From Deltaproteobacteria bacterium (GTDB taxonomy: Bacteria; Desulfobacterota; Binatia; UBA9968): a stretch of 64,000 nt of DNA. The position numbers and the translations under genes are program-made. The notes under the pieces are model-generated. The model did not search any database and had not been told where the DNA came from. It saw nothing but the letters and a program-made list of their open reading frames with translations. Of this stretch, positions 1-64,000 are shown piece by piece (positions within the stretch are counted from its first letter, which is position 1; each line of letters opens with the position of its first letter). The DNA lies in the NCBI GenBank assembly GCA_016193465.1, contig JACPSE010000124.1:290-64289 (forward strand), written 5' to 3'.

Positions 1-861
1 CCCTCCTCGGCCCAGGTGGTGCAAAGGGTGAAGAAGATTCTCGGCGCGAAAAAGGTGGGGCATCTGGGTACTCTGGACCCCTTTGCCTCTGGTCTTCTTC
101 CGCTGGGAATCAACGACGGGACCAAGATCGCGGATCTGTTTCTAACGGCGCAAAAAAGCTATAGCGGCGTGATCGCTCTGGGGGTGGAAACGGATACCCA
201 AGATTCGACCGGCAAGGTCCTCGAGGTGCGAGACGTTCCTTCCCTGACTCGATCAGATCTCGAGAAGCTCCAGGAAGCCTTTACCGGGACTCTTACCCAG
301 ACTCCACCCATGTATTCCGCCCTTAAGAAGGGAGGCGTGCGTCTCTACCGGCTCGCCCGCCAGGGGCGAAGCGTGCCCCGTTCACCCCGGGAGATCAAGA
401 TCGACCGGCTTCGGCTTTGGTGTCTGGGCCCGGCGGAGGTAGGAATAGAAGTTACCTGTTCCAAGGGAACCTACATCCGAACGTTGGCCGCAGATATGGG
501 GCAATTTCTCGGCTGCGGGGCCCATCTCAAAAGCCTGAGACGTTTCTCCTGTGGTCCCCTCACGTTGGAGCGAGCGGTCCCGCTGAGCGACGTCGAGACG
601 CTCAGAGAGCAGGGAAAATTGCCGGTCATTTCCTTGAATCAAGCCCTGGCGTTCCTCCGCGAGTTTCGCCTGGCGGACCATTTGCTGCCGAGGCTCAGGA
701 TGGGCCAGCAAGAGATGCTGCGCGGTTTGCCCGGGCCGGAAGAAGGAGAATGCACGATCCGCCTTCTGGATGCCCAGGGCAGTTTGGTTGCGTTGGCCCG
801 GTGGTTGGAAGGCGTCCCGAAGGGGAGATGGCGCCTCTTTCGCGTATTCGGCTCTGGTTAA
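1..861 (+). CDS. truB: tRNA pseudouridine(55) synthase TruB, 5' partial (N-terminus outside window)
   Basis: Translation contains GHLGTLDPFASGLL catalytic-Asp motif and TruB-like body; begins mid-protein at window edge. Confidence 0.85.
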   Translation, partial: PSSAQVVQRVKKILGAKKVGHLGTLDPFASGLLPLGINDGTKIADLFLTAQKSYSGVIALGVETDTQDSTGKVLEVRDVPSLTRSDLEKLQEAFTGTLTQTPPMYSALKKGGVRLYRLARQGRSVPRSPREIKIDRLRLWCLGPAEVGIEVTCSKGTYIRTLAADMGQFLGCGAHLKSLRRFSCGPLTLERAVPLSDVETLREQGKLPVISLNQALAFLREFRLADHLLPRLRMGQQEMLRGLPGPEEGECTIRLLDAQGSLVALARWLEGVPKGRWRLFRVFGSG

Positions 862-2447
862 ATACTCCCTTTTTTCCAGTCCTTGAGAATCTCTAACGCG
901 GCCAATCGCCCCGATGCTGCCATCACGCCGCCGCCCGGATGAGTCCCGGCGGCGCACAGGTAAAGGTTCTTTATCGGCGTCCGGTATTGTGCCCATCCAG
1001 GGACAGGACGCATGAAGAAAAGCTGGTCCAGGGAAAGCTCGCCATGAAAGATGTTTCCCTCGGTGAGCCCGAACTCATGCTCCAGATCCCAAGGCGTCAG
1101 CACTTGGCGGTGCAGGATGATGTTTCTCAAATTTGGCGCGTACTCGCCCAGAGTCTCGATGACGGTATCGCCGAATTCCTCCCGTCGGTCCGGCCAGCTT
1201 CCTTCTTTCAGATGATACGGCGCGTACTGAACGAAGATCGACATGACATGTTTTCCTGGCGGCGCCAGAGTGGGGTCGATGGTAGAGGGGATGACGATGT
1301 CCAGGTAAGGCTGGCGCGAGAAGCTTCCGTACTTCGCATCGTCATAGGCGCGCTCCAGATAATCGACAGATGGGCTGATGGATATGGCGCCGCGAAGGTG
1401 CGGGCCTTCTCCAGGGAGGGCAGTAAAATTGGGAAGAGCATCCAAGGCCAGATTGACCTTTCCGGAGGAGCCGCGCATCCTGATCTGGCCTACCCGCTTG
1501 ACAAATTCCGGATCCAGATAAACCGGCTCCACCAGCTTCAAGAAGGTTCGCTTGGGATCTACAGCAGAGGTGACCACCTGGCTTTGAATTTCCTCGCCGC
1601 TCTCCAGCATCACTCCGGTAGCGCGTCCGTTCTTAATGAGAACTCGAGCGGCCCCAGCCTTGGTTCGAATCTCGGCGCCATCGCTCTCAGCGGCTCTTGC
1701 AAGAGCGCGGCTTAGGCTTCCCATGCCGCCTCGCGCCCATCCCCACGAGCGAAAAACGGCGTCAATCTCTCCCATGTAATGGTGGAGGAGTACGTAGGCG
1801 GTTCCGGGAGATCGGGGGCCGAGGAATGTGCCGATGATACCGCTTGCGGACATCGTGGCCTTGAGCGCCTCGGCTTCGAACCACTCGCTGAGATAGTCAG
1901 CCGAACTCATGGTCATGAGCTTCATCATGTCGTAGAGCAAACGGGCTCCCAGTTTCTGGAAGTGGCGACCGAGACGCAGGAGCTTAAAGAGCTCACGGGG
2001 GTTGAGAGAGGTAGGGTCGGGCGGCACCATAGCGAGCAAAGGCTTTACCGCCATAGCGATTTGGTGCATGAGCTTCCCAAACTGATCATAGGCTTCGGCG
2101 TCTGTCGGCGAGTGGCGCATAAGCTCGCGGCGGGTCTGGGCATGATCACTCCAGCGAGCGAGGTAGTTGCCGTCAGGCAGCGGCGTGAAGGTGGAATCCA
2201 GAGGGATCACTTCCAACCCGAATCTGGCCAGATCCAGCTCCCGGATTACTTCCGGCCTGAGGAGGCTCACCACATAAGAGCAGACCGAATACTTAAATCC
2301 AGGATAGATCTCTTCGGTTGCGGCTGCGCCGCCGATCACATGACGGCGCTCTAAAACCAGGACCTTCTTTCCAGCCTTAGCCAGATAGGCCGCGTGGGTG
2401 AGCCCGTTGTGGCCCGCGCCGATAACAATGACGTCATATTTTGTCAT
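858..2447 (-). CDS. FAD-dependent oxidoreductase, phytoene desaturase (CrtI/CrtD)-like family
   Basis: N-terminal Rossmann dinucleotide motif DVIVIGAGHNGL, about 530 aa, C-terminal GGGVMAASGR typical of amine-oxidase/CrtI fold; start taken at MTKYD (alternative 2492). Confidence 0.75.
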   Translation of the reverse strand: MTKYDVIVIGAGHNGLTHAAYLAKAGKKVLVLERRHVIGGAAATEEIYPGFKYSVCSYVVSLLRPEVIRELDLARFGLEVIPLDSTFTPLPDGNYLARWSDHAQTRRELMRHSPTDAEAYDQFGKLMHQIAMAVKPLLAMVPPDPTSLNPRELFKLLRLGRHFQKLGARLLYDMMKLMTMSSADYLSEWFEAEALKATMSASGIIGTFLGPRSPGTAYVLLHHYMGEIDAVFRSWGWARGGMGSLSRALARAAESDGAEIRTKAGAARVLIKNGRATGVMLESGEEIQSQVVTSAVDPKRTFLKLVEPVYLDPEFVKRVGQIRMRGSSGKVNLALDALPNFTALPGEGPHLRGAISISPSVDYLERAYDDAKYGSFSRQPYLDIVIPSTIDPTLAPPGKHVMSIFVQYAPYHLKEGSWPDRREEFGDTVIETLGEYAPNLRNIILHRQVLTPWDLEHEFGLTEGNIFHGELSLDQLFFMRPVPGWAQYRTPIKNLYLCAAGTHPGGGVMAASGRLAALEILKDWKKGSI

Positions 2448-2562
2448 AGCCTCTATTTGCTTCAGGGAGCATTTTTGGTAATTTTGTGCCATAAGTCAAC
2501 GACTGCAAAGACGACCGAGGACCGATGATGGACGACCGGTCTTCCGTCCCCGGTCTATTGTC

Positions 2563-3759
2563 TTGTTGATCATGCCCATCGGGACGCCTTTTCACTCACG
2601 CACTTCGGCCTTATGCATCAGCCACAACTGGCGCGTCTGGTCCGGCTATCTCGTGGCCAGCTCCTATGCGGTCCTTCACGACCATGAATATCACGCTATC
2701 AGGAATTCCGCAGCCCTCATCGATGTTTCTCCGCTCTATAAATATGACATCAGCGGCAGTGATGCCCTCAAGTTTGTCAACCGCGTAATGACCAGAGACG
2801 CGGCAAAGTGCGCTCTCCAGCAGGCGATGTACACCTGCCTCTGCGACGAAGAGGGAAAGGTCATCCAGGACGGTACCTTGTTTCGATTGGGAGAGGACCG
2901 CTTTCGCTTTCATCTGGCCGACCCGAGCCTTCGCTGGTTTCAGATTAATGCCACGGGCATGGACGTAACTATTCAAGATGTCTCCGAGCAAGTGGCTGCC
3001 GTGGCGCTCCAGGGACCCACCTCGCGCGATATTCTAAGGCAACTCCTGGATGCCGGTATGGATTCGTTGAAGTTCTTTCGATTTACCTCCGCCAGTGTCG
3101 GAGGGATTCCGGCCGTAATCTCCCGCACCGGCTATACGGGCGACTTGGGATATGAGATTTGGATCCCCTCGATCCACGCGGAGCGCATCTGGGACATCCT
3201 GGTGGAAAAAGGCAAGCCCTACGGTATTACACCAGCAGGGATGCTCGCATTGGATATGGCCCGGCTCGAGGCGGGTTTCATTCTGATCGAAGTGGATTAC
3301 ACCAGCGCGGAAAAGGCGCTGATACCGTCGCAGAGATATTCGCCTTTCGAGATTGGCCTGGGCTGGACCGTTAGTCTCGACAAGGAAAGCTTCGTTGGTT
3401 GCAGCGCGTTGCTTGGAGAGAGGCAGCACGGTTCATCGAGGCAACTCATAGGCCTGGAGATCGACTGGGACGACTATGAGCGCCTCTATCGGGAGACCGG
3501 CCTGGCTCCTCAGCTTCCAACGGCCGCGTGGAGGGGTGGGGTGCCCGTGTATCGGGATAACAGGCAAGCAGGGCAAGCAACCACCGGTGGTTGGTCACCG
3601 GCGATAAAGAAATATATTGCTCTGGCCACTGTTCAAAGCAAGTTCTCTCAGCCCGGAGCGGAGCTCTTTATGGAAGTGACTGTGGAGCACGTAAGGAAAA
3701 AAGTTAGGGCCGCCGTGGTCAAGCTACCATTTTTTGATCCTCCGAGAAAGCGTGCCTAA
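2563..3759 (+). CDS. Aminomethyltransferase (GcvT/DmdA) family folate-binding protein
   Basis: GcvT-like N-terminus (RTS..H..W..W.GY, EY.A.R..A.L.D.S...K..I.G.DA) and length; divergent from the FAD oxidoreductase. Confidence 0.7.
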   Translation: MLIMPIGTPFHSRTSALCISHNWRVWSGYLVASSYAVLHDHEYHAIRNSAALIDVSPLYKYDISGSDALKFVNRVMTRDAAKCALQQAMYTCLCDEEGKVIQDGTLFRLGEDRFRFHLADPSLRWFQINATGMDVTIQDVSEQVAAVALQGPTSRDILRQLLDAGMDSLKFFRFTSASVGGIPAVISRTGYTGDLGYEIWIPSIHAERIWDILVEKGKPYGITPAGMLALDMARLEAGFILIEVDYTSAEKALIPSQRYSPFEIGLGWTVSLDKESFVGCSALLGERQHGSSRQLIGLEIDWDDYERLYRETGLAPQLPTAAWRGGVPVYRDNRQAGQATTGGWSPAIKKYIALATVQSKFSQPGAELFMEVTVEHVRKKVRAAVVKLPFFDPPRKRA

Positions 3760-3762
3760 CAG

Positions 3763-3838
3763 GCTATCAGCAGCCAGCGCTCAGCTTTCAGCCGCTAACT
3801 TTTTTGGACAGGGCTGATAGCTGATGGCTGAACGCTTC
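3763..3838. terminator. Inverted repeat between convergent genes (gctatcagc / gctgatagc arms) with T-run; possible bidirectional terminator
   Basis: caggctatcagcagccagc ... ttttttggacagggctgatagctgatggct; located between converging stop codons. Confidence 0.35.
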
Positions 3839-3842
3839 CCGG

Positions 3843-4700
3843 CTACAGGTTCAGCACCGCGTGGATGACTCCTTGACAAACCCTCGCCATAAATTCGAGA
3901 TCGAGCGTTTCCACAGTATCGGACGGTCCATGATAATGGGGGTTGCGAAAGAAGGCAGTGTCGGTTACCAGCAGGGCGGGGTAACCGAGGTCCCAGAAGG
4001 GCGAGTGGTCGCTCAAGCGAACCTGGGGAACGAGAAATCCGTTGCCCATGACGGTTAGGGTCTCTACCGAAAGCCCGCGGACTTGGCGTAGCAGGCGGGA
4101 AAACTGTCTGAGGAGCAAGCTAGAGCGCCAGTTTCCGATCACGCCGATGAAGTCGCCGCGATCCGGGTAAAACCACCGAAGTCCGACAGGATATTGCTGG
4201 CTTCCGGGTTTCGGATCGGTAAATCCCACCATCTCTAGGGATACCATGGCCCGGACCTTCACTCCCGCTGCCTTGAGCTTTTTGGCGAAGTGCGCGCTGC
4301 CGATCATATTCAGCTCTTCGAGATTGAAGGCGCAAAAAAGCACCTGGGAGTGGAGCCTCAAGCCGGATAGAATTCTTGCCACCTCTAGAAGAACTGCAAC
4401 CCCGCTGGCGTTATCGTCCGCTCCGGGAGAGCCTTCCACTGAATCGAAATGGGCGCCGAGGATAATCGGCGGCCCACTGCGGGCGGCGCCAAGCCGTCCG
4501 ATGACATTGCGGTAACTCCTTCCCCAGTAGGTAAAGGTGTCGCTTTCCACGCTTAGCCCGTAGGACTCAAACTCCCTCTCGATGTAATTCTCCACCGCTG
4601 CCAAATGACGTGAGTTGCTGAAAGGGCTTCTCTCGCCGACAATGCGCTGCAGCTTCTTTTTTAGTTCTGCCGTGCTGGTTGTAGGTGAGGAGGCGATCAT
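3843..4700 (-). CDS. M28 family zinc aminopeptidase
   Basis: ILGAHFDSV...[14 protein letters not shown] metal-binding motifs of M28 peptidases. Confidence 0.75.
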
Positions 4701-5461
4701 GGATGGGTCAGCCGCACCGGGATGCCTCTCGCGTGGAGATAGCTCTTACATTCCGCGATGGTATATTCTCGATAGTGAAAGATCGAGGCGGCCAGGGCGG
4801 CACTGGCGCCGCCGGTAGTCAGCCCTTCGTAGACGTGCTCTAAATTGCCTACGCCGCCGGAGGCGATTACCGGAACCCGGACCTGCTTAGAGATAGCCCT
4901 GGTCAACTCCAAATCGTAACCCTCCTTAGTCCCGTCGCGATCCATGCTGGTAAGGAGGATCTCCCCCGCGCCGTAACCGGCCATCCTCTCTGCCCACTCG
5001 CAGGCGTCGATCCCCGTGGGTTTTCTCCCGCCGTGAGTGAAGACTTCCCAGCCGTTTGCCGCTCGCTTGGCGTCGATTGCCACAACGATACACTGGCTGC
5101 CGAAGGTTTCTGCCGCTTCGCGCACAAACTCAGGCCGGGCCACGGCGCCGGTGTTGATAGAGACCTTATCTGCCCCGGCCCTTAGTAGCTTGCGGATATC
5201 TTCAAGCCCGTTGATGCCGCCTCCGACGGTAAGGGGCATAAAGATTTCATCCGCCGTGCGGGAGACTACATCGAGGATGGTTTCCCTGTTTTCATGGGAA
5301 GCGGTGATATCCAAGAAACAGAGTTCATCCGCGCCCTCACGGTCGTAGACGCGCGCGACCTCAACCGGGTCGCCGGCATCGCGGAGACCGACGAATTTAA
5401 CTCCTTTAACTACCCGTCCCGCCTCTACGTCGAGACAGGGAATGATGCGCTTGGCAAGCAT
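4697..5461 (-). CDS. hisF: Imidazole glycerol phosphate synthase cyclase subunit HisF
   Basis: KRIIPCLDV...KGV.F...AGDP N-terminus and (beta/alpha)8 HisF hallmark motifs; 4-nt overlap with downstream gene. Confidence 0.9.
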
Positions 5462-5583
5462 ACGATGCCCGGTAGTCTAGCCGAGACTTTGGGATAGCTC
5501 AAGGTAAAAGAGGGGTCGGTTTTGCCGCGGAGTTAGCTTTCGAGTTGACATTATTACCGATCCTTGGATAGGCTCCGCCGATC

Positions 5584-7071
5584 ATGCCTCAGGTAGCGAT
5601 TAGACCTGGAACTGAGAAATGGCCCAGAACTCTTCTCAGGTGGACTATAACGGCCACTGCCATCTTCCTTGGCGGTTGTAGTCTCCATAGACCCATTCTG
5701 CAGGAACATGTCCCGGGACTGGGTCGCTTTGAATTCCGGGAACCGGCTGAAGGGATGGGGGGTGTCGTGGTCGGTGCCCCGCACGGGAGAACGGATCGCT
5801 ATTCGGACAGACTTGCTCGTGCGATCAGTGACCGGACAGGAGCCGGCCTGGCGATCGCCTACGGGTTCCGCTCTAAGCGGATTTCTGTGAATCAGCCTAT
5901 CGTCAGGTCGGGCGCATACTCGACATCCTGGAACTTTCCCCAACGCGGAAGCGTCTTCAGAGAGTACAAAAAGGTCCTGCGCAGAGCGGCCAAAGGGGAG
6001 ATCGACCTGTATATAGGGGTTCACAGATGGGGGACAGGGGAAGCTGATCGGATTGAAGTCGCCACCAGTGGCCTGACGTTTGAGGAGGCAATGATCCTTA
6101 AAGAGACCTACGCTCGAATCCGCGATGAGCTGGTTCCAAAAGGGCAGGCTCCCCGGCTCGAAATGGCCATCGAACCGATCGAGAGGATCTCTTGGCGAGT
6201 TTCGGGAGTGAAGCACCACGGAGTGCTCCTGATTGCGGAAAAGGGCCTGAATATCCGACTGCCCCAATTTTTCTCCTCCGACTCCGGGGAGAGACTCTAC
6301 GCGGAAATCTTATCTCGCTGGGTTGGCCAGGTGATAGTCGTCCTGCGGGAAAATCCGGGGAGACTCCCACAGATTCAGGTCCAGGTCACGGACTTGGGCA
6401 GGTTCGAATTGGTTGAGTCCAGAAAACGGTTTTCAGGGGTTGTCATCGGTTCTCCTCATGGCAGCTACGACGAATTCACGGCGGAGGTGGTGAAGCGTCT
6501 CAGTTATCGGACAGGATTTGCCGCGGTTATCGCCAAGGGCTTTACGCCCACCGAGACGGGGGGAACGCGCATCAACGTCAACCGGCCCACAGAGAAGTTG
6601 CCCTATTCGGAGGGGCGCGAGATCCACAGCCGGCGTGCGACGGAGACCTACCACGCTTTTAAAGATCTTGTGTTCGCCGCCTCGAGCGGAGACTTGGAGC
6701 TCTATATTGATATCCATCAATACAACACGGATAGCAAAATCCAGGTGGCCACAGTAGGTATCTCTCAGAGGGAGGCCAAGATCATCAAAAAGATCTACGG
6801 TGAAATCCGGGACCAAACCCTGAAGAGGCAATCTCATATCCCGGTGGTTGAGCTTCTCATAGAGCCGCTTGATGAGGTGGAGATTGGTGCCTGGGCAGCC
6901 AAGATCGAGGGCATCTTGGGCCAAGCCAAGAAGAGCTTGCACTTTGAGCTGCCGGGCGAAAAAGCCCTTACAACAAGCGAGACCCGGGAGGCCTACACCC
7001 GTATCTTGGCTGCCCTTCTGCGAGAGTCGGCGCCTATACTGGCATCGCGGGCGAAGACGCTAATACGATAG
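5584..7071 (+). CDS. Lipoprotein with two tandem ~200-aa homologous domains (possibly DUF867/poly-gamma-glutamate hydrolase-like)
   Basis: Lipobox LGGC after signal peptide; internal duplication (GVVVGAPHGRTDRYSD.. / GVVIGSPHGSYDEFT.. and LYIGVHRWGTGEADRIEVAT / LYIDIHQYNTDSKIQVAT); family assignment is tentative. Confidence 0.55.
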   Translation: MPQVAIRPGTEKWPRTLLRWTITATAIFLGGCSLHRPILQEHVPGLGRFEFREPAEGMGGVVVGAPHGRTDRYSDRLARAISDRTGAGLAIAYGFRSKRISVNQPIVRSGAYSTSWNFPQRGSVFREYKKVLRRAAKGEIDLYIGVHRWGTGEADRIEVATSGLTFEEAMILKETYARIRDELVPKGQAPRLEMAIEPIERISWRVSGVKHHGVLLIAEKGLNIRLPQFFSSDSGERLYAEILSRWVGQVIVVLRENPGRLPQIQVQVTDLGRFELVESRKRFSGVVIGSPHGSYDEFTAEVVKRLSYRTGFAAVIAKGFTPTETGGTRINVNRPTEKLPYSEGREIHSRRATETYHAFKDLVFAASSGDLELYIDIHQYNTDSKIQVATVGISQREAKIIKKIYGEIRDQTLKRQSHIPVVELLIEPLDEVEIGAWAAKIEGILGQAKKSLHFELPGEKALTTSETREAYTRILAALLRESAPILASRAKTLIR

Positions 7072-7194
7072 CGGAATCGTCAGGGACGGCTGGTCCGGCC
7101 TAGGTTGCGACTTTAGATTGACATCCTTCCGGGGAAGATGTAAAAGGCATCGTAATTACGGCATGTCACCATAACCGTGCGAAAGGAGAAAAAA

Positions 7195-7752
7195 ATGGCT
7201 GATCGTTTAAGTGTGGTGCTCTCCGGGTTAATGTTTTTCTCTTTTCTTGTGCTAACCGGCTGTCCCCCGCCGGCGACCAGCAAGCCAGAGGTGGCGCCTG
7301 CATCGCCCCAGGCAGCGGCTAAGGCAAGTCCCAAACAAAAAGTTGCCAAGTCAAAGTCTCCAGCTTCAAGTCTGGAAGCGAGGCGCGAGGGCAAGGCTCC
7401 GGCTGAGGGCCCCCTGAAGGATATCTATTTTGATTTTGACAAGTACGACCTTCGGGCCGATGCGCGGGCCACGCTTAAAGCGAATGCCAATTGGCTCAAG
7501 GCCAACCCCTCTGCCAGGGTGGAAATCGAGGGACACTGCGACGAGCGGGGAACCAACGAGTACAATTTGGCGTTGGGCGCCAAGAGGGCCCAGGCAGCTA
7601 GGGACTATCTCATTAGCCTGGGGATCGCCAAGGGGCGGACCTCTACCAAGAGCTACGGGGAGGAGTTGCCAGTGTGCAAGGAACAGAATGAGGGCTGCTG
7701 GCAGAAGAACCGCCACGACCGATTTGTTGTCATGGCTGCGCGATCGACTTAA
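7195..7752 (+). CDS. pal: Peptidoglycan-associated lipoprotein Pal (OmpA-family C-terminal domain)
   Basis: Lipobox LTGC, Pro/Ala/Lys linker, OmpA-like domain DIYFDFDKYDLR...NEYNLALGAKRA; RBS aaaggag upstream of ATG 7195. Confidence 0.85.
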   Translation: MADRLSVVLSGLMFFSFLVLTGCPPPATSKPEVAPASPQAAAKASPKQKVAKSKSPASSLEARREGKAPAEGPLKDIYFDFDKYDLRADARATLKANANWLKANPSARVEIEGHCDERGTNEYNLALGAKRAQAARDYLISLGIAKGRTSTKSYGEELPVCKEQNEGCWQKNRHDRFVVMAARST

Positions 7753-7828
7753 GAGTTTTCACCTCCAAGCGCCCTTCGTCCAGAGATCGTAGGGCAGGCT
7801 ATAGGGTCGGCCTGGCAAGGACCGCCAG

Positions 7829-7888
7829 GCCGCCCTCCGGTCTTCACCACCTTCAGCTTTTAAGGCTCGAAGACGGGCGGTTTTTTTT
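7829..7888 (+). terminator. Rho-independent terminator after pal
   Basis: GC stem ccgccc..ggtcttc / gaagacgggcgg followed by T8. Confidence 0.55.
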
Positions 7889-8011
7889 AATCGAACAACA
7901 AGCCCTTTTTCCTCTTGACAAAGGGTGGATTGTTACAGTATAGGGCTTAAGTCGTAGGCAATAATTGTGACCTAAGTCCTATGGAATGTTTAAAACAATT
8001 GGAGGGCAGAA

Positions 8012-8464
8012 ATGAATGGTTTACTTTCGGCAGCGGGTATTATTTTGGTGTTTTTTGCTCTTTCTTCCTGCGCCCTAGAACAGGAGATGGCGACCCCACC
8101 GGCAGAGCCAGCGACACCGGCGGTTGCCGAGGCAAAAAAAGCGCCGGAGCCACCAATCGTTGAGGCCAAGAAGGTTGCACCGCTAGCAAAAGCACCGGAA
8201 GCGAAGGCGAAACCGATCAAGACCTCAGGTGATGTAGGACTGCTGGATTTGGAGAAAAATTACCTCATCCTGGTGACCAAAGAGGGAAAGCTCATTACGG
8301 CCGATTTCAATAATAAGACAAAGGTCCAGAAACTCGTGCCCCAGCCGGCAAAAATGAGCGATATCAGTCTAGGACAAAGCGCTACAGTTGAATACCAACA
8401 GAAAGGTGGAAAAAATATAGCCACCTCCCTTGAATACACAACCAAGGCAAAGAAGGGCGAATAG
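8012..8464 (+). CDS. Small lipoprotein, paralog 1 of conserved ~80-aa secreted domain family (GDVGLLDxEKNYxILVTKEGKLIT)
   Basis: Signal peptide with LSSC lipobox, Ala/Pro/Lys-rich linker, conserved C-terminal domain shared with ORFs at 8490 and 11166. Confidence 0.7.
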   Translation: MNGLLSAAGIILVFFALSSCALEQEMATPPAEPATPAVAEAKKAPEPPIVEAKKVAPLAKAPEAKAKPIKTSGDVGLLDLEKNYLILVTKEGKLITADFNNKTKVQKLVPQPAKMSDISLGQSATVEYQQKGGKNIATSLEYTTKAKKGE

Positions 8465-8489
8465 GATTATAAATAAAGAGGAGACGGAC

Positions 8490-8825
8490 ATGGGAAAGAA
8501 ATTAGCTTGCGCTGCCATCATATTGACATTTTTCGCCGTAGCCCCGACCATGGCCGGGGAGAAAAAAGCTAAACCGTTGAAAGTAACCGGGGACGTTGGC
8601 CTTTTGGACACGGAGAAGAACTACATGATCGTCGTGACCAAGGAGGGCAAGCTCATTACTATTGATTTCGATAAGAAAACCAAGGTGACCAATTATGTCA
8701 CTCAAAAGGCCAAGATGAGCGATCTTAACCTCGGAGAAGCCGCCTCTATAACTTACAAGAAGCAGGGAGATAAAAACATCCTCGATGCCATCGACGTTAA
8801 GGTAAAGGCAAAAAAAGGCGAATAA
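8490..8825 (+). CDS. Small secreted protein, paralog 2 of the same family
   Basis: RBS aaagaggag; signal peptide (AxA cleavage TMA/GE); domain VTGDVGLLDTEKNYMIVVTKEGKLITIDF..KAKKGE. Confidence 0.75.
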   Translation: MGKKLACAAIILTFFAVAPTMAGEKKAKPLKVTGDVGLLDTEKNYMIVVTKEGKLITIDFDKKTKVTNYVTQKAKMSDLNLGEAASITYKKQGDKNILDAIDVKVKAKKGE

Positions 8826-8945
8826 TTTTAAAGGCGGGGCGACTAGCTGGAGTCACCCCATCCTGATGGGCTCAGGTTCCGATTTCTCTCGGGGCCTGAG
8901 CCCACCTCCTTGCGTAACTGGAACAGCAGTCGATCCAGCCGGCCC

Positions 8946-10160
8946 CTATTGGTTTTGGACCGCAACATTTTCTCCCCTTAAAGGTGCTCTAAAAGAGATT
9001 CTGGTTCCTTTGCCGGGAGAGGTTTCGATGGACAGTTCCCCACCGAGCTTATTGATTCTCTCTTCCATGGAAATCAAGCCGAATCCGCCGCCATTCCTTG
9101 CGGCAGAAAGATCAAACCCCACTCCATCGTCTTTCAACGATCCGCGGACTTCTGCCCCTGCTTCCGTCAATAGGAGCTCAGCGCTTGACGCTTGGGAGTG
9201 GCGGGCAATATTGCTCAGTCCTTCCCTGAGAACATAGTAGATTTCCTCCTCGACTTGGGAAGGGAGGGTCAGATCCTCCGGCTCACTCTCCAGCACTACT
9301 TGCAGTCCTAAGCCATCGCGCAAGAAGCGCATCTCTTCTTTTAGCTTTTCGATCAAGATTCCGGGCGTGAAATCCTGACTGTCTTTCCCCGTAAGAAATC
9401 TGCGGATCTCCTCCATCGAGTTTCGAGTAGCCTGCTCCATTAACTCAAGCTCCCGGCTGAGTTCTTCGCGGGTGTCCATCAGGTGCCTGCGGCAAGTCTC
9501 GAGCCGAAGAGTCAGGCTTGCCAGAACCTGGAGTAGGCGGTCATGGAGTTCACGGGCGATTCTTCGTCTTTCTTCCTGGGTTGCAGCTTCCCCGGCAGTT
9601 TTATAAAGGGCCATGAGTTTTTGATTCTGTTTTTTTTCAAATTCGCTGAGAAAGCCAAAAATATAGGCTAGCATGAAAAGGTAGATGGTCCTGATAATAA
9701 AGGTGTCGATGGCCAAAGGATTTTCCCAGAAGGGAGAGAAGCGGATAAATCCATAAAGAACGGCTCCAGCCAGGGCCACGAGGAGGCCTCCTTTGATTCC
9801 GTATCTGGAGCTGGCCGTGATGACGGGGAAAAGGTAATAAACAAAGAACGGCGCCCGGGAGCCGCCAGTGGAGAAGACCATCAAGGAGATCCATAAAATA
9901 TCCAAAAAGGTCGTCACGAGCCCGATGACCCTTGAGTCCCATTTTTCCTTTTTTATGAGATAAAGGACCAGGAGGCTGTAGAAGAAAAAAGAGAATAGGG
10001 AAATGTGGGAGAGCAGCGGGAATTTCGCCACCCTCAGCGGGTTGAGCTGGACGACCAGAAGGGCGGCAAGAGAAAAACCCAGTCTAACCCAGGCGAGCGT
10101 TTTCTCTTTCTGCAGCAGCCATTGATCCTCCAGCGTTACTATCCTCGATGCGGAAGCCAT
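8946..10160 (-). CDS. Sensor histidine kinase, NarL/LiaS-type (multi-TM intramembrane sensor, HisKA_3 + HATPase_c)
   Basis: Five to six N-terminal TM helices with no periplasmic domain; H-box ARELHDRL; ATPase motifs GLSNIARHS, DDGVGFD, GGFGL. Confidence 0.85.
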   Translation of the reverse strand: MASASRIVTLEDQWLLQKEKTLAWVRLGFSLAALLVVQLNPLRVAKFPLLSHISLFSFFFYSLLVLYLIKKEKWDSRVIGLVTTFLDILWISLMVFSTGGSRAPFFVYYLFPVITASSRYGIKGGLLVALAGAVLYGFIRFSPFWENPLAIDTFIIRTIYLFMLAYIFGFLSEFEKKQNQKLMALYKTAGEAATQEERRRIARELHDRLLQVLASLTLRLETCRRHLMDTREELSRELELMEQATRNSMEEIRRFLTGKDSQDFTPGILIEKLKEEMRFLRDGLGLQVVLESEPEDLTLPSQVEEEIYYVLREGLSNIARHSQASSAELLLTEAGAEVRGSLKDDGVGFDLSAARNGGGFGLISMEERINKLGGELSIETSPGKGTRISFRAPLRGENVAVQNQ

Positions 10161-10197
10161 GACAGCACCTTAAGAATGGCCAAGTTTTACCACTCGC

Positions 10198-10905
10198 TTA
10201 CGAACCGCGGCTTTTTCCCCTCCAAGCTTGGGATGGCGCGCCGGATTCCGCAGAGCGGTTCATAATGAGCAGGGCGGCCTTGAACCGGTTATTGACCTTG
10301 AGTTTGTCAAAGATGTTAGTCAGGTGTGTTTTCACAGTCTTCTCACTAATGAAAATCCTTTTGCCGATTTCTTCATTGGTCAGGCCTTCGGCAACGAGTC
10401 TCAAAATCTCCATCTCTCTTTTGGTTAAGTGCTTGATCGCCTCGTTTGCCGGTTCCGTTCCATGCTTGCCAGACTGTAATAAGGCGATCTCCTCGAAGGC
10501 ATCCGCCGAGGACATCTCTTTATCAACCCAAGAGCCACCGCTATGAACTGTCTTGATCGCCTGCAGCAGGGTGGCAGAGGAGACGCCTTTCAGCACATAA
10601 CCCTTAGCCCCTCCCTTCGCGGCATTGAGAATATTTTCGTCTTCGGAGAAGGCTGTGAGGATAAGGACTTTGGCGGTTGGTTTTTTTTCGTTTAAATCGA
10701 GTAGGGTTTGGACTACATCTCCTTTGGGCATTTTCAGATCCAACAGCACCACATCCGGTTTGGTCCGCTCTACCACCTTAGCCACTTCATCTCCTCGGGC
10801 GGCCTCTCCAACTACCAAGACGTCCTTTTCTAAAGAAAGGATACGCTTCAGTCCTTCCCGGAAAAGGGCATGGTCATCAGCGATGACGACTTTAATTGGT
10901 CCCAT
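10198..10905 (-). CDS. Response regulator, NarL/FixJ family (REC + LuxR-type HTH)
   Basis: VVIADDH...DVVLLDLKMP receiver; C-terminal LTKREMEILRLVAEGLTNEEIGKRIFISEKTVKTH HTH. Confidence 0.9.
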   Translation of the reverse strand: MGPIKVVIADDHALFREGLKRILSLEKDVLVVGEAARGDEVAKVVERTKPDVVLLDLKMPKGDVVQTLLDLNEKKPTAKVLILTAFSEDENILNAAKGGAKGYVLKGVSSATLLQAIKTVHSGGSWVDKEMSSADAFEEIALLQSGKHGTEPANEAIKHLTKREMEILRLVAEGLTNEEIGKRIFISEKTVKTHLTNIFDKLKVNNRFKAALLIMNRSAESGAPSQAWRGKSRGS

Positions 10906-11165
10906 GAATCCCTCCGCGGCAGTGGGGATGTGAAAGTATAGGTAAGATACATGAAATTCTCCGCCAAGCCAACGCCGTCGCAGAAGGTCAGTCTTTAAGG
11001 TGCCGTTGGGCTTCTTTTCCTACGACTCTAGTCTTATTCGCTTCCATTCGCGACCGGCAATGGGGACGAAAAATCCTACCTATAGCGTATTGTTAAGGTG
11101 CACCCCAACAGGTTAGGTATTAGCTTGCTAATTGGTGTCGGAGATTTTTTAAGGAGGAACATCAT

Positions 11166-11516
11166 ATGAAAATGAGGCCGATTTTATTTGCTGCCTGCGC
11201 CCTTTCTCTGATCCTGGTTTTCCCTTTGATGGCCCAGGAGGGAAAGAAGGCCGAGAAGAAAAAGGCGGAAAAGGCAAAGGGAGATGTGGGGCTCCTCGAT
11301 ACCGAAAAAAATTACATGATCTTGGTAACTAAAGAAGGTAAGCTGATCACCCTAGATTTCAACCAAAAGTCCAAGGTGACCATGCTGGAGGCAAAAGACG
11401 CCAAGATGGGTGATGTCGGCCTGGGCTCTTCCGCGGAGGTCGAATACGTTGCCGGTGAAGGGGACCAGAAGGTTGTCACCAAGATGGAATTTCGGCCGGC
11501 CAAAGGCGGCGATTAA
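11166..11516 (+). CDS. Small secreted protein, paralog 3 of the same family
   Basis: Signal peptide (LMA/QE), domain KGDVGLLDTEKNYMILVTKEGKLITLDF; RBS aaggagg upstream; divergent from response regulator. Confidence 0.75.
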   Translation: MKMRPILFAACALSLILVFPLMAQEGKKAEKKKAEKAKGDVGLLDTEKNYMILVTKEGKLITLDFNQKSKVTMLEAKDAKMGDVGLGSSAEVEYVAGEGDQKVVTKMEFRPAKGGD

Positions 11517-11801
11517 CCCTCCTTAAGTTTTCATCAGTTTAAAAACAGGGCGGGTTCTGAAACAGTTCAGGGCCTGCCTTCTTTTACTTCAGGCGAAGCT
11601 AATACAGCAAGACGGCTTTCAGATCCGGCACATTGGTTCCAGTTGATCCTCGAAGAGGGCTTCCCAAAGCGGCGCCGTCAGATCGACGCCCTTTCCTGCG
11701 CCAGCCACATAGACATTGCCTGTTAAAGGAGCTTGCGTCCCCAGCCTTTTTTCATCTATATTGTACATGCATCTGGATCTAGGAACCCGTTAGGAGGGGT
11801 T

Positions 11802-12332
11802 ATGAGTGACGCTGAGTTTGTTCCCCAAGAGGGGCCCAAGGCCTTTATAACAGTCTGGCGTAAGGTGATATTAGACCCCCGCGGGTTTTACGGCGACATG
11901 CCGGCGACCGGGGGCTTCGAAAATCCCCTGATTTTCTTGGGCATCTGCGCTCTCTTTTACTTTATACTCAAGGTTATTGTAGGGGGTCTTCCGGAAGCCA
12001 TAAATGCCCTCTTTTTGGTTGCTTTGGCATACATTTTCGGCCCTGGCATCCTGATGCTGGCCTCCCAGTTCATTTTCCAGGGAGAAGGGGACTATGAGGG
12101 GAGCCTGCGCGTATGCGCCTATGCTGGATCCTGTCTGGTTCTCGCCTGGGTACCGACCTTGGGCATCATCGCGTTTGTTTATAGCTTCTATCTCGTTTTT
12201 CTCGGCACGGAAAAAATCCACAAGCTTGACACGACCAAGGCCGTCATCGTCACCCTTGTCGCGATTCTTGTCACTGGAGCTATTATACTTTGGGTTCTCG
12301 GGTGGGACCGGATTCGCCGCCCTCTTTTCTAA
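11802..12332 (+). CDS. Yip1-family integral membrane protein
   Basis: Cytoplasmic N-terminus then 4-5 TM helices; Yip1-like topology and size; start at MSDAEF (long ORF from 11733). Confidence 0.5.
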   Translation: MSDAEFVPQEGPKAFITVWRKVILDPRGFYGDMPATGGFENPLIFLGICALFYFILKVIVGGLPEAINALFLVALAYIFGPGILMLASQFIFQGEGDYEGSLRVCAYAGSCLVLAWVPTLGIIAFVYSFYLVFLGTEKIHKLDTTKAVIVTLVAILVTGAIILWVLGWDRIRRPLF

Positions 12333-12368
12333 GGGGCCTGCTCGGATCAAAAGAAGGAGCTTGGAGAT

Positions 12369-12839
12369 TTACAGGTTATCGTCCTCAGTGTCCGTGATGG
12401 CGAGCTTGCGGTAGCTTCTCTCATCTTCGAACTTCTTTTGCAGCCTGCTTTCCTTTTCCATCTCCTCCTGGCACTTCACGCACAGCCGCGTAAAAGGAAG
12501 GACCTTGAGCCTTCCCAATTGAATCTCGCCCTCGCAGTTTTCGCAGCCGCACTCGCAGATCCCGTAGGTTTTGTCCTTGATCCTCTGAAGGGCCTCGTCG
12601 ATGGCTAACAGCTTTTCCCGCTCGCGGTCGTTAAGGATAAAGTTGATTTCCCGATCTCTCTCGTCGCTGGCCAGGTCGTAGGTGTCCCGCCCTTCGTCCT
12701 TGCTCCCCTCCGTCTCCTCCTTGACGCGCTCCTGGATCTCGCGGAGAAGCTGTTTCTTTGTCTCCAGCAGCGTTTCCTCGGCCTTTTTTAGGAGTTCTTT
12801 TCTCACCTTCTTATCCTGACTCGGTTTAGATTTAGGCAT
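12369..12839 (-). CDS. DksA/TraR-family C4-type zinc-finger protein
   Basis: Coiled-coil N-terminus and CECGCENCEGEI...CVKCQ four-Cys finger. Confidence 0.7.
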   Translation of the reverse strand: MPKSKPSQDKKVRKELLKKAEETLLETKKQLLREIQERVKEETEGSKDEGRDTYDLASDERDREINFILNDREREKLLAIDEALQRIKDKTYGICECGCENCEGEIQLGRLKVLPFTRLCVKCQEEMEKESRLQKKFEDERSYRKLAITDTEDDNL

Positions 12840-14187
12840 CTAATATCGCACCAATTAGATCATAGTCAAGGGCCTGGGTAATCTTCACCTGCACCATATT
12901 CCCAGGCCGCAGTTTTTTCTGTTGGCCTTGCGCGAGGTCATGTTCGAGATAGACGACACCGTCCACCTCGGGAGCGTGGGCTTGCGTACGTCCGAAAATC
13001 CTCTGCGATTCCGGTTCCAAACCATCGATCATCATCTGCTGCGCTGTCCCAACCAGGGTCTCGTTCTTCGCGCGAGAGATCCCCGCCTGTAGATCCATTA
13101 CCTCTTGCCAGCGTCTCTCCTTCTCTTGCTCGGCGATCTGATCCTCCATATGGGCGGCTGCGGTTCCCTCCTCCGCGGAATATTTGAAAACTCCCAAGCG
13201 CTCAAACTGCGCCTCTTCGACAAAATCCATAAGCTCCTGAAAATCCTCTTCCGTCTCGCCGGGGAAACCGACGATGAGCGAGGTCCGAAGGGTGACATCA
13301 GGGATCGCCCGGCGGAGCTTGTGGACCGCCTCACGCACAGCGCTGCCGCTTTTTCCCCTGCGCATGCTTCTCAGAATCCGGCCGCTGATATGCTGAAAGG
13401 GGATATCCACATACTTGCAGATCTTGTCGTTTTCGTGGATCAAGCGGAGCAGAGGCTCATCAAGAAAATTCGGATAGGCGTAGAGGAGACGGATCCACTG
13501 AGCCCCGGGAATCCGCGCCATCTCCTTCAGCAAACCATAGAGCGTGGCGCCGTCCCGGCGATCTCTGCCATATGCGGTAAGGTCTTGAGCAATGAGGTTT
13601 ATTTCTTTGACTCCCGCGCCAGCCAGCGCAATCGCCTCTTGCACGATGGAGTCGATCGGGCGGCTGCGGTGCGGCCCGCGGAGTCGGGGGATAATGCAAA
13701 AGGCGCACTTATGATCGCAGCCCTCCGAGACCTTGAGAAACGCGCTGTGGGAGGGCGCGCTCCGAAGCCGCGGCGTAGAGTGATCGTATAGATAGCGCGG
13801 GATGCCGACGTAGGAGCGCTGTTTTTTGGCTTGGCGATGCTCCTTTAGGATTTCGACGATGCGCGGGACCTCTCCAGTCCCAATAAAGAGATCCACTTCC
13901 GGCAGCTCTCGAGCGAGTTCTTCCGGGTATCTCTGAGAAAGGCAGCCGGCAACGACCAAGGTCTGCAGCCCGCCTTCTTCTTTCAGACGCGCTGTTTCCA
14001 AAATAGTGTCAATAGATTCCTCTTTGGCGGCATCGATGAAGCCGCAGGTGTTAACAAGGACGATGTCGGCCTCAGACGGCTCTGCGACCATTTCGTACGG
14101 GCCTTGCTGAAGGAGCCCTGCCATGACCTCGGTATCGACGAGATTTCGCGCGCAGCCAAGACTGATGATGTTAATTCTTTGTTTCAT
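12832..14187 (-). CDS. rimO: Ribosomal protein S12 methylthiotransferase RimO (radical SAM + TRAM)
   Basis: MKQRINIISLGCARNLVDTEVM..NTCGFIDAAKEES N-terminal MTTase domain, CDHKCAFC radical SAM motif, C-terminal TRAM. Confidence 0.85.
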   Translation of the reverse strand: MKQRINIISLGCARNLVDTEVMAGLLQQGPYEMVAEPSEADIVLVNTCGFIDAAKEESIDTILETARLKEEGGLQTLVVAGCLSQRYPEELARELPEVDLFIGTGEVPRIVEILKEHRQAKKQRSYVGIPRYLYDHSTPRLRSAPSHSAFLKVSEGCDHKCAFCIIPRLRGPHRSRPIDSIVQEAIALAGAGVKEINLIAQDLTAYGRDRRDGATLYGLLKEMARIPGAQWIRLLYAYPNFLDEPLLRLIHENDKICKYVDIPFQHISGRILRSMRRGKSGSAVREAVHKLRRAIPDVTLRTSLIVGFPGETEEDFQELMDFVEEAQFERLGVFKYSAEEGTAAAHMEDQIAEQEKERRWQEVMDLQAGISRAKNETLVGTAQQMMIDGLEPESQRIFGRTQAHAPEVDGVVYLEHDLAQGQQKKLRPGNMVQVKITQALDYDLIGAILDA

Positions 14188-14879
14188 GGAGATAGTGATC
14201 CCAATTCGATCACGTCGACGCCTTCGGGGAGCTGCAGGCGAAACAGAGAATCTTTCAGTCCCGTTCCCTTGCGCATATTGGAAAAACGGATTGTGGTAAC
14301 GTTGCGCGCCGCGTCCCGAATCCGGCTCCAAAGGATGCTGAACGAGTCACGATCGACTCCCAGCAAGATCTCGCCGACCCCTCCCAATTCTCCCTTCGGT
14401 CCAAGCTGGAGGACATAATGGCCCTGTTCCATATCTTTTAAGCTCACTGTGAAGTCCTTCTTAAGGTTGCCTATCCCCAGCAGAAAGGATAGAGGGATAT
14501 CCGAGCGAAAGGCGTTTTTAAGCGGGCTTTTCATGACCTGTCCTTGCCCCGGCTGGTAATAGTAAAGGCTTTTGCCGTCCGCCAAGACAAACTGGCCTTT
14601 CGGCTCATCGTAGCGCCAGAGCATCCTGCCAGGGCGTTTGAAATAGAGTTTTCCCCATCCCTTGAGGCTGCGGGTAAGCGTCTTAAGCTCCGTCTCTTGC
14701 TGAAAATCCGCGACAAAGTCAACTGCAGAATCATAGCTCTTCTGGAGACTTTCGATAACATGCGCTTCCTCCCCGGGCTCTCCCGCAGCCCCCTGAGAGC
14801 TGCCGGCGAGGAGAGACGAGGCAAGGAATAAAAAAGACAACCATTTAGCCAGGCTTCTACTCTTCGATTTTCCTCGCAT
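14184..14879 (-). CDS. lolA: Outer-membrane lipoprotein carrier protein LolA
   Basis: Signal peptide then LolA-like beta-barrel; located immediately after ftsK, the usual ftsK-lolA arrangement; start chosen at MRGKS. Confidence 0.7.
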   Translation of the reverse strand: MRGKSKSRSLAKWLSFLFLASSLLAGSSQGAAGEPGEEAHVIESLQKSYDSAVDFVADFQQETELKTLTRSLKGWGKLYFKRPGRMLWRYDEPKGQFVLADGKSLYYYQPGQGQVMKSPLKNAFRSDIPLSFLLGIGNLKKDFTVSLKDMEQGHYVLQLGPKGELGGVGEILLGVDRDSFSILWSRIRDAARNVTTIRFSNMRKGTGLKDSLFRLQLPEGVDVIELGSLSP

Positions 14880-17094
14880 AGACCTCCCGTGGCTTCGCGC
14901 CATCCGCCGGTCCCACCACTCCATCTCGCTCCATTTGCTCGATCATCCTGGCGGCCCGGTTGTACCCCACTCTAAGCCGTCTCTGGATCATGGAGATAGA
15001 AGCCTGCTCGGTCTCCGTGACCAACTTCACAGCTTGGTCATACATCTCGTCGTAATCGTCATCTCCGTTTGCCGCCTCGACCTCTTTTTTGGCATCGAAA
15101 ATCTCAGGGCGATAGCGCGGTTTTGCCTGCTGGTTGATGAACTCAACGACCTTGCGGACCTCTTGATCGGAGACATAAGCGCCGTGAATGCGGGAGATGC
15201 GCGCGGTGCCCGGAGGTAGAAAGAGCATGTCCCCATCTCCGAGGAGCCGCTCCGCGCCGATGGAATCCAGGATCGTGCGGGAATCCACCCGGGAGGTAAC
15301 CTGGAATGAGATCCGAGCAGGAAAATTGGCTTTGATAAGTCCGGTTATGACATCGACGGATGGGCGCTGGGTTGCCAAAATCATGTGAATTCCCGCTGCC
15401 CTGGCTTTCTGCGCCAGACGAGTGATGTGCTCCTCAATATCGCTTCTCACAGACATGATCAGATCGGCTAACTCATCTACGACAATCACAATCCGGGCCA
15501 GCCGCTCATGGACCAAAGGGGCTTTTTCCTCTAGATCTCCTCCTAACTCTTGTTCTCCATTGGGCTGCTCCGATTGCCGTAGCTCGATAACCCCGTGCCT
15601 ATCTGCCATTTCTTTCTCTAGCAGTCGGTTATAGTGATCGATGTTTCTGGCTCCTTTATCTCGCATCAGCCGGTAACGGCGGTCCATTTCATCCATGGCC
15701 CAAAATAGGGCTGCGGCGGCTTTTTTCGCATCGGTAACGACCGGAACGATCATGTGGGGAAGGTTTTCATAAACCGTGAGCTCAAGCATTTTCGGATCGA
15801 TCATTATGAATTGCACGTCTTGCGGGGCCGCCTTAAAGAGAATGCTTAAGACCATGGCGTTGATGGAGACAGATTTGCCCGTCCCCGTAGCGCCGGCAAC
15901 GAGCAGGTGGGGCATCCGCGCCAGATCCGCCAGAAAAGGAGCTCCGGAGATATCCTTCCCCAGGGCCAGAGTCAGCTTGGACTCGGCGCTTTGATAGGCA
16001 TCGCCCTCGAAGACCTGTTGCAGAAAGACTTTCTCGCGTCTCGGATTGGGTATTTCGATACCGACAACCGACTTGCCGGGAATCGGGGCCAGTATACGTA
16101 TACTCATTGCACGCAGCGCCATGGAGAGATCATCTGCGAGCGTGACGATCCGTCTTACTTTTACGCCTGGGGCAGGTTCAAACTCGTACATCGTGATGAC
16201 CGGTCCGGGTCGCACGGCCACCACCTTTCCCTCGACGCCAAAGTCAGCCAGTTTCTTCTGCAGGATGAGAGAATTGGCCTCCAGGGTTTCCTTGTCGATC
16301 TTGACGTGTTCTCCATCCGGAGAATCCAGCAGGGCGAGAGTGGGAAGCATGTAGCCCTGGCTAATGTCGGGAAAATCGAGCTGTGCCGGCGCAGCTTTCT
16401 TCCTCGGCTTCTTGGGCGGCTCCTCTTTAACTTCCTCTCTGAGGACAATCGGCGGAGGAACAAACTCCTTGCGCTCTTTCTTGGTATTCTCTCCTTTTGC
16501 CTTTTCCCTTCTCTCACGCCATTTCTTGCTCAAGCTCTCGAGGAGAGCCACGGACTGCTTGGCGAATTCTCTCGCCCCCTTCCTTCCCTTTTCCAGAAGG
16601 GTGACGAGAGATTTTTGGGTGACGGACATCAGCGCGAGCAGGAGCGCCGATAAAACGATAAGATAGGCCCCCACGCGGCTGAAGAGAGAAGTTAAGAGAT
16701 ATTTGGAAAAATCCCCCAGGACCCCTCCGGCAGCGGTGGCAACCTCGGTCTCACGGAGGAGACTTGTCAGTACCGCCACGCCCCAGAGAAAAAGGGCATA
16801 GCCGCTGGCCTTCGTCAGTCGGATTCCTTGGTAGGATTCGCGGAATAAATTGTAAGCGGCGATGAACAAAAACATAGATAGAAGGTAAGCAGAGCGGCCT
16901 AATCCGTGAAGCAAGAGATCGGCCAAGTAGGCCCCGACGATTCCGCCCCAGTTTTGGGTTTGTAGGCTCCCCGAAGGGGTGTTAAAGGAACGGTCGCTGG
17001 GGTTGTAAGAGAAAAGGCTCAATGCGACCAGCAGGGCAAAAACAAAGATAACTACCCCTAAAATCTCGCGGTTCAGCCTGGAGCCTTTTTCCAT
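14857..17094 (-). CDS. ftsK: DNA translocase FtsK
   Basis: N-terminal TM helices, Pro/Lys linker, Walker A GATGTGKS, C-terminal gamma wHTH; start MEKGSRLNREILGVV. Confidence 0.9.
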   Translation of the reverse strand: MEKGSRLNREILGVVIFVFALLVALSLFSYNPSDRSFNTPSGSLQTQNWGGIVGAYLADLLLHGLGRSAYLLSMFLFIAAYNLFRESYQGIRLTKASGYALFLWGVAVLTSLLRETEVATAAGGVLGDFSKYLLTSLFSRVGAYLIVLSALLLALMSVTQKSLVTLLEKGRKGAREFAKQSVALLESLSKKWRERREKAKGENTKKERKEFVPPPIVLREEVKEEPPKKPRKKAAPAQLDFPDISQGYMLPTLALLDSPDGEHVKIDKETLEANSLILQKKLADFGVEGKVVAVRPGPVITMYEFEPAPGVKVRRIVTLADDLSMALRAMSIRILAPIPGKSVVGIEIPNPRREKVFLQQVFEGDAYQSAESKLTLALGKDISGAPFLADLARMPHLLVAGATGTGKSVSINAMVLSILFKAAPQDVQFIMIDPKMLELTVYENLPHMIVPVVTDAKKAAAALFWAMDEMDRRYRLMRDKGARNIDHYNRLLEKEMADRHGVIELRQSEQPNGEQELGGDLEEKAPLVHERLARIVIVVDELADLIMSVRSDIEEHITRLAQKARAAGIHMILATQRPSVDVITGLIKANFPARISFQVTSRVDSRTILDSIGAERLLGDGDMLFLPPGTARISRIHGAYVSDQEVRKVVEFINQQAKPRYRPEIFDAKKEVEAANGDDDYDEMYDQAVKLVTETEQASISMIQRRLRVGYNRAARMIEQMERDGVVGPADGAKPREVYARKIEE

Positions 17095-17110
17095 AAGAAA
17101 CACCGGGGCT

Positions 17111-18766
17111 TTATGTCTCCATGATGAAGGGGAGGACAACCGGCCGCCGCTCCAATTTTTTATTAAAGTACCTCCGCAGCGCCTTCCGCACCTCCTCCTG
17201 CAGTTCCGTGGGGTCGGTCCGGGTCTCCCGATTGATTTCCCGTAGTGTCTCCAAGACGACTCTCTTCGCCTGCTCCATGACTTCTTCGCTCTCCTCGGCG
17301 CGCATGAAGCCCCGCGAGATAAGATCCGGTCCCGCCACAAGCTCGCCGGTCTGCTGGTGGATCGCCATTACAGCCAGGACCATCCCGTCTTCAGAGAGAT
17401 GGCGCCGGTCCCTGATCACGACATCCTCGACATCTCCCACCCCTTTTCCGTCGACGAAAAGTCGCCCGACAGAGACCGGCTCTAATTTTCTGGCGCTCTC
17501 GGCGGTGAGTTCCAAGACTCCGCCATCTTCCATAAGAAAACAGTTCTCCACCGGAATTCCCACCTTCTGGGCCAGTTGGATGTGTCTCACAAGGTGGCGA
17601 TATTCTCCATGGACGGGGACGAAGTAGCGCGGGCGGGTCAATTGGAGCATGGTCTTCAATTCCTCCTGGCTGGCATGGCCCGAGACATGAATCTCCGACA
17701 CCTTTTCGTAATGGACCTCGGCGCCACGCCGGTAGAGATGATTGATCAGATTGTTGATCGTTTTTTCATTGCCGGGAATGAATTTTGATGAAAGGACAAC
17801 CGTATCTCCCCGTTCTATTTTAATCCGTTTGTGATCATCCAGGGCGATCCTGTGAAGGGCCGAGAGCGGCTCTCCCTGACTCCCGGTGGTGAGAAAGGTG
17901 ATTTGGTCGCGGGGAAGATCCTGCCACCGCTCGCTCTCGGTTACCACCCCATCCGGGAGATGCAGGAAGCCCAAGTCGGAGGCGATCTGGCTATTGTTGA
18001 TCATGCTTCGCCCGCTCAAGATGAGCCTTCGGTCAAAACGCTCCGATAGCTCGGCGACCTGCTGGATGCGGGGAATGTTGGAAGAGAAAGTGGCGACGAA
18101 TAATCGTCCATGACTTCCATGAAAAATCTCTTCAAGGTTTTTCCCAACCTCCCGCTCCGAGGGGGTGTAGCCCTCCCGCTCCACATTGGTCGAATCAGAG
18201 AGCAGGAGAAGCACCCCTCTTTCGCCGTAGGCGGCAAATTTCTGGAAGTCGAACATCTCGCCGTTCATGGGCGTGTTGTCGATCTTAAAATCGCCGGTGT
18301 GGATGACGGTGCCGCAAGGAGTATCCACCGCCAGGGCGAGGCAGTCCATCAGGCTGTGGGTGACCTTTATCCCTTCGATCTTAAATGGGGCGAGCTCCCA
18401 GCCATAGCCGGCCCTGATTTCCCTGAGGTCCGCTGTTTTATCGAGGCCATGCTCTCGCAGCTTGTTCCCCAACAGGCCAAGGGTAAGCCGGGAGCCAAAA
18501 ACGGGAACCGCAAGCTGTTTCAAAATATAGGGGAGGGCCCCGATATGGTCTTCGTGTGCATGAGTGAGAACGATCCCCTTAAGCTTTTTCTTTTTTTCCA
18601 GAAGGTAGCTTATGTCCGGGATTACCAGATCGATTCCCAGCAGCTCCGCCCCGGGAAACATCAGGCCGCAATCGATGGCGATGGCCGACTCGCCATGCTC
18701 CAGGAGCATCATGTTCAATCCAAACTCTCCCAATCCGCCCAGTGGAATAATTCTAAGTGGTTCCAT
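17111..18766 (-). CDS. rnj: Ribonuclease J
   Basis: Metallo-beta-lactamase HAHEDHIG motif, beta-CASP and C-terminal domain, about 550 aa. Confidence 0.9.
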   Translation of the reverse strand: MEPLRIIPLGGLGEFGLNMMLLEHGESAIAIDCGLMFPGAELLGIDLVIPDISYLLEKKKKLKGIVLTHAHEDHIGALPYILKQLAVPVFGSRLTLGLLGNKLREHGLDKTADLREIRAGYGWELAPFKIEGIKVTHSLMDCLALAVDTPCGTVIHTGDFKIDNTPMNGEMFDFQKFAAYGERGVLLLLSDSTNVEREGYTPSEREVGKNLEEIFHGSHGRLFVATFSSNIPRIQQVAELSERFDRRLILSGRSMINNSQIASDLGFLHLPDGVVTESERWQDLPRDQITFLTTGSQGEPLSALHRIALDDHKRIKIERGDTVVLSSKFIPGNEKTINNLINHLYRRGAEVHYEKVSEIHVSGHASQEELKTMLQLTRPRYFVPVHGEYRHLVRHIQLAQKVGIPVENCFLMEDGGVLELTAESARKLEPVSVGRLFVDGKGVGDVEDVVIRDRRHLSEDGMVLAVMAIHQQTGELVAGPDLISRGFMRAEESEEVMEQAKRVVLETLREINRETRTDPTELQEEVRKALRRYFNKKLERRPVVLPFIMET

Positions 18767-18771
18767 GATGC

Positions 18772-19566
18772 CTACCCCTCTGCCCAGGCCTCCGCCGCAA
18801 CTAAAGCCTGCGCGCTGTCAGTTTCGCTGGGTGCATTACCGTGTCGCCGCGATTGAGACTCCATAATGGTCCGTACGCGACTCAAGAGGCCGCGGCTATT
18901 CCCGGCATGATACCGTTCCAGGGGAACAGGCTCGCTCACGATAACTTCTATTTCACCGCCTTTGATGCGCCAATCTCCCCTTGGCAGGATGGCGCCACTG
19001 CCATTGATCGTGATAGGGACTATCGGGGTTTGCGTCTTAACGGCAAGAACAAATCCGCCCCTTTTGAAGGGCAGGAGCTGTCCGTCGAAGCTGCGGGTCC
19101 CCTCAGGGAAAACGACGACGGAGATCCCCCCCTCAATTCTCTCTCTCGCCTTTCGCAAACTCGCCATCGCCTTGGCGCGATTCGATCGATCTACGACAAT
19201 ATGTTTCGAAGCCCACATAGCCCAGCCGAAGAGAGGAACGAAGAGCAGCTCTCTTTTTGCCACCCAGCGGAGCTGGAAATCGCTCAGACTCTGTACCAGC
19301 ACCGGGATATCGATATTGCTCTGGTGATTGGCCATGAAAATATACTGGCGGCCCGTGTCCAGATGCTCGAGACCTTTGACTTTCAGACAAATGCCGCCAA
19401 TTCTTAGAATTCCCCAGCTCCACAAGCGGGAAATTTTATAAGCGATCTTTCCTTCGCGATCGCAAAACCCCAAGGGGATAATGAGAAGGCTCGCAGGGAG
19501 GGTGATCAGAATGATCAAGGCCAGTTTTATGCCGTAAAGCATTAAAATAAAACTTGTTTTTAACAA
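18772..19566 (-). CDS. plsC: 1-acyl-sn-glycerol-3-phosphate acyltransferase
   Basis: NHQSNIDIP (HX4D) and VFPEGTRS acyltransferase motifs; N-terminal TM anchor. Confidence 0.8.
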   Translation of the reverse strand: MLKTSFILMLYGIKLALIILITLPASLLIIPLGFCDREGKIAYKISRLWSWGILRIGGICLKVKGLEHLDTGRQYIFMANHQSNIDIPVLVQSLSDFQLRWVAKRELLFVPLFGWAMWASKHIVVDRSNRAKAMASLRKARERIEGGISVVVFPEGTRSFDGQLLPFKRGGFVLAVKTQTPIVPITINGSGAILPRGDWRIKGGEIEVIVSEPVPLERYHAGNSRGLLSRVRTIMESQSRRHGNAPSETDSAQALVAAEAWAEG

Positions 19567-19732
19567 ACGCTAATTCATCAAAAAATCAGGAAAAACTAAC
19601 ACATTTTAATCTACGAATGGGGAAAAAGCAATAAAATCTACCGGGCCAAGCTAGGCTCTGGTTTTTTTATTGACTAAAGAGTTTCCTGGCGCTAAGGTCA
19701 ACAGAATAAGTAGGAAGGATGAGGGAGGTCCC

Positions 19733-20155
19733 ATGTCGGTTAATAAAGCGATCCTTATTGGCAATCTCGGCAAAGACCCCGAAGTGCGTTTTACCGCTAA
19801 TGGCAAGGCCGTGGCGCGCTTCCCCATCGCCACCTCCGAGGTGTGGATTGACGGCGAGGGTAACCGGCAGGAGAGAACGGAGTGGCACAACATTATAGTC
19901 TGGGGAAAGCAGGGCGAAAGCTGCGGCCAGTATCTGGCCAAGGGTCGGCAGGTCTTCGTTGAAGGCAGCATCCGTAGCCGCACCTACGACGACAAAAGCG
20001 GCAACAAACGGTACATAACCGAGATTGTAGCCCAGAGAGTCAGGTTCTTGGGCGGCGGTGGCGGAACCCGCGTTGCCACGGAGCCGGAACCCGAGCCTGC
20101 CGCAGAAGCCTCTGCCAGCCAGCCCCCGCCATTGGACGACGACATACCCTTCTAG
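19733..20155 (+). CDS. ssb: Single-stranded DNA-binding protein
   Basis: MSVNKAILIGNLGKDPEVRF OB-fold N-terminus, Gly/Pro tail ending DDDIPF. Confidence 0.9.
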   Translation: MSVNKAILIGNLGKDPEVRFTANGKAVARFPIATSEVWIDGEGNRQERTEWHNIIVWGKQGESCGQYLAKGRQVFVEGSIRSRTYDDKSGNKRYITEIVAQRVRFLGGGGGTRVATEPEPEPAAEASASQPPPLDDDIPF

Positions 20156-20182
20156 TTGGTCCCTCGCCCCATACGTCATGAG

Positions 20183-20659
20183 ATGGAGGCCCACCCGGGA
20201 ACTTATGCGCTTATCCTGCGCGCTTCAACTCGCCAGCGCCTCTTTGTCGGACAGCTTGGGCCGTTGCAGGTCAGCTTTGGTATCTATATCTACGTGGGCA
20301 GTGCCTTCGGCCCCGGCGGTTTGGCCGCCCGGGTAGCGCGCCACCAGCGCCAGACTCAAGTTCGGCATTGGCATATCGACTATTTGCGACCTCTCACGCA
20401 GCCCGAGGCGGTGTGGTACACGTATGATCAACTTCGGCGGGAACACCAGTGGGCTGGGCTATTCCAGGTTCTTCCGGGAGCGGTCGTCCCTTTACCGGGT
20501 TTTGGCTCTTCCGACTGTCAATGTGCCGCGCACCTGTTTTACTTTCGCACGCTACCGGCGTTTGCCACTTTCCGCAAGCATGCCTATGCTGAGGCTCCCA
20601 GTGCTTATCCCATATATCGTTTGGGGAGAGAGCAGGGTTGGGCTTCTGTCAACTTCTGA
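20183..20659 (+). CDS. GIY-YIG nuclease superfamily protein (DUF123-like)
   Basis: GTYALIL...GIYIYVGSA GIY-YIG core; size about 160 aa. Confidence 0.6.
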   Translation: MEAHPGTYALILRASTRQRLFVGQLGPLQVSFGIYIYVGSAFGPGGLAARVARHQRQTQVRHWHIDYLRPLTQPEAVWYTYDQLRREHQWAGLFQVLPGAVVPLPGFGSSDCQCAAHLFYFRTLPAFATFRKHAYAEAPSAYPIYRLGREQGWASVNF

Positions 20660-20743
20660 ACGGGTCTCAAGATAGGGCCGGACATCGCCCGGCAACCTAG
20701 GGTAAAAAAGGATCAAACGAGCTGGGAGTAAGGGGCTGGATTG

Positions 20744-21751
20744 CTACCCCGGCCCTGGGCCGAAAATTTCACCAAAGAGTTTCTGATAGTAGCCGACCTT
20801 GTCGCCGATCTCAGGATTGTTGATGTGAAGCTTGATGCCTTTGGGGACCCAGGGGGCATCAATGCCAGTCCGGGCAGGCTCAAGGCTCTCGCTAAGGTAG
20901 GCTTTTTGTCCTTCTTCGGAAAGAAGATAGTCCATGAAAAGCTTTGCGGCATTGGGATGCGGGGCGTTCTTACTGATGCCCCCAACCACCGTGTGGACGA
21001 TTGCGGGTTCAAGCACGTGCCAGTCTATGGGGGCCCCCTTTTGCTTTAGGCGCTCCACATTGTAGGCATATAGATCGAGCACCAAAGGAATTTCCCCTGT
21101 TGCCACTAAATTGGCCAGGAAGGTAGTTCCCGAGCGCAGGCTCACGTTCTGGCGCGCGAGCTTTTTCATATATTCGATTCCCTGGGCCTCGCCTTTGATC
21201 TTCAGAAGATTGACGAACCAGACGTAGGCGGCATCTTCAACTCCCAGATTATCTTTCCATTTGGGATCCAGGAGATCGTCGTACGAGCGCGGCAAGTCCT
21301 GCTTACGAACCAGCTTGGTATTGTACGCTAGGGCATGAAGGAACTTGTAAAGAGCGGTGTAATGACCGTCAGGATCTTTCAGCTCATTAGGGAAGAACTT
21401 CCTTTCCGGTGACTCATACTTCAGCAGCAGCCCTTTTTTCTTAAAAATGTCGATGTACCAGTCCGTCGTGCGCACGATGTCGGTGACATGTTTGCCGGCT
21501 TTGCTTTCGGCCTCGAAGCGGATCAGAAGTCTCTGGCTCTGGATGCGAAACTTTTTTGCCTGGAGGAACGGGTATTTTTTAGAGAAGTTCTTGCCCAGGA
21601 TTTCGTCGATTTCGCTTGAGCCTCCGCCATACCAGACGACTTCCCCTTCCTTCTTTGCGCCTTCAATAATTTCCGGGCTGGCCGCCAGCACGAGGGAGGC
21701 CGTGAGCCAAAAGCCGGCGAATGCCAAGAGGGTGATAGCGAATTTGCGCAT
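20744..21751 (-). CDS. Periplasmic solute-binding protein (ABC-type SBP family 1; iron(III)/polyamine-like), orphan
   Basis: Signal peptide, about 320 aa bilobed SBP pattern; no permease or ATPase adjacent. Confidence 0.6.
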   Translation of the reverse strand: MRKFAITLLAFAGFWLTASLVLAASPEIIEGAKKEGEVVWYGGGSSEIDEILGKNFSKKYPFLQAKKFRIQSQRLLIRFEAESKAGKHVTDIVRTTDWYIDIFKKKGLLLKYESPERKFFPNELKDPDGHYTALYKFLHALAYNTKLVRKQDLPRSYDDLLDPKWKDNLGVEDAAYVWFVNLLKIKGEAQGIEYMKKLARQNVSLRSGTTFLANLVATGEIPLVLDLYAYNVERLKQKGAPIDWHVLEPAIVHTVVGGISKNAPHPNAAKLFMDYLLSEEGQKAYLSESLEPARTGIDAPWVPKGIKLHINNPEIGDKVGYYQKLFGEIFGPGPG

Positions 21752-22068
21752 CTTGTCCTCCTTTGCGTCAGGAAAGCACCTTAAGTTTGCTTGCCGTGCC
21801 ATAGAATCTCAGAAAGCTTCATCTCCGCTATTATCCGCTATCACAGGGAAAGGTGCGGAATCAAGAGCATGCCCTCTCCCTCATTGGTGAAGCCTAAAAC
21901 TAAGTTCAAAACACAAGAACCGAAACGACCCTGAAAGAGATAACCGTGTATACCTTTCACGCCAAAACCTCGACACCAAACCGATACAACTGCTCGCTAT
22001 GATACCGATGTACGCTCTGCGATCACTGTCGTTGCAGAAGATCGGGATTGAGCGCACGCCCATCTCGC

Positions 22069-22995
22069 TTAATGTTCACACTTATGAACTTCAACGGTTG
22101 CGTGGACAAGCCCGATGTTGTCTGGCAGTAAACTTCTGTAGTGCTCAGGCGGTTTTGGTTGGTCGGTAACAATAGAGATGGCAGCCACGTAAACATCGAG
22201 GCCGATGGACCAAAGATGAAGATCAGCGATGCGGTTCCCGTCTTTTTGTTCGATGGCTTCCTTTATGCTCTTCTCCAACTGCGGTAAAGCCTGTTTATCG
22301 AGCAAGACACTGCTCGTATCTTTTAGCAGACCCCACGACCATCTGGAAACCAAGATTGCGCCTACGACGCCCATCAGCGGGTCCATCCACACAAGACCCA
22401 AAAACTTACCGGCTGACAATGCAAAGATGGCGAGTAAAGAAGTTAAGGCGTCCGCCAGAACATGGAGATAAGCGGCTCTTAGGTTGTGATCAGAGCGATC
22501 AGGTGAATATGGCGAGCAATGCCATTCCTCTTCGTCATGACGCTCACCCAAAATCCAAATACTCAACACATTCACTGCGAGGCCAACGACGGCCACGCCA
22601 ATTGCCGAATTGAAGATAATTTCAACGGGGTTGAGAAATCGATTGATGCTCTCCAGCGCCATAATCAGCGCGAAAACCGCAAGAAGAATAGCGCTGCTAA
22701 AACCGGCTAGTGCGTTAATCTTACCGGTTCCAAAACTAAAACGCCGATCGTGAGCGCGCCTTCGCACGTATAGGTACGCGAACGCCGTGATTCCCAAGGC
22801 CGTAGCATGAGATGCCATATGAAGGCCGTCGGCCAGTAGTGCCATTGAGCCAAAGGCAATGCCAGCGCCGATCTCGACGACCATCATGGCCGTGGTAATC
22901 GCAATAACCAGCAGCGTTCGGCGCTCGCCTGTCTTAACCTGATCCTGACCAAAAATATGCTCGTGCTGCCAAAGGTGAAGAGAATGGGTATGCAT
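22069..22995 (-). CDS. Cation diffusion facilitator (CDF) family metal efflux transporter
   Basis: Six TM helices with HxxxD-type metal sites (ALLADGLHMASHA, HVLADALTS), C-terminal cytoplasmic domain; locally lower GC. Confidence 0.8.
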   Translation of the reverse strand: MHTHSLHLWQHEHIFGQDQVKTGERRTLLVIAITTAMMVVEIGAGIAFGSMALLADGLHMASHATALGITAFAYLYVRRRAHDRRFSFGTGKINALAGFSSAILLAVFALIMALESINRFLNPVEIIFNSAIGVAVVGLAVNVLSIWILGERHDEEEWHCSPYSPDRSDHNLRAAYLHVLADALTSLLAIFALSAGKFLGLVWMDPLMGVVGAILVSRWSWGLLKDTSSVLLDKQALPQLEKSIKEAIEQKDGNRIADLHLWSIGLDVYVAAISIVTDQPKPPEHYRSLLPDNIGLVHATVEVHKCEH

Positions 22996-23113
22996 GAGTC
23001 ACTCCATGAAATTGTTTATTCGATCCGTCTTCAGATACTTTTTTTCGTTTGCGGTATAACGCACGGCTGAGCCGCCCTGTCGGTCTCAAGCCGATGGTTA
23101 GGCACCCCTAAGT

Positions 23114-23162
23114 AAGCCATTGGGGTCAAGTAAGCCATTGGGGTCAAAGCCATTGGGGTCAG
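23114..23162. repeat. Triple tandem REP-like repeat (aagccattggggtca x3) adjacent to RAYT transposase
   Basis: Three consecutive copies of a 15-mer immediately 3' of the transposase gene. Confidence 0.6.
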
Positions 23163-23166
23163 ACTT

Positions 23167-24093
23167 CTACGACTCAACAATTCTAGCAAGTCTCTCTACG
23201 TTCCGTGCAACCTGCTCGTCGGACTGCATCCGCTCGAATAGCCGCGCGACCAAGGTTCCCACCGTTGCCATGTCCCTTCGTAGATAGACCGCCACCTCTC
23301 CAATTCCATAGCCGAGTCGCCGCACTAACACGTACGCTATCATAGTCCGAGCCTTTGATACACTCCAACTACGATCCGGGCTCCTGAGCGCCTCAACTCC
23401 AATCTCCAACCCTTGGGCTAACTCCTTTAAAACAGCAGCGACGGGTTTTCGGTTAGCTGCTTTTTGCCCTTTTCCCAGCTTTTCTTGAATCTTATCCCCA
23501 AATCCTTCGGCTCCTAAAAACCTCTGATCCTCCACCTCGTAATACTCTTCCTTATGTCCATCACCGAGACCGTCAAGAACGAATCTCCTGTAGGCCCCTT
23601 TTCCACCAAAGAGCCTGAGCACTTTTGTTGTATCAAGGACTTCGGTCGGCTTGCCTTCCAAATACACCCTATGTCCACCGTAGCCATACCGCTCAGGTCT
23701 CTTCACTATCCCGGCCCGTACAGGGTTAAGATGAATGTAACGAATGAGCTCCAGTAAGTACTCATCTTTCTCACAAATAATGGCTCTGTATCTCCCCTGA
23801 AAAACGTGTCCGACCTTATGATGCCGTAAGTTAAAATACTGGCTGTAGGATTGCTGAAGTCCCTGCATGAATTTAGCCAAGGGCTGATCGGAACTCTCCA
23901 GCAATAGATGGACATGATTGGGCATCAAACAGTAAGCGTAGACCGAATAATCATATTTTCTACGGTACTTGGCCAGTCGTTCTATGTAGGCCTGATAGTC
24001 CTGGTCGTTAAGGAAGGTTTTCTGTCTTTGGTTTCCTCGAACAATGACATGGTAGAGCAGAGCGGGAGCGAACAATCGTGGACGACGAGCCAC
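23167..24093 (-). mobile_element. IS200/IS605-like Y1 (HuH) transposase of the REP-associated tyrosine transposase type, with C-terminal DnaA-C-like HTH domain
   Basis: YHVIVRGN, CLMPNHVHLL HuH motif, catalytic Tyr region; C-terminal ARTMIAYVLVRRLGYGIGEVAVYL resembles DnaA C-terminal HTH; lower GC than surroundings. Confidence 0.75.
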
Positions 24094-24305
24094 GACCTAT
24101 CTCGATGACCCCTATCTCCTCCCCTATCTCCTCCCCCTTGCACGTTATAGTGGCGCGTTTTGATCGCCTGGCGTACTTCTACCCCAAAGCGGGGTAACCT
24201 TCATATTCCCTTCTGCCCTGACTATCGGCTGACTCTTTAGACGAATGGGAATCAGCAGAGTTCAACAGGCCAAATGGCTGCGGGGTGTTAAACGGAAGGA
24301 AAGAC

Positions 24306-25460
24306 TTAGCCCTTGCAGACGATCCACTCGCGCCGGAAGGAGTTCAGGCTCTCGCAGCCGTTCTTGCGGACGAGCAGTGTCTCGCCGAACTGAAGGCCCA
24401 TCTTCTCGTCGTGGGTGATGACGTTGGGCTGGATAACGATGACCATGTTTTCGCGGAAGATCACTTCGCCGCTTTCGTGGCGGGCGGTGGTGCGGCTCTG
24501 GATGATGGGAGGGTATTGGTTGGCGCCGTGAATCAGATCGTCGTAGATGCTGTAGCCGCGCCGGTGGATGACCTCCGCGGCCTCTTCGGCCTCCCGCGTG
24601 GATGTCCCGTCTTTGATCAGTCCCGCCAGGATCTCGAATGCCTCGACGGCGGCATCGTGGAGCTTGCGCCATTCTGGAGTCGGCCCTTCGCCTAACGAGT
24701 AGCTGCGGTGAATCTGCCCGCTGTAGCCCCAATAGGCGCCGCTGATTTCGGTAATCAGGCAGTCGCCGCGCTGGAGTCGCCTGTTCGATTGGAACTGCGC
24801 CGGCACGGAAAAATGGGGGTCGCGCATCGGCATGCTGGTCATAAAATGGATGCCCGCATAGCCCCCGGCCTTAAGGTAAATCGGCTCGATCAGAGCGGGT
24901 ATCTCATCTTCGCGCATTCCGACCTTGATCCCGTCAGCGAGCGCCTGCATGGACTGGTCGGTGAGCTTCGAGGCGAAGCGAATGCGCTCGATCTCTTCCT
25001 GACTCTTGATCGTCCTCAACATCCTGAACTTACCGCTGAGATCGATGAATTCCGCCTGGGGAAATCGCTCCCGCATCTTTTGATACTGCGCGTGAGGGAT
25101 GCCTCCGACAAGCCCGACCCGCCTGTTCGCCAGCCCGCGCTCCTGGAGCAGCGCCGCAACCCCGTTCCCAGTGTTGGCGCCAGCCCAACGAACATCCCGC
25201 ACGACCGAAAGGACGCGCGCCATCGGCACATGATTGTAGAGCTGCACAAGCACGACAGGTTCCCGCTCCTGCTGGAACAGCACGTATGCCTCGCGGCCTC
25301 CCGGCCAGTCTGTCAACCAATAGATCTCTGACGCAAACCTGCCGGCCCCGTAAACCAGCAGGGCATGGAGATTGTTTTGATCCAGTAATTGACACACCTC
25401 GGCGTGGCGATTAGCCATCTCGCCGTGAGAGAATCGGAGGAACTGGGAACTGTCACGCAT
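24306..25460 (-). CDS. M24 family metallopeptidase (Xaa-Pro aminopeptidase/creatinase-like)
   Basis: Creatinase_N-like N-terminus and pita-bread fold with metal-ligand His/Glu pattern; start chosen at MRDSS, downstream of the repeat-containing upstream part of the long ORF. Confidence 0.75.
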   Translation of the reverse strand: MRDSSQFLRFSHGEMANRHAEVCQLLDQNNLHALLVYGAGRFASEIYWLTDWPGGREAYVLFQQEREPVVLVQLYNHVPMARVLSVVRDVRWAGANTGNGVAALLQERGLANRRVGLVGGIPHAQYQKMRERFPQAEFIDLSGKFRMLRTIKSQEEIERIRFASKLTDQSMQALADGIKVGMREDEIPALIEPIYLKAGGYAGIHFMTSMPMRDPHFSVPAQFQSNRRLQRGDCLITEISGAYWGYSGQIHRSYSLGEGPTPEWRKLHDAAVEAFEILAGLIKDGTSTREAEEAAEVIHRRGYSIYDDLIHGANQYPPIIQSRTTARHESGEVIFRENMVIVIQPNVITHDEKMGLQFGETLLVRKNGCESLNSFRREWIVCKG

Positions 25461-25533
25461 TGAAATCTTCCTCGAGGTCGGATATCCAAAGGTGATAGCG
25501 GAGATTATCCGATGATGAGCGGAACTGTCAACG

Positions 25534-25620
25534 CAAGCCCTTCGGGATTTCAAATAGCATATTTCAAATCTCAGATCTGAAATATGAGATCTGCAATGTG
25601 AGATTCCGAGCGGAGCGAGG
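25534..25620. repeat. About 88-bp intergenic palindrome-containing element, copy A (second copy inverted at 42751..42840)
   Basis: caagcccttcgggat..ttcaaatagca..tcagatctgaaat..tgagattccgagcggagcgagg; near-identical to the reverse complement of 42751..42840. Confidence 0.7.
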
Positions 25621-25621
25621 A

Positions 25622-26848
25622 CTACCGACTGTGCTCTTTGCGGTGGGCGTATAGATCGGTGGCGGTCTTGAAGGCAATCAGAAGGAGCAGAGCCGCCGCA
25701 GGAGTTCCGAGGGCCATCGTGAGGAAGCCCCCAAAGATGATGGTGAGGTGCATCACGATGATCCGTTTGTAGGGCTCGCCCATCTGCGTCTTCATGTCCA
25801 TGCCGACAAACTCGCGCCGGCCGACGTAATTCGTGAAAAAGGAGACGCCGTGGCTGATAAAGAGGCCGGCCAGCGCGGGCCACAGAGGGAGGAAGAGATC
25901 GAGCAGCGCGACCCATGCCCCGGGCTCGGGGCCGGTAGCAGCGAGGCCGCGCACAAAGAAGTAATAAAGGAAAAGGAAGTGGCCCGCCATGAATCCGCCG
26001 AAGTGGCCGACGAAGAACGGGACCACGAAAATAGCAACCCATTTCGCGACAATCACCAGCTTGAGCACGTTCCAGAAACCGATCACCGCGCTCTCGGCCC
26101 AGAAGAGAACCATCACCTCACCGAGCTTCCAGTTCAGGAAAAGCACCCCTCCGAGAGGAATCAAGTTCGCGCCGATCAGGGCGAGAGTGGAAGGGGGGGT
26201 GAGCGAGGGAACGGAACCCTGCCGTGCTGGCTGAGCGGCCGCCCGAGCCCGGGATGGAGCCGGAGAGGGCTCCGGAGCCGGCGGTGCGGCCATTTCGTCT
26301 GCTACGAGTCGGGAGGTGCGCGGGGCCGCCTGCCGGATTACCGCGATCAGTCTTTCCGCGTCGGCCCGCTCCATCGCGTCGCCCAGGCCGCTGCTGCCGT
26401 TGCCGTAATCGAAGCGTATCCGCACGGCCTCTTTGGGATGGCGCTCGGCGCGCTCCAGCCGGAGGTTGCGGATCTTTGCGAGATCGTACTCGGTGCGGAG
26501 CCGCAGCGGGCCCAAGCGGGGCGTGTGTATCAGACGCTCGCCAACTACCTGCGCGGACTCGCCGTAAAAGAAAAACAGGACGGTTAGCGCCCCCAGAAAG
26601 AAGACGCCGGCCGACCAGCCCAGGACCCAGAACCCCTGAAACAGGACGACGGCGAGATCGAAAACGTTCCTGATCTCGTGACCGCGCATCGAGGCGATCT
26701 GGCTCCAGGCGATGGCGGCAAAGATCAGGAACGCGCCCCCGAAGAAGATCCCTACGGGCCACATGCGCCGGGCGGGGAGGGGAAGCGGGATGCCACCCTC
26801 CTCATCGTAGAGCAAAATTCTGAAGCGTTCCGGGCGGGCTTTGCGCAT
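25622..26848 (-). CDS. Hypothetical integral membrane protein (two membrane domains joined by Pro/Ala-rich linker)
   Basis: N-terminal 3 TM + soluble region, PAPEPSPAPS linker, C-terminal about 6-TM domain; no recognisable motif. Confidence 0.45.
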   Translation of the reverse strand: MRKARPERFRILLYDEEGGIPLPLPARRMWPVGIFFGGAFLIFAAIAWSQIASMRGHEIRNVFDLAVVLFQGFWVLGWSAGVFFLGALTVLFFFYGESAQVVGERLIHTPRLGPLRLRTEYDLAKIRNLRLERAERHPKEAVRIRFDYGNGSSGLGDAMERADAERLIAVIRQAAPRTSRLVADEMAAPPAPEPSPAPSRARAAAQPARQGSVPSLTPPSTLALIGANLIPLGGVLFLNWKLGEVMVLFWAESAVIGFWNVLKLVIVAKWVAIFVVPFFVGHFGGFMAGHFLFLYYFFVRGLAATGPEPGAWVALLDLFLPLWPALAGLFISHGVSFFTNYVGRREFVGMDMKTQMGEPYKRIIVMHLTIIFGGFLTMALGTPAAALLLLIAFKTATDLYAHRKEHSR

Positions 26849-26928
26849 CCGGGTAAAGTCGGTAGCTCACCGCTCCACCCTTGGAGAATCGGGAAAAGGG
26901 GGAGCTGTCTCGCATCTGTTAACTCGCG

Positions 26929-27930
26929 TTACGCTATTTTTAGCAGGCGTCTGGCGTTGCCTTCGAGGATCAAGTTCTTCTCTTTGTCGGGGCACTCCAG
27001 GGCCTCGATTTTCTCCACCGTCATCCAGTCGCCCAGCGTGTAGGGGTAGTCCGTGCCGACCAGGATGTGCTCGGCTCCGACGATGCGCTTGAGGTAGTCG
27101 AGGGTATCGACGCGGTAGACCATGCTGTCGAAATAGAGGTTCTTCAAGTACTTGCTCGGAGGAGAGGAGGCCTGGGCCGCCCTGGATCCGGAACGGACCG
27201 CATGACCCTGGTCCAGTCTTCCGAGCTGGTAGGGGAAAAATCCGCCGCCGTGCAGGACGCAGAGCTTCAAATTGGGAAATCTGTCGAACACCCCGCTGTA
27301 GCTCATGTACGCCAAGCTCAGGGTGCTGTCGGCCGGGTTGCCGCAAATCAAGCGCAGCCCGTAGCTTTCCATCCGCTCCGAGCCGGCGACGTCTTCGGGG
27401 TGCATCACGATCAGCACGTCCAGGGCTTCGGCCTTTTGCCAAAAGGGATCGAACTTCGGGCTGTTGTAGTATTCTCCGTTTACGTTCGAGCCGATGTAAC
27501 CGCCGCGAAAATTCAGCTCGCGAACCGCATATTCTAACGTCTCCGCCGCGCGCTGAGGGTCTTGCAGCGGCACCGCGGCCAGGGCAACGAAGCGGTCCGG
27601 ATGCTTTTGCACAAGCTCGTGCGACCCCTCATTATAAAGGCGGCACCACCTCTCTCCTCGCTCGCCGTCGAGGCGATAGCCGAGGCTTGCCGTCTGGGCG
27701 ATCAGAGCGCCGATCGCGATCTTTCCCTTCTCCATGATCTCGAATCTCCGCTCCACTTCCGAGAGATCCGGATTGAGAGTGAACTTGGGGCTACCTGAGA
27801 AGGAGAGGGCGGTCTCGCCGTTCTTAGCCTCGGTCACCTCCACGCCTAAAGCCTCGCCATGGCGCCTGGCTTCTTCCAGAAGGCTCGGGGGGATATAGTG
27901 GTGATGGATGTCAATAGCGCAGGTATTCAT
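26929..27930 (-). CDS. Amidohydrolase_2 family protein (ACMSD/LigW-like metal-dependent decarboxylase or hydrolase)
   Basis: IDIHHHYIP N-terminal His-His metal site, TIM-barrel amidohydrolase-2 pattern, C-terminal VGTDYPY. Confidence 0.7.
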   Translation of the reverse strand: MNTCAIDIHHHYIPPSLLEEARRHGEALGVEVTEAKNGETALSFSGSPKFTLNPDLSEVERRFEIMEKGKIAIGALIAQTASLGYRLDGERGERWCRLYNEGSHELVQKHPDRFVALAAVPLQDPQRAAETLEYAVRELNFRGGYIGSNVNGEYYNSPKFDPFWQKAEALDVLIVMHPEDVAGSERMESYGLRLICGNPADSTLSLAYMSYSGVFDRFPNLKLCVLHGGGFFPYQLGRLDQGHAVRSGSRAAQASSPPSKYLKNLYFDSMVYRVDTLDYLKRIVGAEHILVGTDYPYTLGDWMTVEKIEALECPDKEKNLILEGNARRLLKIA

Positions 27931-27946
27931 GGGTTGGTGGTCAGGG

Positions 27947-29437
27947 TCAAATCGCATCATCCGGCCGCTCGTACCTCGCTCTTCCTCTTCTTTCCTTTAT
28001 GGTCGGGTAGGCGACAATAACGATAGTAATGATGATGAGAATGATAACGCTCGGGAACAGGAGCCACTTGCTGCCGTAGGCAGCGGTCGATATCCATAGA
28101 TAGTTCTCGGCAATTTTTCCCAGGATAAGTCCCAAAATAAGAGGCGGCCTGGGCCAGCCGTAGAGAACCATAAAGTAGCCCGCCACCCCGAAAATCAGCG
28201 TGGCAATAAGGTCGGCCAAACTATTGTTGGCCGTGAAGGAGCCAATAAAGACAAAAAATAACAGAAAGGGGATTAAAAGAGATCCGCGAATAAAAGTGAG
28301 GGCAGCGAGCTGATTCAAAATCAAAAAACATAAACCGGCTACGATCAAATTGGCAATGATCAGCACCCAAACCATGGCGAAGGTTACGTCCAGGTGCTGC
28401 TTGAGCATCTCCGGACCCGGATTGAGTCCGACGATCAGAAGCGCGCCAAGTAAAAGCGCCATGCTTCCGCTGCCAGGGATGCCGAATGCTACAGTGGGAA
28501 TGAGGTCCCCGCCACGGGTAGAATTATTCGCGGCTCCCGGACCTAAAACTCCTTCCACGGCACCCTTCCCTGCGTCCTTCACTCCTTGCACTCCATGCGC
28601 GTATGCAATCCATTGGGCGACATTGGCGCCCAAAACCGGCAGCACGCCGAAATAGACCCCGATGAGACTACAGCGCACGGTAAGCCAGAAATGGCGAAAG
28701 GTATCCTTTACCCCTTCGATCACTCCAACTAGTTTCGTCTTGGGAACCTCAGAAATACTCGTCCCCCTAACTGCCAGGTCAACGATCTCAGGAATGGCAA
28801 AGAGCCCAACCACGACCGGAATGATGTCAAGGCGGTCCCAGAGGTAGAGCGAGCCGAAGGTATAGCGCAAAGAGCCGGTTTGCGGATCAACGCCGATTGC
28901 CGCAAGCATCAAACCCACTCCCCCTGCCAGAAGTCCTTTGAGCAGGGAGGCGCCGGCAAGGGTGCCTATGAAGGTAACTCCCATGATCGCAATGATGAAG
29001 AGCTCAGGCGAGCCGAAGAGAAGGACAAGCGGTCGCATAATCGGGATCGACAAGGCAAGCGATAGCGCGCCGACCATAGCCCCAAAAACCGAGCTCGTGA
29101 TCGCCGCCCCGAGGGCCCTTCCCGCCTCGCCCCTTTTCGACATCGGGTAGCCGTCGAGAATGAGAGCGGCGGAAGAACCCTCCCCGGGAATACCAAATAG
29201 AATGGATGTGATATCGCCGGTCGTCCCGGTTACGGCAAGCATACCCAGGAGAAAACAAAACGCCTCAACAGGCTGCTTGATCGTGTAGGAAAAGGGCAGC
29301 ATCAAGGCAAGCGTAGCGAGCCCTCCTAAGCCGGGAAGAAGACCAACGAAAAACCCGACCGCGATCCCGATCAGCAAATAGCCAAAGGCCGGCCAGGCCA
29401 GCACCTGCCAGAAGCCGCTAACGAACGCATCAATCAC
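27947..29437 (-). CDS. tctA: Tripartite tricarboxylate transporter large permease TctA
   Basis: About 500 aa, many TM helices, duplicated Gly-rich TctA motifs (GLLPGLGG, GFLVGLLPG-like). Confidence 0.85.
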   Translation of the reverse strand: MIDAFVSGFWQVLAWPAFGYLLIGIAVGFFVGLLPGLGGLATLALMLPFSYTIKQPVEAFCFLLGMLAVTGTTGDITSILFGIPGEGSSAALILDGYPMSKRGEAGRALGAAITSSVFGAMVGALSLALSIPIMRPLVLLFGSPELFIIAIMGVTFIGTLAGASLLKGLLAGGVGLMLAAIGVDPQTGSLRYTFGSLYLWDRLDIIPVVVGLFAIPEIVDLAVRGTSISEVPKTKLVGVIEGVKDTFRHFWLTVRCSLIGVYFGVLPVLGANVAQWIAYAHGVQGVKDAGKGAVEGVLGPGAANNSTRGGDLIPTVAFGIPGSGSMALLLGALLIVGLNPGPEMLKQHLDVTFAMVWVLIIANLIVAGLCFLILNQLAALTFIRGSLLIPFLLFFVFIGSFTANNSLADLIATLIFGVAGYFMVLYGWPRPPLILGLILGKIAENYLWISTAAYGSKWLLFPSVIILIIITIVIVAYPTIKERRGRARYERPDDAI

Positions 29438-29460
29438 GTTGTTTCTCCACCTCTCCAGCG

Positions 29461-30486
29461 CTACATTCCCAGCATTTTTCTCATCCGCTCGACGATCTCC
29501 GCAGGCTGAGAGCTAACCTCCTTGGCTAATGCTTCCAGCTCCTCGCCGAAGGTCGCGTCAATCTCAAGTTTCTTCTTTTGCGCGTCCGCCAGGACGGCCT
29601 CGTCTTTCATAGCCTTCGCAAAGGCCTCGCGGACAATGTTCACCCGGTCAGCAGGCGTGTTCGGGGAAAGAACGTAGGGACGACCGAAGACACCCGCGGC
29701 CAGGATCAGCGTTGCCAGGCGTCTGGCAGCTTCGGGCGACTTGTATTGATCCATCAGCTCATAGATGGTCGGGACATCCGGCAGCCTTGGATCCCGCTTT
29801 CTTCCTGTCTGCATCAGCACGCGGACAAAGCCCTTCTTACGCCAGGTCGTGAAGGGCTCGCGGGCGAAGAAGGCCGTAATCGTGAAGGCGCGGCAGACAA
29901 CCTCGCCTCGCTCGACCGCTAGGTCAATGTCCTGGCCCGCCTGGTAGCCTGCGACAATGTTGAAATTCGTCCCGATGACTTGGTCCAGCAGCTTGGGAAC
30001 ATAGTACGCCGTTGAGGTCGTTCCAGTCGCGCCGCACTTCGGAGGCTCGGAAGCCTTCACGACGTCAGCCATGGACCTGTAGGGGCTATCGGCACGCATG
30101 TAGAGGAGGTGGTTCGAGGTTACCGGGCTTCCAATCCAGGCAAATTTGCTCCAATCGAAATTTACCTCTTTGCGGCCGATAACCTGATCGAAATAGAGGG
30201 CAGGGTAAATGGCCCCGATGGTCAGCCCATCAGGCTTGGCGACATTATAGACATGGTTTGCCGCAATCAGGGCGGCGGCGCCCGGCATGTTTTGGACAAT
30301 GATATTGGGGTTGCCCGGGATATTTTTGGGCAGGTGTTGCGCCAGGAGGCGCGCATACAGATCGTAAACATCACCCGCTTTGGTGCCCACAACGATCGTC
30401 ATGGTCTTGCCCTGATAGAAAGGGGTCTGCGCCTCCAGTCCAGAAGCCCAGAAGAACAACAAAAGAGCAAATGCAGTTTTCTTCAT
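29461..30486 (-). CDS. TTT-family periplasmic substrate-binding protein (TctC/Bug-like), copy 1
   Basis: Signal peptide; IVVGTKAGDVYDLYARLLAQHL...VQNMPGAAALIAANHVY..AKPDG pattern characteristic of Bug/TctC receptors. Confidence 0.65.
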   Translation of the reverse strand: MKKTAFALLLFFWASGLEAQTPFYQGKTMTIVVGTKAGDVYDLYARLLAQHLPKNIPGNPNIIVQNMPGAAALIAANHVYNVAKPDGLTIGAIYPALYFDQVIGRKEVNFDWSKFAWIGSPVTSNHLLYMRADSPYRSMADVVKASEPPKCGATGTTSTAYYVPKLLDQVIGTNFNIVAGYQAGQDIDLAVERGEVVCRAFTITAFFAREPFTTWRKKGFVRVLMQTGRKRDPRLPDVPTIYELMDQYKSPEAARRLATLILAAGVFGRPYVLSPNTPADRVNIVREAFAKAMKDEAVLADAQKKKLEIDATFGEELEALAKEVSSQPAEIVERMRKMLGM

Positions 30487-30531
30487 AATAAACTCCTTTC
30501 CGTTAGAAGAGAGCTGTTGAAAGATAGTCAA

Positions 30532-31623
30532 TTATTGGACAAACAATTTTTTGATCTGCTCGATCACCTCGGGTGGTTGGTCCATGCCCTCTTTAGCCAT
30601 GGTCTGCAGCTCTTCACCTTTCGTCGGGCTCACTTCTACTCGTCCCTTTTTCGCCTCGGCTACAAGGTCGGGGTCTTTCGTTGCCTTTTCGTAGGCTTCC
30701 CGCAGGATCTTAACCCGGTCCGGCGGCGTGCCCGGAGGGGCCAGAAGTGAGCGGGCCCATTCGCCGCCTAACAACATGGCTTGAGCGACACGACGGCTGG
30801 TGGCGGCGGTCTTGTATTCGTTCATGAGTTCGAAAATGGTGGGGGCGTCAGGGACGCGGCGATTCCTCTTGCGCCCACTCTGGGCGAGGAATCGAACAAA
30901 GCCTTTTTTTTGCCAGCTCAAAAAAGGCTCCCGGGTAAAGTAAGTGGAGACTGTCAATCCCATGCATATGACCTCGCCCCTTTCCATTGCCAGGGCGATC
31001 TCGCTGCTGCCTGGATAGCCCACTACGTTATCTATCTTTGCCCCTATGGTCTCCTCCAAGATTCTAGACATGACGTAGTCCGAGCTGCCAACGCCTGTCG
31101 AGCCGCACTTGGGCGGCTCCTTGGACTTGACGACATCTCCAATGGACTTATAGGGCGCATCGGCTCGCATGAATATCATCATATCGTCATTTTCCAATGA
31201 GCCGATCCAGTGGAACTTGAGAAGATCAAACTTGACCTCTTTATGCCCCGCAAGCTGGCTCAAGTAAACGTTGTTATGGGGCGTCAGGAGAGTTAAGCCA
31301 TCGGGCGTGGCCACTCCGTAGACGTAGTTGGCCGCGATCACGGATCCGGCGCCTGGCATGTTCTGGACAATCATCTCCGGGTTGCCGGGGATATATTTTC
31401 CCAAGTGGCGCGAGACAATCCGGGCTGCCCGGTCATAACCTCCGCCGGCGCTGAGGCCAACAACGATCCGAATTGTCTTGCCCTTATAGAAGGGTTCTTG
31501 GGCGCAGGCCGAAGTGACGGTTGAAAGGTTAAAATAAAGGCTTAAAGGGATGAAGAGATAAAGGGTTAAAGGGATTAAACCCTTGAACCCTGAGACCCTT
31601 AAACGCTTAAACTTACGCAGCAT
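30532..31623 (-). CDS. TTT-family periplasmic substrate-binding protein (TctC/Bug-like), copy 2; N-terminal signal region encoded by repeat sequence
   Basis: IRIVVGLSAGGGYDRAARIVSRHL...QNMPGAGSVIAANYVY; paralog of copy 1; first about 30 codons overlap the aagggtt repeat. Confidence 0.65.
   Translation of the reverse strand: MLRKFKRLRVSGFKGLIPLTLYLFIPLSLYFNLSTVTSACAQEPFYKGKTIRIVVGLSAGGGYDRAARIVSRHLGKYIPGNPEMIVQNMPGAGSVIAANYVYGVATPDGLTLLTPHNNVYLSQLAGHKEVKFDLLKFHWIGSLENDDMMIFMRADAPYKSIGDVVKSKEPPKCGSTGVGSSDYVMSRILEETIGAKIDNVVGYPGSSEIALAMERGEVICMGLTVSTYFTREPFLSWQKKGFVRFLAQSGRKRNRRVPDAPTIFELMNEYKTAATSRRVAQAMLLGGEWARSLLAPPGTPPDRVKILREAYEKATKDPDLVAEAKKGRVEVSPTKGEELQTMAKEGMDQPPEVIEQIKKLFVQ
31523..31615. 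repeat. aagggtt-type short repeat cluster, copy 1 (related copy at 41515..41565)
   Basis: ttaaagggatgaagagataaagggttaaagggattaaacccttgaaccctgagacccttaaacgcttaaac with internal inverted symmetry. Confidence 0.55.
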
Positions 31624-31646
31624 AAAGCCCTCCAGTCATTGAGTTA

Positions 31647-32135
31647 TTATAAACCTAACCAAACGAATAGTTGCCCTTCCGGAAAGGGGAGGTGGAGCAG
31701 CCAATCAAAAAGTCCCCAGAACAGGAACCACGCGGCCCCGGTAAGCAGAAGAGATAATCCCCATCTCTCACCCGATTGAACCTTCAAATAGAGGAAGACA
31801 AACGCCGGGATGGTAATCTTGAAACCGAGGAGCCAGATGCCGGCAAAAAGCCCGAAAATCCAGGAGAAGATGTTAATTGCCCGGCGCCGGGCGAGAGCAG
31901 GGTCGGTACCCCGCGTGAACTGGAAATCAACCGGGGCGGCGGATGGCTGGCTTGATGGCTTCTTCTTCCCCTTCAACTCCCAGATCATGTGCACGACCGA
32001 CAGCGCCAGCATCGGGATGCCAACCGCCCACGGGTAGAGGCGCGCCTGCAGACGCCAGTCTATGGCTTCGTACACGAAGACCAAGAAGAAAATGATAATC
32101 AGCAGATCAAAAAGAAGCTGGGGCCTAAGCTTCAT
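31647..32135 (-). CDS. tctB: Tripartite tricarboxylate transporter small subunit TctB
   Basis: About 160 aa, four TM helices, position at head of tctB-tctC-tctC-tctA array. Confidence 0.6.
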   Translation of the reverse strand: MKLRPQLLFDLLIIIFFLVFVYEAIDWRLQARLYPWAVGIPMLALSVVHMIWELKGKKKPSSQPSAAPVDFQFTRGTDPALARRRAINIFSWIFGLFAGIWLLGFKITIPAFVFLYLKVQSGERWGLSLLLTGAAWFLFWGLFDWLLHLPFPEGQLFVWLGL

Positions 32136-32276
32136 GGCTTCCTTCCTCATACCGGATGTTATCTCCGCTTATCACAGGGCGGTTTAGAAGGTCAATGTCT
32201 GCTTTTAGGCCCTTTCATTTTTTTGCAGACATGGTAAGACAGGGTTAAAATAATACCCATTAAGGAAGGAGTTTCC

Positions 32277-33095
32277 ATGTCAGACTATAAAACGATTTTG
32301 GTGGAGAAAAAAGAGGGCGTTGCCACTATTACCTTCAACCGCCCAAAAGTTAAAAATTGCATGAATCCTCAGATGCACCTGGATATGGTAGACGCCCTTA
32401 CGGAATTGGAGGACGACGATGAGGTGAGGGTGTTGGTGCTAACCGGAGCAGGGGACAGCTTCTGCGCCGGGCAGGATCTCAAGGAGTATTTCTACGAGAT
32501 CGACGACAACCCCAAGGCGCGAAGAAGGGCGCGGGAGGCGGCGACCACGTGGCGCAGCCATAAACTCAGGCTTTTTCCCAAGCCGACCCTCGGGGCAGTG
32601 AACGGCTGGTGTTTTGGCGGCGCCTTTTCCATCGTCGCCGCCTGCGATATTGTGATCGCCGCGGATGAGGCGGTCTTTGGCTTGAGCGAGGTCAATTTTG
32701 GCAAGTTCCCCGGCGGGATGGTCACCAAGGATGTCAATGATATGTTCCATCCCCGCGACGCCCTCTTCTATATTTTCACCGGGCGCAAATTCGACGGCAA
32801 ACAGGCAGCGGCGATGAAATTTGTTAATTATTCAGTTCCGAGAGAAAAGCTGATGGGTGAGGTTTACGCTCTGGCGGACGAACTCAAGGCCAAACATCCG
32901 GAGGTCTTGCGTATTGCCAAGGAGGCGTACAAATACGGGAAACGGTTTAACTACGAAGAGGCGTACGCGTTTTCGACTGCCAAGACAAGAGAGCTAGACT
33001 ATGTGGCAGGGAAAACATGGAAGCAGGGATTCACCCAGTTTAAAAAAAGGGAGATGAAGCCAGGGCTGGGAACGTACAAGTGGGATAAAGAATAA
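32277..33095 (+). CDS. Crotonase-fold enoyl-CoA hydratase/lyase, hydroxycinnamoyl-CoA hydratase-lyase (HCHL)-like, copy 1
   Basis: ITFNRPKVKNCMNP, LTGAGDSFCAGQDLKEYF, GWCFGGAFSIVAACD; C-terminal ..KQGFTQF..KPGLGTYK resembles HCHL tail. Confidence 0.75.
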   Translation: MSDYKTILVEKKEGVATITFNRPKVKNCMNPQMHLDMVDALTELEDDDEVRVLVLTGAGDSFCAGQDLKEYFYEIDDNPKARRRAREAATTWRSHKLRLFPKPTLGAVNGWCFGGAFSIVAACDIVIAADEAVFGLSEVNFGKFPGGMVTKDVNDMFHPRDALFYIFTGRKFDGKQAAAMKFVNYSVPREKLMGEVYALADELKAKHPEVLRIAKEAYKYGKRFNYEEAYAFSTAKTRELDYVAGKTWKQGFTQFKKREMKPGLGTYKWDKE

Positions 33096-33112
33096 TTAGG
33101 GAGGTAAAGAAA

Positions 33113-33940
33113 ATGACAAAATCTTATCAAACGGTGAAGGTCGAAAAGGACAATGGGATCACGTGGGTGATCCTGAATCGTCCGGAAAAACGCAACGCCA
33201 TGAGCCCGCAGCTCCATTACGATATGCTGGATGCGATTAACGAGCTGGAAACCGACAATGAGACCAGGGTATTGGTCCTGACCGGGGCCGGCGAGAGCTG
33301 GTGCGCGGGGCAGGACCTGAAGGAATATTTTCGCGCGCTGGACAACAATCCGGCCGAGCGGCGTCGCGCCAATTGGGCCTCGCAGGAGTGGCGCTGGCGG
33401 CGGCTGTTCACCTTTCCCAAGCCGACCATCGCCATGGTCAACGGTTACTGCTTCGGCGGGGCTTTTACCCCGCTCATTGCCTGCGATTTTGCGATCGCTG
33501 CGGAGGATGCGGTTTTCGGACTGAGCGAGATCAACTGGGGAATCTTTCCGGGCGGGCTGGTCAGCCGCGTGTTGGCCGATGCCCTGTGCTATCGGGACGC
33601 CGTGTACTACATCATGACGGGCGATCCCTTTGACGGAAAGAAAGCGGCAGAGATGAAGCTGGTGAACTTCGCCGTTCCGCGCGCGCAGTTGCGGGAAGAG
33701 ACAATCAAATTGGCAAAAAAACTTATGGAGAAGAACCCCCATGCCCTGCGCGCGGCGAAGGAGGTCTACAAGCTATGCCGGACCATGGACTATTCGCAGG
33801 CTGAAGACTATATGGGGGCAAAGAGCACGGCATTGCGGGCGACGGATCCGGAGAAAGGTCGTGAGGAGGGAACCAAACAATTTCTCGATGACAAGACCTA
33901 TCGTCCTGGTTTCGGAGCCTATGGGCGGAAAAAGGGATAA
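33113..33940 (+). CDS. Crotonase-fold enoyl-CoA hydratase/lyase, HCHL-like, copy 2
   Basis: ILNRPEKRNAMSPQL, LTGAGESWCAGQDLKEYF, SEINWGIFPGG, KQFLDDKTYRPGFGAY - closely patterned on 4-hydroxycinnamoyl-CoA hydratase/lyase. Confidence 0.8.
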   Translation: MTKSYQTVKVEKDNGITWVILNRPEKRNAMSPQLHYDMLDAINELETDNETRVLVLTGAGESWCAGQDLKEYFRALDNNPAERRRANWASQEWRWRRLFTFPKPTIAMVNGYCFGGAFTPLIACDFAIAAEDAVFGLSEINWGIFPGGLVSRVLADALCYRDAVYYIMTGDPFDGKKAAEMKLVNFAVPRAQLREETIKLAKKLMEKNPHALRAAKEVYKLCRTMDYSQAEDYMGAKSTALRATDPEKGREEGTKQFLDDKTYRPGFGAYGRKKG

Positions 33941-33966
33941 GCTTCTCAAAACTCAAAATTGATTGG

Positions 33967-34968
33967 ATGGACACTTCTACTCGTAGACTTATATCGGCCA
34001 TCCTGTTTTTAGTACTGGCCCTTATTGCCGGGCTTTTGGGCTATCAAATCATTGAAGGATGGAACTTCTCCGATTCTCTCTACATGACTGTCATCACATT
34101 GGCCACGGTTGGGTACGGAGAGACCAACCCGCTGACGCCGACCGGCAGGGTTTTTACAATGTTTCTGATCATGGTTGGGGTGGGGGCTTTGACCTATGGA
34201 CTCACCGCAGCCACAGCCTTTGTGGTTGAGGGCACTCTTACGGATATGATCGGGAGGAGAAGAATGGAGGCAGAGATCAATAAGCTTAAAGACCACATCA
34301 TCCTTTGCGGGATCGGGGAAATCGGAAGGCATATCGTGCGGGAGTTTCTCAAGACCCAGATCCCGTTTATCGTAATCGAGAAGGATGAGGAGAGGCTCAA
34401 GCAGATGGGGAAAATCGGTGGCTTTCTCTACATCGAAGGGGATGCCACTGACGATCATGTCCTGCTGCGGGCTCGAATTGGTGAGGCTAGGGGACTGGTA
34501 ACTGCGCTACCGCAGGACCGGGACAACGTCTTTGTCATCCTCACGGCCCGCGGACTGAATCCGAACCTGAGGATTGTCTCAAGGGTTGTTGAGGAGGAGT
34601 CGCGGGTCAAGCTGGTCAAAGCAGGAGCTGATGATACGGTATCGACGAACTTCATCGGCGGATTGAGGATGGCCTCGGTTATGATCCGTCCTACCGTGGT
34701 CTCTTTCCTGGACAAGATGCTGCGGGCGGGTGGCGATGATGTGAGGGTTGCAGAGGCGAAGGTTCCTCCAGACTCAGCTATCGTGGGGCGCAGCCTCGGG
34801 GAAGCGGGGATTTACAAGGAGACCGGTCTTATCGTGATTGGCATTGCCCGGGGTGAGTCCTATGAGTTGAATCCCGGGCCGGATACCCGGCTCCTGGGAG
34901 GGGACGGGCTTATTGTCTGCTGCTCGGTGGAGCAGTTGAAAAAACTAAACGACTTGGTCGCTGCCTAG
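33967..34968 (+). CDS. Two-TM potassium channel with RCK (TrkA-N/TrkA-C) domains, MthK-like
   Basis: Pore helix + selectivity filter TVGYGE; Rossmann GxGxxG (ILCGIGEIG) and C-terminal TrkA-C. Confidence 0.8.
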   Translation: MDTSTRRLISAILFLVLALIAGLLGYQIIEGWNFSDSLYMTVITLATVGYGETNPLTPTGRVFTMFLIMVGVGALTYGLTAATAFVVEGTLTDMIGRRRMEAEINKLKDHIILCGIGEIGRHIVREFLKTQIPFIVIEKDEERLKQMGKIGGFLYIEGDATDDHVLLRARIGEARGLVTALPQDRDNVFVILTARGLNPNLRIVSRVVEEESRVKLVKAGADDTVSTNFIGGLRMASVMIRPTVVSFLDKMLRAGGDDVRVAEAKVPPDSAIVGRSLGEAGIYKETGLIVIGIARGESYELNPGPDTRLLGGDGLIVCCSVEQLKKLNDLVAA

Positions 34969-35741
34969 TCATTCACGCGCTTGCAGGCGGAGATTAACGA
35001 AGCAAATATTTTTCTCTGAAGAACGTCCCTCTCAGTCAAGAACTCAGGGTGCCACTGGACTCCCAGTACGAAAAAGTGTCTAGTGCTCTCAATGCCCTCA
35101 ATGACGCCATCTTCAGCCGTTGCATTGACGATCAACCCCCTCCCCAGTTTTTTTACCGCCTGATGATGGGTGGTGTTGACCTCGAGTTTTTCCTGTTTCA
35201 CGATCAGCTTGAGTTTCGTCCCGTCGTGGACTGTTATTTTATGGCCGCCTATCTCTTTGAGTTTTCCCTGCTGATGCTGGCCCGCCTCGGGAAGCTGGCT
35301 GGCAATATCCTGGTACAGGGAGCCCCCGAGGGCGACGTTGATCGCCTGCGCGCCGCCGCACACGCCTAGTAGCGGAAGGTCCCTTTCCAGGGCCAAGGAT
35401 ATCAGTCCCAGCTCGAATTGGGTCCGTTCTTCCTTGATCTCTCCCAGTTTGTTTGTCGCTTCCTCACCGTAGAGTCTGGGGTGGATGTCGAAGTTTCCTC
35501 CGCTGACTAAGATGCCATCCAGGCGGTCTGCCATTTGCCGCAGAAGGGTTGAGGAAGAACTGATAGGTAGAATCAGAGGAACACCTCCAGCCTCCTGAAT
35601 CGCGCGTGCGTAGCGCTGCTGCAAAACAATCAACAGCTTCCCTCCGTTACCAGCGGCGCGTGACGGGCTTCTGCCGGTATCCGGGGTGATTCCGATCAGG
35701 GGCGCCTCAGTCCGAGGAGGTTTTTTCGTTCCTGGTATCAT
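34965..35741 (-). CDS. Class I glutamine amidotransferase / peptidase C26 (gamma-glutamyl-GABA hydrolase PuuD-like)
   Basis: LLGVCGGAQAINVALGGSLYQDI catalytic Cys, HH...W(H)PE motif; start uncertain (MIPG chosen; ORF extends to 35834). Confidence 0.65.
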   Translation of the reverse strand: MIPGTKKPPRTEAPLIGITPDTGRSPSRAAGNGGKLLIVLQQRYARAIQEAGGVPLILPISSSSTLLRQMADRLDGILVSGGNFDIHPRLYGEEATNKLGEIKEERTQFELGLISLALERDLPLLGVCGGAQAINVALGGSLYQDIASQLPEAGQHQQGKLKEIGGHKITVHDGTKLKLIVKQEKLEVNTTHHQAVKKLGRGLIVNATAEDGVIEGIESTRHFFVLGVQWHPEFLTERDVLQRKIFASLISACKRVND

Positions 35742-37767
35742 AGATCTTCCGGTAGATGCGGTGGTTGCGCAGCACGAGCTTAACATAGAGGCGGGTCTCT
35801 CTGTAGGGGATCCTCTCGATGAACTCGTCTTCATCCTCCGCCGTGATCTGTTTTTCCCAGCGGGCTACAGCGTTCTCTCCCGCATTGTAGGCGGCGATCG
35901 CTTTGACAAGGTTATTCGAGTAACGCTGGAGCAGCTCTCTCAAGTAATGAGTGCCAAGCGTCAGGTTGATGTCCGGCTCAAAAAGCTCTTCACGCTGCGG
36001 TGGAGGGACTCCCAATTGTTCGGCAGCACGAGCTGCAGTGGAAGGGAGAAGCTGCATCAGGCCAAAGGCTGAGGCCGGGGAGAGCGCCTTGGGATCGAAA
36101 ATGCTCTCCTGCCGAATCAAGGCCACTACGAGATAGGGATCGAGGGCCCTAACTTCGGTGATCTTCTGGATCGTCTCCCAAAAGGCTAAGGGATAACGGT
36201 AGCGGTTCAGCTCGTCTGAGGTAAGGGGGATTTGGTTCGCCAGGGCTACGCTGCGGGCGTAGGCGCTATTGCGGGCATATTCGCGCATCAGCGTGAGTTT
36301 TAACGGGAGGTCGTCATCGCCCGAGTTTCGGACCTCGTCCAGCTCGGCCACAGCCAACTGGTTCAGGGAGATCTCAGCCAGTTCCCGGGCACGGGAAAGG
36401 TGAAAAGAACGGTCTGGGCTAAGGGGGGGGAGCGCTTCAGGGAAGAGGATCGAGCTTGCCCTCTTTTTCTCCTCGACAGCAGCGCCCATTGTTTCCAGCC
36501 ATTTTGCGGCCGGGCCCTTATAGTAGCTGTCCTCCCGTGCGTTCAGGATCTGGGAAAAAAGCTGTTTCGCTTCCTCAGAAAGGCCCATCTTTTGGGCGCT
36601 ACGGGCCTGCCAGTAAAGAGCTGCGGCTTTGTAACGCCCGTCAACTTTATCTGCAACAAGGCGATTGAGCGCGCTGTAGGCACGCTTGTAATCGGCCTGG
36701 AGGTAGTGGAGCCAGGCGAGTCTCCACTGCGCCTCCTCGCGCATTGGGCTGTCCGGGAACCTCTTGGAAAAGTCTCGATAGAGGCGCAGGGCATCCCATT
36801 GTCTGCCCAGCGATTCGTAGATGCGCGCCGAGGCGAGATGGGCAAGATCGTTGAAGAAACTTTGCGGATAACGATCGCGCAGTTGCTTAAAGTGGTCAAG
36901 CGCTTTTACGTTTTCATCTCGGTTCCAGTAGCTCTCGGCCAGCCGGTAGAGAGCGGCCGGGGCTTGAGAACTGGAGGAATGTGCTTTGAAGATTTCGGAC
37001 AGCACAGGTATGGCCTCTTCCCTTTTGCGGGCTGACCGGTAGACGTTGGCGAGCCTCATGAGGAAATATGGCCGAAGAGGACCTTTGGGAACTTGATCCA
37101 GAATTTGGCGGTAACCCTTTTCCGCCTCGGCGTATTCCCGTTCCCGCGATAAGAGTTCTGCCTCCTCGGCGAGGGCATCGACCCTACCCAGGCGGAAGAG
37201 TTCGGGGTGCTTCCCCCTCAACCTCTTGATCTCGTTTCTCGCCCTCGCGGCCCACGGCGAAAGCGGCGAGGTGCGCCGCAGCTCCTGATATCGGGAGTAT
37301 GCCTGCTTCAACTCCCCGAGGGCCTCATGAGTCCGGGCAGTGAGAAACAGGGTCTCTTCAGCAATCTCCTTCTTTAGGCTGCGATTTGTGAGCGCGCGCA
37401 GCTCTCCCAAGGCCTGGTCGTTTTTATTCTCCGCCAGAGAGATTTTGGCTAGGTGGAGCTCCGCGTGGGCAACCCAGGTGCTTAGGGGAAATTGCTGCTT
37501 GAGTTTGGCGAAATGGGCGCGGCCACTTTCCAACTCGCCGCGCGAGACGGCGATGGCGCCGGAGAAATAGAGGCTATAATCCTCCAGGAGAAAATTGCTG
37601 TCCAGGGTCTTCTGGAAGAGATCCTCAGCCTGCGCGAGATTTCCTTCTGCGAATAAGGCATAGGCCTTGGAAAAGAGCTCCCGGGATTCCTGTTCTTGCG
37701 AATAAACTGAAGGGGGACCGGCGGCGAAGAATAAACACAGAAGAATAACGGCGAGGTTTTTCATCTC
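35707..37767 (-). CDS. Soluble lytic murein transglycosylase (Slt70-like: TPR/superhelical domain + lysozyme-like domain)
   Basis: Signal peptide, long helical repeat region, C-terminal ESIFDPKALSPASAFGLMQLLPSTA...AYNAGENAV transglycosylase SLT motifs. Confidence 0.8.
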   Translation of the reverse strand, partial: EMKNLAVILLCLFFAAGPPSVYSQEQESRELFSKAYALFAEGNLAQAEDLFQKTLDSNFLLEDYSLYFSGAIAVSRGELESGRAHFAKLKQQFPLSTWVAHAELHLAKISLAENKNDQALGELRALTNRSLKKEIAEETLFLTARTHEALGELKQAYSRYQELRRTSPLSPWAARARNEIKRLRGKHPELFRLGRVDALAEEAELLSREREYAEAEKGYRQILDQVPKGPLRPYFLMRLANVYRSARKREEAIPVLSEIFKAHSSSSQAPAALYRLAESYWNRDENVKALDHFKQLRDRYPQSFFNDLAHLASARIYESLGRQWDALRLYRDFSKRFPDSPMREEAQWRLAWLHYLQADYKRAYSALNRLVADKVDGRYKAAALYWQARSAQKMGLSEEAKQLFSQILNAREDSYYKGPAAKWLETMGAAVEEKKRASSILFPEALPPLSPDRSFHLSRARELAEISLNQLAVAELDEVRNSGDDDLPLKLTLMREYARNSAYARSVALANQIPLTSDELNRYRYPLAFWETIQKITEVRALDPYLVVALIRQESIFDPKALSPASAFGLMQLLPSTAARAAEQLGVPPPQREELFEPDINLTLGTHYLRELLQRYSNNLVKAIAAYNAGENAVARWEKQITAEDEDEFIERIPYRETRLYVKLVLRNHRIYRKIYDTRNEKTSSD

Positions 37768-37948
37768 TGGGGGAAAGTTTAACGAAGGAAAGGCGAATAG
37801 GCAACAGACAGGTTGCGGGGCTGCTCGGGTCTCTGCTAAGGAAAAGGAATAACGGCAGGATAGAAGCAAGCCCATGCGCCGTCCGGCGCCGTCATAGAGC
37901 AGGGAGGTAGGAACGATTTGAGATTAAATATTTAAGGAGGGAAATCTT

Positions 37949-38380
37949 TTGAAAATCGAGGGCAGTTATATTTTTAAGGCCCCCAGGGAGAAAGTCTGGG
38001 AGGTGTTGTTGGATCCGGAAATGATAGCCCAGTGCATGCCGGGATGCGAGGGACTCAAGGAGGTCGGGCCGGATCAGTATGAGGCGACAATGAAGATCGG
38101 CGTCGCGTCGGTTAAGGGCACTTATAAAGGGAAGGTGTCTATAAGAGAGAAACAGGCGCCTTCCCACTACGTCCTCAGCGGTGAAGGTTCGGGAAGTCCT
38201 GGCTTCATGCAGGGCGACATGAGCGTTGATCTCGAAGAAAAAAACGGCGAAACCATCCTGAAATACAGTGCTGACACGAAAATCGGCGGATTGATCGCCG
38301 GGGTGGGGCAGCGAATGCTCGGCGGAATAGCGAAGATGATGGCGGATCAGTTCTTCAAGAAGATGGAGAGTTTAGTCTGA
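37949..38380 (+). CDS. SRPBCC-fold protein, CoxG (carbon monoxide dehydrogenase subunit G)-like
   Basis: MKIEGSYIFKAPREKVWEVLLDPEMIAQCMPGCE typical CoxG N-terminus; 143 aa. Confidence 0.7.
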   Translation: MKIEGSYIFKAPREKVWEVLLDPEMIAQCMPGCEGLKEVGPDQYEATMKIGVASVKGTYKGKVSIREKQAPSHYVLSGEGSGSPGFMQGDMSVDLEEKNGETILKYSADTKIGGLIAGVGQRMLGGIAKMMADQFFKKMESLV

Positions 38381-39161
38381 TCAGGTGGAGACGTGGGTCG
38401 ATGGGCACGCCGTTGACGCGCACTTCGTAATGGAGGTGGGGGCTTGTGGTTTTTCCCGTATTCCCGCTCGCCGCGATCCGTTGACCCTTACGGACCCGAT
38501 CTCCCTTTTTGACGTTGGCCTTGGATAGATGCGCGTACTGCGTCGTAATGCCCTGACCGTGGCTCAAGACGACAGCGAGGCCGTTGCCGTTGCTCACCCC
38601 GACTGCTTCCACGACACCGTCCCCTGGAGCGTAGACCGGCGTTCCTATAGGGTTCGGGATGTCGAGCCCGGAGTGAAAATCGGGTTTTCCCGTCCAGGGA
38701 GAAAGACGTGTCCCGACCCCAGAAGTTACCCGTCCACTGACGGGCATGGCAGAAGGGATAGAGGCGATAAGACCCTGGAGGTCGCCTTGGAGCGCCGCAA
38801 GACTTTTTTCCAACTCTTTTATGGCCTGGTGACCATTAAAAGAAGATCTGTTTTGGGACGGAAGGGAGGCATGGACTCCTTGCTGCAGCCCTTTCCAATT
38901 GGCGAGAAGGAGCTGGAGATTCTTGGTCTGATCCTCCAAGAGCGAGAGTTGTTCTCGCTGGGCCAGGGCCTCCATTCGGAGCTCCTTAAGCTCTCTTTTT
39001 TGCATTTTCATCCACACATAGTCGCCCATTAGCCACGCGCCGATAGCCAGCAGAAAAACTCCTGCGGAGACAAGGCAACGAATCGAGTTTTGCGATAAGA
39101 TGAGGCGCCGCATCTGCGTTCCGCGCCATGGGAGAATAAGGATCGAGTACCTCTTGTCCAT
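38355..39161 (-). CDS. M23 family metallopeptidase (LytM/NlpD/EnvC-like) with N-terminal TM and coiled coil
   Basis: HSGLDI...G..V.A.GDG.V and HLHYEV zinc-ligand motifs; start ambiguous (39188/39161/39113). Confidence 0.75.
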   Translation of the reverse strand: MDKRYSILILPWRGTQMRRLILSQNSIRCLVSAGVFLLAIGAWLMGDYVWMKMQKRELKELRMEALAQREQLSLLEDQTKNLQLLLANWKGLQQGVHASLPSQNRSSFNGHQAIKELEKSLAALQGDLQGLIASIPSAMPVSGRVTSGVGTRLSPWTGKPDFHSGLDIPNPIGTPVYAPGDGVVEAVGVSNGNGLAVVLSHGQGITTQYAHLSKANVKKGDRVRKGQRIAASGNTGKTTSPHLHYEVRVNGVPIDPRLHLIRLNSPSS

Positions 39162-39165
39162 AGGA

Positions 39166-39549
39166 TCAGGAGCTTTTCTGTACCGCACGAAGCTCTTCGC
39201 TTTTCATTTTACAGTGGCCGTCAAAGACGACGCCTTCCTCCAGGACCAGCACAGGAGTTACGATGTCCCCGAAAATGCGCGCGCTGCTTCGCAGCTCAAC
39301 GCGCTCACGAGCGATGATGTTCCCTGTGATGTGGCCGCTTACGATGGCGGCGCCCACCTGCACCTCGGCCTCCACCTCTCCGGTCTCGCCCACCAGGAGC
39401 GTATCTGACGTGAAAAGTTCTCCCCGGAATTTGCCGTTCAGAACAAGCGTCCCGACAAATGTGAGACGCCCTTCGACCTCACACCCCTGATCAATGACAG
39501 ATGTCGAAGCGTGGTCGGGGGCGGAACTGTTCCCTCTCCAGCGCCACAT
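39166..39549 (-). CDS. Bactofilin (DUF583) family cytoskeletal protein, copy 1
   Basis: Beta-helical repeat of G.V.G.I pattern (EVQVGAAIVSGHITGNIIARERVEL). Confidence 0.8.
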   Translation of the reverse strand: MWRWRGNSSAPDHASTSVIDQGCEVEGRLTFVGTLVLNGKFRGELFTSDTLLVGETGEVEAEVQVGAAIVSGHITGNIIARERVELRSSARIFGDIVTPVLVLEEGVVFDGHCKMKSEELRAVQKSS

Positions 39550-39589
39550 GCGATCTGCTCCTAACTGCAGGCAGTTGCCAATGCTAGGC

Positions 39590-40018
39590 CTATCTCTTGG
39601 CAGCTACTTGTTTTTGGTCCAGCAGCGATGGCCCGCTGCGGCGCTCCGGGGCTATCTCAGCCCGTTGAATCTTGATCACATTGCCGTTGAAGAAACCTCC
39701 CTTGGAGATGACCAGGGAATCGGTCTCGATGTTGCCTGCCGCCCGGCCGGTCGAGGTAATTTCCACGTTACCCGTGGCTACCATATTCCCCTCGTACCGT
39801 CCCATGATCAGGGCATCGGCGGTGTGGACATCGGCCCGAACCACCCCTTTCTCTCCGATCACCAGCTTTCCATCCACATTGACCTCGCCGGCAAGTTCAC
39901 ATTCGATCTGAATCGATTCCGCGATGTTGAACTTACCCTCAAGGCGCGCGGTTTCGCCCATGATGGTGAGCAGGGGGCCCTCCCGCCCTGTGCTGTCAGG
40001 AGTTTTTTTGCCGAACAT
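39590..40018 (-). CDS. Bactofilin (DUF583) family cytoskeletal protein, copy 2
   Basis: TIMGETARLEGKFNIAESIQIECELAGEVNVDGKLVIGEKGVVRADVHT beta-helix repeats. Confidence 0.8.
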   Translation of the reverse strand: MFGKKTPDSTGREGPLLTIMGETARLEGKFNIAESIQIECELAGEVNVDGKLVIGEKGVVRADVHTADALIMGRYEGNMVATGNVEITSTGRAAGNIETDSLVISKGGFFNGNVIKIQRAEIAPERRSGPSLLDQKQVAAKR

Positions 40019-40153
40019 AGCTACCCTCCTTGTTTAAGGTCTCGCGTTAAAGGCGCCAGAGGAAAGAGAAATCACTCAGGCGAAAGCGGAAGGATACTAT
40101 CCCGACTTCTCACGGCTTGTCAATATTAAATTGGGGTGCTAGGAAAGATAAAA

Positions 40154-41059
40154 ATGCAGCCTTTAGTGAGCGTTGTTATCCCCACATACAATCGCTGGCC
40201 AATGCTCTGTGAAGCGATTGAGTCGGTTTTGCGTCAGAGCTTTAAAGACTTCGAGCTCATTGTGGTGGATGATGGGTCCGAGGATGGAACGGTTGGAAAC
40301 TTGATGAAATGCTTCTCGAACCTGCGCGTGCCCTCCCAGCCCCGCCGGGGCGTTGCGGCAGCGCGCAACCTGGGTGTTCGTTGTTCGAGCGGCAGATATC
40401 TGGCCTTTCTCGATTCCGATGATCTCTGGCGACCGAAAAAGCTTGAGGCCCAGGCTGGCTTTATGATGGCATCGCCGCAGGCCGAGATCTGCCAGACGGA
40501 GGAGATCTGGATACGGCATGGGCGAAGGGTCAATCCGAGAAGAAAGCATCGCAAACCCTCTGGAGATCTCTTTCGCGCCAGCCTCGATCTCTGTCTGATC
40601 AGCCCTTCGGCGGTGATGATGACCAGGGAATTGTTCGACAGGGTAGGAGGATTTGACGAGACCTTCGCGGTATGTGAAGACTACGACCTCTGGCTGCGAG
40701 TAACTGCCGATACGCCGGTTTACCTGGTTCCCGAGCCACTGGTGGTAAAAAGGGGAGGGCACCAGGACCAGTTGTCTCGCTCCACTTGGGGGCTGGACCG
40801 TTTTCGAGTTATGGCAATTAGGAAGCTGCTTGCCTCTGGCCTACAGGGGGAGAAGAGGATGTGGGCTATAGAGGCGCTGGCACATAAAGTGGCGATTTTG
40901 AGCCAAGGGGCACGGAAGAGAGAAAAAGAAAGCGAAGCTTTAAATTATGAGAGATTACTATTTGAAATTACTGGGGAAATAAGATATGCTAAACGAGAAG
41001 ATTCTCGCCTATGGGAGCGCGAAGGGGTTTCACCGAAAGAGCCTGGAGCGATGGCTTAG
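40154..41059 (+). CDS. Family 2 glycosyltransferase (GT-A fold)
   Basis: VSVVIPTYNR...LIVVDDGSEDGT...FLDSDD DXD motif. Confidence 0.75.
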   Translation: MQPLVSVVIPTYNRWPMLCEAIESVLRQSFKDFELIVVDDGSEDGTVGNLMKCFSNLRVPSQPRRGVAAARNLGVRCSSGRYLAFLDSDDLWRPKKLEAQAGFMMASPQAEICQTEEIWIRHGRRVNPRRKHRKPSGDLFRASLDLCLISPSAVMMTRELFDRVGGFDETFAVCEDYDLWLRVTADTPVYLVPEPLVVKRGGHQDQLSRSTWGLDRFRVMAIRKLLASGLQGEKRMWAIEALAHKVAILSQGARKREKESEALNYERLLFEITGEIRYAKREDSRLWEREGVSPKEPGAMA

Positions 41060-41516
41060 GCTGGCCGAGAACGATCAGGAGGCGCTCTTCGATCTGGCTC
41101 AGGGTTTGAAGCTTGGGGAAAACCATCTTAAGGATTTTCTGGAGTGGCTGGAAGAGATTGCGCTGCGGGACGGCGTGGGTCTCAGTGAAATTCTGCAAAG
41201 TGATTCCATGTCGCGGATCTCGTCGGACTCGAGACTGAGCCGCAACGACAAGCTCAAGCAGATGAAAGCGGAGCTCAGGCGGCTCAGATTCCCCAGACTG
41301 ACTTCTATGGAGGAGCAGATCCGGAAGAGGATCCACGAAATACGGCTTCATCCACAGATCCAAATGACCATTCCGCCCGGTTTGGAAGGGGGAGTAACCG
41401 TGCAGATGAGGGCCGCGAGCCATAACGAACTGAAGAGGTTGGTCGGAGAACTTTCCGAGCTTTTGGAGAAGAAGGCGGTAAGAGAGATGTTTTCATTACT
41501 AGAGGGGTCAGAGTGA
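40986..41516 (+). CDS. Hypothetical helical protein; 74-nt overlap with GT2 gene in a different frame
   Basis: ORF only; charged/helical composition; precedes SPL-family radical SAM gene. Confidence 0.35.
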   Translation: MLNEKILAYGSAKGFHRKSLERWLRLAENDQEALFDLAQGLKLGENHLKDFLEWLEEIALRDGVGLSEILQSDSMSRISSDSRLSRNDKLKQMKAELRRLRFPRLTSMEEQIRKRIHEIRLHPQIQMTIPPGLEGGVTVQMRAASHNELKRLVGELSELLEKKAVREMFSLLEGSE

Positions 41517-41565
41517 AAAAGGTTTAAGGGTTGAAGAGTTCAAGGGTTCAAAGGTTAAAAAAAGC
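41515..41565. repeat. aagggtt-type short repeat cluster, copy 2
   Basis: ggtttaagggttgaagagttcaagggttcaaaggttaaa resembles reverse complement of 31523..31615. Confidence 0.5.
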
Positions 41566-41605
41566 GGAAAAACTGACTGCTGATGGCTGGAGCGAAAAGA
41601 ACGGT

Positions 41606-42700
41606 ATGAAAGATTTTGAGCCTAGTGAGATCATCGTTGAGGCCGGCTCGGAGGGAAGCCCTCTTTACAGGAACCTGAGAAAGGCCTTCCCGGACGTTCC
41701 GTTTACTGTCGTCAACCAAACCGACGCGCACGGCCCAGCCCCTTTCGCTTCTCAGGATCCTTTCGGGGATGGGAAAACGCGACTCGTCTTGACGCGCCAC
41801 AAAGGGGATTTTCTGAAAAAGTGTCCCGGCAGCGACGGACAGCTCTGCTGCAACTATTTCGTCGTCAATTTTGCCAGCAACTGCCCGATGGATTGCAGCT
41901 ACTGCTATCTTCAGGAGTACCTTGGGCAGAACCCGGCGCTCAAGGTCTTCAGCAATGTGGGCGATCTTATCGAAGAGACCGATAGGCTTCTCAGCCGGCA
42001 TCGTCGGTTTTTGTTCCGCATAGGCACCGGCGAAATAACGGACAGTCTCGCGCTGGATCCCTATATCGGTTTTTCCTCCGAAGTAGTGCCGTTCTTTGCC
42101 GAGCAGCCCAATGCCCTGCTGGAGCTGAAGACCAAGAGCGACCGGATAGAGGGATTGCTCGGTTTAGACTCCAAGGAACGCGTGGTGGTCTCCTGGTCAA
42201 TGAACCCCCAGAAGGTGATCGATGCCGATGAGCCTCTTACGGCCTCCTTCGAGGAAAGGCTTACGGCTGCCCGGCATTGCCAGGAGGCTGGCTACAAGCT
42301 GGGTTTCCACTTCGACCCCATAGTTGAATATCCCGGCTGGGAAGTAGACTATCGGGAGATGGTAGAGAGGATATTTGCTGCTGTGGACCACCGCAGAATC
42401 GCCTGGCTCAGCATGGGGGTATTGCGCAACACTCTCGGCTTAAAACGGATCATGCGAGAGAGATTCCCTTCCACGCGCGTCCTCTCCGGAGAGCAGGTCC
42501 TCTGCGCGGACGGCAAGATGCGCTATTTCCAGCCGTTGCGCGTCAGCATGTATCGCAAGATGCTCGGTTGGATCCGCGAAGCCTCGCCGACGGTCTTTGT
42601 CTATTTGTGTATGGAGTCGAAGGAGGTCTGGCGGCAGGTCTTCGGCTTTGCGCCCACTTGCGAAAAGGAATTGGGCAACCGTCTGGTGGCATATGAATGA
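41606..42700 (+). CDS. Spore-photoproduct-lyase family radical SAM protein (SplB-like DNA repair lyase)
   Basis: CPMDCSYCYLQ CX3CX2C-type radical SAM cluster motif in SPL arrangement, about 360 aa; start chosen downstream of repeat. Confidence 0.7.
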   Translation: MKDFEPSEIIVEAGSEGSPLYRNLRKAFPDVPFTVVNQTDAHGPAPFASQDPFGDGKTRLVLTRHKGDFLKKCPGSDGQLCCNYFVVNFASNCPMDCSYCYLQEYLGQNPALKVFSNVGDLIEETDRLLSRHRRFLFRIGTGEITDSLALDPYIGFSSEVVPFFAEQPNALLELKTKSDRIEGLLGLDSKERVVVSWSMNPQKVIDADEPLTASFEERLTAARHCQEAGYKLGFHFDPIVEYPGWEVDYREMVERIFAAVDHRRIAWLSMGVLRNTLGLKRIMRERFPSTRVLSGEQVLCADGKMRYFQPLRVSMYRKMLGWIREASPTVFVYLCMESKEVWRQVFGFAPTCEKELGNRLVAYE

Positions 42701-42750
42701 CAGGTCCAGAGCCTTCGGGAAACGCGCCTTCGGCTGCGGCCGATGGGTCA

Positions 42751-42840
42751 AGTCCTCGCTACGCTCTGAATCTCAAATCGCAGATTTCAGATCTCAGATC
42801 TGCTATTTGAAATTTGAGATTTGCCATCCCAAAGGGCTTG
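42751..42840. repeat. About 88-bp intergenic palindrome-containing element, copy B (inverted relative to 25534..25620)
   Basis: Reverse complement reads caagccctttgggatggcaaatctcaaatttcaaatagcagatctgagatctgaaatctgcgatttgagattcagagcgtagcgaggact. Confidence 0.7.
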
Positions 42841-42915
42841 TCCGCAGCCTCACTCGCGCTCCCCTCGGGCTCGTCCGGTTGTTCCGGCCAGCAGCCCGCA
42901 TTGGTATCCTGCTTT

Positions 42916-43713
42916 ATGAATCGCGATAGCGCAATAGGCGTTTTTGACTCCGGCATTGGCGGGCTGACAGTTCTGCAAAGGATCATGGAGGCGCTGCCGA
43001 GGGAGAACACGGTCTATCTTGGGGACACCGCCCGCTCTCCCTACGGGACCAAGTCGGTGGAGACGGTGCTGCGCTACTCGTTCGAGAATACCGACTTCCT
43101 GTTGGAGAAGGGTGTTAAGCTGGTCGTGGTGGCGTGCAACACTTCGACGGCGATAGCCCTGGAGTCATTGAAGGAAAACGTTTCAGTCCCTGTTATTGGT
43201 GTGATTGAGCCCGGGGTCAGAGGGGCGCTGGAAAAGACGCGAAATGGGAAGATCGGCGTCATCGGAACAGAGGCCACGATCCAGAGCGGGGCTTATTCTC
43301 GAGCCCTCAAGGAAAAAGATTCCGGAGTCGAGGTTTACAGCCGCGCCTGCCCTCTCTTTGTTCCCCTGGTGGAAGAGGGCTGGCTCGATAACGCGGTAGT
43401 GAAGATGACCGTGGAATCGTACCTCGGCAGTCTCAAGCAAAGCGGCATCGATACGCTCATCCTGGGCTGCACCCACTATCCGCTGCTTAAGAAGACGATC
43501 CAGAAATTTTTGGGTCGCGGCGTGCGGCTCGTGGACTCGGCGGAGGAGACCGCCAAGCAAGTGCAAACAACCTTGAAGAAAAGGTCTCTCGCGCGTGAGC
43601 GAGGGAAAGGGGCACCGAGCTTCTTTGTCACCGACGCGCCGGATCGCTTCATCAAGGTGGGGCAGCGCTTTTTAGGCGAGAAGGTGGAGTCCGCGGTCCG
43701 GATCGAGCGGTGA
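42916..43713 (+). CDS. murI: Glutamate racemase
   Basis: IGVFDSGIGGLTV, VVACNTS, LGCTHYP motifs with the two catalytic Cys. Confidence 0.85.
   Translation: MNRDSAIGVFDSGIGGLTVLQRIMEALPRENTVYLGDTARSPYGTKSVETVLRYSFENTDFLLEKGVKLVVVACNTSTAIALESLKENVSVPVIGVIEPGVRGALEKTRNGKIGVIGTEATIQSGAYSRALKEKDSGVEVYSRACPLFVPLVEEGWLDNAVVKMTVESYLGSLKQSGIDTLILGCTHYPLLKKTIQKFLGRGVRLVDSAEETAKQVQTTLKKRSLARERGKGAPSFFVTDAPDRFIKVGQRFLGEKVESAVRIER
43611..43656 (+). repeat. Direct repeat copy 1 (inside murI 3' end), matched by 44141..44186
   Basis: ggcaccgagcttctttgtcaccgacgcgccggatcgcttcat vs ggcagcgagcttctttgtcaccgacgcgccggaccgcctcat. Confidence 0.7.
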
Positions 43714-43739
43714 GCCGACTCTGCATTTTGCTTGTCCTT

Positions 43740-43862
43740 ATGAACGAAGAAAGCCGCCCCATTCATGTGGTATGCTCGCCCAAGGACGATTACCTCGCGA
43801 TCATCACCGCGTATCTGCCGGACCCAGCGCAGGGGTCACCCGACTTTAAAAGGAGGCAGTAG
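43740..43862 (+). pseudogene. N-terminally truncated DUF4258-type toxin remnant (40 codons)
   Basis: HVVCSPKDDYLAIITAYLP matches C-terminal consensus of DUF4258; lacks about 40 N-terminal residues; immediately followed by zinc-finger antitoxin-like gene. Confidence 0.4.
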
Positions 43863-43864
43863 TT

Positions 43865-44095
43865 ATGGAATGCATCCATTGCAAAGGTCAGATGAAGAAG
43901 GCCACGGCACCGTTCACCGTCGACCGGAAGGGCTACCTCGTTCATTGGGACGCTATTCCTGCGTGGGTTTGTGTCCAATGCGGTGAGGCGTACTTTGAAT
44001 CACGAGAGGTTGACTTGATTCAGAAGGCCTTTTCGGTCTTAGACCGCGAGAGTGCTGCATTGACGGCTTCAAGCCGCGCAACTAATGCCAGATAG
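43865..44095 (+). CDS. YgiT/MqsA-type zinc-finger protein (putative antitoxin)
   Basis: CIHCKG...CVQCGEAY two CxxC pairs, 76 aa; RBS aaaaggagg. Confidence 0.6.
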   Translation: MECIHCKGQMKKATAPFTVDRKGYLVHWDAIPAWVCVQCGEAYFESREVDLIQKAFSVLDRESAALTASSRATNAR

Positions 44096-44140
44096 CATTC
44101 AATCGTAGGTTTCCCTTAAGAAAAATCCCTCCGATAGGGG

Positions 44141-44186
44141 GGGCAGCGAGCTTCTTTGTCACCGACGCGCCGGACCGCCTCATTTA
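44141..44186 (+). repeat. Direct repeat copy 2 (duplicate of murI 3' end)
   Basis: 42/45 identity to 43611..43656. Confidence 0.7.
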
Positions 44187-44256
44187 CCTTCAATGAAACC
44201 GGCCTGTCCCCTCTACATCTGCATCTCTCCGGTTCCGCAAGCACTCATACGGCCCC

Positions 44257-46647
44257 TTAGAGCGCCTGAGCCAGGCGAATTAGGATAGCTGCTTGGTCGG
44301 CAGTCAGCGCCTTCCCACTCTGGGCGTGAACCTCGTTGATGAAGGCGCCGATTGCGCCGGCCTTGGCCTGGGTGTTGCCACGGGCTGCAGCGGCCTCAGC
44401 CGCGTTCAGCTTGCTAATCATGGAATTGGCAACTCCCGCTTTGGTGACGAACTGCATGACCAGGTTCCCAAGGCCAGCGGCTGTCACCTGGACCGTAAAG
44501 CTAGTGGACCCGGTGCCCGTATTCCCCGCATTGTCGGTGGCGGACGCGGAGAAGTTGTTCGTCCCCAGAGGGAATGTGTAGGCCGCTCCACTGATGTTCA
44601 CACAGGTTGTGGAAGCGACACCAGACAGGGGGTCAGCAGCCGTGCAAGTGATGGAGACCATCTGGTCGATTGTATAGGTGCCCGCGTTGCCAGAGTACGT
44701 CACCGTGGGCGGTGTCTTGTCGATGTTGATCCCGCCCACCGTGGTCGATGCCGTATTGCCGGCTTTATCCACCGCCGTCCCACTCCTCGACTGTCCCATA
44801 CCCTCTGTAGTCACCACCTGAGGAGTAGGCCCGCAGCTATTAATGCCGGAAAGACCATCGGAGCAGGTGAAGCTCACGGTGACATCAGTGTTGTTCCACC
44901 CGTTGGCGTTGGGTCCAGGCGCGCGGAGGGCCATGATCGACGGTGGTGTCTTGTCGATCTGAACTGTCAAGTTCTTTGCCCCCTCGGTATTTCCTGCATT
45001 GTCTTTGGCGAAGTAGGCGAGGCTGTTCGTCCCCTCCGCTGAGATCACTACCGAAGCAACATTCCCGGCCACCACCGTCTCAGGGCCGCCGTTGAGCGAA
45101 TAGTGGATCTCCTTGACCCCGGAGCCTCCCTCGTTGTCCGTCGCGTTCAGCGTCACGGTTACATCCGTCCTATTCCACCCGTTGGCATTGGGCGCTGGGG
45201 AAGGAGTCGCGGTCGTTGTCGGCGCTGTCGTATCCGTAGGCGCCGTGCACATGCCCGCGCTGCCGGCGTTGAAGATGGCTTGGATTTCTGAAGCAGAGAG
45301 GGCGCGGTTGTAGACTTCAGCTTCATCCATAAGCCCAACAAACCTGTGCTCGTGAGGGACCGCTATCGGAGGGCGATGCCCCAGATAAAGATCGTAACTG
45401 GTCTGCGGCGTGATTGTTCCCACAGCTACAGCAGCGACCGGATTCCCGTTCAGGTAGATTTTGGCAATGCCCGTCTGCTTTTCGTATGTCAGGGCGACAT
45501 GTTGCCACACGCTTGCCTGGACGATGCCTCCTGAGGTGCCTACGAGGTGATGAGCTCCAGTCGTATCAACGAGGGTTGCAGCCAGAGCCGCGCCTGGCAC
45601 TATCCAGAAAACCGCCCCAGGTCCGAATTGCCCCGATCCATTGTTCCATTCGAAGAGTGGCCGGTACGTTGAAGCATCAGCCGGCTTGATCCAGGCATCG
45701 AGCGTGAAGCCACTGCCCAGCCCGACATCAAGATTGGCAGACGCCGGAATCTTTACAAAGTCATCCACACCATCAAAGCTGAAGGCCTGCCCGACCTTTC
45801 CAGGGGCAAAAGTCGCGCCGCCTTGCAATGTGCCGTCGTTGCCATCCGCAATATCATCCGCATTCCCCTCCCCTGGCCACCAGGAGACGAGTCCTGATGG
45901 GGGCTCGACGCATGTGTCGGCCGGTGGCGGAGGTGCCGTCCCTTCGTACAACTCTCGAATCTCCGCATCCGACAAGGCACGGCCATAGATGCCGACATCA
46001 TCTATGGTGCCCTTGAAAGAAAACCCATCGAAGAAACCACCACCGCTTCTGGGATGCACCCCAATCATCCAAGGAATAGTATCGATTGGTATTCCTTGAG
46101 AATACGGCGTACTTCCATCCAGCACACCATTCAGAAAAACCTTGATGTGTGAACCGTCATACGTTGCAGCAACGTGATACCACCGATCGCCAGCCAATGG
46201 GGTGCTTCCCAGTGCTTGGTGCCAGACACTGCTACCATCTCTATTGAGTATCATCGCTATGACGTTGCCTCTGATCTCCAAAGCAAGATTGCCTGGTGTA
46301 TCCCAGCCAGTCAGTTTTGCGATGATCACCTTTCTTCCTGTTGCATCCGAGTCATACTTAACCCATGCATGTAGAGTCAAATATGTTGGGCTATAGGCAT
46401 AAAGCGATGGAAGATCGACATAACTATTGCTCCCATTGAAACTATACGCTTGATTGGAATTTCCGAGCCTGTCCGTGGTCAGTGTCGCGTTGCTGACGAC
46501 GCCGTTGTTCCCATTCCCGCTCTCATCGTTGGCATTGCCATTGAACGGCCAGTAGGCAACAAGGCCATCATTCATGCCTGCGTGGGTGGGACTGAAGACA
46601 AGAAACACTAACAAGAACGTGACAAGTACCCCAATCGACTTCTTCAT
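44257..46647 (-). CDS. Large secreted LamG-like (concanavalin A-like lectin) repeat protein with OmpL47-type Ig-like domains and C-terminal helical domain
   Basis: Signal peptide; three repeats of the LamG_3 pattern (LVAYWPFNGNANDESGNGNNG, ..FDGVDD.V..P.S.., ..L.AW.K), two NANGWN.TDVTV..A.D..SG OmpL47-like modules. Confidence 0.75.
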   Translation of the reverse strand: MKKSIGVLVTFLLVFLVFSPTHAGMNDGLVAYWPFNGNANDESGNGNNGVVSNATLTTDRLGNSNQAYSFNGSNSYVDLPSLYAYSPTYLTLHAWVKYDSDATGRKVIIAKLTGWDTPGNLALEIRGNVIAMILNRDGSSVWHQALGSTPLAGDRWYHVAATYDGSHIKVFLNGVLDGSTPYSQGIPIDTIPWMIGVHPRSGGGFFDGFSFKGTIDDVGIYGRALSDAEIRELYEGTAPPPPADTCVEPPSGLVSWWPGEGNADDIADGNDGTLQGGATFAPGKVGQAFSFDGVDDFVKIPASANLDVGLGSGFTLDAWIKPADASTYRPLFEWNNGSGQFGPGAVFWIVPGAALAATLVDTTGAHHLVGTSGGIVQASVWQHVALTYEKQTGIAKIYLNGNPVAAVAVGTITPQTSYDLYLGHRPPIAVPHEHRFVGLMDEAEVYNRALSASEIQAIFNAGSAGMCTAPTDTTAPTTTATPSPAPNANGWNRTDVTVTLNATDNEGGSGVKEIHYSLNGGPETVVAGNVASVVISAEGTNSLAYFAKDNAGNTEGAKNLTVQIDKTPPSIMALRAPGPNANGWNNTDVTVSFTCSDGLSGINSCGPTPQVVTTEGMGQSRSGTAVDKAGNTASTTVGGINIDKTPPTVTYSGNAGTYTIDQMVSITCTAADPLSGVASTTCVNISGAAYTFPLGTNNFSASATDNAGNTGTGSTSFTVQVTAAGLGNLVMQFVTKAGVANSMISKLNAAEAAAARGNTQAKAGAIGAFINEVHAQSGKALTADQAAILIRLAQAL

Positions 46648-46763
46648 ACTACTACCCTCCGTTCAGTTACCAGTAAAATGTCCGCTGGGGGCGGTGAATT
46701 GCACGAGCTGGCGATCGCACACGCGATCCCCAGTACTGCCGCTAGGAAGATGCGTCGGCTCAT
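46644..46763 (-). CDS. Possible 39-aa signal-peptide-like small ORF overlapping start of LamG gene (ATGA)
   Basis: Strong SD ggaaggagg 4 nt before ATG; MSRRIFLAAVLGIACAIASSC; speculative. Confidence 0.25.
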   Translation of the reverse strand: MSRRIFLAAVLGIACAIASSCNSPPPADILLVTERRVVV

Positions 46764-46968
46764 ACTGCCTCCTTCCTGAGAGCGTAGTCGCCATAAAAGG
46801 CCCTTATGAGTTTCACCCCTTAAGATCACACGTTCTGGTCTTTTCATGACTTTCTCCCTCAGGTCAGATTTATCGCTGCGTTTTCCTGCACCGGCCTTGA
46901 CAGTTTGCTTTTTTCCGACTGATTTGACAATAATCACTTTCAATCATTTTTATGATTAACCTGACCAC

Positions 46969-47631
46969 ATGCGCCTCAAGGAAATCAGAAAATTAGTCGA
47001 GAGCACAGGCGATCCTGCGTTCGCGGTTGATGGCTTGGGTTTGATTGTTGCCTGGAACTCCGCCGCCGCGGCTCTATTCGGCGTGACCGCCGGGGAGACG
47101 GTGGGTAAACCGTGCAGCCAGATCATTCAAGGCGCCGATGAGTGCGGCCTCGTCTGCTCTAACGTTTGCACAGTGCTACCGGCGGCTCGAAAGCGCCGTC
47201 CTGTCAGCAACTTCGACCTTCAGATTGAGACCAGGCAAGGCCGCAAGTGGTGTAACGTGTCGGTCTTGATAGCGCGCGAACGGGAGTCAACATCGCCGTA
47301 TTGCATCCACATCGTTCGCCCCACCGATATTCCCAAACGGCTTGAGTTGTTGATGCGCGATTTTATAGTTACTGAGACAGGGCTACCCCCTAAATCTGCC
47401 AGGAGGCTCGGCTCTTTGCGCCGTATTCCTACGGGCGAGGCAGAGCTGACAAAGCGGCAGGGTGAGATTCTCCGCTTACTTGTCAAAGGCGCCACAACGG
47501 CATCCATAGCCGTAGAGCTACATATCAGCCGGACCACCGTCAACAACCACGTTCAGCAGATCCTCCGCAAGCTCAATGCGCACACGCGCCTGGAGGCGAT
47601 CCGGCGCGCTGAGCGCGCAGGCTCGATCTGA
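46969..47631 (+). CDS. PAS-domain LuxR-family transcriptional regulator
   Basis: N-terminal PAS-like (FAVDGLGLIVAWNSAAAALFG); C-terminal LTKRQGEILRLLVKGATTASIAVELHISRTTVNNHV HTH. Confidence 0.75.
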   Translation: MRLKEIRKLVESTGDPAFAVDGLGLIVAWNSAAAALFGVTAGETVGKPCSQIIQGADECGLVCSNVCTVLPAARKRRPVSNFDLQIETRQGRKWCNVSVLIARERESTSPYCIHIVRPTDIPKRLELLMRDFIVTETGLPPKSARRLGSLRRIPTGEAELTKRQGEILRLLVKGATTASIAVELHISRTTVNNHVQQILRKLNAHTRLEAIRRAERAGSI

Positions 47632-47777
47632 GAATCTTGACGCCTTGCGGCGCTGGAGTGACGTTAATCGTTAATGGCTATTCGTCGGGGACACTGGGCG
47701 CAAGCGCAAACGCCGAGTAACGATTATACGAGTAACGAATCTCTTGTATCAACTGTCCAGAATCGTGTATTTTAATC

Positions 47778-47850
47778 AGAAGGCATTAGGCAATAGGCAG
47801 AAGGCAACAGGAAGATGATTTAACTCTCGCCTCACGCCTTTCGCCTGAAA
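47778..47850. repeat. Heptamer-arm hairpin element (AGGCNNG arm / complementary arm), upstream of secA
   Basis: aggcattaggcaataggcagaaggcaacagg-aagatgatttaactctcg-cctcacgcctttcgcctg. Confidence 0.6.
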
Positions 47851-47855
47851 GCTTT

Positions 47856-50800
47856 ATGCTTAACTTCATCAAAAAAATCATCGGCACGAAAAACGAGCGC
47901 GAGATCCGGCGCATTCAGCCCCTGGTGGAGCAGACTAACGCCCTCGAACCCCAATACGAGAAGCTCACCAACGCGGAGCTAAAGGCCAAGACTGACGAGT
48001 TTAAGAAAAGGATCCAGGAGGCGACCTCAGCCTGCCGCGCCGCGCTCGAAGAGAAACAAGCTCAGGCTGCGGCGGTAACCGGGGAGGAGCGCGAGGAGCT
48101 GAAGGCTGAGGCGGAGGGGATCGAGAAAGAATTGCGTCTGGCCGGAGCTAAGGTTCTCGATAGCCTCATCCCCGAGGCCTTTGCCGCAGTGCGCGAGGCC
48201 TCCAGGCGCACGATAGGGCTGCGCCATTTTGACGCCCAGCTCATTGGCGGCGTGGTCCTGCACGAGGGCAAGATCGCCGAGATGAAGACCGGTGAGGGCA
48301 AGACCCTGGTGGCCACGCTCCCGTTCTATCTGAACGCCCTTACAGGAGATGGAGTTCACCTCATCACGGTCAACGACTATCTCGCGCGCCGGGATGTCCA
48401 ATGGATGGGACCGATTTACCATCTGCTGGGTCTTTCCGTGGCCTCCATGGTGCACGAGGCGAGCTATCTCTTCGACCCTGCTTACATCACCAAGGACTAC
48501 CGTTATCTGAATCTCCGCCCCATCTCGCGCAAAGAGGCTTACCTGGCGGACATCACCTACGGGACCAACAATGAGTTTGGCTTCGATTATCTGCGCGACA
48601 ATATGAAATTTTCCCTGGAGGAATATGTCCAGCGGGATCTGAATTACGCCATCGTGGACGAGGTCGACAATATCCTGATCGACGAGGCCAGGACGCCGCT
48701 GATCATCTCTGGTCCTGCGGAGGAATCGACCGACAAGTACTACATCATCGATCGGATTATCCCCAAGCTGCAGCGCGGCGCGGTCATTCAGGGGGATGCC
48801 TCGCAGGAAAAGCGCGCCGAGATCGAGGCGCAGGGCGACTATACGGTCGATGAAAAGAGCCGGACGGTTACGCTGACCGAGACCGGAGTGGCCAAGGTCG
48901 AGCGCCTGCTCAGTATCCACAACCTCTACGATCCGCGGCAGATCGATACCCTGCACCACGTTAACCAGGCCCTTAAGGCCCACGCGCTTTTTAAACGCGA
49001 TGTCGATTACGTCATTAAGGATGGCGAGGTGATCATCGTCGACGAATTCACCGGCCGCCTCATGCCCGGAAGGCGCTGGTCCGACGGTCTCCATCAGGCG
49101 ATCGAAGCCAGAGAAGGGGTGCACATTCGCGAGGAGAATCAAACCCTGGCGACGATCACGATTCAGAACTATTTCCGCATGTACAAAAAGCTCGCCGGCA
49201 TGACCGGGACAGCCGACACCGAGGCCACGGAGTTCAAGAAGATCTATAAGCTCGACGTGGTGGTTGTCCCAACGCACAGGAAGATGATCCGCAATGATAA
49301 TGCCGATATGGTCTACCGGAGCGAGAAAGAGAAGTTCGACGCGGTAGTGGAGGAGATTGAGGCGTGCGATCAGAAAGGCCAGCCGGTTTTGGTCGGCACG
49401 ACCTCGGTGGCGAAGTCCGAGCGTCTCTCCCGGATGCTCAAGAAAAAAGGGATCAAGCATAACGTGCTGAACGCCGTAAATCACGAGGCGGAGGCGAGCA
49501 TCATCGCCCAGGCCGGTCGGTTTGAGGCCGTGACCATTGCCACTAACATGGCCGGGCGGGGGACCGATATTTTGCTCGGTGGCAATCCGGAATTTTTGGC
49601 CCGTTCGGACATGGAGAACGAATGGATCAGCCGGGCCTCCAAACTGCCGTTGCAAGGGGCCACGCGATACGAAGATGCGCTGCGGGAGCTAAGGGAGAAA
49701 TGCGAAGAGGAGATCCAGCGGGTGGAAGCGCGTTATCGCAAGGAAGCGGAGATCCACGAGCAGAAACGAGGGAATGCGCTGAAAAGGGCCACCGAGATCC
49801 AGCGCCGCTTAAGAGAGCTTTCCCCGTTTCGAGGGCTGCGGCAGGAATACGAAGAGGTCTCAACCAGCGAATTGATCGAGGCGCTGCATGAGCTGCGCGG
49901 CATTCCCGGGGGTTACCTTAAAGTTAAGGAGAAGCTGGAAGAAACCCTTTTTAAGGAAGGGGATGCGGGAGCTATCGAGGCCCGGCGCGCCTTTGAAGAG
50001 GCCCGCGACTCCTTCGGAGAATACCTGGATCGCTGGCAGCGGGGGGATGGTGAAAGACGCGAACTCATGGAGGCCCTGGACGAGAAGAGGCGCAACTACG
50101 AACAGCGTATTAACGATTACGAGGTCGGGGTGACGAACGCGGTTCTGTCGCAGGGGGAACATGCTCCCTTGGTCGCGGAATACGAGGAGACTCGCCGGGC
50201 GTATGAAGAGGCGGAGGCGCGCTGCGAGGAACTCCGGCGTCCTTACGAGGAGGCGGTTCGTGAGGCGCAGAGGAGTTACGAGGCCAAACGGCAGGAGTAT
50301 GTTCGCATAGTCGAGGAGATTCGAGAACAGTTGGAGAAGGCCCCGGAAGCCTACCGGCAGAGATACGAGGAGATCCTGGAAGGGTATAACAAGCTGTGCG
50401 CCGAAGAGAGGGAGAAGGTTATTGCCGCCGGGGGGCTCCACATCGTCGGGACAGAACGGCACGAGAGCCGCAGGATCGACAACCAGTTGCGCGGCCGTTC
50501 CGGCCGCCAGGGCGATCCGGGTTCGTCCCGTTTCTACCTTTCGCTGGAAGATGATCTCATGCGCATCTTTGGCGCGGATCGGATTCAGGGCATTATGAAC
50601 CGCTTGGGCATGGAAGAGGGCGTGCCTATCGAGCATCGCCTGGTGACCCGGGCCATAGAGAACGCCCAGAAAAAGGTCGAGGCCCATAACTTCGATATCC
50701 GCAAACACCTCCTGGAATACGATGACGTTATGAACAAGCAGCGGGAGGTGATCTACCACCAGAGGAGGGAAGTCCTCAAAGGGGAGAACCTGAAAGAGGA

Positions 50801-51452
50801 TGTCCTGGAAATGGCCCAGGGCTTGGGTGAGGATATGGTGGGGCGCTGCGTGGATAAAAATCTCCACCCCTCGGAGTGGGACCTCAGCGGGCTGCGGGAG
50901 GCGCTCTATCACCAATTTAATTTTCGTCTGGATCTGAAGCCAGAGGAACAGGAAGATTTGAGCGTCGAGAAGCTGCAGGAAATTGTTGTGGAGAAGCTAA
51001 GCCAGACCTACGAGAAGAAGGAAGAGCGGTTCAGCTCTCCTATGCTCCGGCAGTTGGAGAAGATTATCATGCTCCAGACGATCGACAGCTTGTGGAAGGA
51101 CCACCTCCTTAATATGGACCATCTGAAAGAGGGGGTTGGGTTGCGTGGTTATGGCCAGAAGAACCCTTTGCAGGAGTATCAGAAGGAAGGGTTCGAGATG
51201 TTTGAGGAGATGGTCCGCCAGATTCAAGTGGATGTCGTGCAGAAGCTCTTTACCATTGAAATGGCGCGGGAAGGCGCTTTAGAAGAGATGGAAGTTCAGC
51301 GTCGCCCGCAGAGAATTGTTTTGAGCCATGGCGGCGACGGGGAAGAGCCGGCGCGGGTGACCCCGATCAAGCGGCAGGGCAGTAAGGTTGGCAGGAACCA
51401 GCCTTGTCCCTGCGGCAGCGGCAAGAAGTACAAACGTTGTTGCGGCAAATGA
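47856..51452 (+). CDS. secA: Preprotein translocase ATPase SecA with about 270-aa expanded variable (VAR) subdomain
   Basis: Walker [42 protein letters not shown]-terminal zinc site [14 protein letters not shown]; 1198 aa with E/R/A-rich insertion about 49600..50430. Confidence 0.95.
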
Positions 51453-51490
51453 GAACGTGGCTCGTGATCGTGGTTCGTGCTCGTCGTGGG
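51453..51490. repeat. CGTG/CACGA-rich repeat, left flank of four-helix-bundle gene
   Basis: gaacgtggctcgtgatcgtggttcgtgctcgtcgtggg. Confidence 0.5.
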
Positions 51491-51532
51491 TAAGAATACT
51501 TGGCAGATCGCCCCAAAGAGGTCGCGGAATCA

Positions 51533-51889
51533 ATGAAATCCGTTGAGGACCTAGACGTCTTCAAGCTTGCCCATGAACTCACTCTAAGAATCTACAAAGT
51601 AACGGCTGATTTTCCGCGAGAAGAGAGCTTTGGCATTGTCTCGCAGATGAGACGAGCGGTAAGCTCTGTAGGAGCGAATTTAGTTGAGGGATCCATGAGG
51701 CTTAATAGCCGGGAGTTCAGGCAGTTTGTAGGTATTGCTAGGGGCTCAGCGGCTGAAGTCGGCTACCAACTACTTTTGGCCAGGGATTTGGGCTATATCT
51801 CAAATCAGGTCTACGAAGAAACTCGGTCAGACTACGACAGAGTAGGTCAGATGCTTACTTGCCTGGGTCAATCACTGGATCGTGAGTAG
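51533..51889 (+). CDS. Four-helix-bundle protein (23S rRNA intervening-sequence protein family, TIGR02436-like)
   Basis: DLDVFKLAHELTLRIYKVTADFPREE..GIVSQMRRAVSSVGANLVEG...ARGSAAEV.YQLLLARDLGYI. Confidence 0.7.
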   Translation: MKSVEDLDVFKLAHELTLRIYKVTADFPREESFGIVSQMRRAVSSVGANLVEGSMRLNSREFRQFVGIARGSAAEVGYQLLLARDLGYISNQVYEETRSDYDRVGQMLTCLGQSLDRE

Positions 51890-51950
51890 CGAGGACGAAC
51901 CACGAGCACTATCAATGAAACGAACACGAGCAACGAGCACGAACACGATT
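51890..51950. repeat. CGTG/CACGA-rich repeat, right flank (inverted relative to left flank)
   Basis: cgaggacgaaccacgagcactatcaatgaaacgaacacgagcaacgagcacgaacacga. Confidence 0.5.
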
Positions 51951-53126
51951 AAAGGTCCCGGTTTTAAATTCGCCGGCGTCGCCTGCGGCATCAAGAAAAG
52001 CAAGAAAAAGGATCTCGCCTTGATCTTTTGCGAACGGCCCGCCACGGCCGCCGCGCTTTTTACCACCAACCGGGTGAAAGCCGCCCCGGTGCTTGTCGGG
52101 ATGAGACGAATGCGCCGCGGGATCGCTCAGGCGGTAGTCGTGAACAGCGGCAACGCCAACGCCTGCACCGGCGCCAGGGGGCTTCGGGACGCCGAAGCCA
52201 CCTGCCGCCAGGTCGGTGCCCGGCTCGGGATAGACCCCGGGCTGGTGATTCCTTGCTCCACGGGTATTATCGGAGTCCCGATGCCCATGGAAAAAGTGAG
52301 GAGCGGGATCGAGAGGGCTGCTGCCAGCCTTTCGGCCGATTCTTTTTCACATGCCGCCGAGGCGATCCTTACGACCGATCGTTTTATCAAGGTTGCCTCC
52401 GCTACCTGTTCGCTGAAGGGCAAAAAGGTCGTGCTTGCAGGAATGGTGAAAGGGGCGGGAATGATTGCCCCTAACATGGCCACCATGCTGGCCTATATTC
52501 TCACCAATGCGGCAGTGGAGCATCGTAGTCTCCGTAGTATCCTGCGCCGCTCGGCGGAAGAGAGCTTCAACCGTGTCACGGTGGATGGGGATGTGAGCAC
52601 GAACGACACGGTTCTCTTTCTGGCCAACGGCCTTGCCGGGAACTCCCCGGTAAGGCGGGCAAGCAGGGAGGAAAGAGTTCTCGTCAGAGCGGCTCAGGAG
52701 CTCATGAAGGAGCTTGCCATCAAGCTGGTCGAAGACGGGGAGGGAGCGACCAAGGTCGTTGAGGTTTTTGTCGAGGGCGCCCGCACTGTGGCCGAGGCCA
52801 AAAAGGTTGCCTTCTCTGTTGGCAATTCCAAGCTTGTCAAAACCGCGTTTTTCGGATCCGACCCCAATTTTGGCCGCATCATGGCGGCTATCGGTTATGC
52901 GGGGGTGCCAATCCGCCCTGAACGGATCGACATTGCCTTTGACAACGTTACGGTAGTGAAGAGCGGTGTAGGGATGGCGTCCAGAGAAAAAAAGGCGGCC
53001 CGTGTCTTAAGGCACCCCTCGTTGCGGCTGAAAATAGACCTGCATCAGGGAAGGCGGTCGGCCGCTGTGTGGACCTCGGATTTAAGCTACGAATACGTGC
53101 GTATTAACTCGGCTTATAGAACGTGA
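51915..53126 (+). CDS. argJ: Bifunctional glutamate N-acetyltransferase / amino-acid acetyltransferase ArgJ
   Basis: ATMLAYILTNAAV self-cleavage site region and ArgJ body; start chosen after repeat-encoded leader of ORF. Confidence 0.85.
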   Translation: MKRTRATSTNTIKGPGFKFAGVACGIKKSKKKDLALIFCERPATAAALFTTNRVKAAPVLVGMRRMRRGIAQAVVVNSGNANACTGARGLRDAEATCRQVGARLGIDPGLVIPCSTGIIGVPMPMEKVRSGIERAAASLSADSFSHAAEAILTTDRFIKVASATCSLKGKKVVLAGMVKGAGMIAPNMATMLAYILTNAAVEHRSLRSILRRSAEESFNRVTVDGDVSTNDTVLFLANGLAGNSPVRRASREERVLVRAAQELMKELAIKLVEDGEGATKVVEVFVEGARTVAEAKKVAFSVGNSKLVKTAFFGSDPNFGRIMAAIGYAGVPIRPERIDIAFDNVTVVKSGVGMASREKKAARVLRHPSLRLKIDLHQGRRSAAVWTSDLSYEYVRINSAYRT

Positions 53127-53172
53127 ACAAGGCTTCAGCCATCAGCTTAAAGCACAATTGACGGCTGAGAGC

Positions 53173-54618
53173 TTAGTTTCCTAGTTTTTTCCTCAGTATC
53201 TCATTGACCATTTGGGGGTTGGCCTTGCCCCGGGTGGCCTTCATGACTTGCCCCACCAGAAAGCCGAAAACCTTCTCTTTTCCGGCGCGATAGTCTGATA
53301 CCTGCTCCGGCTGGCCGGCAAGCACCTCGTCGATGGCCCTTTCGATGTTGCCCGCGTCCGTGACCTGCTCTAAGCCTTTCTCGCGGACTATCCTGTCCGG
53401 GGACTCTCGTCGTTCCAGCATCTCTAGAAATAGAGCTTTGGCCATCTTGCCGCTGATCTTTCCTTCATCGATCATGCGGACCATCTCGGCTAAATGATCG
53501 GGGGCAATCGGCCAGGCGGTGATGCGGAGGTTCTCATCCAGTTTCTTCTCCCTGATGATCCGAAAGAGATCGCCCATGACCCAATTGCTGATCGCCTTGG
53601 GATTGGGGTGGCTCTTCACTGCCGCTTCGAAGTAGTCCGCCACATCCCTGCGACTTGTGAGAAGCTCGGCATCGTAGAGGGGGAGAGCGTATTCGGACAT
53701 AAAGCGTTCCTTTTGCTGCTCTGGCAGTTCCGGAAGGCCGGCCCTGATCGCTTCGATCCATTTTTCCTCGATGATAAGGGGGAGCAGATCTGGCTCCGGG
53801 AAATAGCGGTAGTCGTGGGCAAACTCCTTGGAGCGCATGGAGCGGGTGATTTCACGCTCCGCGTCCCAAAGCCTGGTTTCCTGGATAAGTTTGCCTCCTT
53901 CCGAGAGGGTCTCGATCTGCCTCCGGATCTCATATTCCAGGGCCTTTTCTACCGCCTTGAAGGAGTTCATGTTCTTGATCTCAACCTTGGTGCCGAACTC
54001 GCTGGAGCCGCGCGGACGCACGGAAATATTGGCATCGCAGCGAAAGGAGCCTTCCTCCATGTTGCCATCGCAGACCTCTAGATATTGCAAAATGGCTCTC
54101 AGATTCTTGAGGTAGCGGCCGGCCTCTTCGGCGCTGCGGATATCCGGCTCGCTGACGATCTCCATGAGCGGGACGCCGGCTCGATTCAGATCTACCAGAC
54201 TGTAGTCCCCACGGACGTCGTGGATGTTTTTTCCCGCGTCTTCCTCCATGTGGATGCGGGTCAGGCGGATTTTCTTTTTGCCCCCATTGGACTCGATCTC
54301 GATGTGACCGTTGCGGCATAAGGGCAGCTCGTACTGGCTGATCTGATAGCCCTTGGGAAGGTCGGGGTAGAAGTAGTTTTTTCTGGCCCAACGGCTGAAG
54401 CGCGCGATCTCGCAGTGAGTGGCCAGCCCTGTGCGGACGGCGAATTCAACGACTTTCTTGTTGAGCACCGGCAAGACTCCAGGGAATCCCATGCATACCG
54501 GACAGCTATTTTGGTTGGGATGTGCCCCAAAACGTGTCGAGCAGCCGCAGAAAATCTTGGACTCGGTTAAAAGCTGGGCGTGGACCTCAAGGCCGATGAC
54601 AGGCTCGTAGTTGCTCAT
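53173..54618 (-). CDS. gatB: Asp/Glu-tRNA amidotransferase subunit B
   Basis: [16 protein letters not shown]..., C-terminal YqeY-like domain. Confidence 0.95.
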
Positions 54619-55016
54619 TTCTTACCGCCTATCTTTTCCCGAATCTCAGTAACGATGGCTTTCGCGTCTTTCAGTGCATTTTGAGCATCCGCCTTCGTAG
54701 GCTCCCCCGCGGGCAGCAGGCCTGGAAGGGCATCGGCATATCGTGTCGGAATGTAGAAACGATCCAGGTTCCGGCACAGTGTCCGCCACTTCCGCAGCTC
54801 AGTGCGGATTCCAGCGTCGTAGAGAAGCATCTGCTCCAGGGAATGGCTCTTGGGATGAGTTCCTAGTCGGGCATCCAAGAGTCCCTTTAGTGCTTTTTCA
54901 ACGGCCTGCTGGGCGTGAAAGCAGGTTTGCCGGAAAATGCTCCGAGACAAGGCGTATTCAGCCATCTCGATGTCTTCATTCGCAAGTTCCAACCAGCGCT
55001 CAGCCTCAGGCTTCAT
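54615..55016 (-). CDS. HEPN domain protein (putative toxin/partner of adjacent nucleotidyltransferase)
   Basis: HEPN helices with R..(4-6)..H-type motif ([12 protein letters not shown]) ; 133 aa; 4-nt overlap with upstream NTase gene. Confidence 0.65.
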
Positions 55017-56203
55017 ACCGGAAAAAGCACTTGCCCTTTCTTGAGAATCTCACCCCTCACGAAGAAGTGCCCCTCCTGCTCCGCCCGATTAAACTCCTCA
55101 GGGGTATAGACAATGGCATTCAGGCCAACCCGTGGTTGGAGCAGGTCCATGACTTCTCGGATGCGATCCAAGAAGCTCGCCGGAGTCGATTTCACAATAG
55201 CCAGATCAATATCGCTCCACTGGTGAACCGCATCTGGGGAATGGTCGGCAAGGGAGCCGAAGAGGATAATACGCTCAGGACGATACTGTTCGACCAACTT
55301 GCTCTTGATTCGTTCCAGCTCTCGTAGGAGCGTTTCTCTCCTGTCAAAGAGCTTCCGGAAGATTTTTTTGAGCTCTGGCCTTAGGGGGTGAGCCGCCCGC
55401 GGGTTTGTAAACAGACGACTATGGACTCTCACATCGTGAAAGTGTGGGACTAGCTTCATCCATACGAGAGCGCTTATGCGGGATGTTCCTCCCCTATCGT
55501 CAGGGAGACAAAAGAGCCCATCGGGGACTCGCTCGTTTCTAATTTCACGTCTTAGAGCATTAGCCTTGTAAACCTCATCCCCCCAGAGGACCGACTCCAT
55601 ATCTTCTAAGCGGCCTCCGCGTGCTCCGACAACCAGGACCGTCGGCTTCCCGGACGGGAGTTGGTCAAGTTCTTTCGTAATTCGTTGACGCAACTCCTGA
55701 GAGGCCGGAATTCCTCGGATCTCTGAATTATCTCTAGCGGTGGTCGGATCAAAGGTTGCCTCGACGGTGACGCGACCATAGACACGCGTATCATCAGCAA
55801 CGGTATCCGACCCGTAAACAGGCGGGAACCTATCCTCCCTGGTCGTGACCTCGAGGAATACTTCTTGCCCCTTTAACTGGCACTTCAAGTCACATTTGGC
55901 GGCGCCAACTTTCGGCGCCAGTTCCAACTTGTCGGCAACGGGAGCTAGCATGGCTGCAACTCTTATTTCGTACATCGCCGCGAGGAACTGGCCGGCGTTT
56001 TGCAACAACGTTCGATAGGCGGTTGCGATTTTAACGCATGGCAAGTGACGTGTCAGAAGCTCAAGGTCTTGTTCCACCTGCCACAGCGGAAGGATGCCGA
56101 GTTGCTCAAACTCGCGCTTCCGCGCACTAAGGTTGCGACTCCCAAGCAGTTCGGCTAGACGAGGGAACTTATTCGAGATTAGAGAAGTCAACGTATTATC
56201 CAT
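55013..56203 (-). CDS. Minimal nucleotidyltransferase (MNT) domain protein with about 290-aa N-terminal domain of unknown function
   Basis: C-terminal [10 protein letters not shown]...DIDLAIV (GS...D.D) pol-beta-type NTase motif; start MDNTL overlaps gatA stop by 8 nt; upstream ORF extension overlapping gatA rejected. Confidence 0.6.
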
Positions 56204-57662
56204 GGTCGAGCAGCGGTTTCTTTTTGTGCCATTCCGTGGCCTGCTCATAGGCGAAGGCCAGCCTGAGGATCGTGGCCTCGTCGAAATGCCTGCCGATGAT
56301 CTGCATGCCGATGGGTAGCCCCTCAGCGTCAAAACCGCACGGCACCGAGATTGCGGGGAGCCCCGCGAGGTTCGCCGAGATGGTAAAGATATCGGAGAGA
56401 TACATCTGCAACGGATCCTGGGTCTTTTCTCCGATCTTAAATGCGGTGGTGGGCGCCGTGGGGGTAATGATGGCGTCACATTTTCGGAACGCCGCTTCGA
56501 AATCCTTCTTGACGAGAGTCCTCACCCGCTGGGCCTTCAGGTAATAGGCGTCGTAGTAGCCGGCTGAGAGGGCATAGGTCCCGAGCATGATCCGCCGCTT
56601 CACTTCCGCTCCGAATCCTTGCTCCCTGCTCCTCGTGTAGGTCTCAGTGAGATCCCTGGCGAGGGCGCGATAGCCGTACTTCATGCCGTCGTAACGCGCC
56701 AGGTTGGAGCTGGCCTCGGCCGTTGCGATGATATAATAGACCGCGACCGCGTACTCCGTGTGCGGCAGAGAGACCTTCTCGATTCTGATGCCGTTTTTTT
56801 CCAGCACGCGAATCGCCTCTTTAACGGCCTGTTCCACTTCCGGCTGCATTCCGGGGATAAAATACTCTTTGGGGATCCCGACTCTTAGCCCTTTCGCATC
56901 GCCGTTCAGAAAGCTGGCGTAAGCGGGGACAGGCGCGTTGACCGAAGTGGAGTCCGACGGATCATAGCCGGCGACCGCCTCCAGCATCAGGGCGCAGTCA
57001 GTGACATTTTTTGTCATCGGGCCGACCTGATCCAGGGAAGAGGCGAAGGCGATGATGCCGTAGCGGCTGACTCGACCATAAGTAGGTTTTAGCCCCACGA
57101 TCCCGCAGCAGGCCGCAGGCTGGCGGATGGAGCCTCCCGTATCGGTCCCCAGCGCAGCGATGCATTGATCCGCAGCCACTGCCGCTGCTGAGCCGCCGGA
57201 GGAGCCGCCGGGGACCCGATCCAGTTTCCAGGGGTTATGGGTTATGGCGATAGCGGAGTTTTCCGTCGAGGAGCCCATGGCAAACTCGTCCATGTTTGTT
57301 TTCCCCACGGCGACGGCTCCGGCTTCTTTCAATTTTCTTACCGCAGTGCCGTCGTAAGGAGGGACAAAGTTTCCCAATATCTTGGAGGCGCAGGTCGTCA
57401 ACACCCCTTGGGTGAGAAAGATATCCTTCAGGGCAAGTGGAATGCCCAGCAACGGGGAAGATTCTCCGCCTTTTCCGAGTCTTTCGTCGGCCTGCTTCGC
57501 CTCTGCAATGGCCTTGTCCCGGCAAAGCGTGATATAGGAGTGTAATTTATCCTCGGTGGCCGAGATCCTGCGGAACACCGACTCGGTGACCTCTACCGAC
57601 GAGACCTCGCGCTTTTTGAGTTTCCCGTGCAGCTCGTGAAGGGTTAAGGTATGGAGGCTCAT
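56196..57662 (-). CDS. gatA: Glutamyl-tRNA(Gln) amidotransferase subunit A
   Basis: Amidase signature [13 protein letters not shown], Ser-cisSer-Lys triad region. Confidence 0.95.
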
Positions 57663-57946
57663 TCAATGATCTTTGGAACTTTAAAGAAATCCCTTTCCCG
57701 TGCCGGCGCGTTAGCAAGCAGGGTATCGGGCGAGGGTTGGTTGACAACGCGATCTTCGCGGAAGGCGTTGACGATGTCCGCCACGTGGGCGAGTGGCTCC
57801 ACATTTGCCGTATCCAGTTGGTTCAGCTTCTCGATGTATTGAAGGATCCTGTCCAGTTGGCCGGTTAGAATTTCCTCCTCTTGCGGAGAGAACTGCAGGC
57901 GGGCCAACAGGGCGACTCGCTGGACTTCGTCACGGGTAATTTTCAT
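57659..57946 (-). CDS. gatC: Asp/Glu-tRNA amidotransferase subunit C
   Basis: [25 protein letters not shown], 95 aa, overlaps gatA. Confidence 0.9.
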
Positions 57947-57960
57947 ATGATTTTTCTAAC

Positions 57961-58066
57961 ATAGGCGAATAGGCAATAGCAATCAGCGGACTTAGGCGTG
58001 AGGCGGTAGGCGTCAGGCAACAGTTGAGCCTTTTCTATCGCCTATTGCCTGATGCCTGTTGCCTTC
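57961..58066. repeat. Heptamer-arm hairpin element between gatC and rnhB
   Basis: ataggcgaataggcaatagc...gcgtgaggcggtaggcgtcaggcaacag-ttgagcc-ttttctatcgcctattgcctgatgcctgttgcc. Confidence 0.6.
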
Positions 58067-58118
58067 TTTTTTAGCTTTTTATTTGCAGTTCTATTCCCTT
58101 TTGGTTAAAAAGGAGTGC

Positions 58119-58961
58119 ATGAAGGAAAGTTGGAATAGCGCCGAACTGGAGGAAGAAGCCTATTCTCGCGGCTTTAAGTGTGTCGCCGGGCTGGACGAAG
58201 TAGGCAGGGGACCGTGGGCGGGTCCGGTGGTGGCCGCCGCTGTGGTTCTCCCTCCGGGTGTGAGCCATCCAGAGATCAAAGACTCGAAACTCCTTACCGC
58301 TAAGAAACGGGAGGAACTAACGATTTGGATTAGAGAGCGGGCCGTGGCGTGGGGATTAGGGGTTGTTGAGTCCGAAGAGATCGACCGGATGAATATCCTG
58401 AAGGCGAGCCTTCTGGCGATGTCCCTCGCTTTTAAGCGCCTCAATCCGCTCCCGGATTACCTGCTGATTGACGGGCCGCATAAAATTCCGTTGGAGTTCC
58501 TAAGGGCAGAAGAAGCCAGGCAACAGGCAGAAGACAGGCGAGAGGCAACAGGCAACAGGCTAGAGCCGGGAGGCGACAGGAGGGAGGAAGATGATTTAGC
58601 TCTCGTCTCAAGCCTCACGCCTTCCGCCTCATGCCTTTCCCCTCACGCCTCGCGCCTCACGCCTCATGCCTTGCCCTTCCAGAAGGCGATCAAGAAGGGC
58701 GACCGGTTGTCTATTTCTATTGGCGCGGCCTCTATCGTGGCCAAGGTGGCGCGGGATGAGATAATGAAAAAATATGACAGCCTGTATCCTGAATACGGAT
58801 TTAGGCAGCATAAGGGCTACGGATCCCCTGCGCACCTGGCAGCGCTCCGTCGCTATGGCCCGGCGCCGATTCACCGCAGGAGCTTCAGGCCGGTGCGGGA
58901 ATGTCTCAGCTTACCAGCCTCCCAGCTTCCTAGCCTCCTAGCTTGGAGGCGAGAAGGCTAG
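58119..58961 (+). CDS. rnhB: Ribonuclease HII carrying an in-frame about 56-aa low-complexity insertion derived from a heptamer hairpin element
   Basis: GLDEVGRGPWAGPVV, LLIDG, KGD..S.SIGAASIVAKV, GYGS motifs; insert between LIDG and KGD (58514..58676); RBS aaaggag before ATG 58119. Confidence 0.85.
   Translation: MKESWNSAELEEEAYSRGFKCVAGLDEVGRGPWAGPVVAAAVVLPPGVSHPEIKDSKLLTAKKREELTIWIRERAVAWGLGVVESEEIDRMNILKASLLAMSLAFKRLNPLPDYLLIDGPHKIPLEFLRAEEARQQAEDRREATGNRLEPGGDRREEDDLALVSSLTPSASCLSPHASRLTPHALPFQKAIKKGDRLSISIGAASIVAKVARDEIMKKYDSLYPEYGFRQHKGYGSPAHLAALRRYGPAPIHRRSFRPVRECLSLPASQLPSLLAWRREG
58514..58676. repeat. Heptamer-arm hairpin element inserted in-frame within rnhB
   Basis: aggcaacaggcagaagacaggcgagaggcaacaggcaacaggc...ggaggaagatgatttagctctcg...cctcacgccttccgcctcatgcctttcccctcacgcctcgcgcctcacgcctcatgcc; centre matches 47778 element. 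Confidence 0.7.
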
Positions 58962-58974
58962 AAAGCCTGATCGC

Positions 58975-59340
58975 ATGGAAGGTCAAAAGCAGATTCTGGG
59001 CAAAGAAGGGGAGCGGATTGCCGAGACGTTTCTCAGGAAGAAAGGCTACAGGCTCGTGGAACGGAACTACCGCTGTCCGGTCGGGGAGTTGGACCTTGTT
59101 TTGTTGGATCGCCGGGTTTTGGTTTTCGTTGAGGTGAAGACCCGCACGGATGATCGCTTCGGCGGGCCTCTTGAGGCGGTCCATCCGCGCAAGCAACATA
59201 AGATGGTCAAGGCAGCGCTTTTTTTCCTCAGCCAGCATCGGCTGCACCACAGGGAAGCGAGGTTCGACGTCGTGGGTATCTCCTGGAAAGACCGAGAACC
59301 GCTGGTGGAACATGTGCAAAATGCCTTTGAGATTTCATAA
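58975..59340 (+). CDS. yraN: YraN family (UPF0102) endonuclease-like protein
   Basis: GE..AE.FL...GY....RN.R...GE.DLV......LVFVEVK.R pattern; follows rnhB as commonly seen. Confidence 0.8.
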   Translation: MEGQKQILGKEGERIAETFLRKKGYRLVERNYRCPVGELDLVLLDRRVLVFVEVKTRTDDRFGGPLEAVHPRKQHKMVKAALFFLSQHRLHHREARFDVVGISWKDREPLVEHVQNAFEIS

Positions 59341-59425
59341 AGAAGGCGTGAGGCGTGAGGCATGAGGCGCGAGGCGTGAGTAAAAACTTCTTCTGGTTGC
59401 CTGTTGCCTTTCGCCTCAAGCCTAA
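59341..59425. repeat. Heptamer-arm hairpin element between yraN and serS
   Basis: aggcgtgaggcgtgaggcatgaggcgcgaggcgtgag-taaaaacttcttctg-gttgcctgttgcctttcgcctcaagcct. Confidence 0.6.
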
Positions 59426-59436
59426 AGTGTTTTCTC

Positions 59437-60708
59437 ATGCTGGATATTAAGCTTCTTCGAGACAATTTGGATCTGGTTAAAGAGCGGATCGGCGCCAGGG
59501 GGACGAAGATCGACTGGGAAGAGTTCGGCGCCGTGGACCGGGAGCGCCGGGAGACGCTGGCGAAGTGGGAGAGACTGAAGGAGAAAAAAAATCAGCTTTC
59601 CGGCGAGATCGGCAGGCTAAAAAAATCGGGTCAGGATGCCGCTTCGCTGATGCGGGATGTGGAGCAGCTTTCCCAGGCGATCCGCGACGGTGAGGGACCT
59701 TTAGCGGAGATCGAAGGGCGATTCCAGAAATGGATGCTTTGGATTCCGAACCTACCGCACCCCAGCGTGCCGTTGGGATCGGGCCCCGAAGACAACAAGG
59801 AGGTGAGACAATGGGGCGAGCTTCCCCGTTTCGATTTTTCTCCGAAAAACCATTGGGAGATAGGGGAAGAGCTGGGAATTCTGGATTTTACCAGGGCGGC
59901 AAAAATTGCGGCCTCTCGGTTCGCGATTTACTATAGACAGGGGGCGTTGCTGGAGCGGGCGCTGATCAATTTCATGCTCGATCTGCACACGCGCGAGCGT
60001 GGTTACCGGGAGACGGTGCCGCCGTTTCTGGTGAATCGAGAGACCATGACGGGCACGGGGCAGCTACCAAAATTTGAAGAAGAGCTTTTCCGCACCGCGG
60101 AACCGGAGCTTTTCCTCGTGCCAACGGCTGAGGTGCCGTTGACGAACATCCACCGGGATGAGGTTTTGAGCCGGGAAGATATCCCTATCTGCTACGTCGC
60201 CTATACTCCTTGCTTTCGCCGCGAGGCGGGCTCCTACGGACAGGACGTGCGCGGGCTGATACGCCTGCACCAGTTCAACAAGGTGGAGCTGGTGAAATTG
60301 ACCGGGCCGCAGAATTCTTACGAGGAGCTGGAGAAAATGGTGCGGGATGCCGAGGAGGTCCTTCAAAGGCTTAGGCTTCCTTATCGCGTCGTGGAGCTTT
60401 GCGCTGGCGATTTGGGCTTTTCCTCGGCGAAAACCTACGATTTGGAGGTGTGGCTGCCAGGGCAGGGGGCTTACCGGGAGATCAGCTCCTGCTCGAACTG
60501 TGAGGATTTTCAGGCGCGCCGGGCTCAAATCCGCTATCGCCCGGAAAAAAAAGGAAAACCCGTTTTTGTCCACACGCTCAACGGCTCCGGCCTGGCTGTG
60601 GGAAGGACAGTGGTTGCGGTCTTGGAGAATTACCAGCAGAAGGATGGGACCGTGATTGTGCCGGAGGCGCTACGTCCGTATATGGGAGGTCTGGAGCGGA
60701 TCAGCTAA
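59437..60708 (+). CDS. serS: Seryl-tRNA synthetase
   Basis: N-terminal coiled coil, class II motifs ([23 protein letters not shown]). Confidence 0.9.
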
Positions 60709-60852
60709 AAAAACAGTTTTGAGTGGTGAGTTTTTAGTTCTTAGTTGACAGAAGTTTCCTTTCAACTCAAAACTAATAACCTAAAATTAAAAACTTAAAT
60801 GTTGAGCTGGAGCCTATTTACTATTGACTATTTACTGTTTACTGTAATTGCA

Positions 60853-60941
60853 GGAGGGGTGGCCGAGCGGTTTAAGGCACCGGTCTTGAAAACCGGCGTC
60901 CACTGCGTGGACCGCGAGTTCGAATCTCGCCCCCTCCGCCA
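60853..60941 (+). tRNA. tRNA-Ser (anticodon TGA)
   Basis: GGAGGGGTGGCCGAGCGGTTTAAGGCACCGGTCTTGAAAACCGG + long variable arm + GAGTTCGAATCTCGCCCCCTCCGCCA; near-identical architecture to E. coli tRNA-Ser(UGA). Confidence 0.9.
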
Positions 60942-60955
60942 CTAGTTTGGATAAA

Positions 60956-61015
60956 ACGTGTCCCGTGTTCGTGATTCGTGTTCGTACGAGCACGAGAAAC
61001 GAGCACGATCACGGC
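60956..61015. repeat. CGTG/CACGA-rich inverted repeat between the two tRNA-Ser genes
   Basis: cgtgttcgtgattcgtgttcgtacgagcacgagaaacgagcacgatcacgg; same family as flanks of four-helix-bundle gene. Confidence 0.5.
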
Positions 61016-61029
61016 TTTTACTTCACCAC

Positions 61030-61122
61030 GGAGAGATGGCCGAGCGGTCGAAGGCGCACGCCTGCTAAGCGTGTGTACCCCTTAAAAGGGTACCGAGGGT
61101 TCGAATCCCTCTCTCTCCGCCA
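61030..61122 (+). tRNA. tRNA-Ser (anticodon GCT)
   Basis: GGAGAGATGGCCGAGCGGTCGAAGGCGCACGCCTGCTAAGCGTGTG + long variable arm + GGGTTCGAATCCCTCTCTCTCCGCCA. Confidence 0.9.
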
Positions 61123-61158
61123 TCAATTCAGTAAATTTTGCTATTCACTATTTGCCGG

Positions 61159-61584
61159 CTAGCGCCGCCCGGTCACGGAGGCGTGGATAGCTCTCCACCT
61201 CTTCAGTTGTTCGGGGGAAAGGAGCCTGTTAACTTTTCTTTCTGTGGCAATTTCGCCGACCCTCAAATTTGTCTGGATGTCAGCTTTCTCTCTTAACCTT
61301 TTTTCAATCTGCGCCGGATCAGCTTCCTTCTCGGTAAGATCCTCCAATTCGTCGTCGATAAGGACAATCTTTGCGCTGGCTAGGCGGCGCTGTCTAAATT
61401 GTTGCTTCCAAATGGCACTGATCTCGCTTACCTGATTGTCGGTCAATTTCAGATCATCCCTTACATCTATGATTAGCGGGACAGGGTCCGCATAGGCCAC
61501 AGTAGAAAAGCTGATAGCTAAGAGCTGACAGCTAAGAGCAGAGAGGGCGAGAGAGAGCAGAAAAACCTTTAAACGGCTTTGCAT
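61159..61584 (-). CDS. Periplasmic LTXXQ-motif (Spy/CpxP-like) protein, copy 1; signal peptide encoded by heptamer repeat
   Basis: Signal peptide; LTDNQVSEI and LSPEQLKRW motifs. Confidence 0.65.
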   Translation of the reverse strand: MQSRLKVFLLSLALSALSCQLLAISFSTVAYADPVPLIIDVRDDLKLTDNQVSEISAIWKQQFRQRRLASAKIVLIDDELEDLTEKEADPAQIEKRLREKADIQTNLRVGEIATERKVNRLLSPEQLKRWRAIHASVTGRR

Positions 61585-61589
61585 CGTAA

Positions 61590-61700
61590 TAGCTGAAAGC
61601 TAAGGGCTGAAGGCTAATAGCTAAGAGCGAATAGCTGAGGGCTAAGAGCTTAGACAAACGGCTCTCGGCTCTAGACCCTAAGCTCTAGAGCTGTTTTTCT
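61590..61700. repeat. Heptamer tandem repeats (AGCTNAG/GGCTNAR type) between the two LTXXQ genes
   Basis: agctgaaagctaagggctgaaggctaatagctaagagcgaatagctgagggctaagagcttagac; 7-nt periodicity. Confidence 0.6.
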
Positions 61701-62158
61701 TATCTGGCGGCGGCCTGAATCCCCCTCCATCTCTTGAGCTGCTCGGGGGAAAGAGTTCGATTGATCTTTCTAGTTGCCTCAATGTCGGCGATTCTCATAA
61801 CTATACGAATGTCAGCCGCTTCTCTCAGCTTCTTCCTAATGAGGTCGAGATCGCCCTCTTTGTTGAGAAGATCCTCCAGCTCAGAATCAATGATAACAAG
61901 CCTCGCATTGCTCAACCGGGCGTCTTTGTTAAGGTTTTGCAGGATGGTCCTGATGTCCTGCTCCTGCTTGTCTGTCATATTGAGATCGCCCTTATAGTCG
62001 AATATGGTCCTTCCCCGAGCCGGCTCGGCTTGCGTGGGCTGAGCCGTAGGGGAGGGCGCTGCCTTTGCTGCGGGTGCAACCTGAGCCGGCTGAGCCGTGC
62101 CCACCATGACAATACTGACAACAACCATCGTCGCAATCTTCAAGAAGCCTTTGACCAT
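61700..62158 (-). CDS. Periplasmic LTXXQ-motif (Spy/CpxP-like) protein, copy 2
   Basis: Signal peptide, Ala/Pro/Gln linker, MTDKQEQDI and LSPEQLKRW motifs; paralog of copy 1. Confidence 0.65.
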   Translation of the reverse strand: MVKGFLKIATMVVVSIVMVGTAQPAQVAPAAKAAPSPTAQPTQAEPARGRTIFDYKGDLNMTDKQEQDIRTILQNLNKDARLSNARLVIIDSELEDLLNKEGDLDLIRKKLREAADIRIVMRIADIEATRKINRTLSPEQLKRWRGIQAAAR

Positions 62159-62210
62159 CTATTCGTTCCTCCCTGTAAAAATTATCGTCTCACTCCATTT
62201 CCCTTTTGTA

Positions 62211-64000
62211 TCATCCGCCGATTCCCAGCCTGCGCTTCAGTTCCTCCTCAAGCTCGATCTCTTTTGGCTCCTCGGTAACTATGGCCTCTTCAGCCAGGCT
62301 GATGAGCCTCCCGGTAGTGGTTGCAGGGCCTCCGGTTTCGGAGACGGTGCTACCAAATACACCCAATATGAGCAAGCCTTTAGTACCGCCGATGGACCCT
62401 TGGAAGTCAAGGATTCCTGTGACGCCTCCATCTGTTGGTGCGGGCGAGCCCTCAAGGAACGCATCGCCACTGGCCGAAACAGTGAATCCTCCTCCTGAGA
62501 CATTGTACGCGAAGGGATTGGCGTCCGATCCAATGGAGCCGCCATTTGCCTTGAGTTCAGAGTTAGTCCCTGCGGTCAGGTTGGGATCGAAATTGCCCGC
62601 CATTATGCCTCCAGCCGAGGTGAGGAAAATCCCACCGTTGGTCGCCTCTACCTGGTTCACGGTCATGTCGCCGGATATCGTCTGAAGCACAACGTCGCCG
62701 TTTGTGGTCGTTGCGGTCAGCGTGGATTCAGAGATCTCAAGGGGTTCTGACTGGGTCCCAATCCCATTGCTTGCTGTGAGATCCAGCGTACTACCTGTGA
62801 TATCCACGCCGGCATCCGGGTTCTCCAAAATGGCGCCAGCGGCCGTTATGGTTACCGTGTCATTCTCCGCTTTGACGTCGTCAACGATGATGTCACCGGA
62901 CCCAGTGGTTTCAAGAGTCAGATCTCCGTCGCCAGGGGCCGCCGTGCCTGCCGTCACCGTCTGTGCTTTTAGGTTCGCACCGGCATTCTGTAAGGTAATA
63001 TCCCCGGAAGTCGTAGTGACATTGACGAAGGTTACGGCCCCGCCTCCACTCTGCTCAAAGGTGATGGTTCCTGTGCCTGTGGTGAGGCTATTGACCGACA
63101 CGGCCGTACCTAGCGCATTGTCAATGTCAATGTTGCCGTTGGTGGTGTCAGCGGTAATTGTGCTAGCCGCCAACTCCAGGGCTGTGGTGTTTCCGATACC
63201 TGTGGTGGCATCGAGGTCTGCCGTTGAAGCGGTGATCAAGCCAGCGCCGTTGATCGAACCGGAGGTAACATTCAGAGTAACAGTGCCTGCCCCCGCATTA
63301 ACCGCCTGGCTGACCGTCAGATTGCCTCCAGTCTGGACCGTAACGTTCCCACCATTGGAGCTAATACCGCTCAAGGAGCCCACCGTGCCAATCGTCATAT
63401 CATCGGTATCCCGGATCTTAATATCCCCGGCTGTATCGGCCTTGGCTGCCACGGTGTTGACGTCATTGCCAGCTTGGTTGACGGTAATTGGGCTACCGGA
63501 CTCCAAGGAGAGCTTATCAGCGGTGATGGCGCCGCCAGTCTGATTGATGGCGCCGTCTGAGACGAGGGTGACCGTGCCCGCACCGGCGCTGATGTTGACA
63601 CCGATGGTAAGGGCACTAGTAGAATCCAGCGTGACGTTGCCGTCAGCCGTGGTGATATTCCCGTTAGCGTTGATGGTGTCCGCCGTCACGTCCAGAGCGT
63701 CTAGGGCCATGGTAGTGCCGACGGCGCCCCCTAGTGTCACCGTGCCGCCACCCGCTGTAATGGTAAGCCCCTCAGTGCCTGCGGTAGTGGCATCAATGGT
63801 GGAGGTAAAGGTTAGGCTGTTATCTGCTGCGCCATCGGTGTCGATGGTGACGTTGGCTCCTAAGACCACCGCCCCTGTAAAGGTCGCCGTGGCCCCACCG
63901 GCCCCGTCATCCACTGTCACGCCCGTGCTGTTCAGATTGATCGTGGCTGCCGTCACGTCCAGATCGGCTAGCGCCTGTGTGCCGCCCACGATCCCGCCAA
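62211..64000 (-). CDS. Large Thr/Gly/Ala-rich beta-helical repeat protein (filamentous haemagglutinin/adhesin-like), N-terminus outside window
   Basis: Long tracts of T/G/A/V/N-rich repeats (TVTLGGAVGTTMALDALDVTADTINANGNITT...), typical of secreted beta-helical adhesins; ORF runs to window edge. Confidence 0.65.
   Translation of the reverse strand, partial: GGIVGGTQALADLDVTAATINLNSTGVTVDDGAGGATATFTGAVVLGANVTIDTDGAADNSLTFTSTIDATTAGTEGLTITAGGGTVTLGGAVGTTMALDALDVTADTINANGNITTADGNVTLDSTSALTIGVNISAGAGTVTLVSDGAINQTGGAITADKLSLESGSPITVNQAGNDVNTVAAKADTAGDIKIRDTDDMTIGTVGSLSGISSNGGNVTVQTGGNLTVSQAVNAGAGTVTLNVTSGSINGAGLITASTADLDATTGIGNTTALELAASTITADTTNGNIDIDNALGTAVSVNSLTTGTGTITFEQSGGGAVTFVNVTTTSGDITLQNAGANLKAQTVTAGTAAPGDGDLTLETTGSGDIIVDDVKAENDTVTITAAGAILENPDAGVDITGSTLDLTASNGIGTQSEPLEISESTLTATTTNGDVVLQTISGDMTVNQVEATNGGIFLTSAGGIMAGNFDPNLTAGTNSELKANGGSIGSDANPFAYNVSGGGFTVSASGDAFLEGSPAPTDGGVTGILDFQGSIGGTKGLLILGVFGSTVSETGGPATTTGRLISLAEEAIVTEEPKEIELEEELKRRLGIGG

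Follow-up and report, generated by a model that had tools for sequence, protein, structure and literature searches.

An in-frame heptamer-repeat hairpin in the RNase HII gene of a Binatia bacterium, probably belonging to a dispersed and rapidly replaced repeat family

Introduction

The intervening sequence of the Coxiella 23S rRNA gene combines a stem of terminal inverted repeats with an S23p open reading frame (ORF) and GACAGAT heptamers in variable number (PMC4990558), and 23S intervening sequences with a PF05635 ORF have been described in Leptospira, Coxiella, Brucella and Xanthomonas (PMC4990558, PMC11270868). In-frame palindromic inserts in bacterial enzymes are already known from Rickettsia, where the Rickettsia palindromic elements (RPE), of ~150 bp, encode a conserved peptide (Ogata et al. 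2000, as related in PMC10969869).

The window analysed here, a stretch of 64,000 nucleotides from contig JACPSE010000124.1 of a Binatia bacterium (assembly GCA_016193465.1), includes an insert in the RNase HII gene rnhB that resembles RPE in being a dispersed palindrome lying in frame in a housekeeping ORF. RPE share with it the in-frame location, in their case in unrelated housekeeping genes, as well as fold-compatible positions and, presumably, translation as an extra peptide, whereas RPE do not consist of tandem 7-mers and no replacement by other families at one site is reported for them. The insert probably has no sequence relationship to RPE, its tandem 7-mer structure being different in kind, and it belongs to a different clade.

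The present insert consists of tandem heptamers, and throughout a whole class of uncultured bacteria the content of its site changes even between near-identical strains. The outcome is a natural series of RNase HII variants in which two catalytic residues are separated by insertions of 10 to 73 residues. The more important point is that the family of the insert, named AGGC after its repeat unit, has ties to PF05635-carrying elements with heptamer arms. A common architecture would render three puzzles testable together, namely the origin and mobility of 23S intervening sequences, what the widespread S23p or 'four helix bundle' proteins do where no diversity-generating retroelement is involved, and why bacterial genomes contain an excess of heptamer repeats.

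Results and discussion

RNase HII with an extended loop

The host gene, the insert and its parts are as follows.
58119-58961, + strand: rnhB (RNase HII), host of the insert, 280 aa
58503-58673, + strand: in-frame hairpin insert of the AGGC family in rnhB, 171 nt or 57 codons
58517-58563, + strand: left arm of the insert, units AGGCAAC, AGGCAGAAGAC, AGGCGAG, AGGCAAC and AGGCAAC (Tandem Repeats Finder, period 7, and regular-expression scan)
58587-58605, + strand: apical core of the insert, GAAGATGATTTAGCTCTCG, with an exact second copy at 47811-47829
58607-58676, + strand: right arm of the insert, NNNGCCT units CACGCCT, TCCGCCT, CATGCCT, CGCGCCT and others (Tandem Repeats Finder, period 7, 9.3 copies)

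The RnhB protein matched the Pfam RNase_HII domain (E 1.8e-34), with the match broken into two stretches, and the PDB sequences 3o3g and 7uwe_C (E about 2e-41), and Foldseek gave its model a target-normalised TM-score of 0.83 to E. coli RnhB (7uwe_C); an RNase_HII domain and an RNase H-like fold are evident from Pfam, PDB and Foldseek together. The carboxylate motifs are present (DE in GLDEVGRG, D in IDG and D in KGD), and D26, E27, D118 and D195, the last being the Asp of KGD, are invariant in homologue alignment A1. These four we take to be the catalytic residues, as in the T. maritima enzyme. Judged from its sequence, the catalytic core of RnhB is intact despite the insert.

The distance from IDG to KGD is 73 residues, compared with 8-10 at this loop in solved RNase HII structures; residues 120-191 of the query align with 108-119 of T. 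maritima 3o3g and residues 121-189 with 111-120 of E. coli 7uwe_C, an excess of about 59-60 residues. The initial annotation, which had reported extra codons at 58514-58676, is borne out on both counts, as ~57 codons are extra and the extent is essentially the 58503-58673 obtained here by trimming the flank residues PHKIPLEFL and PFQKAIK, which are common to all relatives. The AlphaFold2 model has a core with pLDDT of 85-97, a helix at 125-143 with declining confidence (10-residue block means of 82, 57 and 51) and residues 145-182 with pLDDT below 50. This low-confidence segment lies between two core strands, so the model is consistent with the loop placement that had been proposed for the insert.

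The insert is in frame, as had been claimed, and its 171 nt are stop-free in the rnhB frame only. Because this frame is open, read-through is favoured over an intron or intein, which was ruled out by the small size of the insert and the lack of matching motifs and of an Rfam match. The insert is probably translated and the RNase HII presumably functional. The predicted insert-encoded peptides include ARQQAEDRREATGNR and LTPSASCLSPHASR.

A misjoining of repeat-rich intergenic DNA into rnhB during assembly is the least credible of the alternatives, with next to no probability, because an identical 280-aa protein is encoded on an independent Logan contig (P0001). The insert also has rnhB on both flanks, and inserts of the same type come from independent ENA, JGI, NCBI and Logan assemblies; these points stand against the use of metagenome assemblies as sources, the tendency of repeats to favour chimeras and the coverage of only 1.65x for one relevant contig, that of L086.

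A dispersed family of heptamer hairpins

Tandem Repeats Finder located period-7 arrays at 58517-58560 and 58607-58671, and the left half of the insert contains seven copies of AGGC and the right half eight of GCCT, most of them spaced by 7 nt. The insert folds into an imperfect hairpin of -82.1 kcal/mol (z -3.6 against dinucleotide shuffles, equalled by 0/200 of them; z -4.06 for the trimmed segment). Base pairing of the AGGC arms is confined to 4-bp AGGC:GCCT blocks with 3x3 mismatches between them; the hairpin may therefore matter less than the tandem units, and given these mismatches excision by RNase III appears doubtful for such arms.

Four AGGC-family hairpins are present in the window, the insert and three intergenic copies.
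47781-47846, + strand: AGGC hairpin, intergenic, upstream of secA, with orientation and core as in the rnhB insert
57961-58064, + strand: AGGC hairpin in the divergent gatC-rnhB intergenic region
59344-59423, + strand: AGGC hairpin, yraN-serS intergenic, in orientation opposite to the rnhB insert

The core GAAGATGATTTARCTCTCG has exactly two copies in the window, at 58587-58605 and 47811-47829, compared with an expected count of 0.03 and two matches in 0/100 shuffles, and the right arm of the insert is 93% identical over 30 nt to the reverse-complemented left arm of the yraN-serS hairpin. Beyond the window, the 21-mer AGGCGARAGGCAACAGGCAAC had matches in 30 metagenome contigs, 2/30 of them at the yraN-serS site and 28/30 at unrelated, mostly intergenic places, and in one metagenome contig short AGGC arrays lie in frame within a Kelch-repeat protein. 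The proposal that the insert is built from a repeat family of intergenic hairpins agrees with the shared core and the AGGC arrays of the window, and by these matches the insert is a member of a dispersed hairpin family found in intergenic DNA. The yraN-serS hairpin occurs at the orthologous site in L081, L086, L087, L088, L105 and L111, in the first of which the apex alone is replaced, and at the gatC-rnhB intergenic site each related strain differs in the hairpin family present.

As far as JGI contigs and the related loci compared are concerned, the exact core is confined to this genome: a search of JGI metagenome contigs with AGGAAGATGATTTARCTCTCG from the core found nothing, and the 19-mer core was absent from the related loci compared with it. 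By our own reading of the sequences, the core resembles the apex of the yraN-serS hairpin in reverse complement, GAAGAAGTTTTTACTCACGCCTC. An Rfam search found no family covering any hairpin and matched only two tRNA-Ser genes. Viral contigs had no match to the AGGC 21-mer, and the 16 matches of pure (AGGCAAC)3 in them were judged to be generic tandem arrays. Two candidates for a second in-frame case were rejected, the hairpin at 25542-25609, which falls upstream of the true M24 peptidase gene in a part of the ORF judged spurious, and the long SecA (1198 aa), in which the insert is non-repetitive.

Among other dispersed repeats, REP and REPIN sequences are likewise short abundant palindromes, mostly intergenic, in both orientations and clustered (PMC3116915, PMC2817692, PMC3733652), but the AGGC hairpins measure 65-170 nt and consist of tandem units. 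REP palindromes measure 20-40 nt, and a GTAG or CGTC tag is absent from the ends of all four AGGC hairpins. Miniature inverted-repeat elements (MITEs) that fuse with host ORFs (Coxiella QMITE, ERIC and BOX) are likewise non-autonomous, hairpin-forming and sometimes translated (PMC5896051, PMC10969869, PMC3184786), whereas neither a target-site duplication nor a transposase-bearing parent insertion sequence was found for the rnhB insert. One gene of the window was considered as a source of mobility.
23167-24093: RAYT gene, bona fide (NF047646 score of 85.4 bits, above the cut-off of 80)
Its flanks contain 18-mer and 12-mer repeats and ACCCC..GGGGT hairpins but no heptamer hairpins, and it was set aside as a less likely mobilising enzyme, its flanking repeats being unrelated to the heptamer hairpins and found nowhere else in the window.

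Cyanobacterial STRR heptamer repeats are said to have been described by Mazel et al. in 1990 and by Elhai et al. in 2008. They share with the present family tandem 7-nt units, many sequence types and a mostly intergenic location (PMC4679880, PMC4692102), but are described as direct tandem arrays, and in the STRR literature found there is no mention of in-frame inserts in enzymes, or of inverted arrays paired on the two sides of a PF05635 gene.

Replacement of alleles at the rnhB site

The initial annotation had proposed a single landing of the element in this genome, a claim that the homologues contradict. All 108 measurable proteins among the 120 nearest homologues have 10-73 residues at the insert site, nearly all at least 20 and all of them more than E. 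coli and T. maritima have there (lengths from motif-based extraction, by which 12/120 were not parsed). Where alleles were examined as DNA, obtained via exact-protein look-ups, nine of 12 are repeat hairpins of several different heptamer families; the orthologous segments are thus themselves repetitive rather than an equivalent non-repetitive stretch, in agreement with the earlier reading as an insert. A scan of a genome collection for orthologous loci gave mostly distant phyla, with L001, L002 and L013 the only Binatia among the matches listed.

In strains with flanks 95-99.7% identical, which further contradict a single landing, the site holds differing heptamer hairpins or else a remnant or a short version, with five different alleles in five distinct flank backgrounds. 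In seven assemblies of such near-identical strains, representing the five distinct alleles, ~93% of alignment columns are invariant, the hairpin sites excepted. Protein clusters give the same picture, as inserts differ within each of 11 clusters with at least 95% identical flanks and the same insert types recur across different flank backgrounds. The L087 allele is a deletion remnant of an L086-like allele. Older states are represented by L001 (RnhB 53% identical), with a 48-residue segment at the site from which the hairpin fold is gone (z -0.5), and by the L123 segment, likewise without hairpin fold (z +1.5); old inserts decay. By these comparisons the rnhB site is an old, clade-wide hairpin hot spot with rapid replacement.

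A rather unlikely alternative is that the hairpins are immobile, a single ancient palindrome having evolved in place by 7-nt slippage, template switching between arms and gene conversion, such that the 'different families' would reflect very fast concerted evolution together with recombination between strains. The fixed position of the insert across the clade is in its favour, as are the variable number of units among alleles of one type, the unit order that the insert shares with the reverse-complemented yraN-serS hairpin 0.7 kb away, the occurrence of the GAGGATN family in L083 both in rnhB and in the intergenic region 0.5 kb upstream, and the replacement of only the apex at yraN-serS in L081. 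L081 and L083 also differ by a clean 54-nt indel at the rnhB site without target-site duplication (GGGGCTGA[A]GTTCTTCC in L081 and GGGGCTGA[54+1 nt]GTTCTTCC in L083), as expected if nothing had transposed, in what is the one clean pair available. Against evolution in place, L085 and L086 differ at 1/288 upstream flank positions yet have unrelated arrays, GTTCAAN and AGGCAAC respectively, which excludes gradual change between them. The defined arm AGGCAAC AGGCGAG AGGCAAC AGGCAAC AG also occurs at many unrelated loci and genomes, and gene-carrying versions are known. No transposition signature was found, and the data fit insertion, deletion or shuffling of alleles by homologous recombination alike. 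Mosaic flanks are evident, and L086 and L088 share an identical start of serS, perhaps through recombination or perhaps through a chimeric low-coverage assembly.

The left arm of the insert is identical at 43/43 nt to the L086 rnhB insert, compared with flanks that are ~76% identical (24% divergence) and third codon positions that are 50-58% identical between the two; by our own arithmetic, the chance of ~14 third positions all remaining unchanged is roughly 0.55^14, or 2e-4. The AGGC and GCCT cores of the insert occupy all three codon phases. Constraint on the insert acts on nucleotides, not codons. This conservation at the nucleotide level, independent of codon phase, speaks against retention of the insert for a protein function, as a selected disordered linker or interaction segment in which the repeats would be incidental. 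Such a need would agree with the extra residues in every measurable close homologue and with the maintained frame, but neither length (10-73 residues) nor sequence is conserved, unrelated peptides occur in near-identical backgrounds, and the same DNA is found in intergenic regions, leaving this reading very improbable.

No more credit is given to the idea that the heptamer tract is a contingency locus, in which gain or loss of one unit would shift the frame and switch rnhB on or off, with effects on ribonucleotide excision repair and on the rate of mutation. A 7-nt unit does not make a whole number of codons, alleles differ in how many units they have, and the heptamers of the Coxiella intervening sequence vary in copy number (PMC4990558), but the units are imperfect, which reduces slippage, and the same elements are mostly intergenic. 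All alleles are moreover in frame, an observation biased by the protein searches from which these homologues come, frameshifted alleles being invisible to such searches.

Gene-carrying relatives and proposed origin

A second heptamer family of the window includes a copy with a gene between its arms and a copy without one.
51456-51948, + strand: CGTGNTC-family element with left arm (51456-51487), PF05635 gene (51533-51889) and right arm (51890-51948)
60964-61013, + strand: gene-less CGTGNTC hairpin between two tRNA-Ser genes

The PF05635 gene of the window matched Pfam 23S_rRNA_IVP (E 6.4e-36) and, below threshold, bAvd. Its flanking arms contain a 20-nt stretch of 90% complementarity and a 12-nt stretch of 100% complementarity, 406-448 nt apart, and the gene is among only 2/59 window genes with a flank-to-flank inverted match. 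A 28-nt stretch of the gene-less hairpin matches the right arm of this element at 89% identity. The same architecture occurs with AGGC arms: in L101 (identical to L110), AGGC arms with 84% complementarity over 32 nt exactly enclose a PF05635 gene (E 1.8e-40), and L103 has a degraded PF05635 copy with arms nearly identical to those of the yraN-serS hairpin of the window. Elements with the same arms as the gene-less copies and with PF05635 as cargo thus exist, gene-carrying relatives of the AGGC family that the initial annotation did not cover. In L001, a PF05635 gene occupies the same position as that of the window, directly upstream of argJ, and is followed by 7-mers.

The nearest plasmid homologues of the window PF05635 protein are mostly from Nostocales, several with flanking heptamers. 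Inverted 7-mer arrays surround the gene in 6/10 plasmid PF05635 loci and direct arrays lie on both sides in 2/10, these loci being the best tblastn matches rather than a random sample and heptamer repeats being common in Nostocales anyway. One of 10 PF05635 loci is a genuine 23S rRNA intervening sequence, from Azospirillum, with GAGGACN units and 36 nt at 86% complementarity. Viral contigs contained no close PF05635 relative. We know of no transposase activity of the PF05635 protein.

The hairpins resemble 23S intervening sequences in being stem-loop insertions whose stem of terminal inverted repeats contains tandem heptamers, a structure found in the insert and in the gene-carrying copies, in the PF05635 gene in the loop of AGGC- and CGTGNTC-family copies, and in a sporadic distribution with suspected mobility. 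They differ in that the rnhB copy lies in a protein-coding gene, has an apex of only ~40 nt without a PF05635 ORF and is apparently translated instead of excised, and in that copies here are mostly intergenic, not in rRNA; the insert is not at 23S helix 25/45, and the window contains no rRNA. Many classical 23S intervening sequences also lack an ORF.

The insert is probably a gene-less copy of a dispersed palindromic element at a hot spot of turnover, and likely a non-autonomous form of intervening-sequence-type elements. The element consists of tandem 7-base units, AGGCNNN in one arm and NNNGCCT in the other, around a variable apex, and sits in the loop leading from the IDG strand, with the third catalytic Asp, to the KGD motif. 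The ribosome would read through it, giving a disordered loop, hydrophilic and then Ser/Pro/His-rich, on an otherwise intact RNase HII. Over the time in which strains diverge, hairpins of several heptamer families may enter the site, nest at the apex, displace one another and be lost, with selection passing only variants that have a length divisible by three and no stop in the used frame. The orientation of the AGGC family in rnhB would be fixed because the opposite strand carries TGA. The full-length form would have the same inverted tandem-heptamer arms and a loop coding for a PF05635 (S23p/IVP, Avd-like) protein, the AGGC family being most likely a non-autonomous form of 23S-rRNA-intervening-sequence-type elements. 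Gene-less copies presumably derive from or depend on gene-carrying ones; the gene may have been lost from a full element, or may have been inserted into pre-existing hairpins.

More tentatively, and with the balance tilting somewhat against it, the tandem-heptamer hairpins found in Binatia, the STRR-type heptamer arrays that flank cyanobacterial genes for a 'four helix bundle protein', the classical 23S intervening sequences and gene-less hairpins like that in rnhB could form one unrecognised class of palindromic elements. Its autonomous form would have a PF05635 gene in the loop, the protein would act on the heptamer arms, and the elements would home to existing hairpin apexes, in which they would nest or which they would replace. 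If true, this would account for fixed sites with fast turnover, both in rRNA helices and in the loop of a housekeeping enzyme.

A second hairpin of rnhB, also beyond the initial annotation, codes for the 3' tail of the gene.
58907-58960, + strand: hairpin of 7/8-mer CCAGCYT units, coding for the last ~18 RnhB residues and the stop codon
The C-terminal tail is the same in P0008, other relatives have other tails, and the 3' end of rnhB in L087 has a repeat that differs from the CCAGCYT hairpin of the window.

The insert in RNase HII

The RNase HII gene rnhB is preceded by an AAGGAG ribosome-binding site, and its product matches the Pfam RNase_HII family (E 1.8e-34) in two separate stretches. The IDG strand and the KGD motif are separated by 73 residues; because this interval is far shorter in the solved structures of Thermotoga maritima (3o3g, residues 108–119 aligned to query 120–191) and Escherichia coli (7uwe_C, residues 111–120 aligned to query 121–189), RnhB carries about 59–60 extra residues. 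Trimming of residues common to all relatives places the insert at 58503–58673 (171 nt, 57 codons), essentially the interval proposed in the initial annotation.

Anatomy of rnhB and its insert
58119–58961, plus strand, rnhB
58517–58563, left-arm AGGCNNN units
58587–58605, apex, containing GAAGATGATTTAGCTCTCG
58607–58676, right-arm NNNGCCT units

The insert folds as a single long imperfect hairpin (-82.1 kcal/mol, z -3.6), matched by 0 of 200 dinucleotide shuffles, and the trimmed segment gives z -4.06. The 19-mer core has a second exact copy at 47811–47829 (expected count 0.03); the hairpin holding it is smaller and lies upstream of secA. The rnhB frame is the sole open one through the insert, all three opposite-strand frames containing stops, and an independent contig encodes an identical RnhB protein.

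An AlphaFold2 model built with 33 sequences has a confident core (block means 84–97 over most of the N-terminal half) and matches the E. coli and T. maritima enzymes (target-normalised TM-score 0.83 to the E. coli one). The insert lies between strands 114–118 and 187–191, with a modelled helix of falling confidence at residues 125–143 and pLDDT below 50 at residues 145–182. Relatives show no variation at the DE, D and D positions, and the flanks of the insert are under strong purifying selection. We infer that RnhB is probably a working enzyme with a predicted disordered loop.

A second hairpin, built of 7/8-mer units (58907–58960), supplies the codons for the final ~18 residues of RnhB (CLSLPASQLPSLLAWRREG) together with the stop codon. 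C-terminal tails are unrelated in relatives, and a different repeat block occupies this position in L087, one of the comparison contigs.

AGGC-family hairpins in the window

Four hairpins have AGGCNNN units in one arm and NNNGCCT units in the other.

AGGCNNN/NNNGCCT hairpins
47781–47846, upstream of secA, AAC units left
57961–58064, gatC–rnhB intergenic, orientation opposite to the rnhB copy
58503–58673, inside rnhB, AAC units left
59344–59423, yraN–serS intergenic, orientation opposite to the rnhB copy

Arm pairing is confined to 4-bp AGGC:GCCT blocks, leaving the 3-nt spacers (typically AAC versus GTG) unpaired, and the two orientations can therefore be distinguished. Read as its reverse complement, the yraN–serS hairpin 0.7 kb downstream agrees with the rnhB insert at 93% over 30 nt and at 95% over 21 nt, including a rare CGCGCCT unit. 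Only the observed orientation would be readable in rnhB; this follows directly from the sequence, since the inverted one would put TGA in frame (AGG CGT GAG GCG TGA). About 12 further hairpins or arrays of other 7-/8-mer units are present in the window, none of which matched an Rfam family.

The yraN–serS hairpin, including its loop GAGTAAAAACTTCTTC, is near-identical in comparison contigs L086, L088, L105 and L111, lineages in which synonymous sites of the coding flanks are saturated. Its end lies shortly before the serS start, and it could possibly act as a transcript terminator or stabiliser.

Turnover at the rnhB site

The closest RnhB homologues are annotated as Candidatus Binatia or 'Deltaproteobacteria RIFCSP', which suggests that the window derives from this class. 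Among the 120 nearest proteins, the IDG–KGD interval ranges from 10 to 73 residues and is nearly always at least 20 in the 108 that could be measured, the remaining 12 being unparsable by extraction; the longest is that of the window. Insert peptides fall into recurrent types, each corresponding to a different heptamer family, including RQQA..GNR / PHASRLTPH, VQKVQDVQ / LNGFxRFEQ, EDRGWRMED / SSIFDPRSS and DEGGRMK / IHPSSLIPHP as well as others, in-frame alleles being favoured by the protein-based search. The same types reappear across different backgrounds, and in 11 protein clusters whose flanks are at least 95% identical the types differ.

Insert DNA was compared for 12 alleles, the comparison sequences being metagenome assemblies throughout, at least one of which (L086) looks mosaic. 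Period-7 hairpins occur in rnhB of the window, L083, L086, L088, L121 and L122 (z -2.3 to -5.4) and are weaker in L085 and L089. In L120 a hairpin of 7–8-nt units is visible by eye and not significant (z 0.05); the insert is short in L081 and L087 and decayed in L123.

Five of these contigs (L081, L083, L085, L086 and L087) share the gatB-gatA-gatC / rnhB-yraN-serS order, as far as they extend, and their rnhB flanks are 89–99.7% identical, mostly at least 95%, L085 and L086 differing at 1 of 288 upstream positions. Despite these near-identical flanks they hold five different insert alleles. In a seven-sequence alignment ~93% of columns are invariant except at three places, namely the gatC–rnhB intergenic hairpin, the rnhB insert and the rnhB 3' end. 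The initial annotation had proposed the landing of a repeat element in rnhB; the five alleles and the 11 mixed-insert clusters indicate a hot spot instead.

A clean hairpin indel of 54 nt, lacking a target duplication, distinguishes L081 from L083, the polarity of such indels (insertion or deletion) being readable for remnants only; in L087, two units from the right arm of an L086-like allele are left. The gatC–rnhB intergenic region shows the same pattern: its outer flanks are conserved, and the hairpin between them belongs to a different family from strain to strain. In L081 the apex of the yraN–serS AGGC hairpin is replaced by another palindrome (TTCGAAA units), and in L122 an inner hairpin is nested within outer AGGC-type arms of the rnhB insert.

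L086 and L088 agree throughout the first ~100 nt of serS, their rnhB genes being only ~70% identical. This points either to a recent recombination event or to chimeric assembly of a contig with 1.65x coverage, and the join falls at the shared AGGC hairpin.

Conservation and dispersal of the AGGC family

The rnhB flanks of the window and L086 are 76% identical (third codon positions 50–58%), whereas the left arms agree at 43 of 43 nt, irregular unit order included; by our arithmetic, the chance of ~14 unchanged third positions is roughly 2e-4. For L088 the agreement is 48 of 54 nt. The AGGC/GCCT cores of the insert use all three codon phases, so the conserved entity is the DNA or RNA rather than the peptide. 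The arm consensus AGGCAAC AGGCGAG AGGCAAC AGGCAAC AG is present in 30 JGI metagenome contigs, two of them at the yraN–serS site, and by our own reading a long loop is common to several (L094, L106, L107 and L116). AGGC units thus behave as a dispersed repeat family with a maintained consensus.

A second coding-sequence case is found in L114 (metagenome contig Ga0184640_10054266, ~627–647), where a Kelch-repeat/Big_5 protein encoded on the minus strand has short in-frame arrays of AGGC-family units in its loops (LLPVASRLSPRSGHTATLL).

Gene-carrying elements

[quoted passage not shown]

PF05635 element of the window
51456–51948, element with inverted CGTGNTC heptamer arrays
51533–51889, PF05635 gene, between secA and argJ

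The arrays bound the gene exactly, their arms (51464–51483 and 51890–51909) being 90% complementary with a perfect 12-nt stretch; any flank-to-flank inverted match (E ≤1e-3) was found for 2 of 59 window genes. Between two tRNA-Ser genes, a gene-less CGTGNTC hairpin shares 89% identity with this element's right arm over 28 nt. In L001, a distant Binatia chromosome, argJ likewise has a PF05635 gene directly upstream, and this gene is followed by CGAATNA 7-mers that differ from the CGTGNTC heptamers of the window.

Contigs retrieved by the AGGC arm pattern alone included L101 (the same as L110), with a PF05635 gene (E 1.8e-40) between AGGC arms of 32 nt, 84% complementary and 375 nt apart, and L103, with a degraded PF05635 copy between arms almost identical to those of the window's yraN–serS hairpin.

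A tblastn search of plasmids with the window PF05635 protein gave 20 records, mostly from Nostocales, an order known for STRR heptamers. Ten plasmid loci, a small and non-random sample, were examined.

Repeats flanking plasmid PF05635 genes
L140, Nostoc edaphicum, inverted 7-mers, 34 nt at 97%
L144, Calothrix brevissima, inverted 7-mers, 36 nt at 89%
L146, Nostoc ATCC 53789, inverted 7-mers, 31 nt at 94%
L148, Geminocystis, inverted 7-mers, 24 nt at 96%
L149, Stanieria, inverted 7-mers, 15 nt at 100%
L143, Azospirillum lipoferum, inverted 7-mers, 36 nt at 86%
L142, Pseudanabaena, direct arrays, both sides
L147, Gemmatirosa, direct arrays, both sides
L141, Calothrix PCC 7716, weak flanking arrays
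L145, Aulosira, weak flanking arrays

In the cyanobacterial loci L140, L141 and L142 the genes are wedged between neighbours of related function (nrdB/nrdA, two toxin-secretion genes, cas6/cas4), one on the opposite strand, and resemble small insertions. Rfam identifies the Azospirillum locus as a 23S rRNA gene (LSU, 492 bits), making it a classical intervening sequence. The Coxiella intervening sequence is a selfish element of 428 nt whose terminal stem spans 28 bp and whose loop holds an S23p ORF; it has three GACAGAT heptamers of strain-variable number, is excised by RNase III and is of still unexplained origin (PMC4990558). PF05635 is related to Avd of diversity-generating retroelements (PMC10053308). 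In an incomplete coverage of the literature, no paper was found linking heptamer-repeat hairpins in general with this family.

The best reading is that the rnhB insert probably belongs, as a copy without a gene, to the AGGC family of tandem-heptamer palindromes, and that this family would belong to a class whose full-length members bear a PF05635 gene. The elements would preferentially occupy and replace existing hairpin apexes, and element sites would therefore stay fixed while their contents change; in rnhB, only variants that are open, in frame and correctly oriented would survive. Movement could depend on the PF05635 protein, on neighbouring hairpins exchanging sequence by replication template switching or gene conversion, or on the repair of breaks at the tips of cruciforms.

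Other repeats and genes in the window

A REP-associated tyrosine transposase (RAYT) was considered as the mobilising enzyme of the heptamer hairpins and set aside as less likely, its own repeats being unrelated to them.

23167–24093, minus strand, RAYT (Y1_Tnp E 9.4e-17; NF047646 85.4 bits, cut-off 80)

It has a DnaA-C-like C-terminal domain, and its flanks (23104–23163 and 24109–24195) contain an 18-mer in three copies (GACCCCAATGGCTTACTT), a 12-mer in 2.3 copies (GGGGAGGAGATA), ACCCC..GGGGT hairpins and, on both sides, GTAGAAGT; none of these repeats was found elsewhere in the window.

Intergenic hairpins of other 7-/8-mer families (ATTTCAA/ATCTCAG, TAAAGGGT and AATCTCA) lie at 25542–25609, 31535–31612 and 42769–42821. 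Some of their units contain stop codons, and none of the three families was seen among the examined rnhB alleles. serS is followed directly by two tRNA-Ser genes (anticodons TGA and GCT; 60764–61122), and heptamer arrays or hairpins (60764–60843, 60964–61013 and 61509–61654) bracket each of them.

Between gatB and gatA, adjacent in relatives such as L082–L086, lie a HEPN gene (E 1.4e-26) and a Polbeta-family nucleotidyltransferase with a weak match just under the Pfam cut-off (54615–55330), which look like an inserted toxin–antitoxin module. SecA (47856–51452) has 1198 residues, a typical SecA being ~300 shorter, and contains a long, charged, coiled-coil-like insert that is not built of heptamers.
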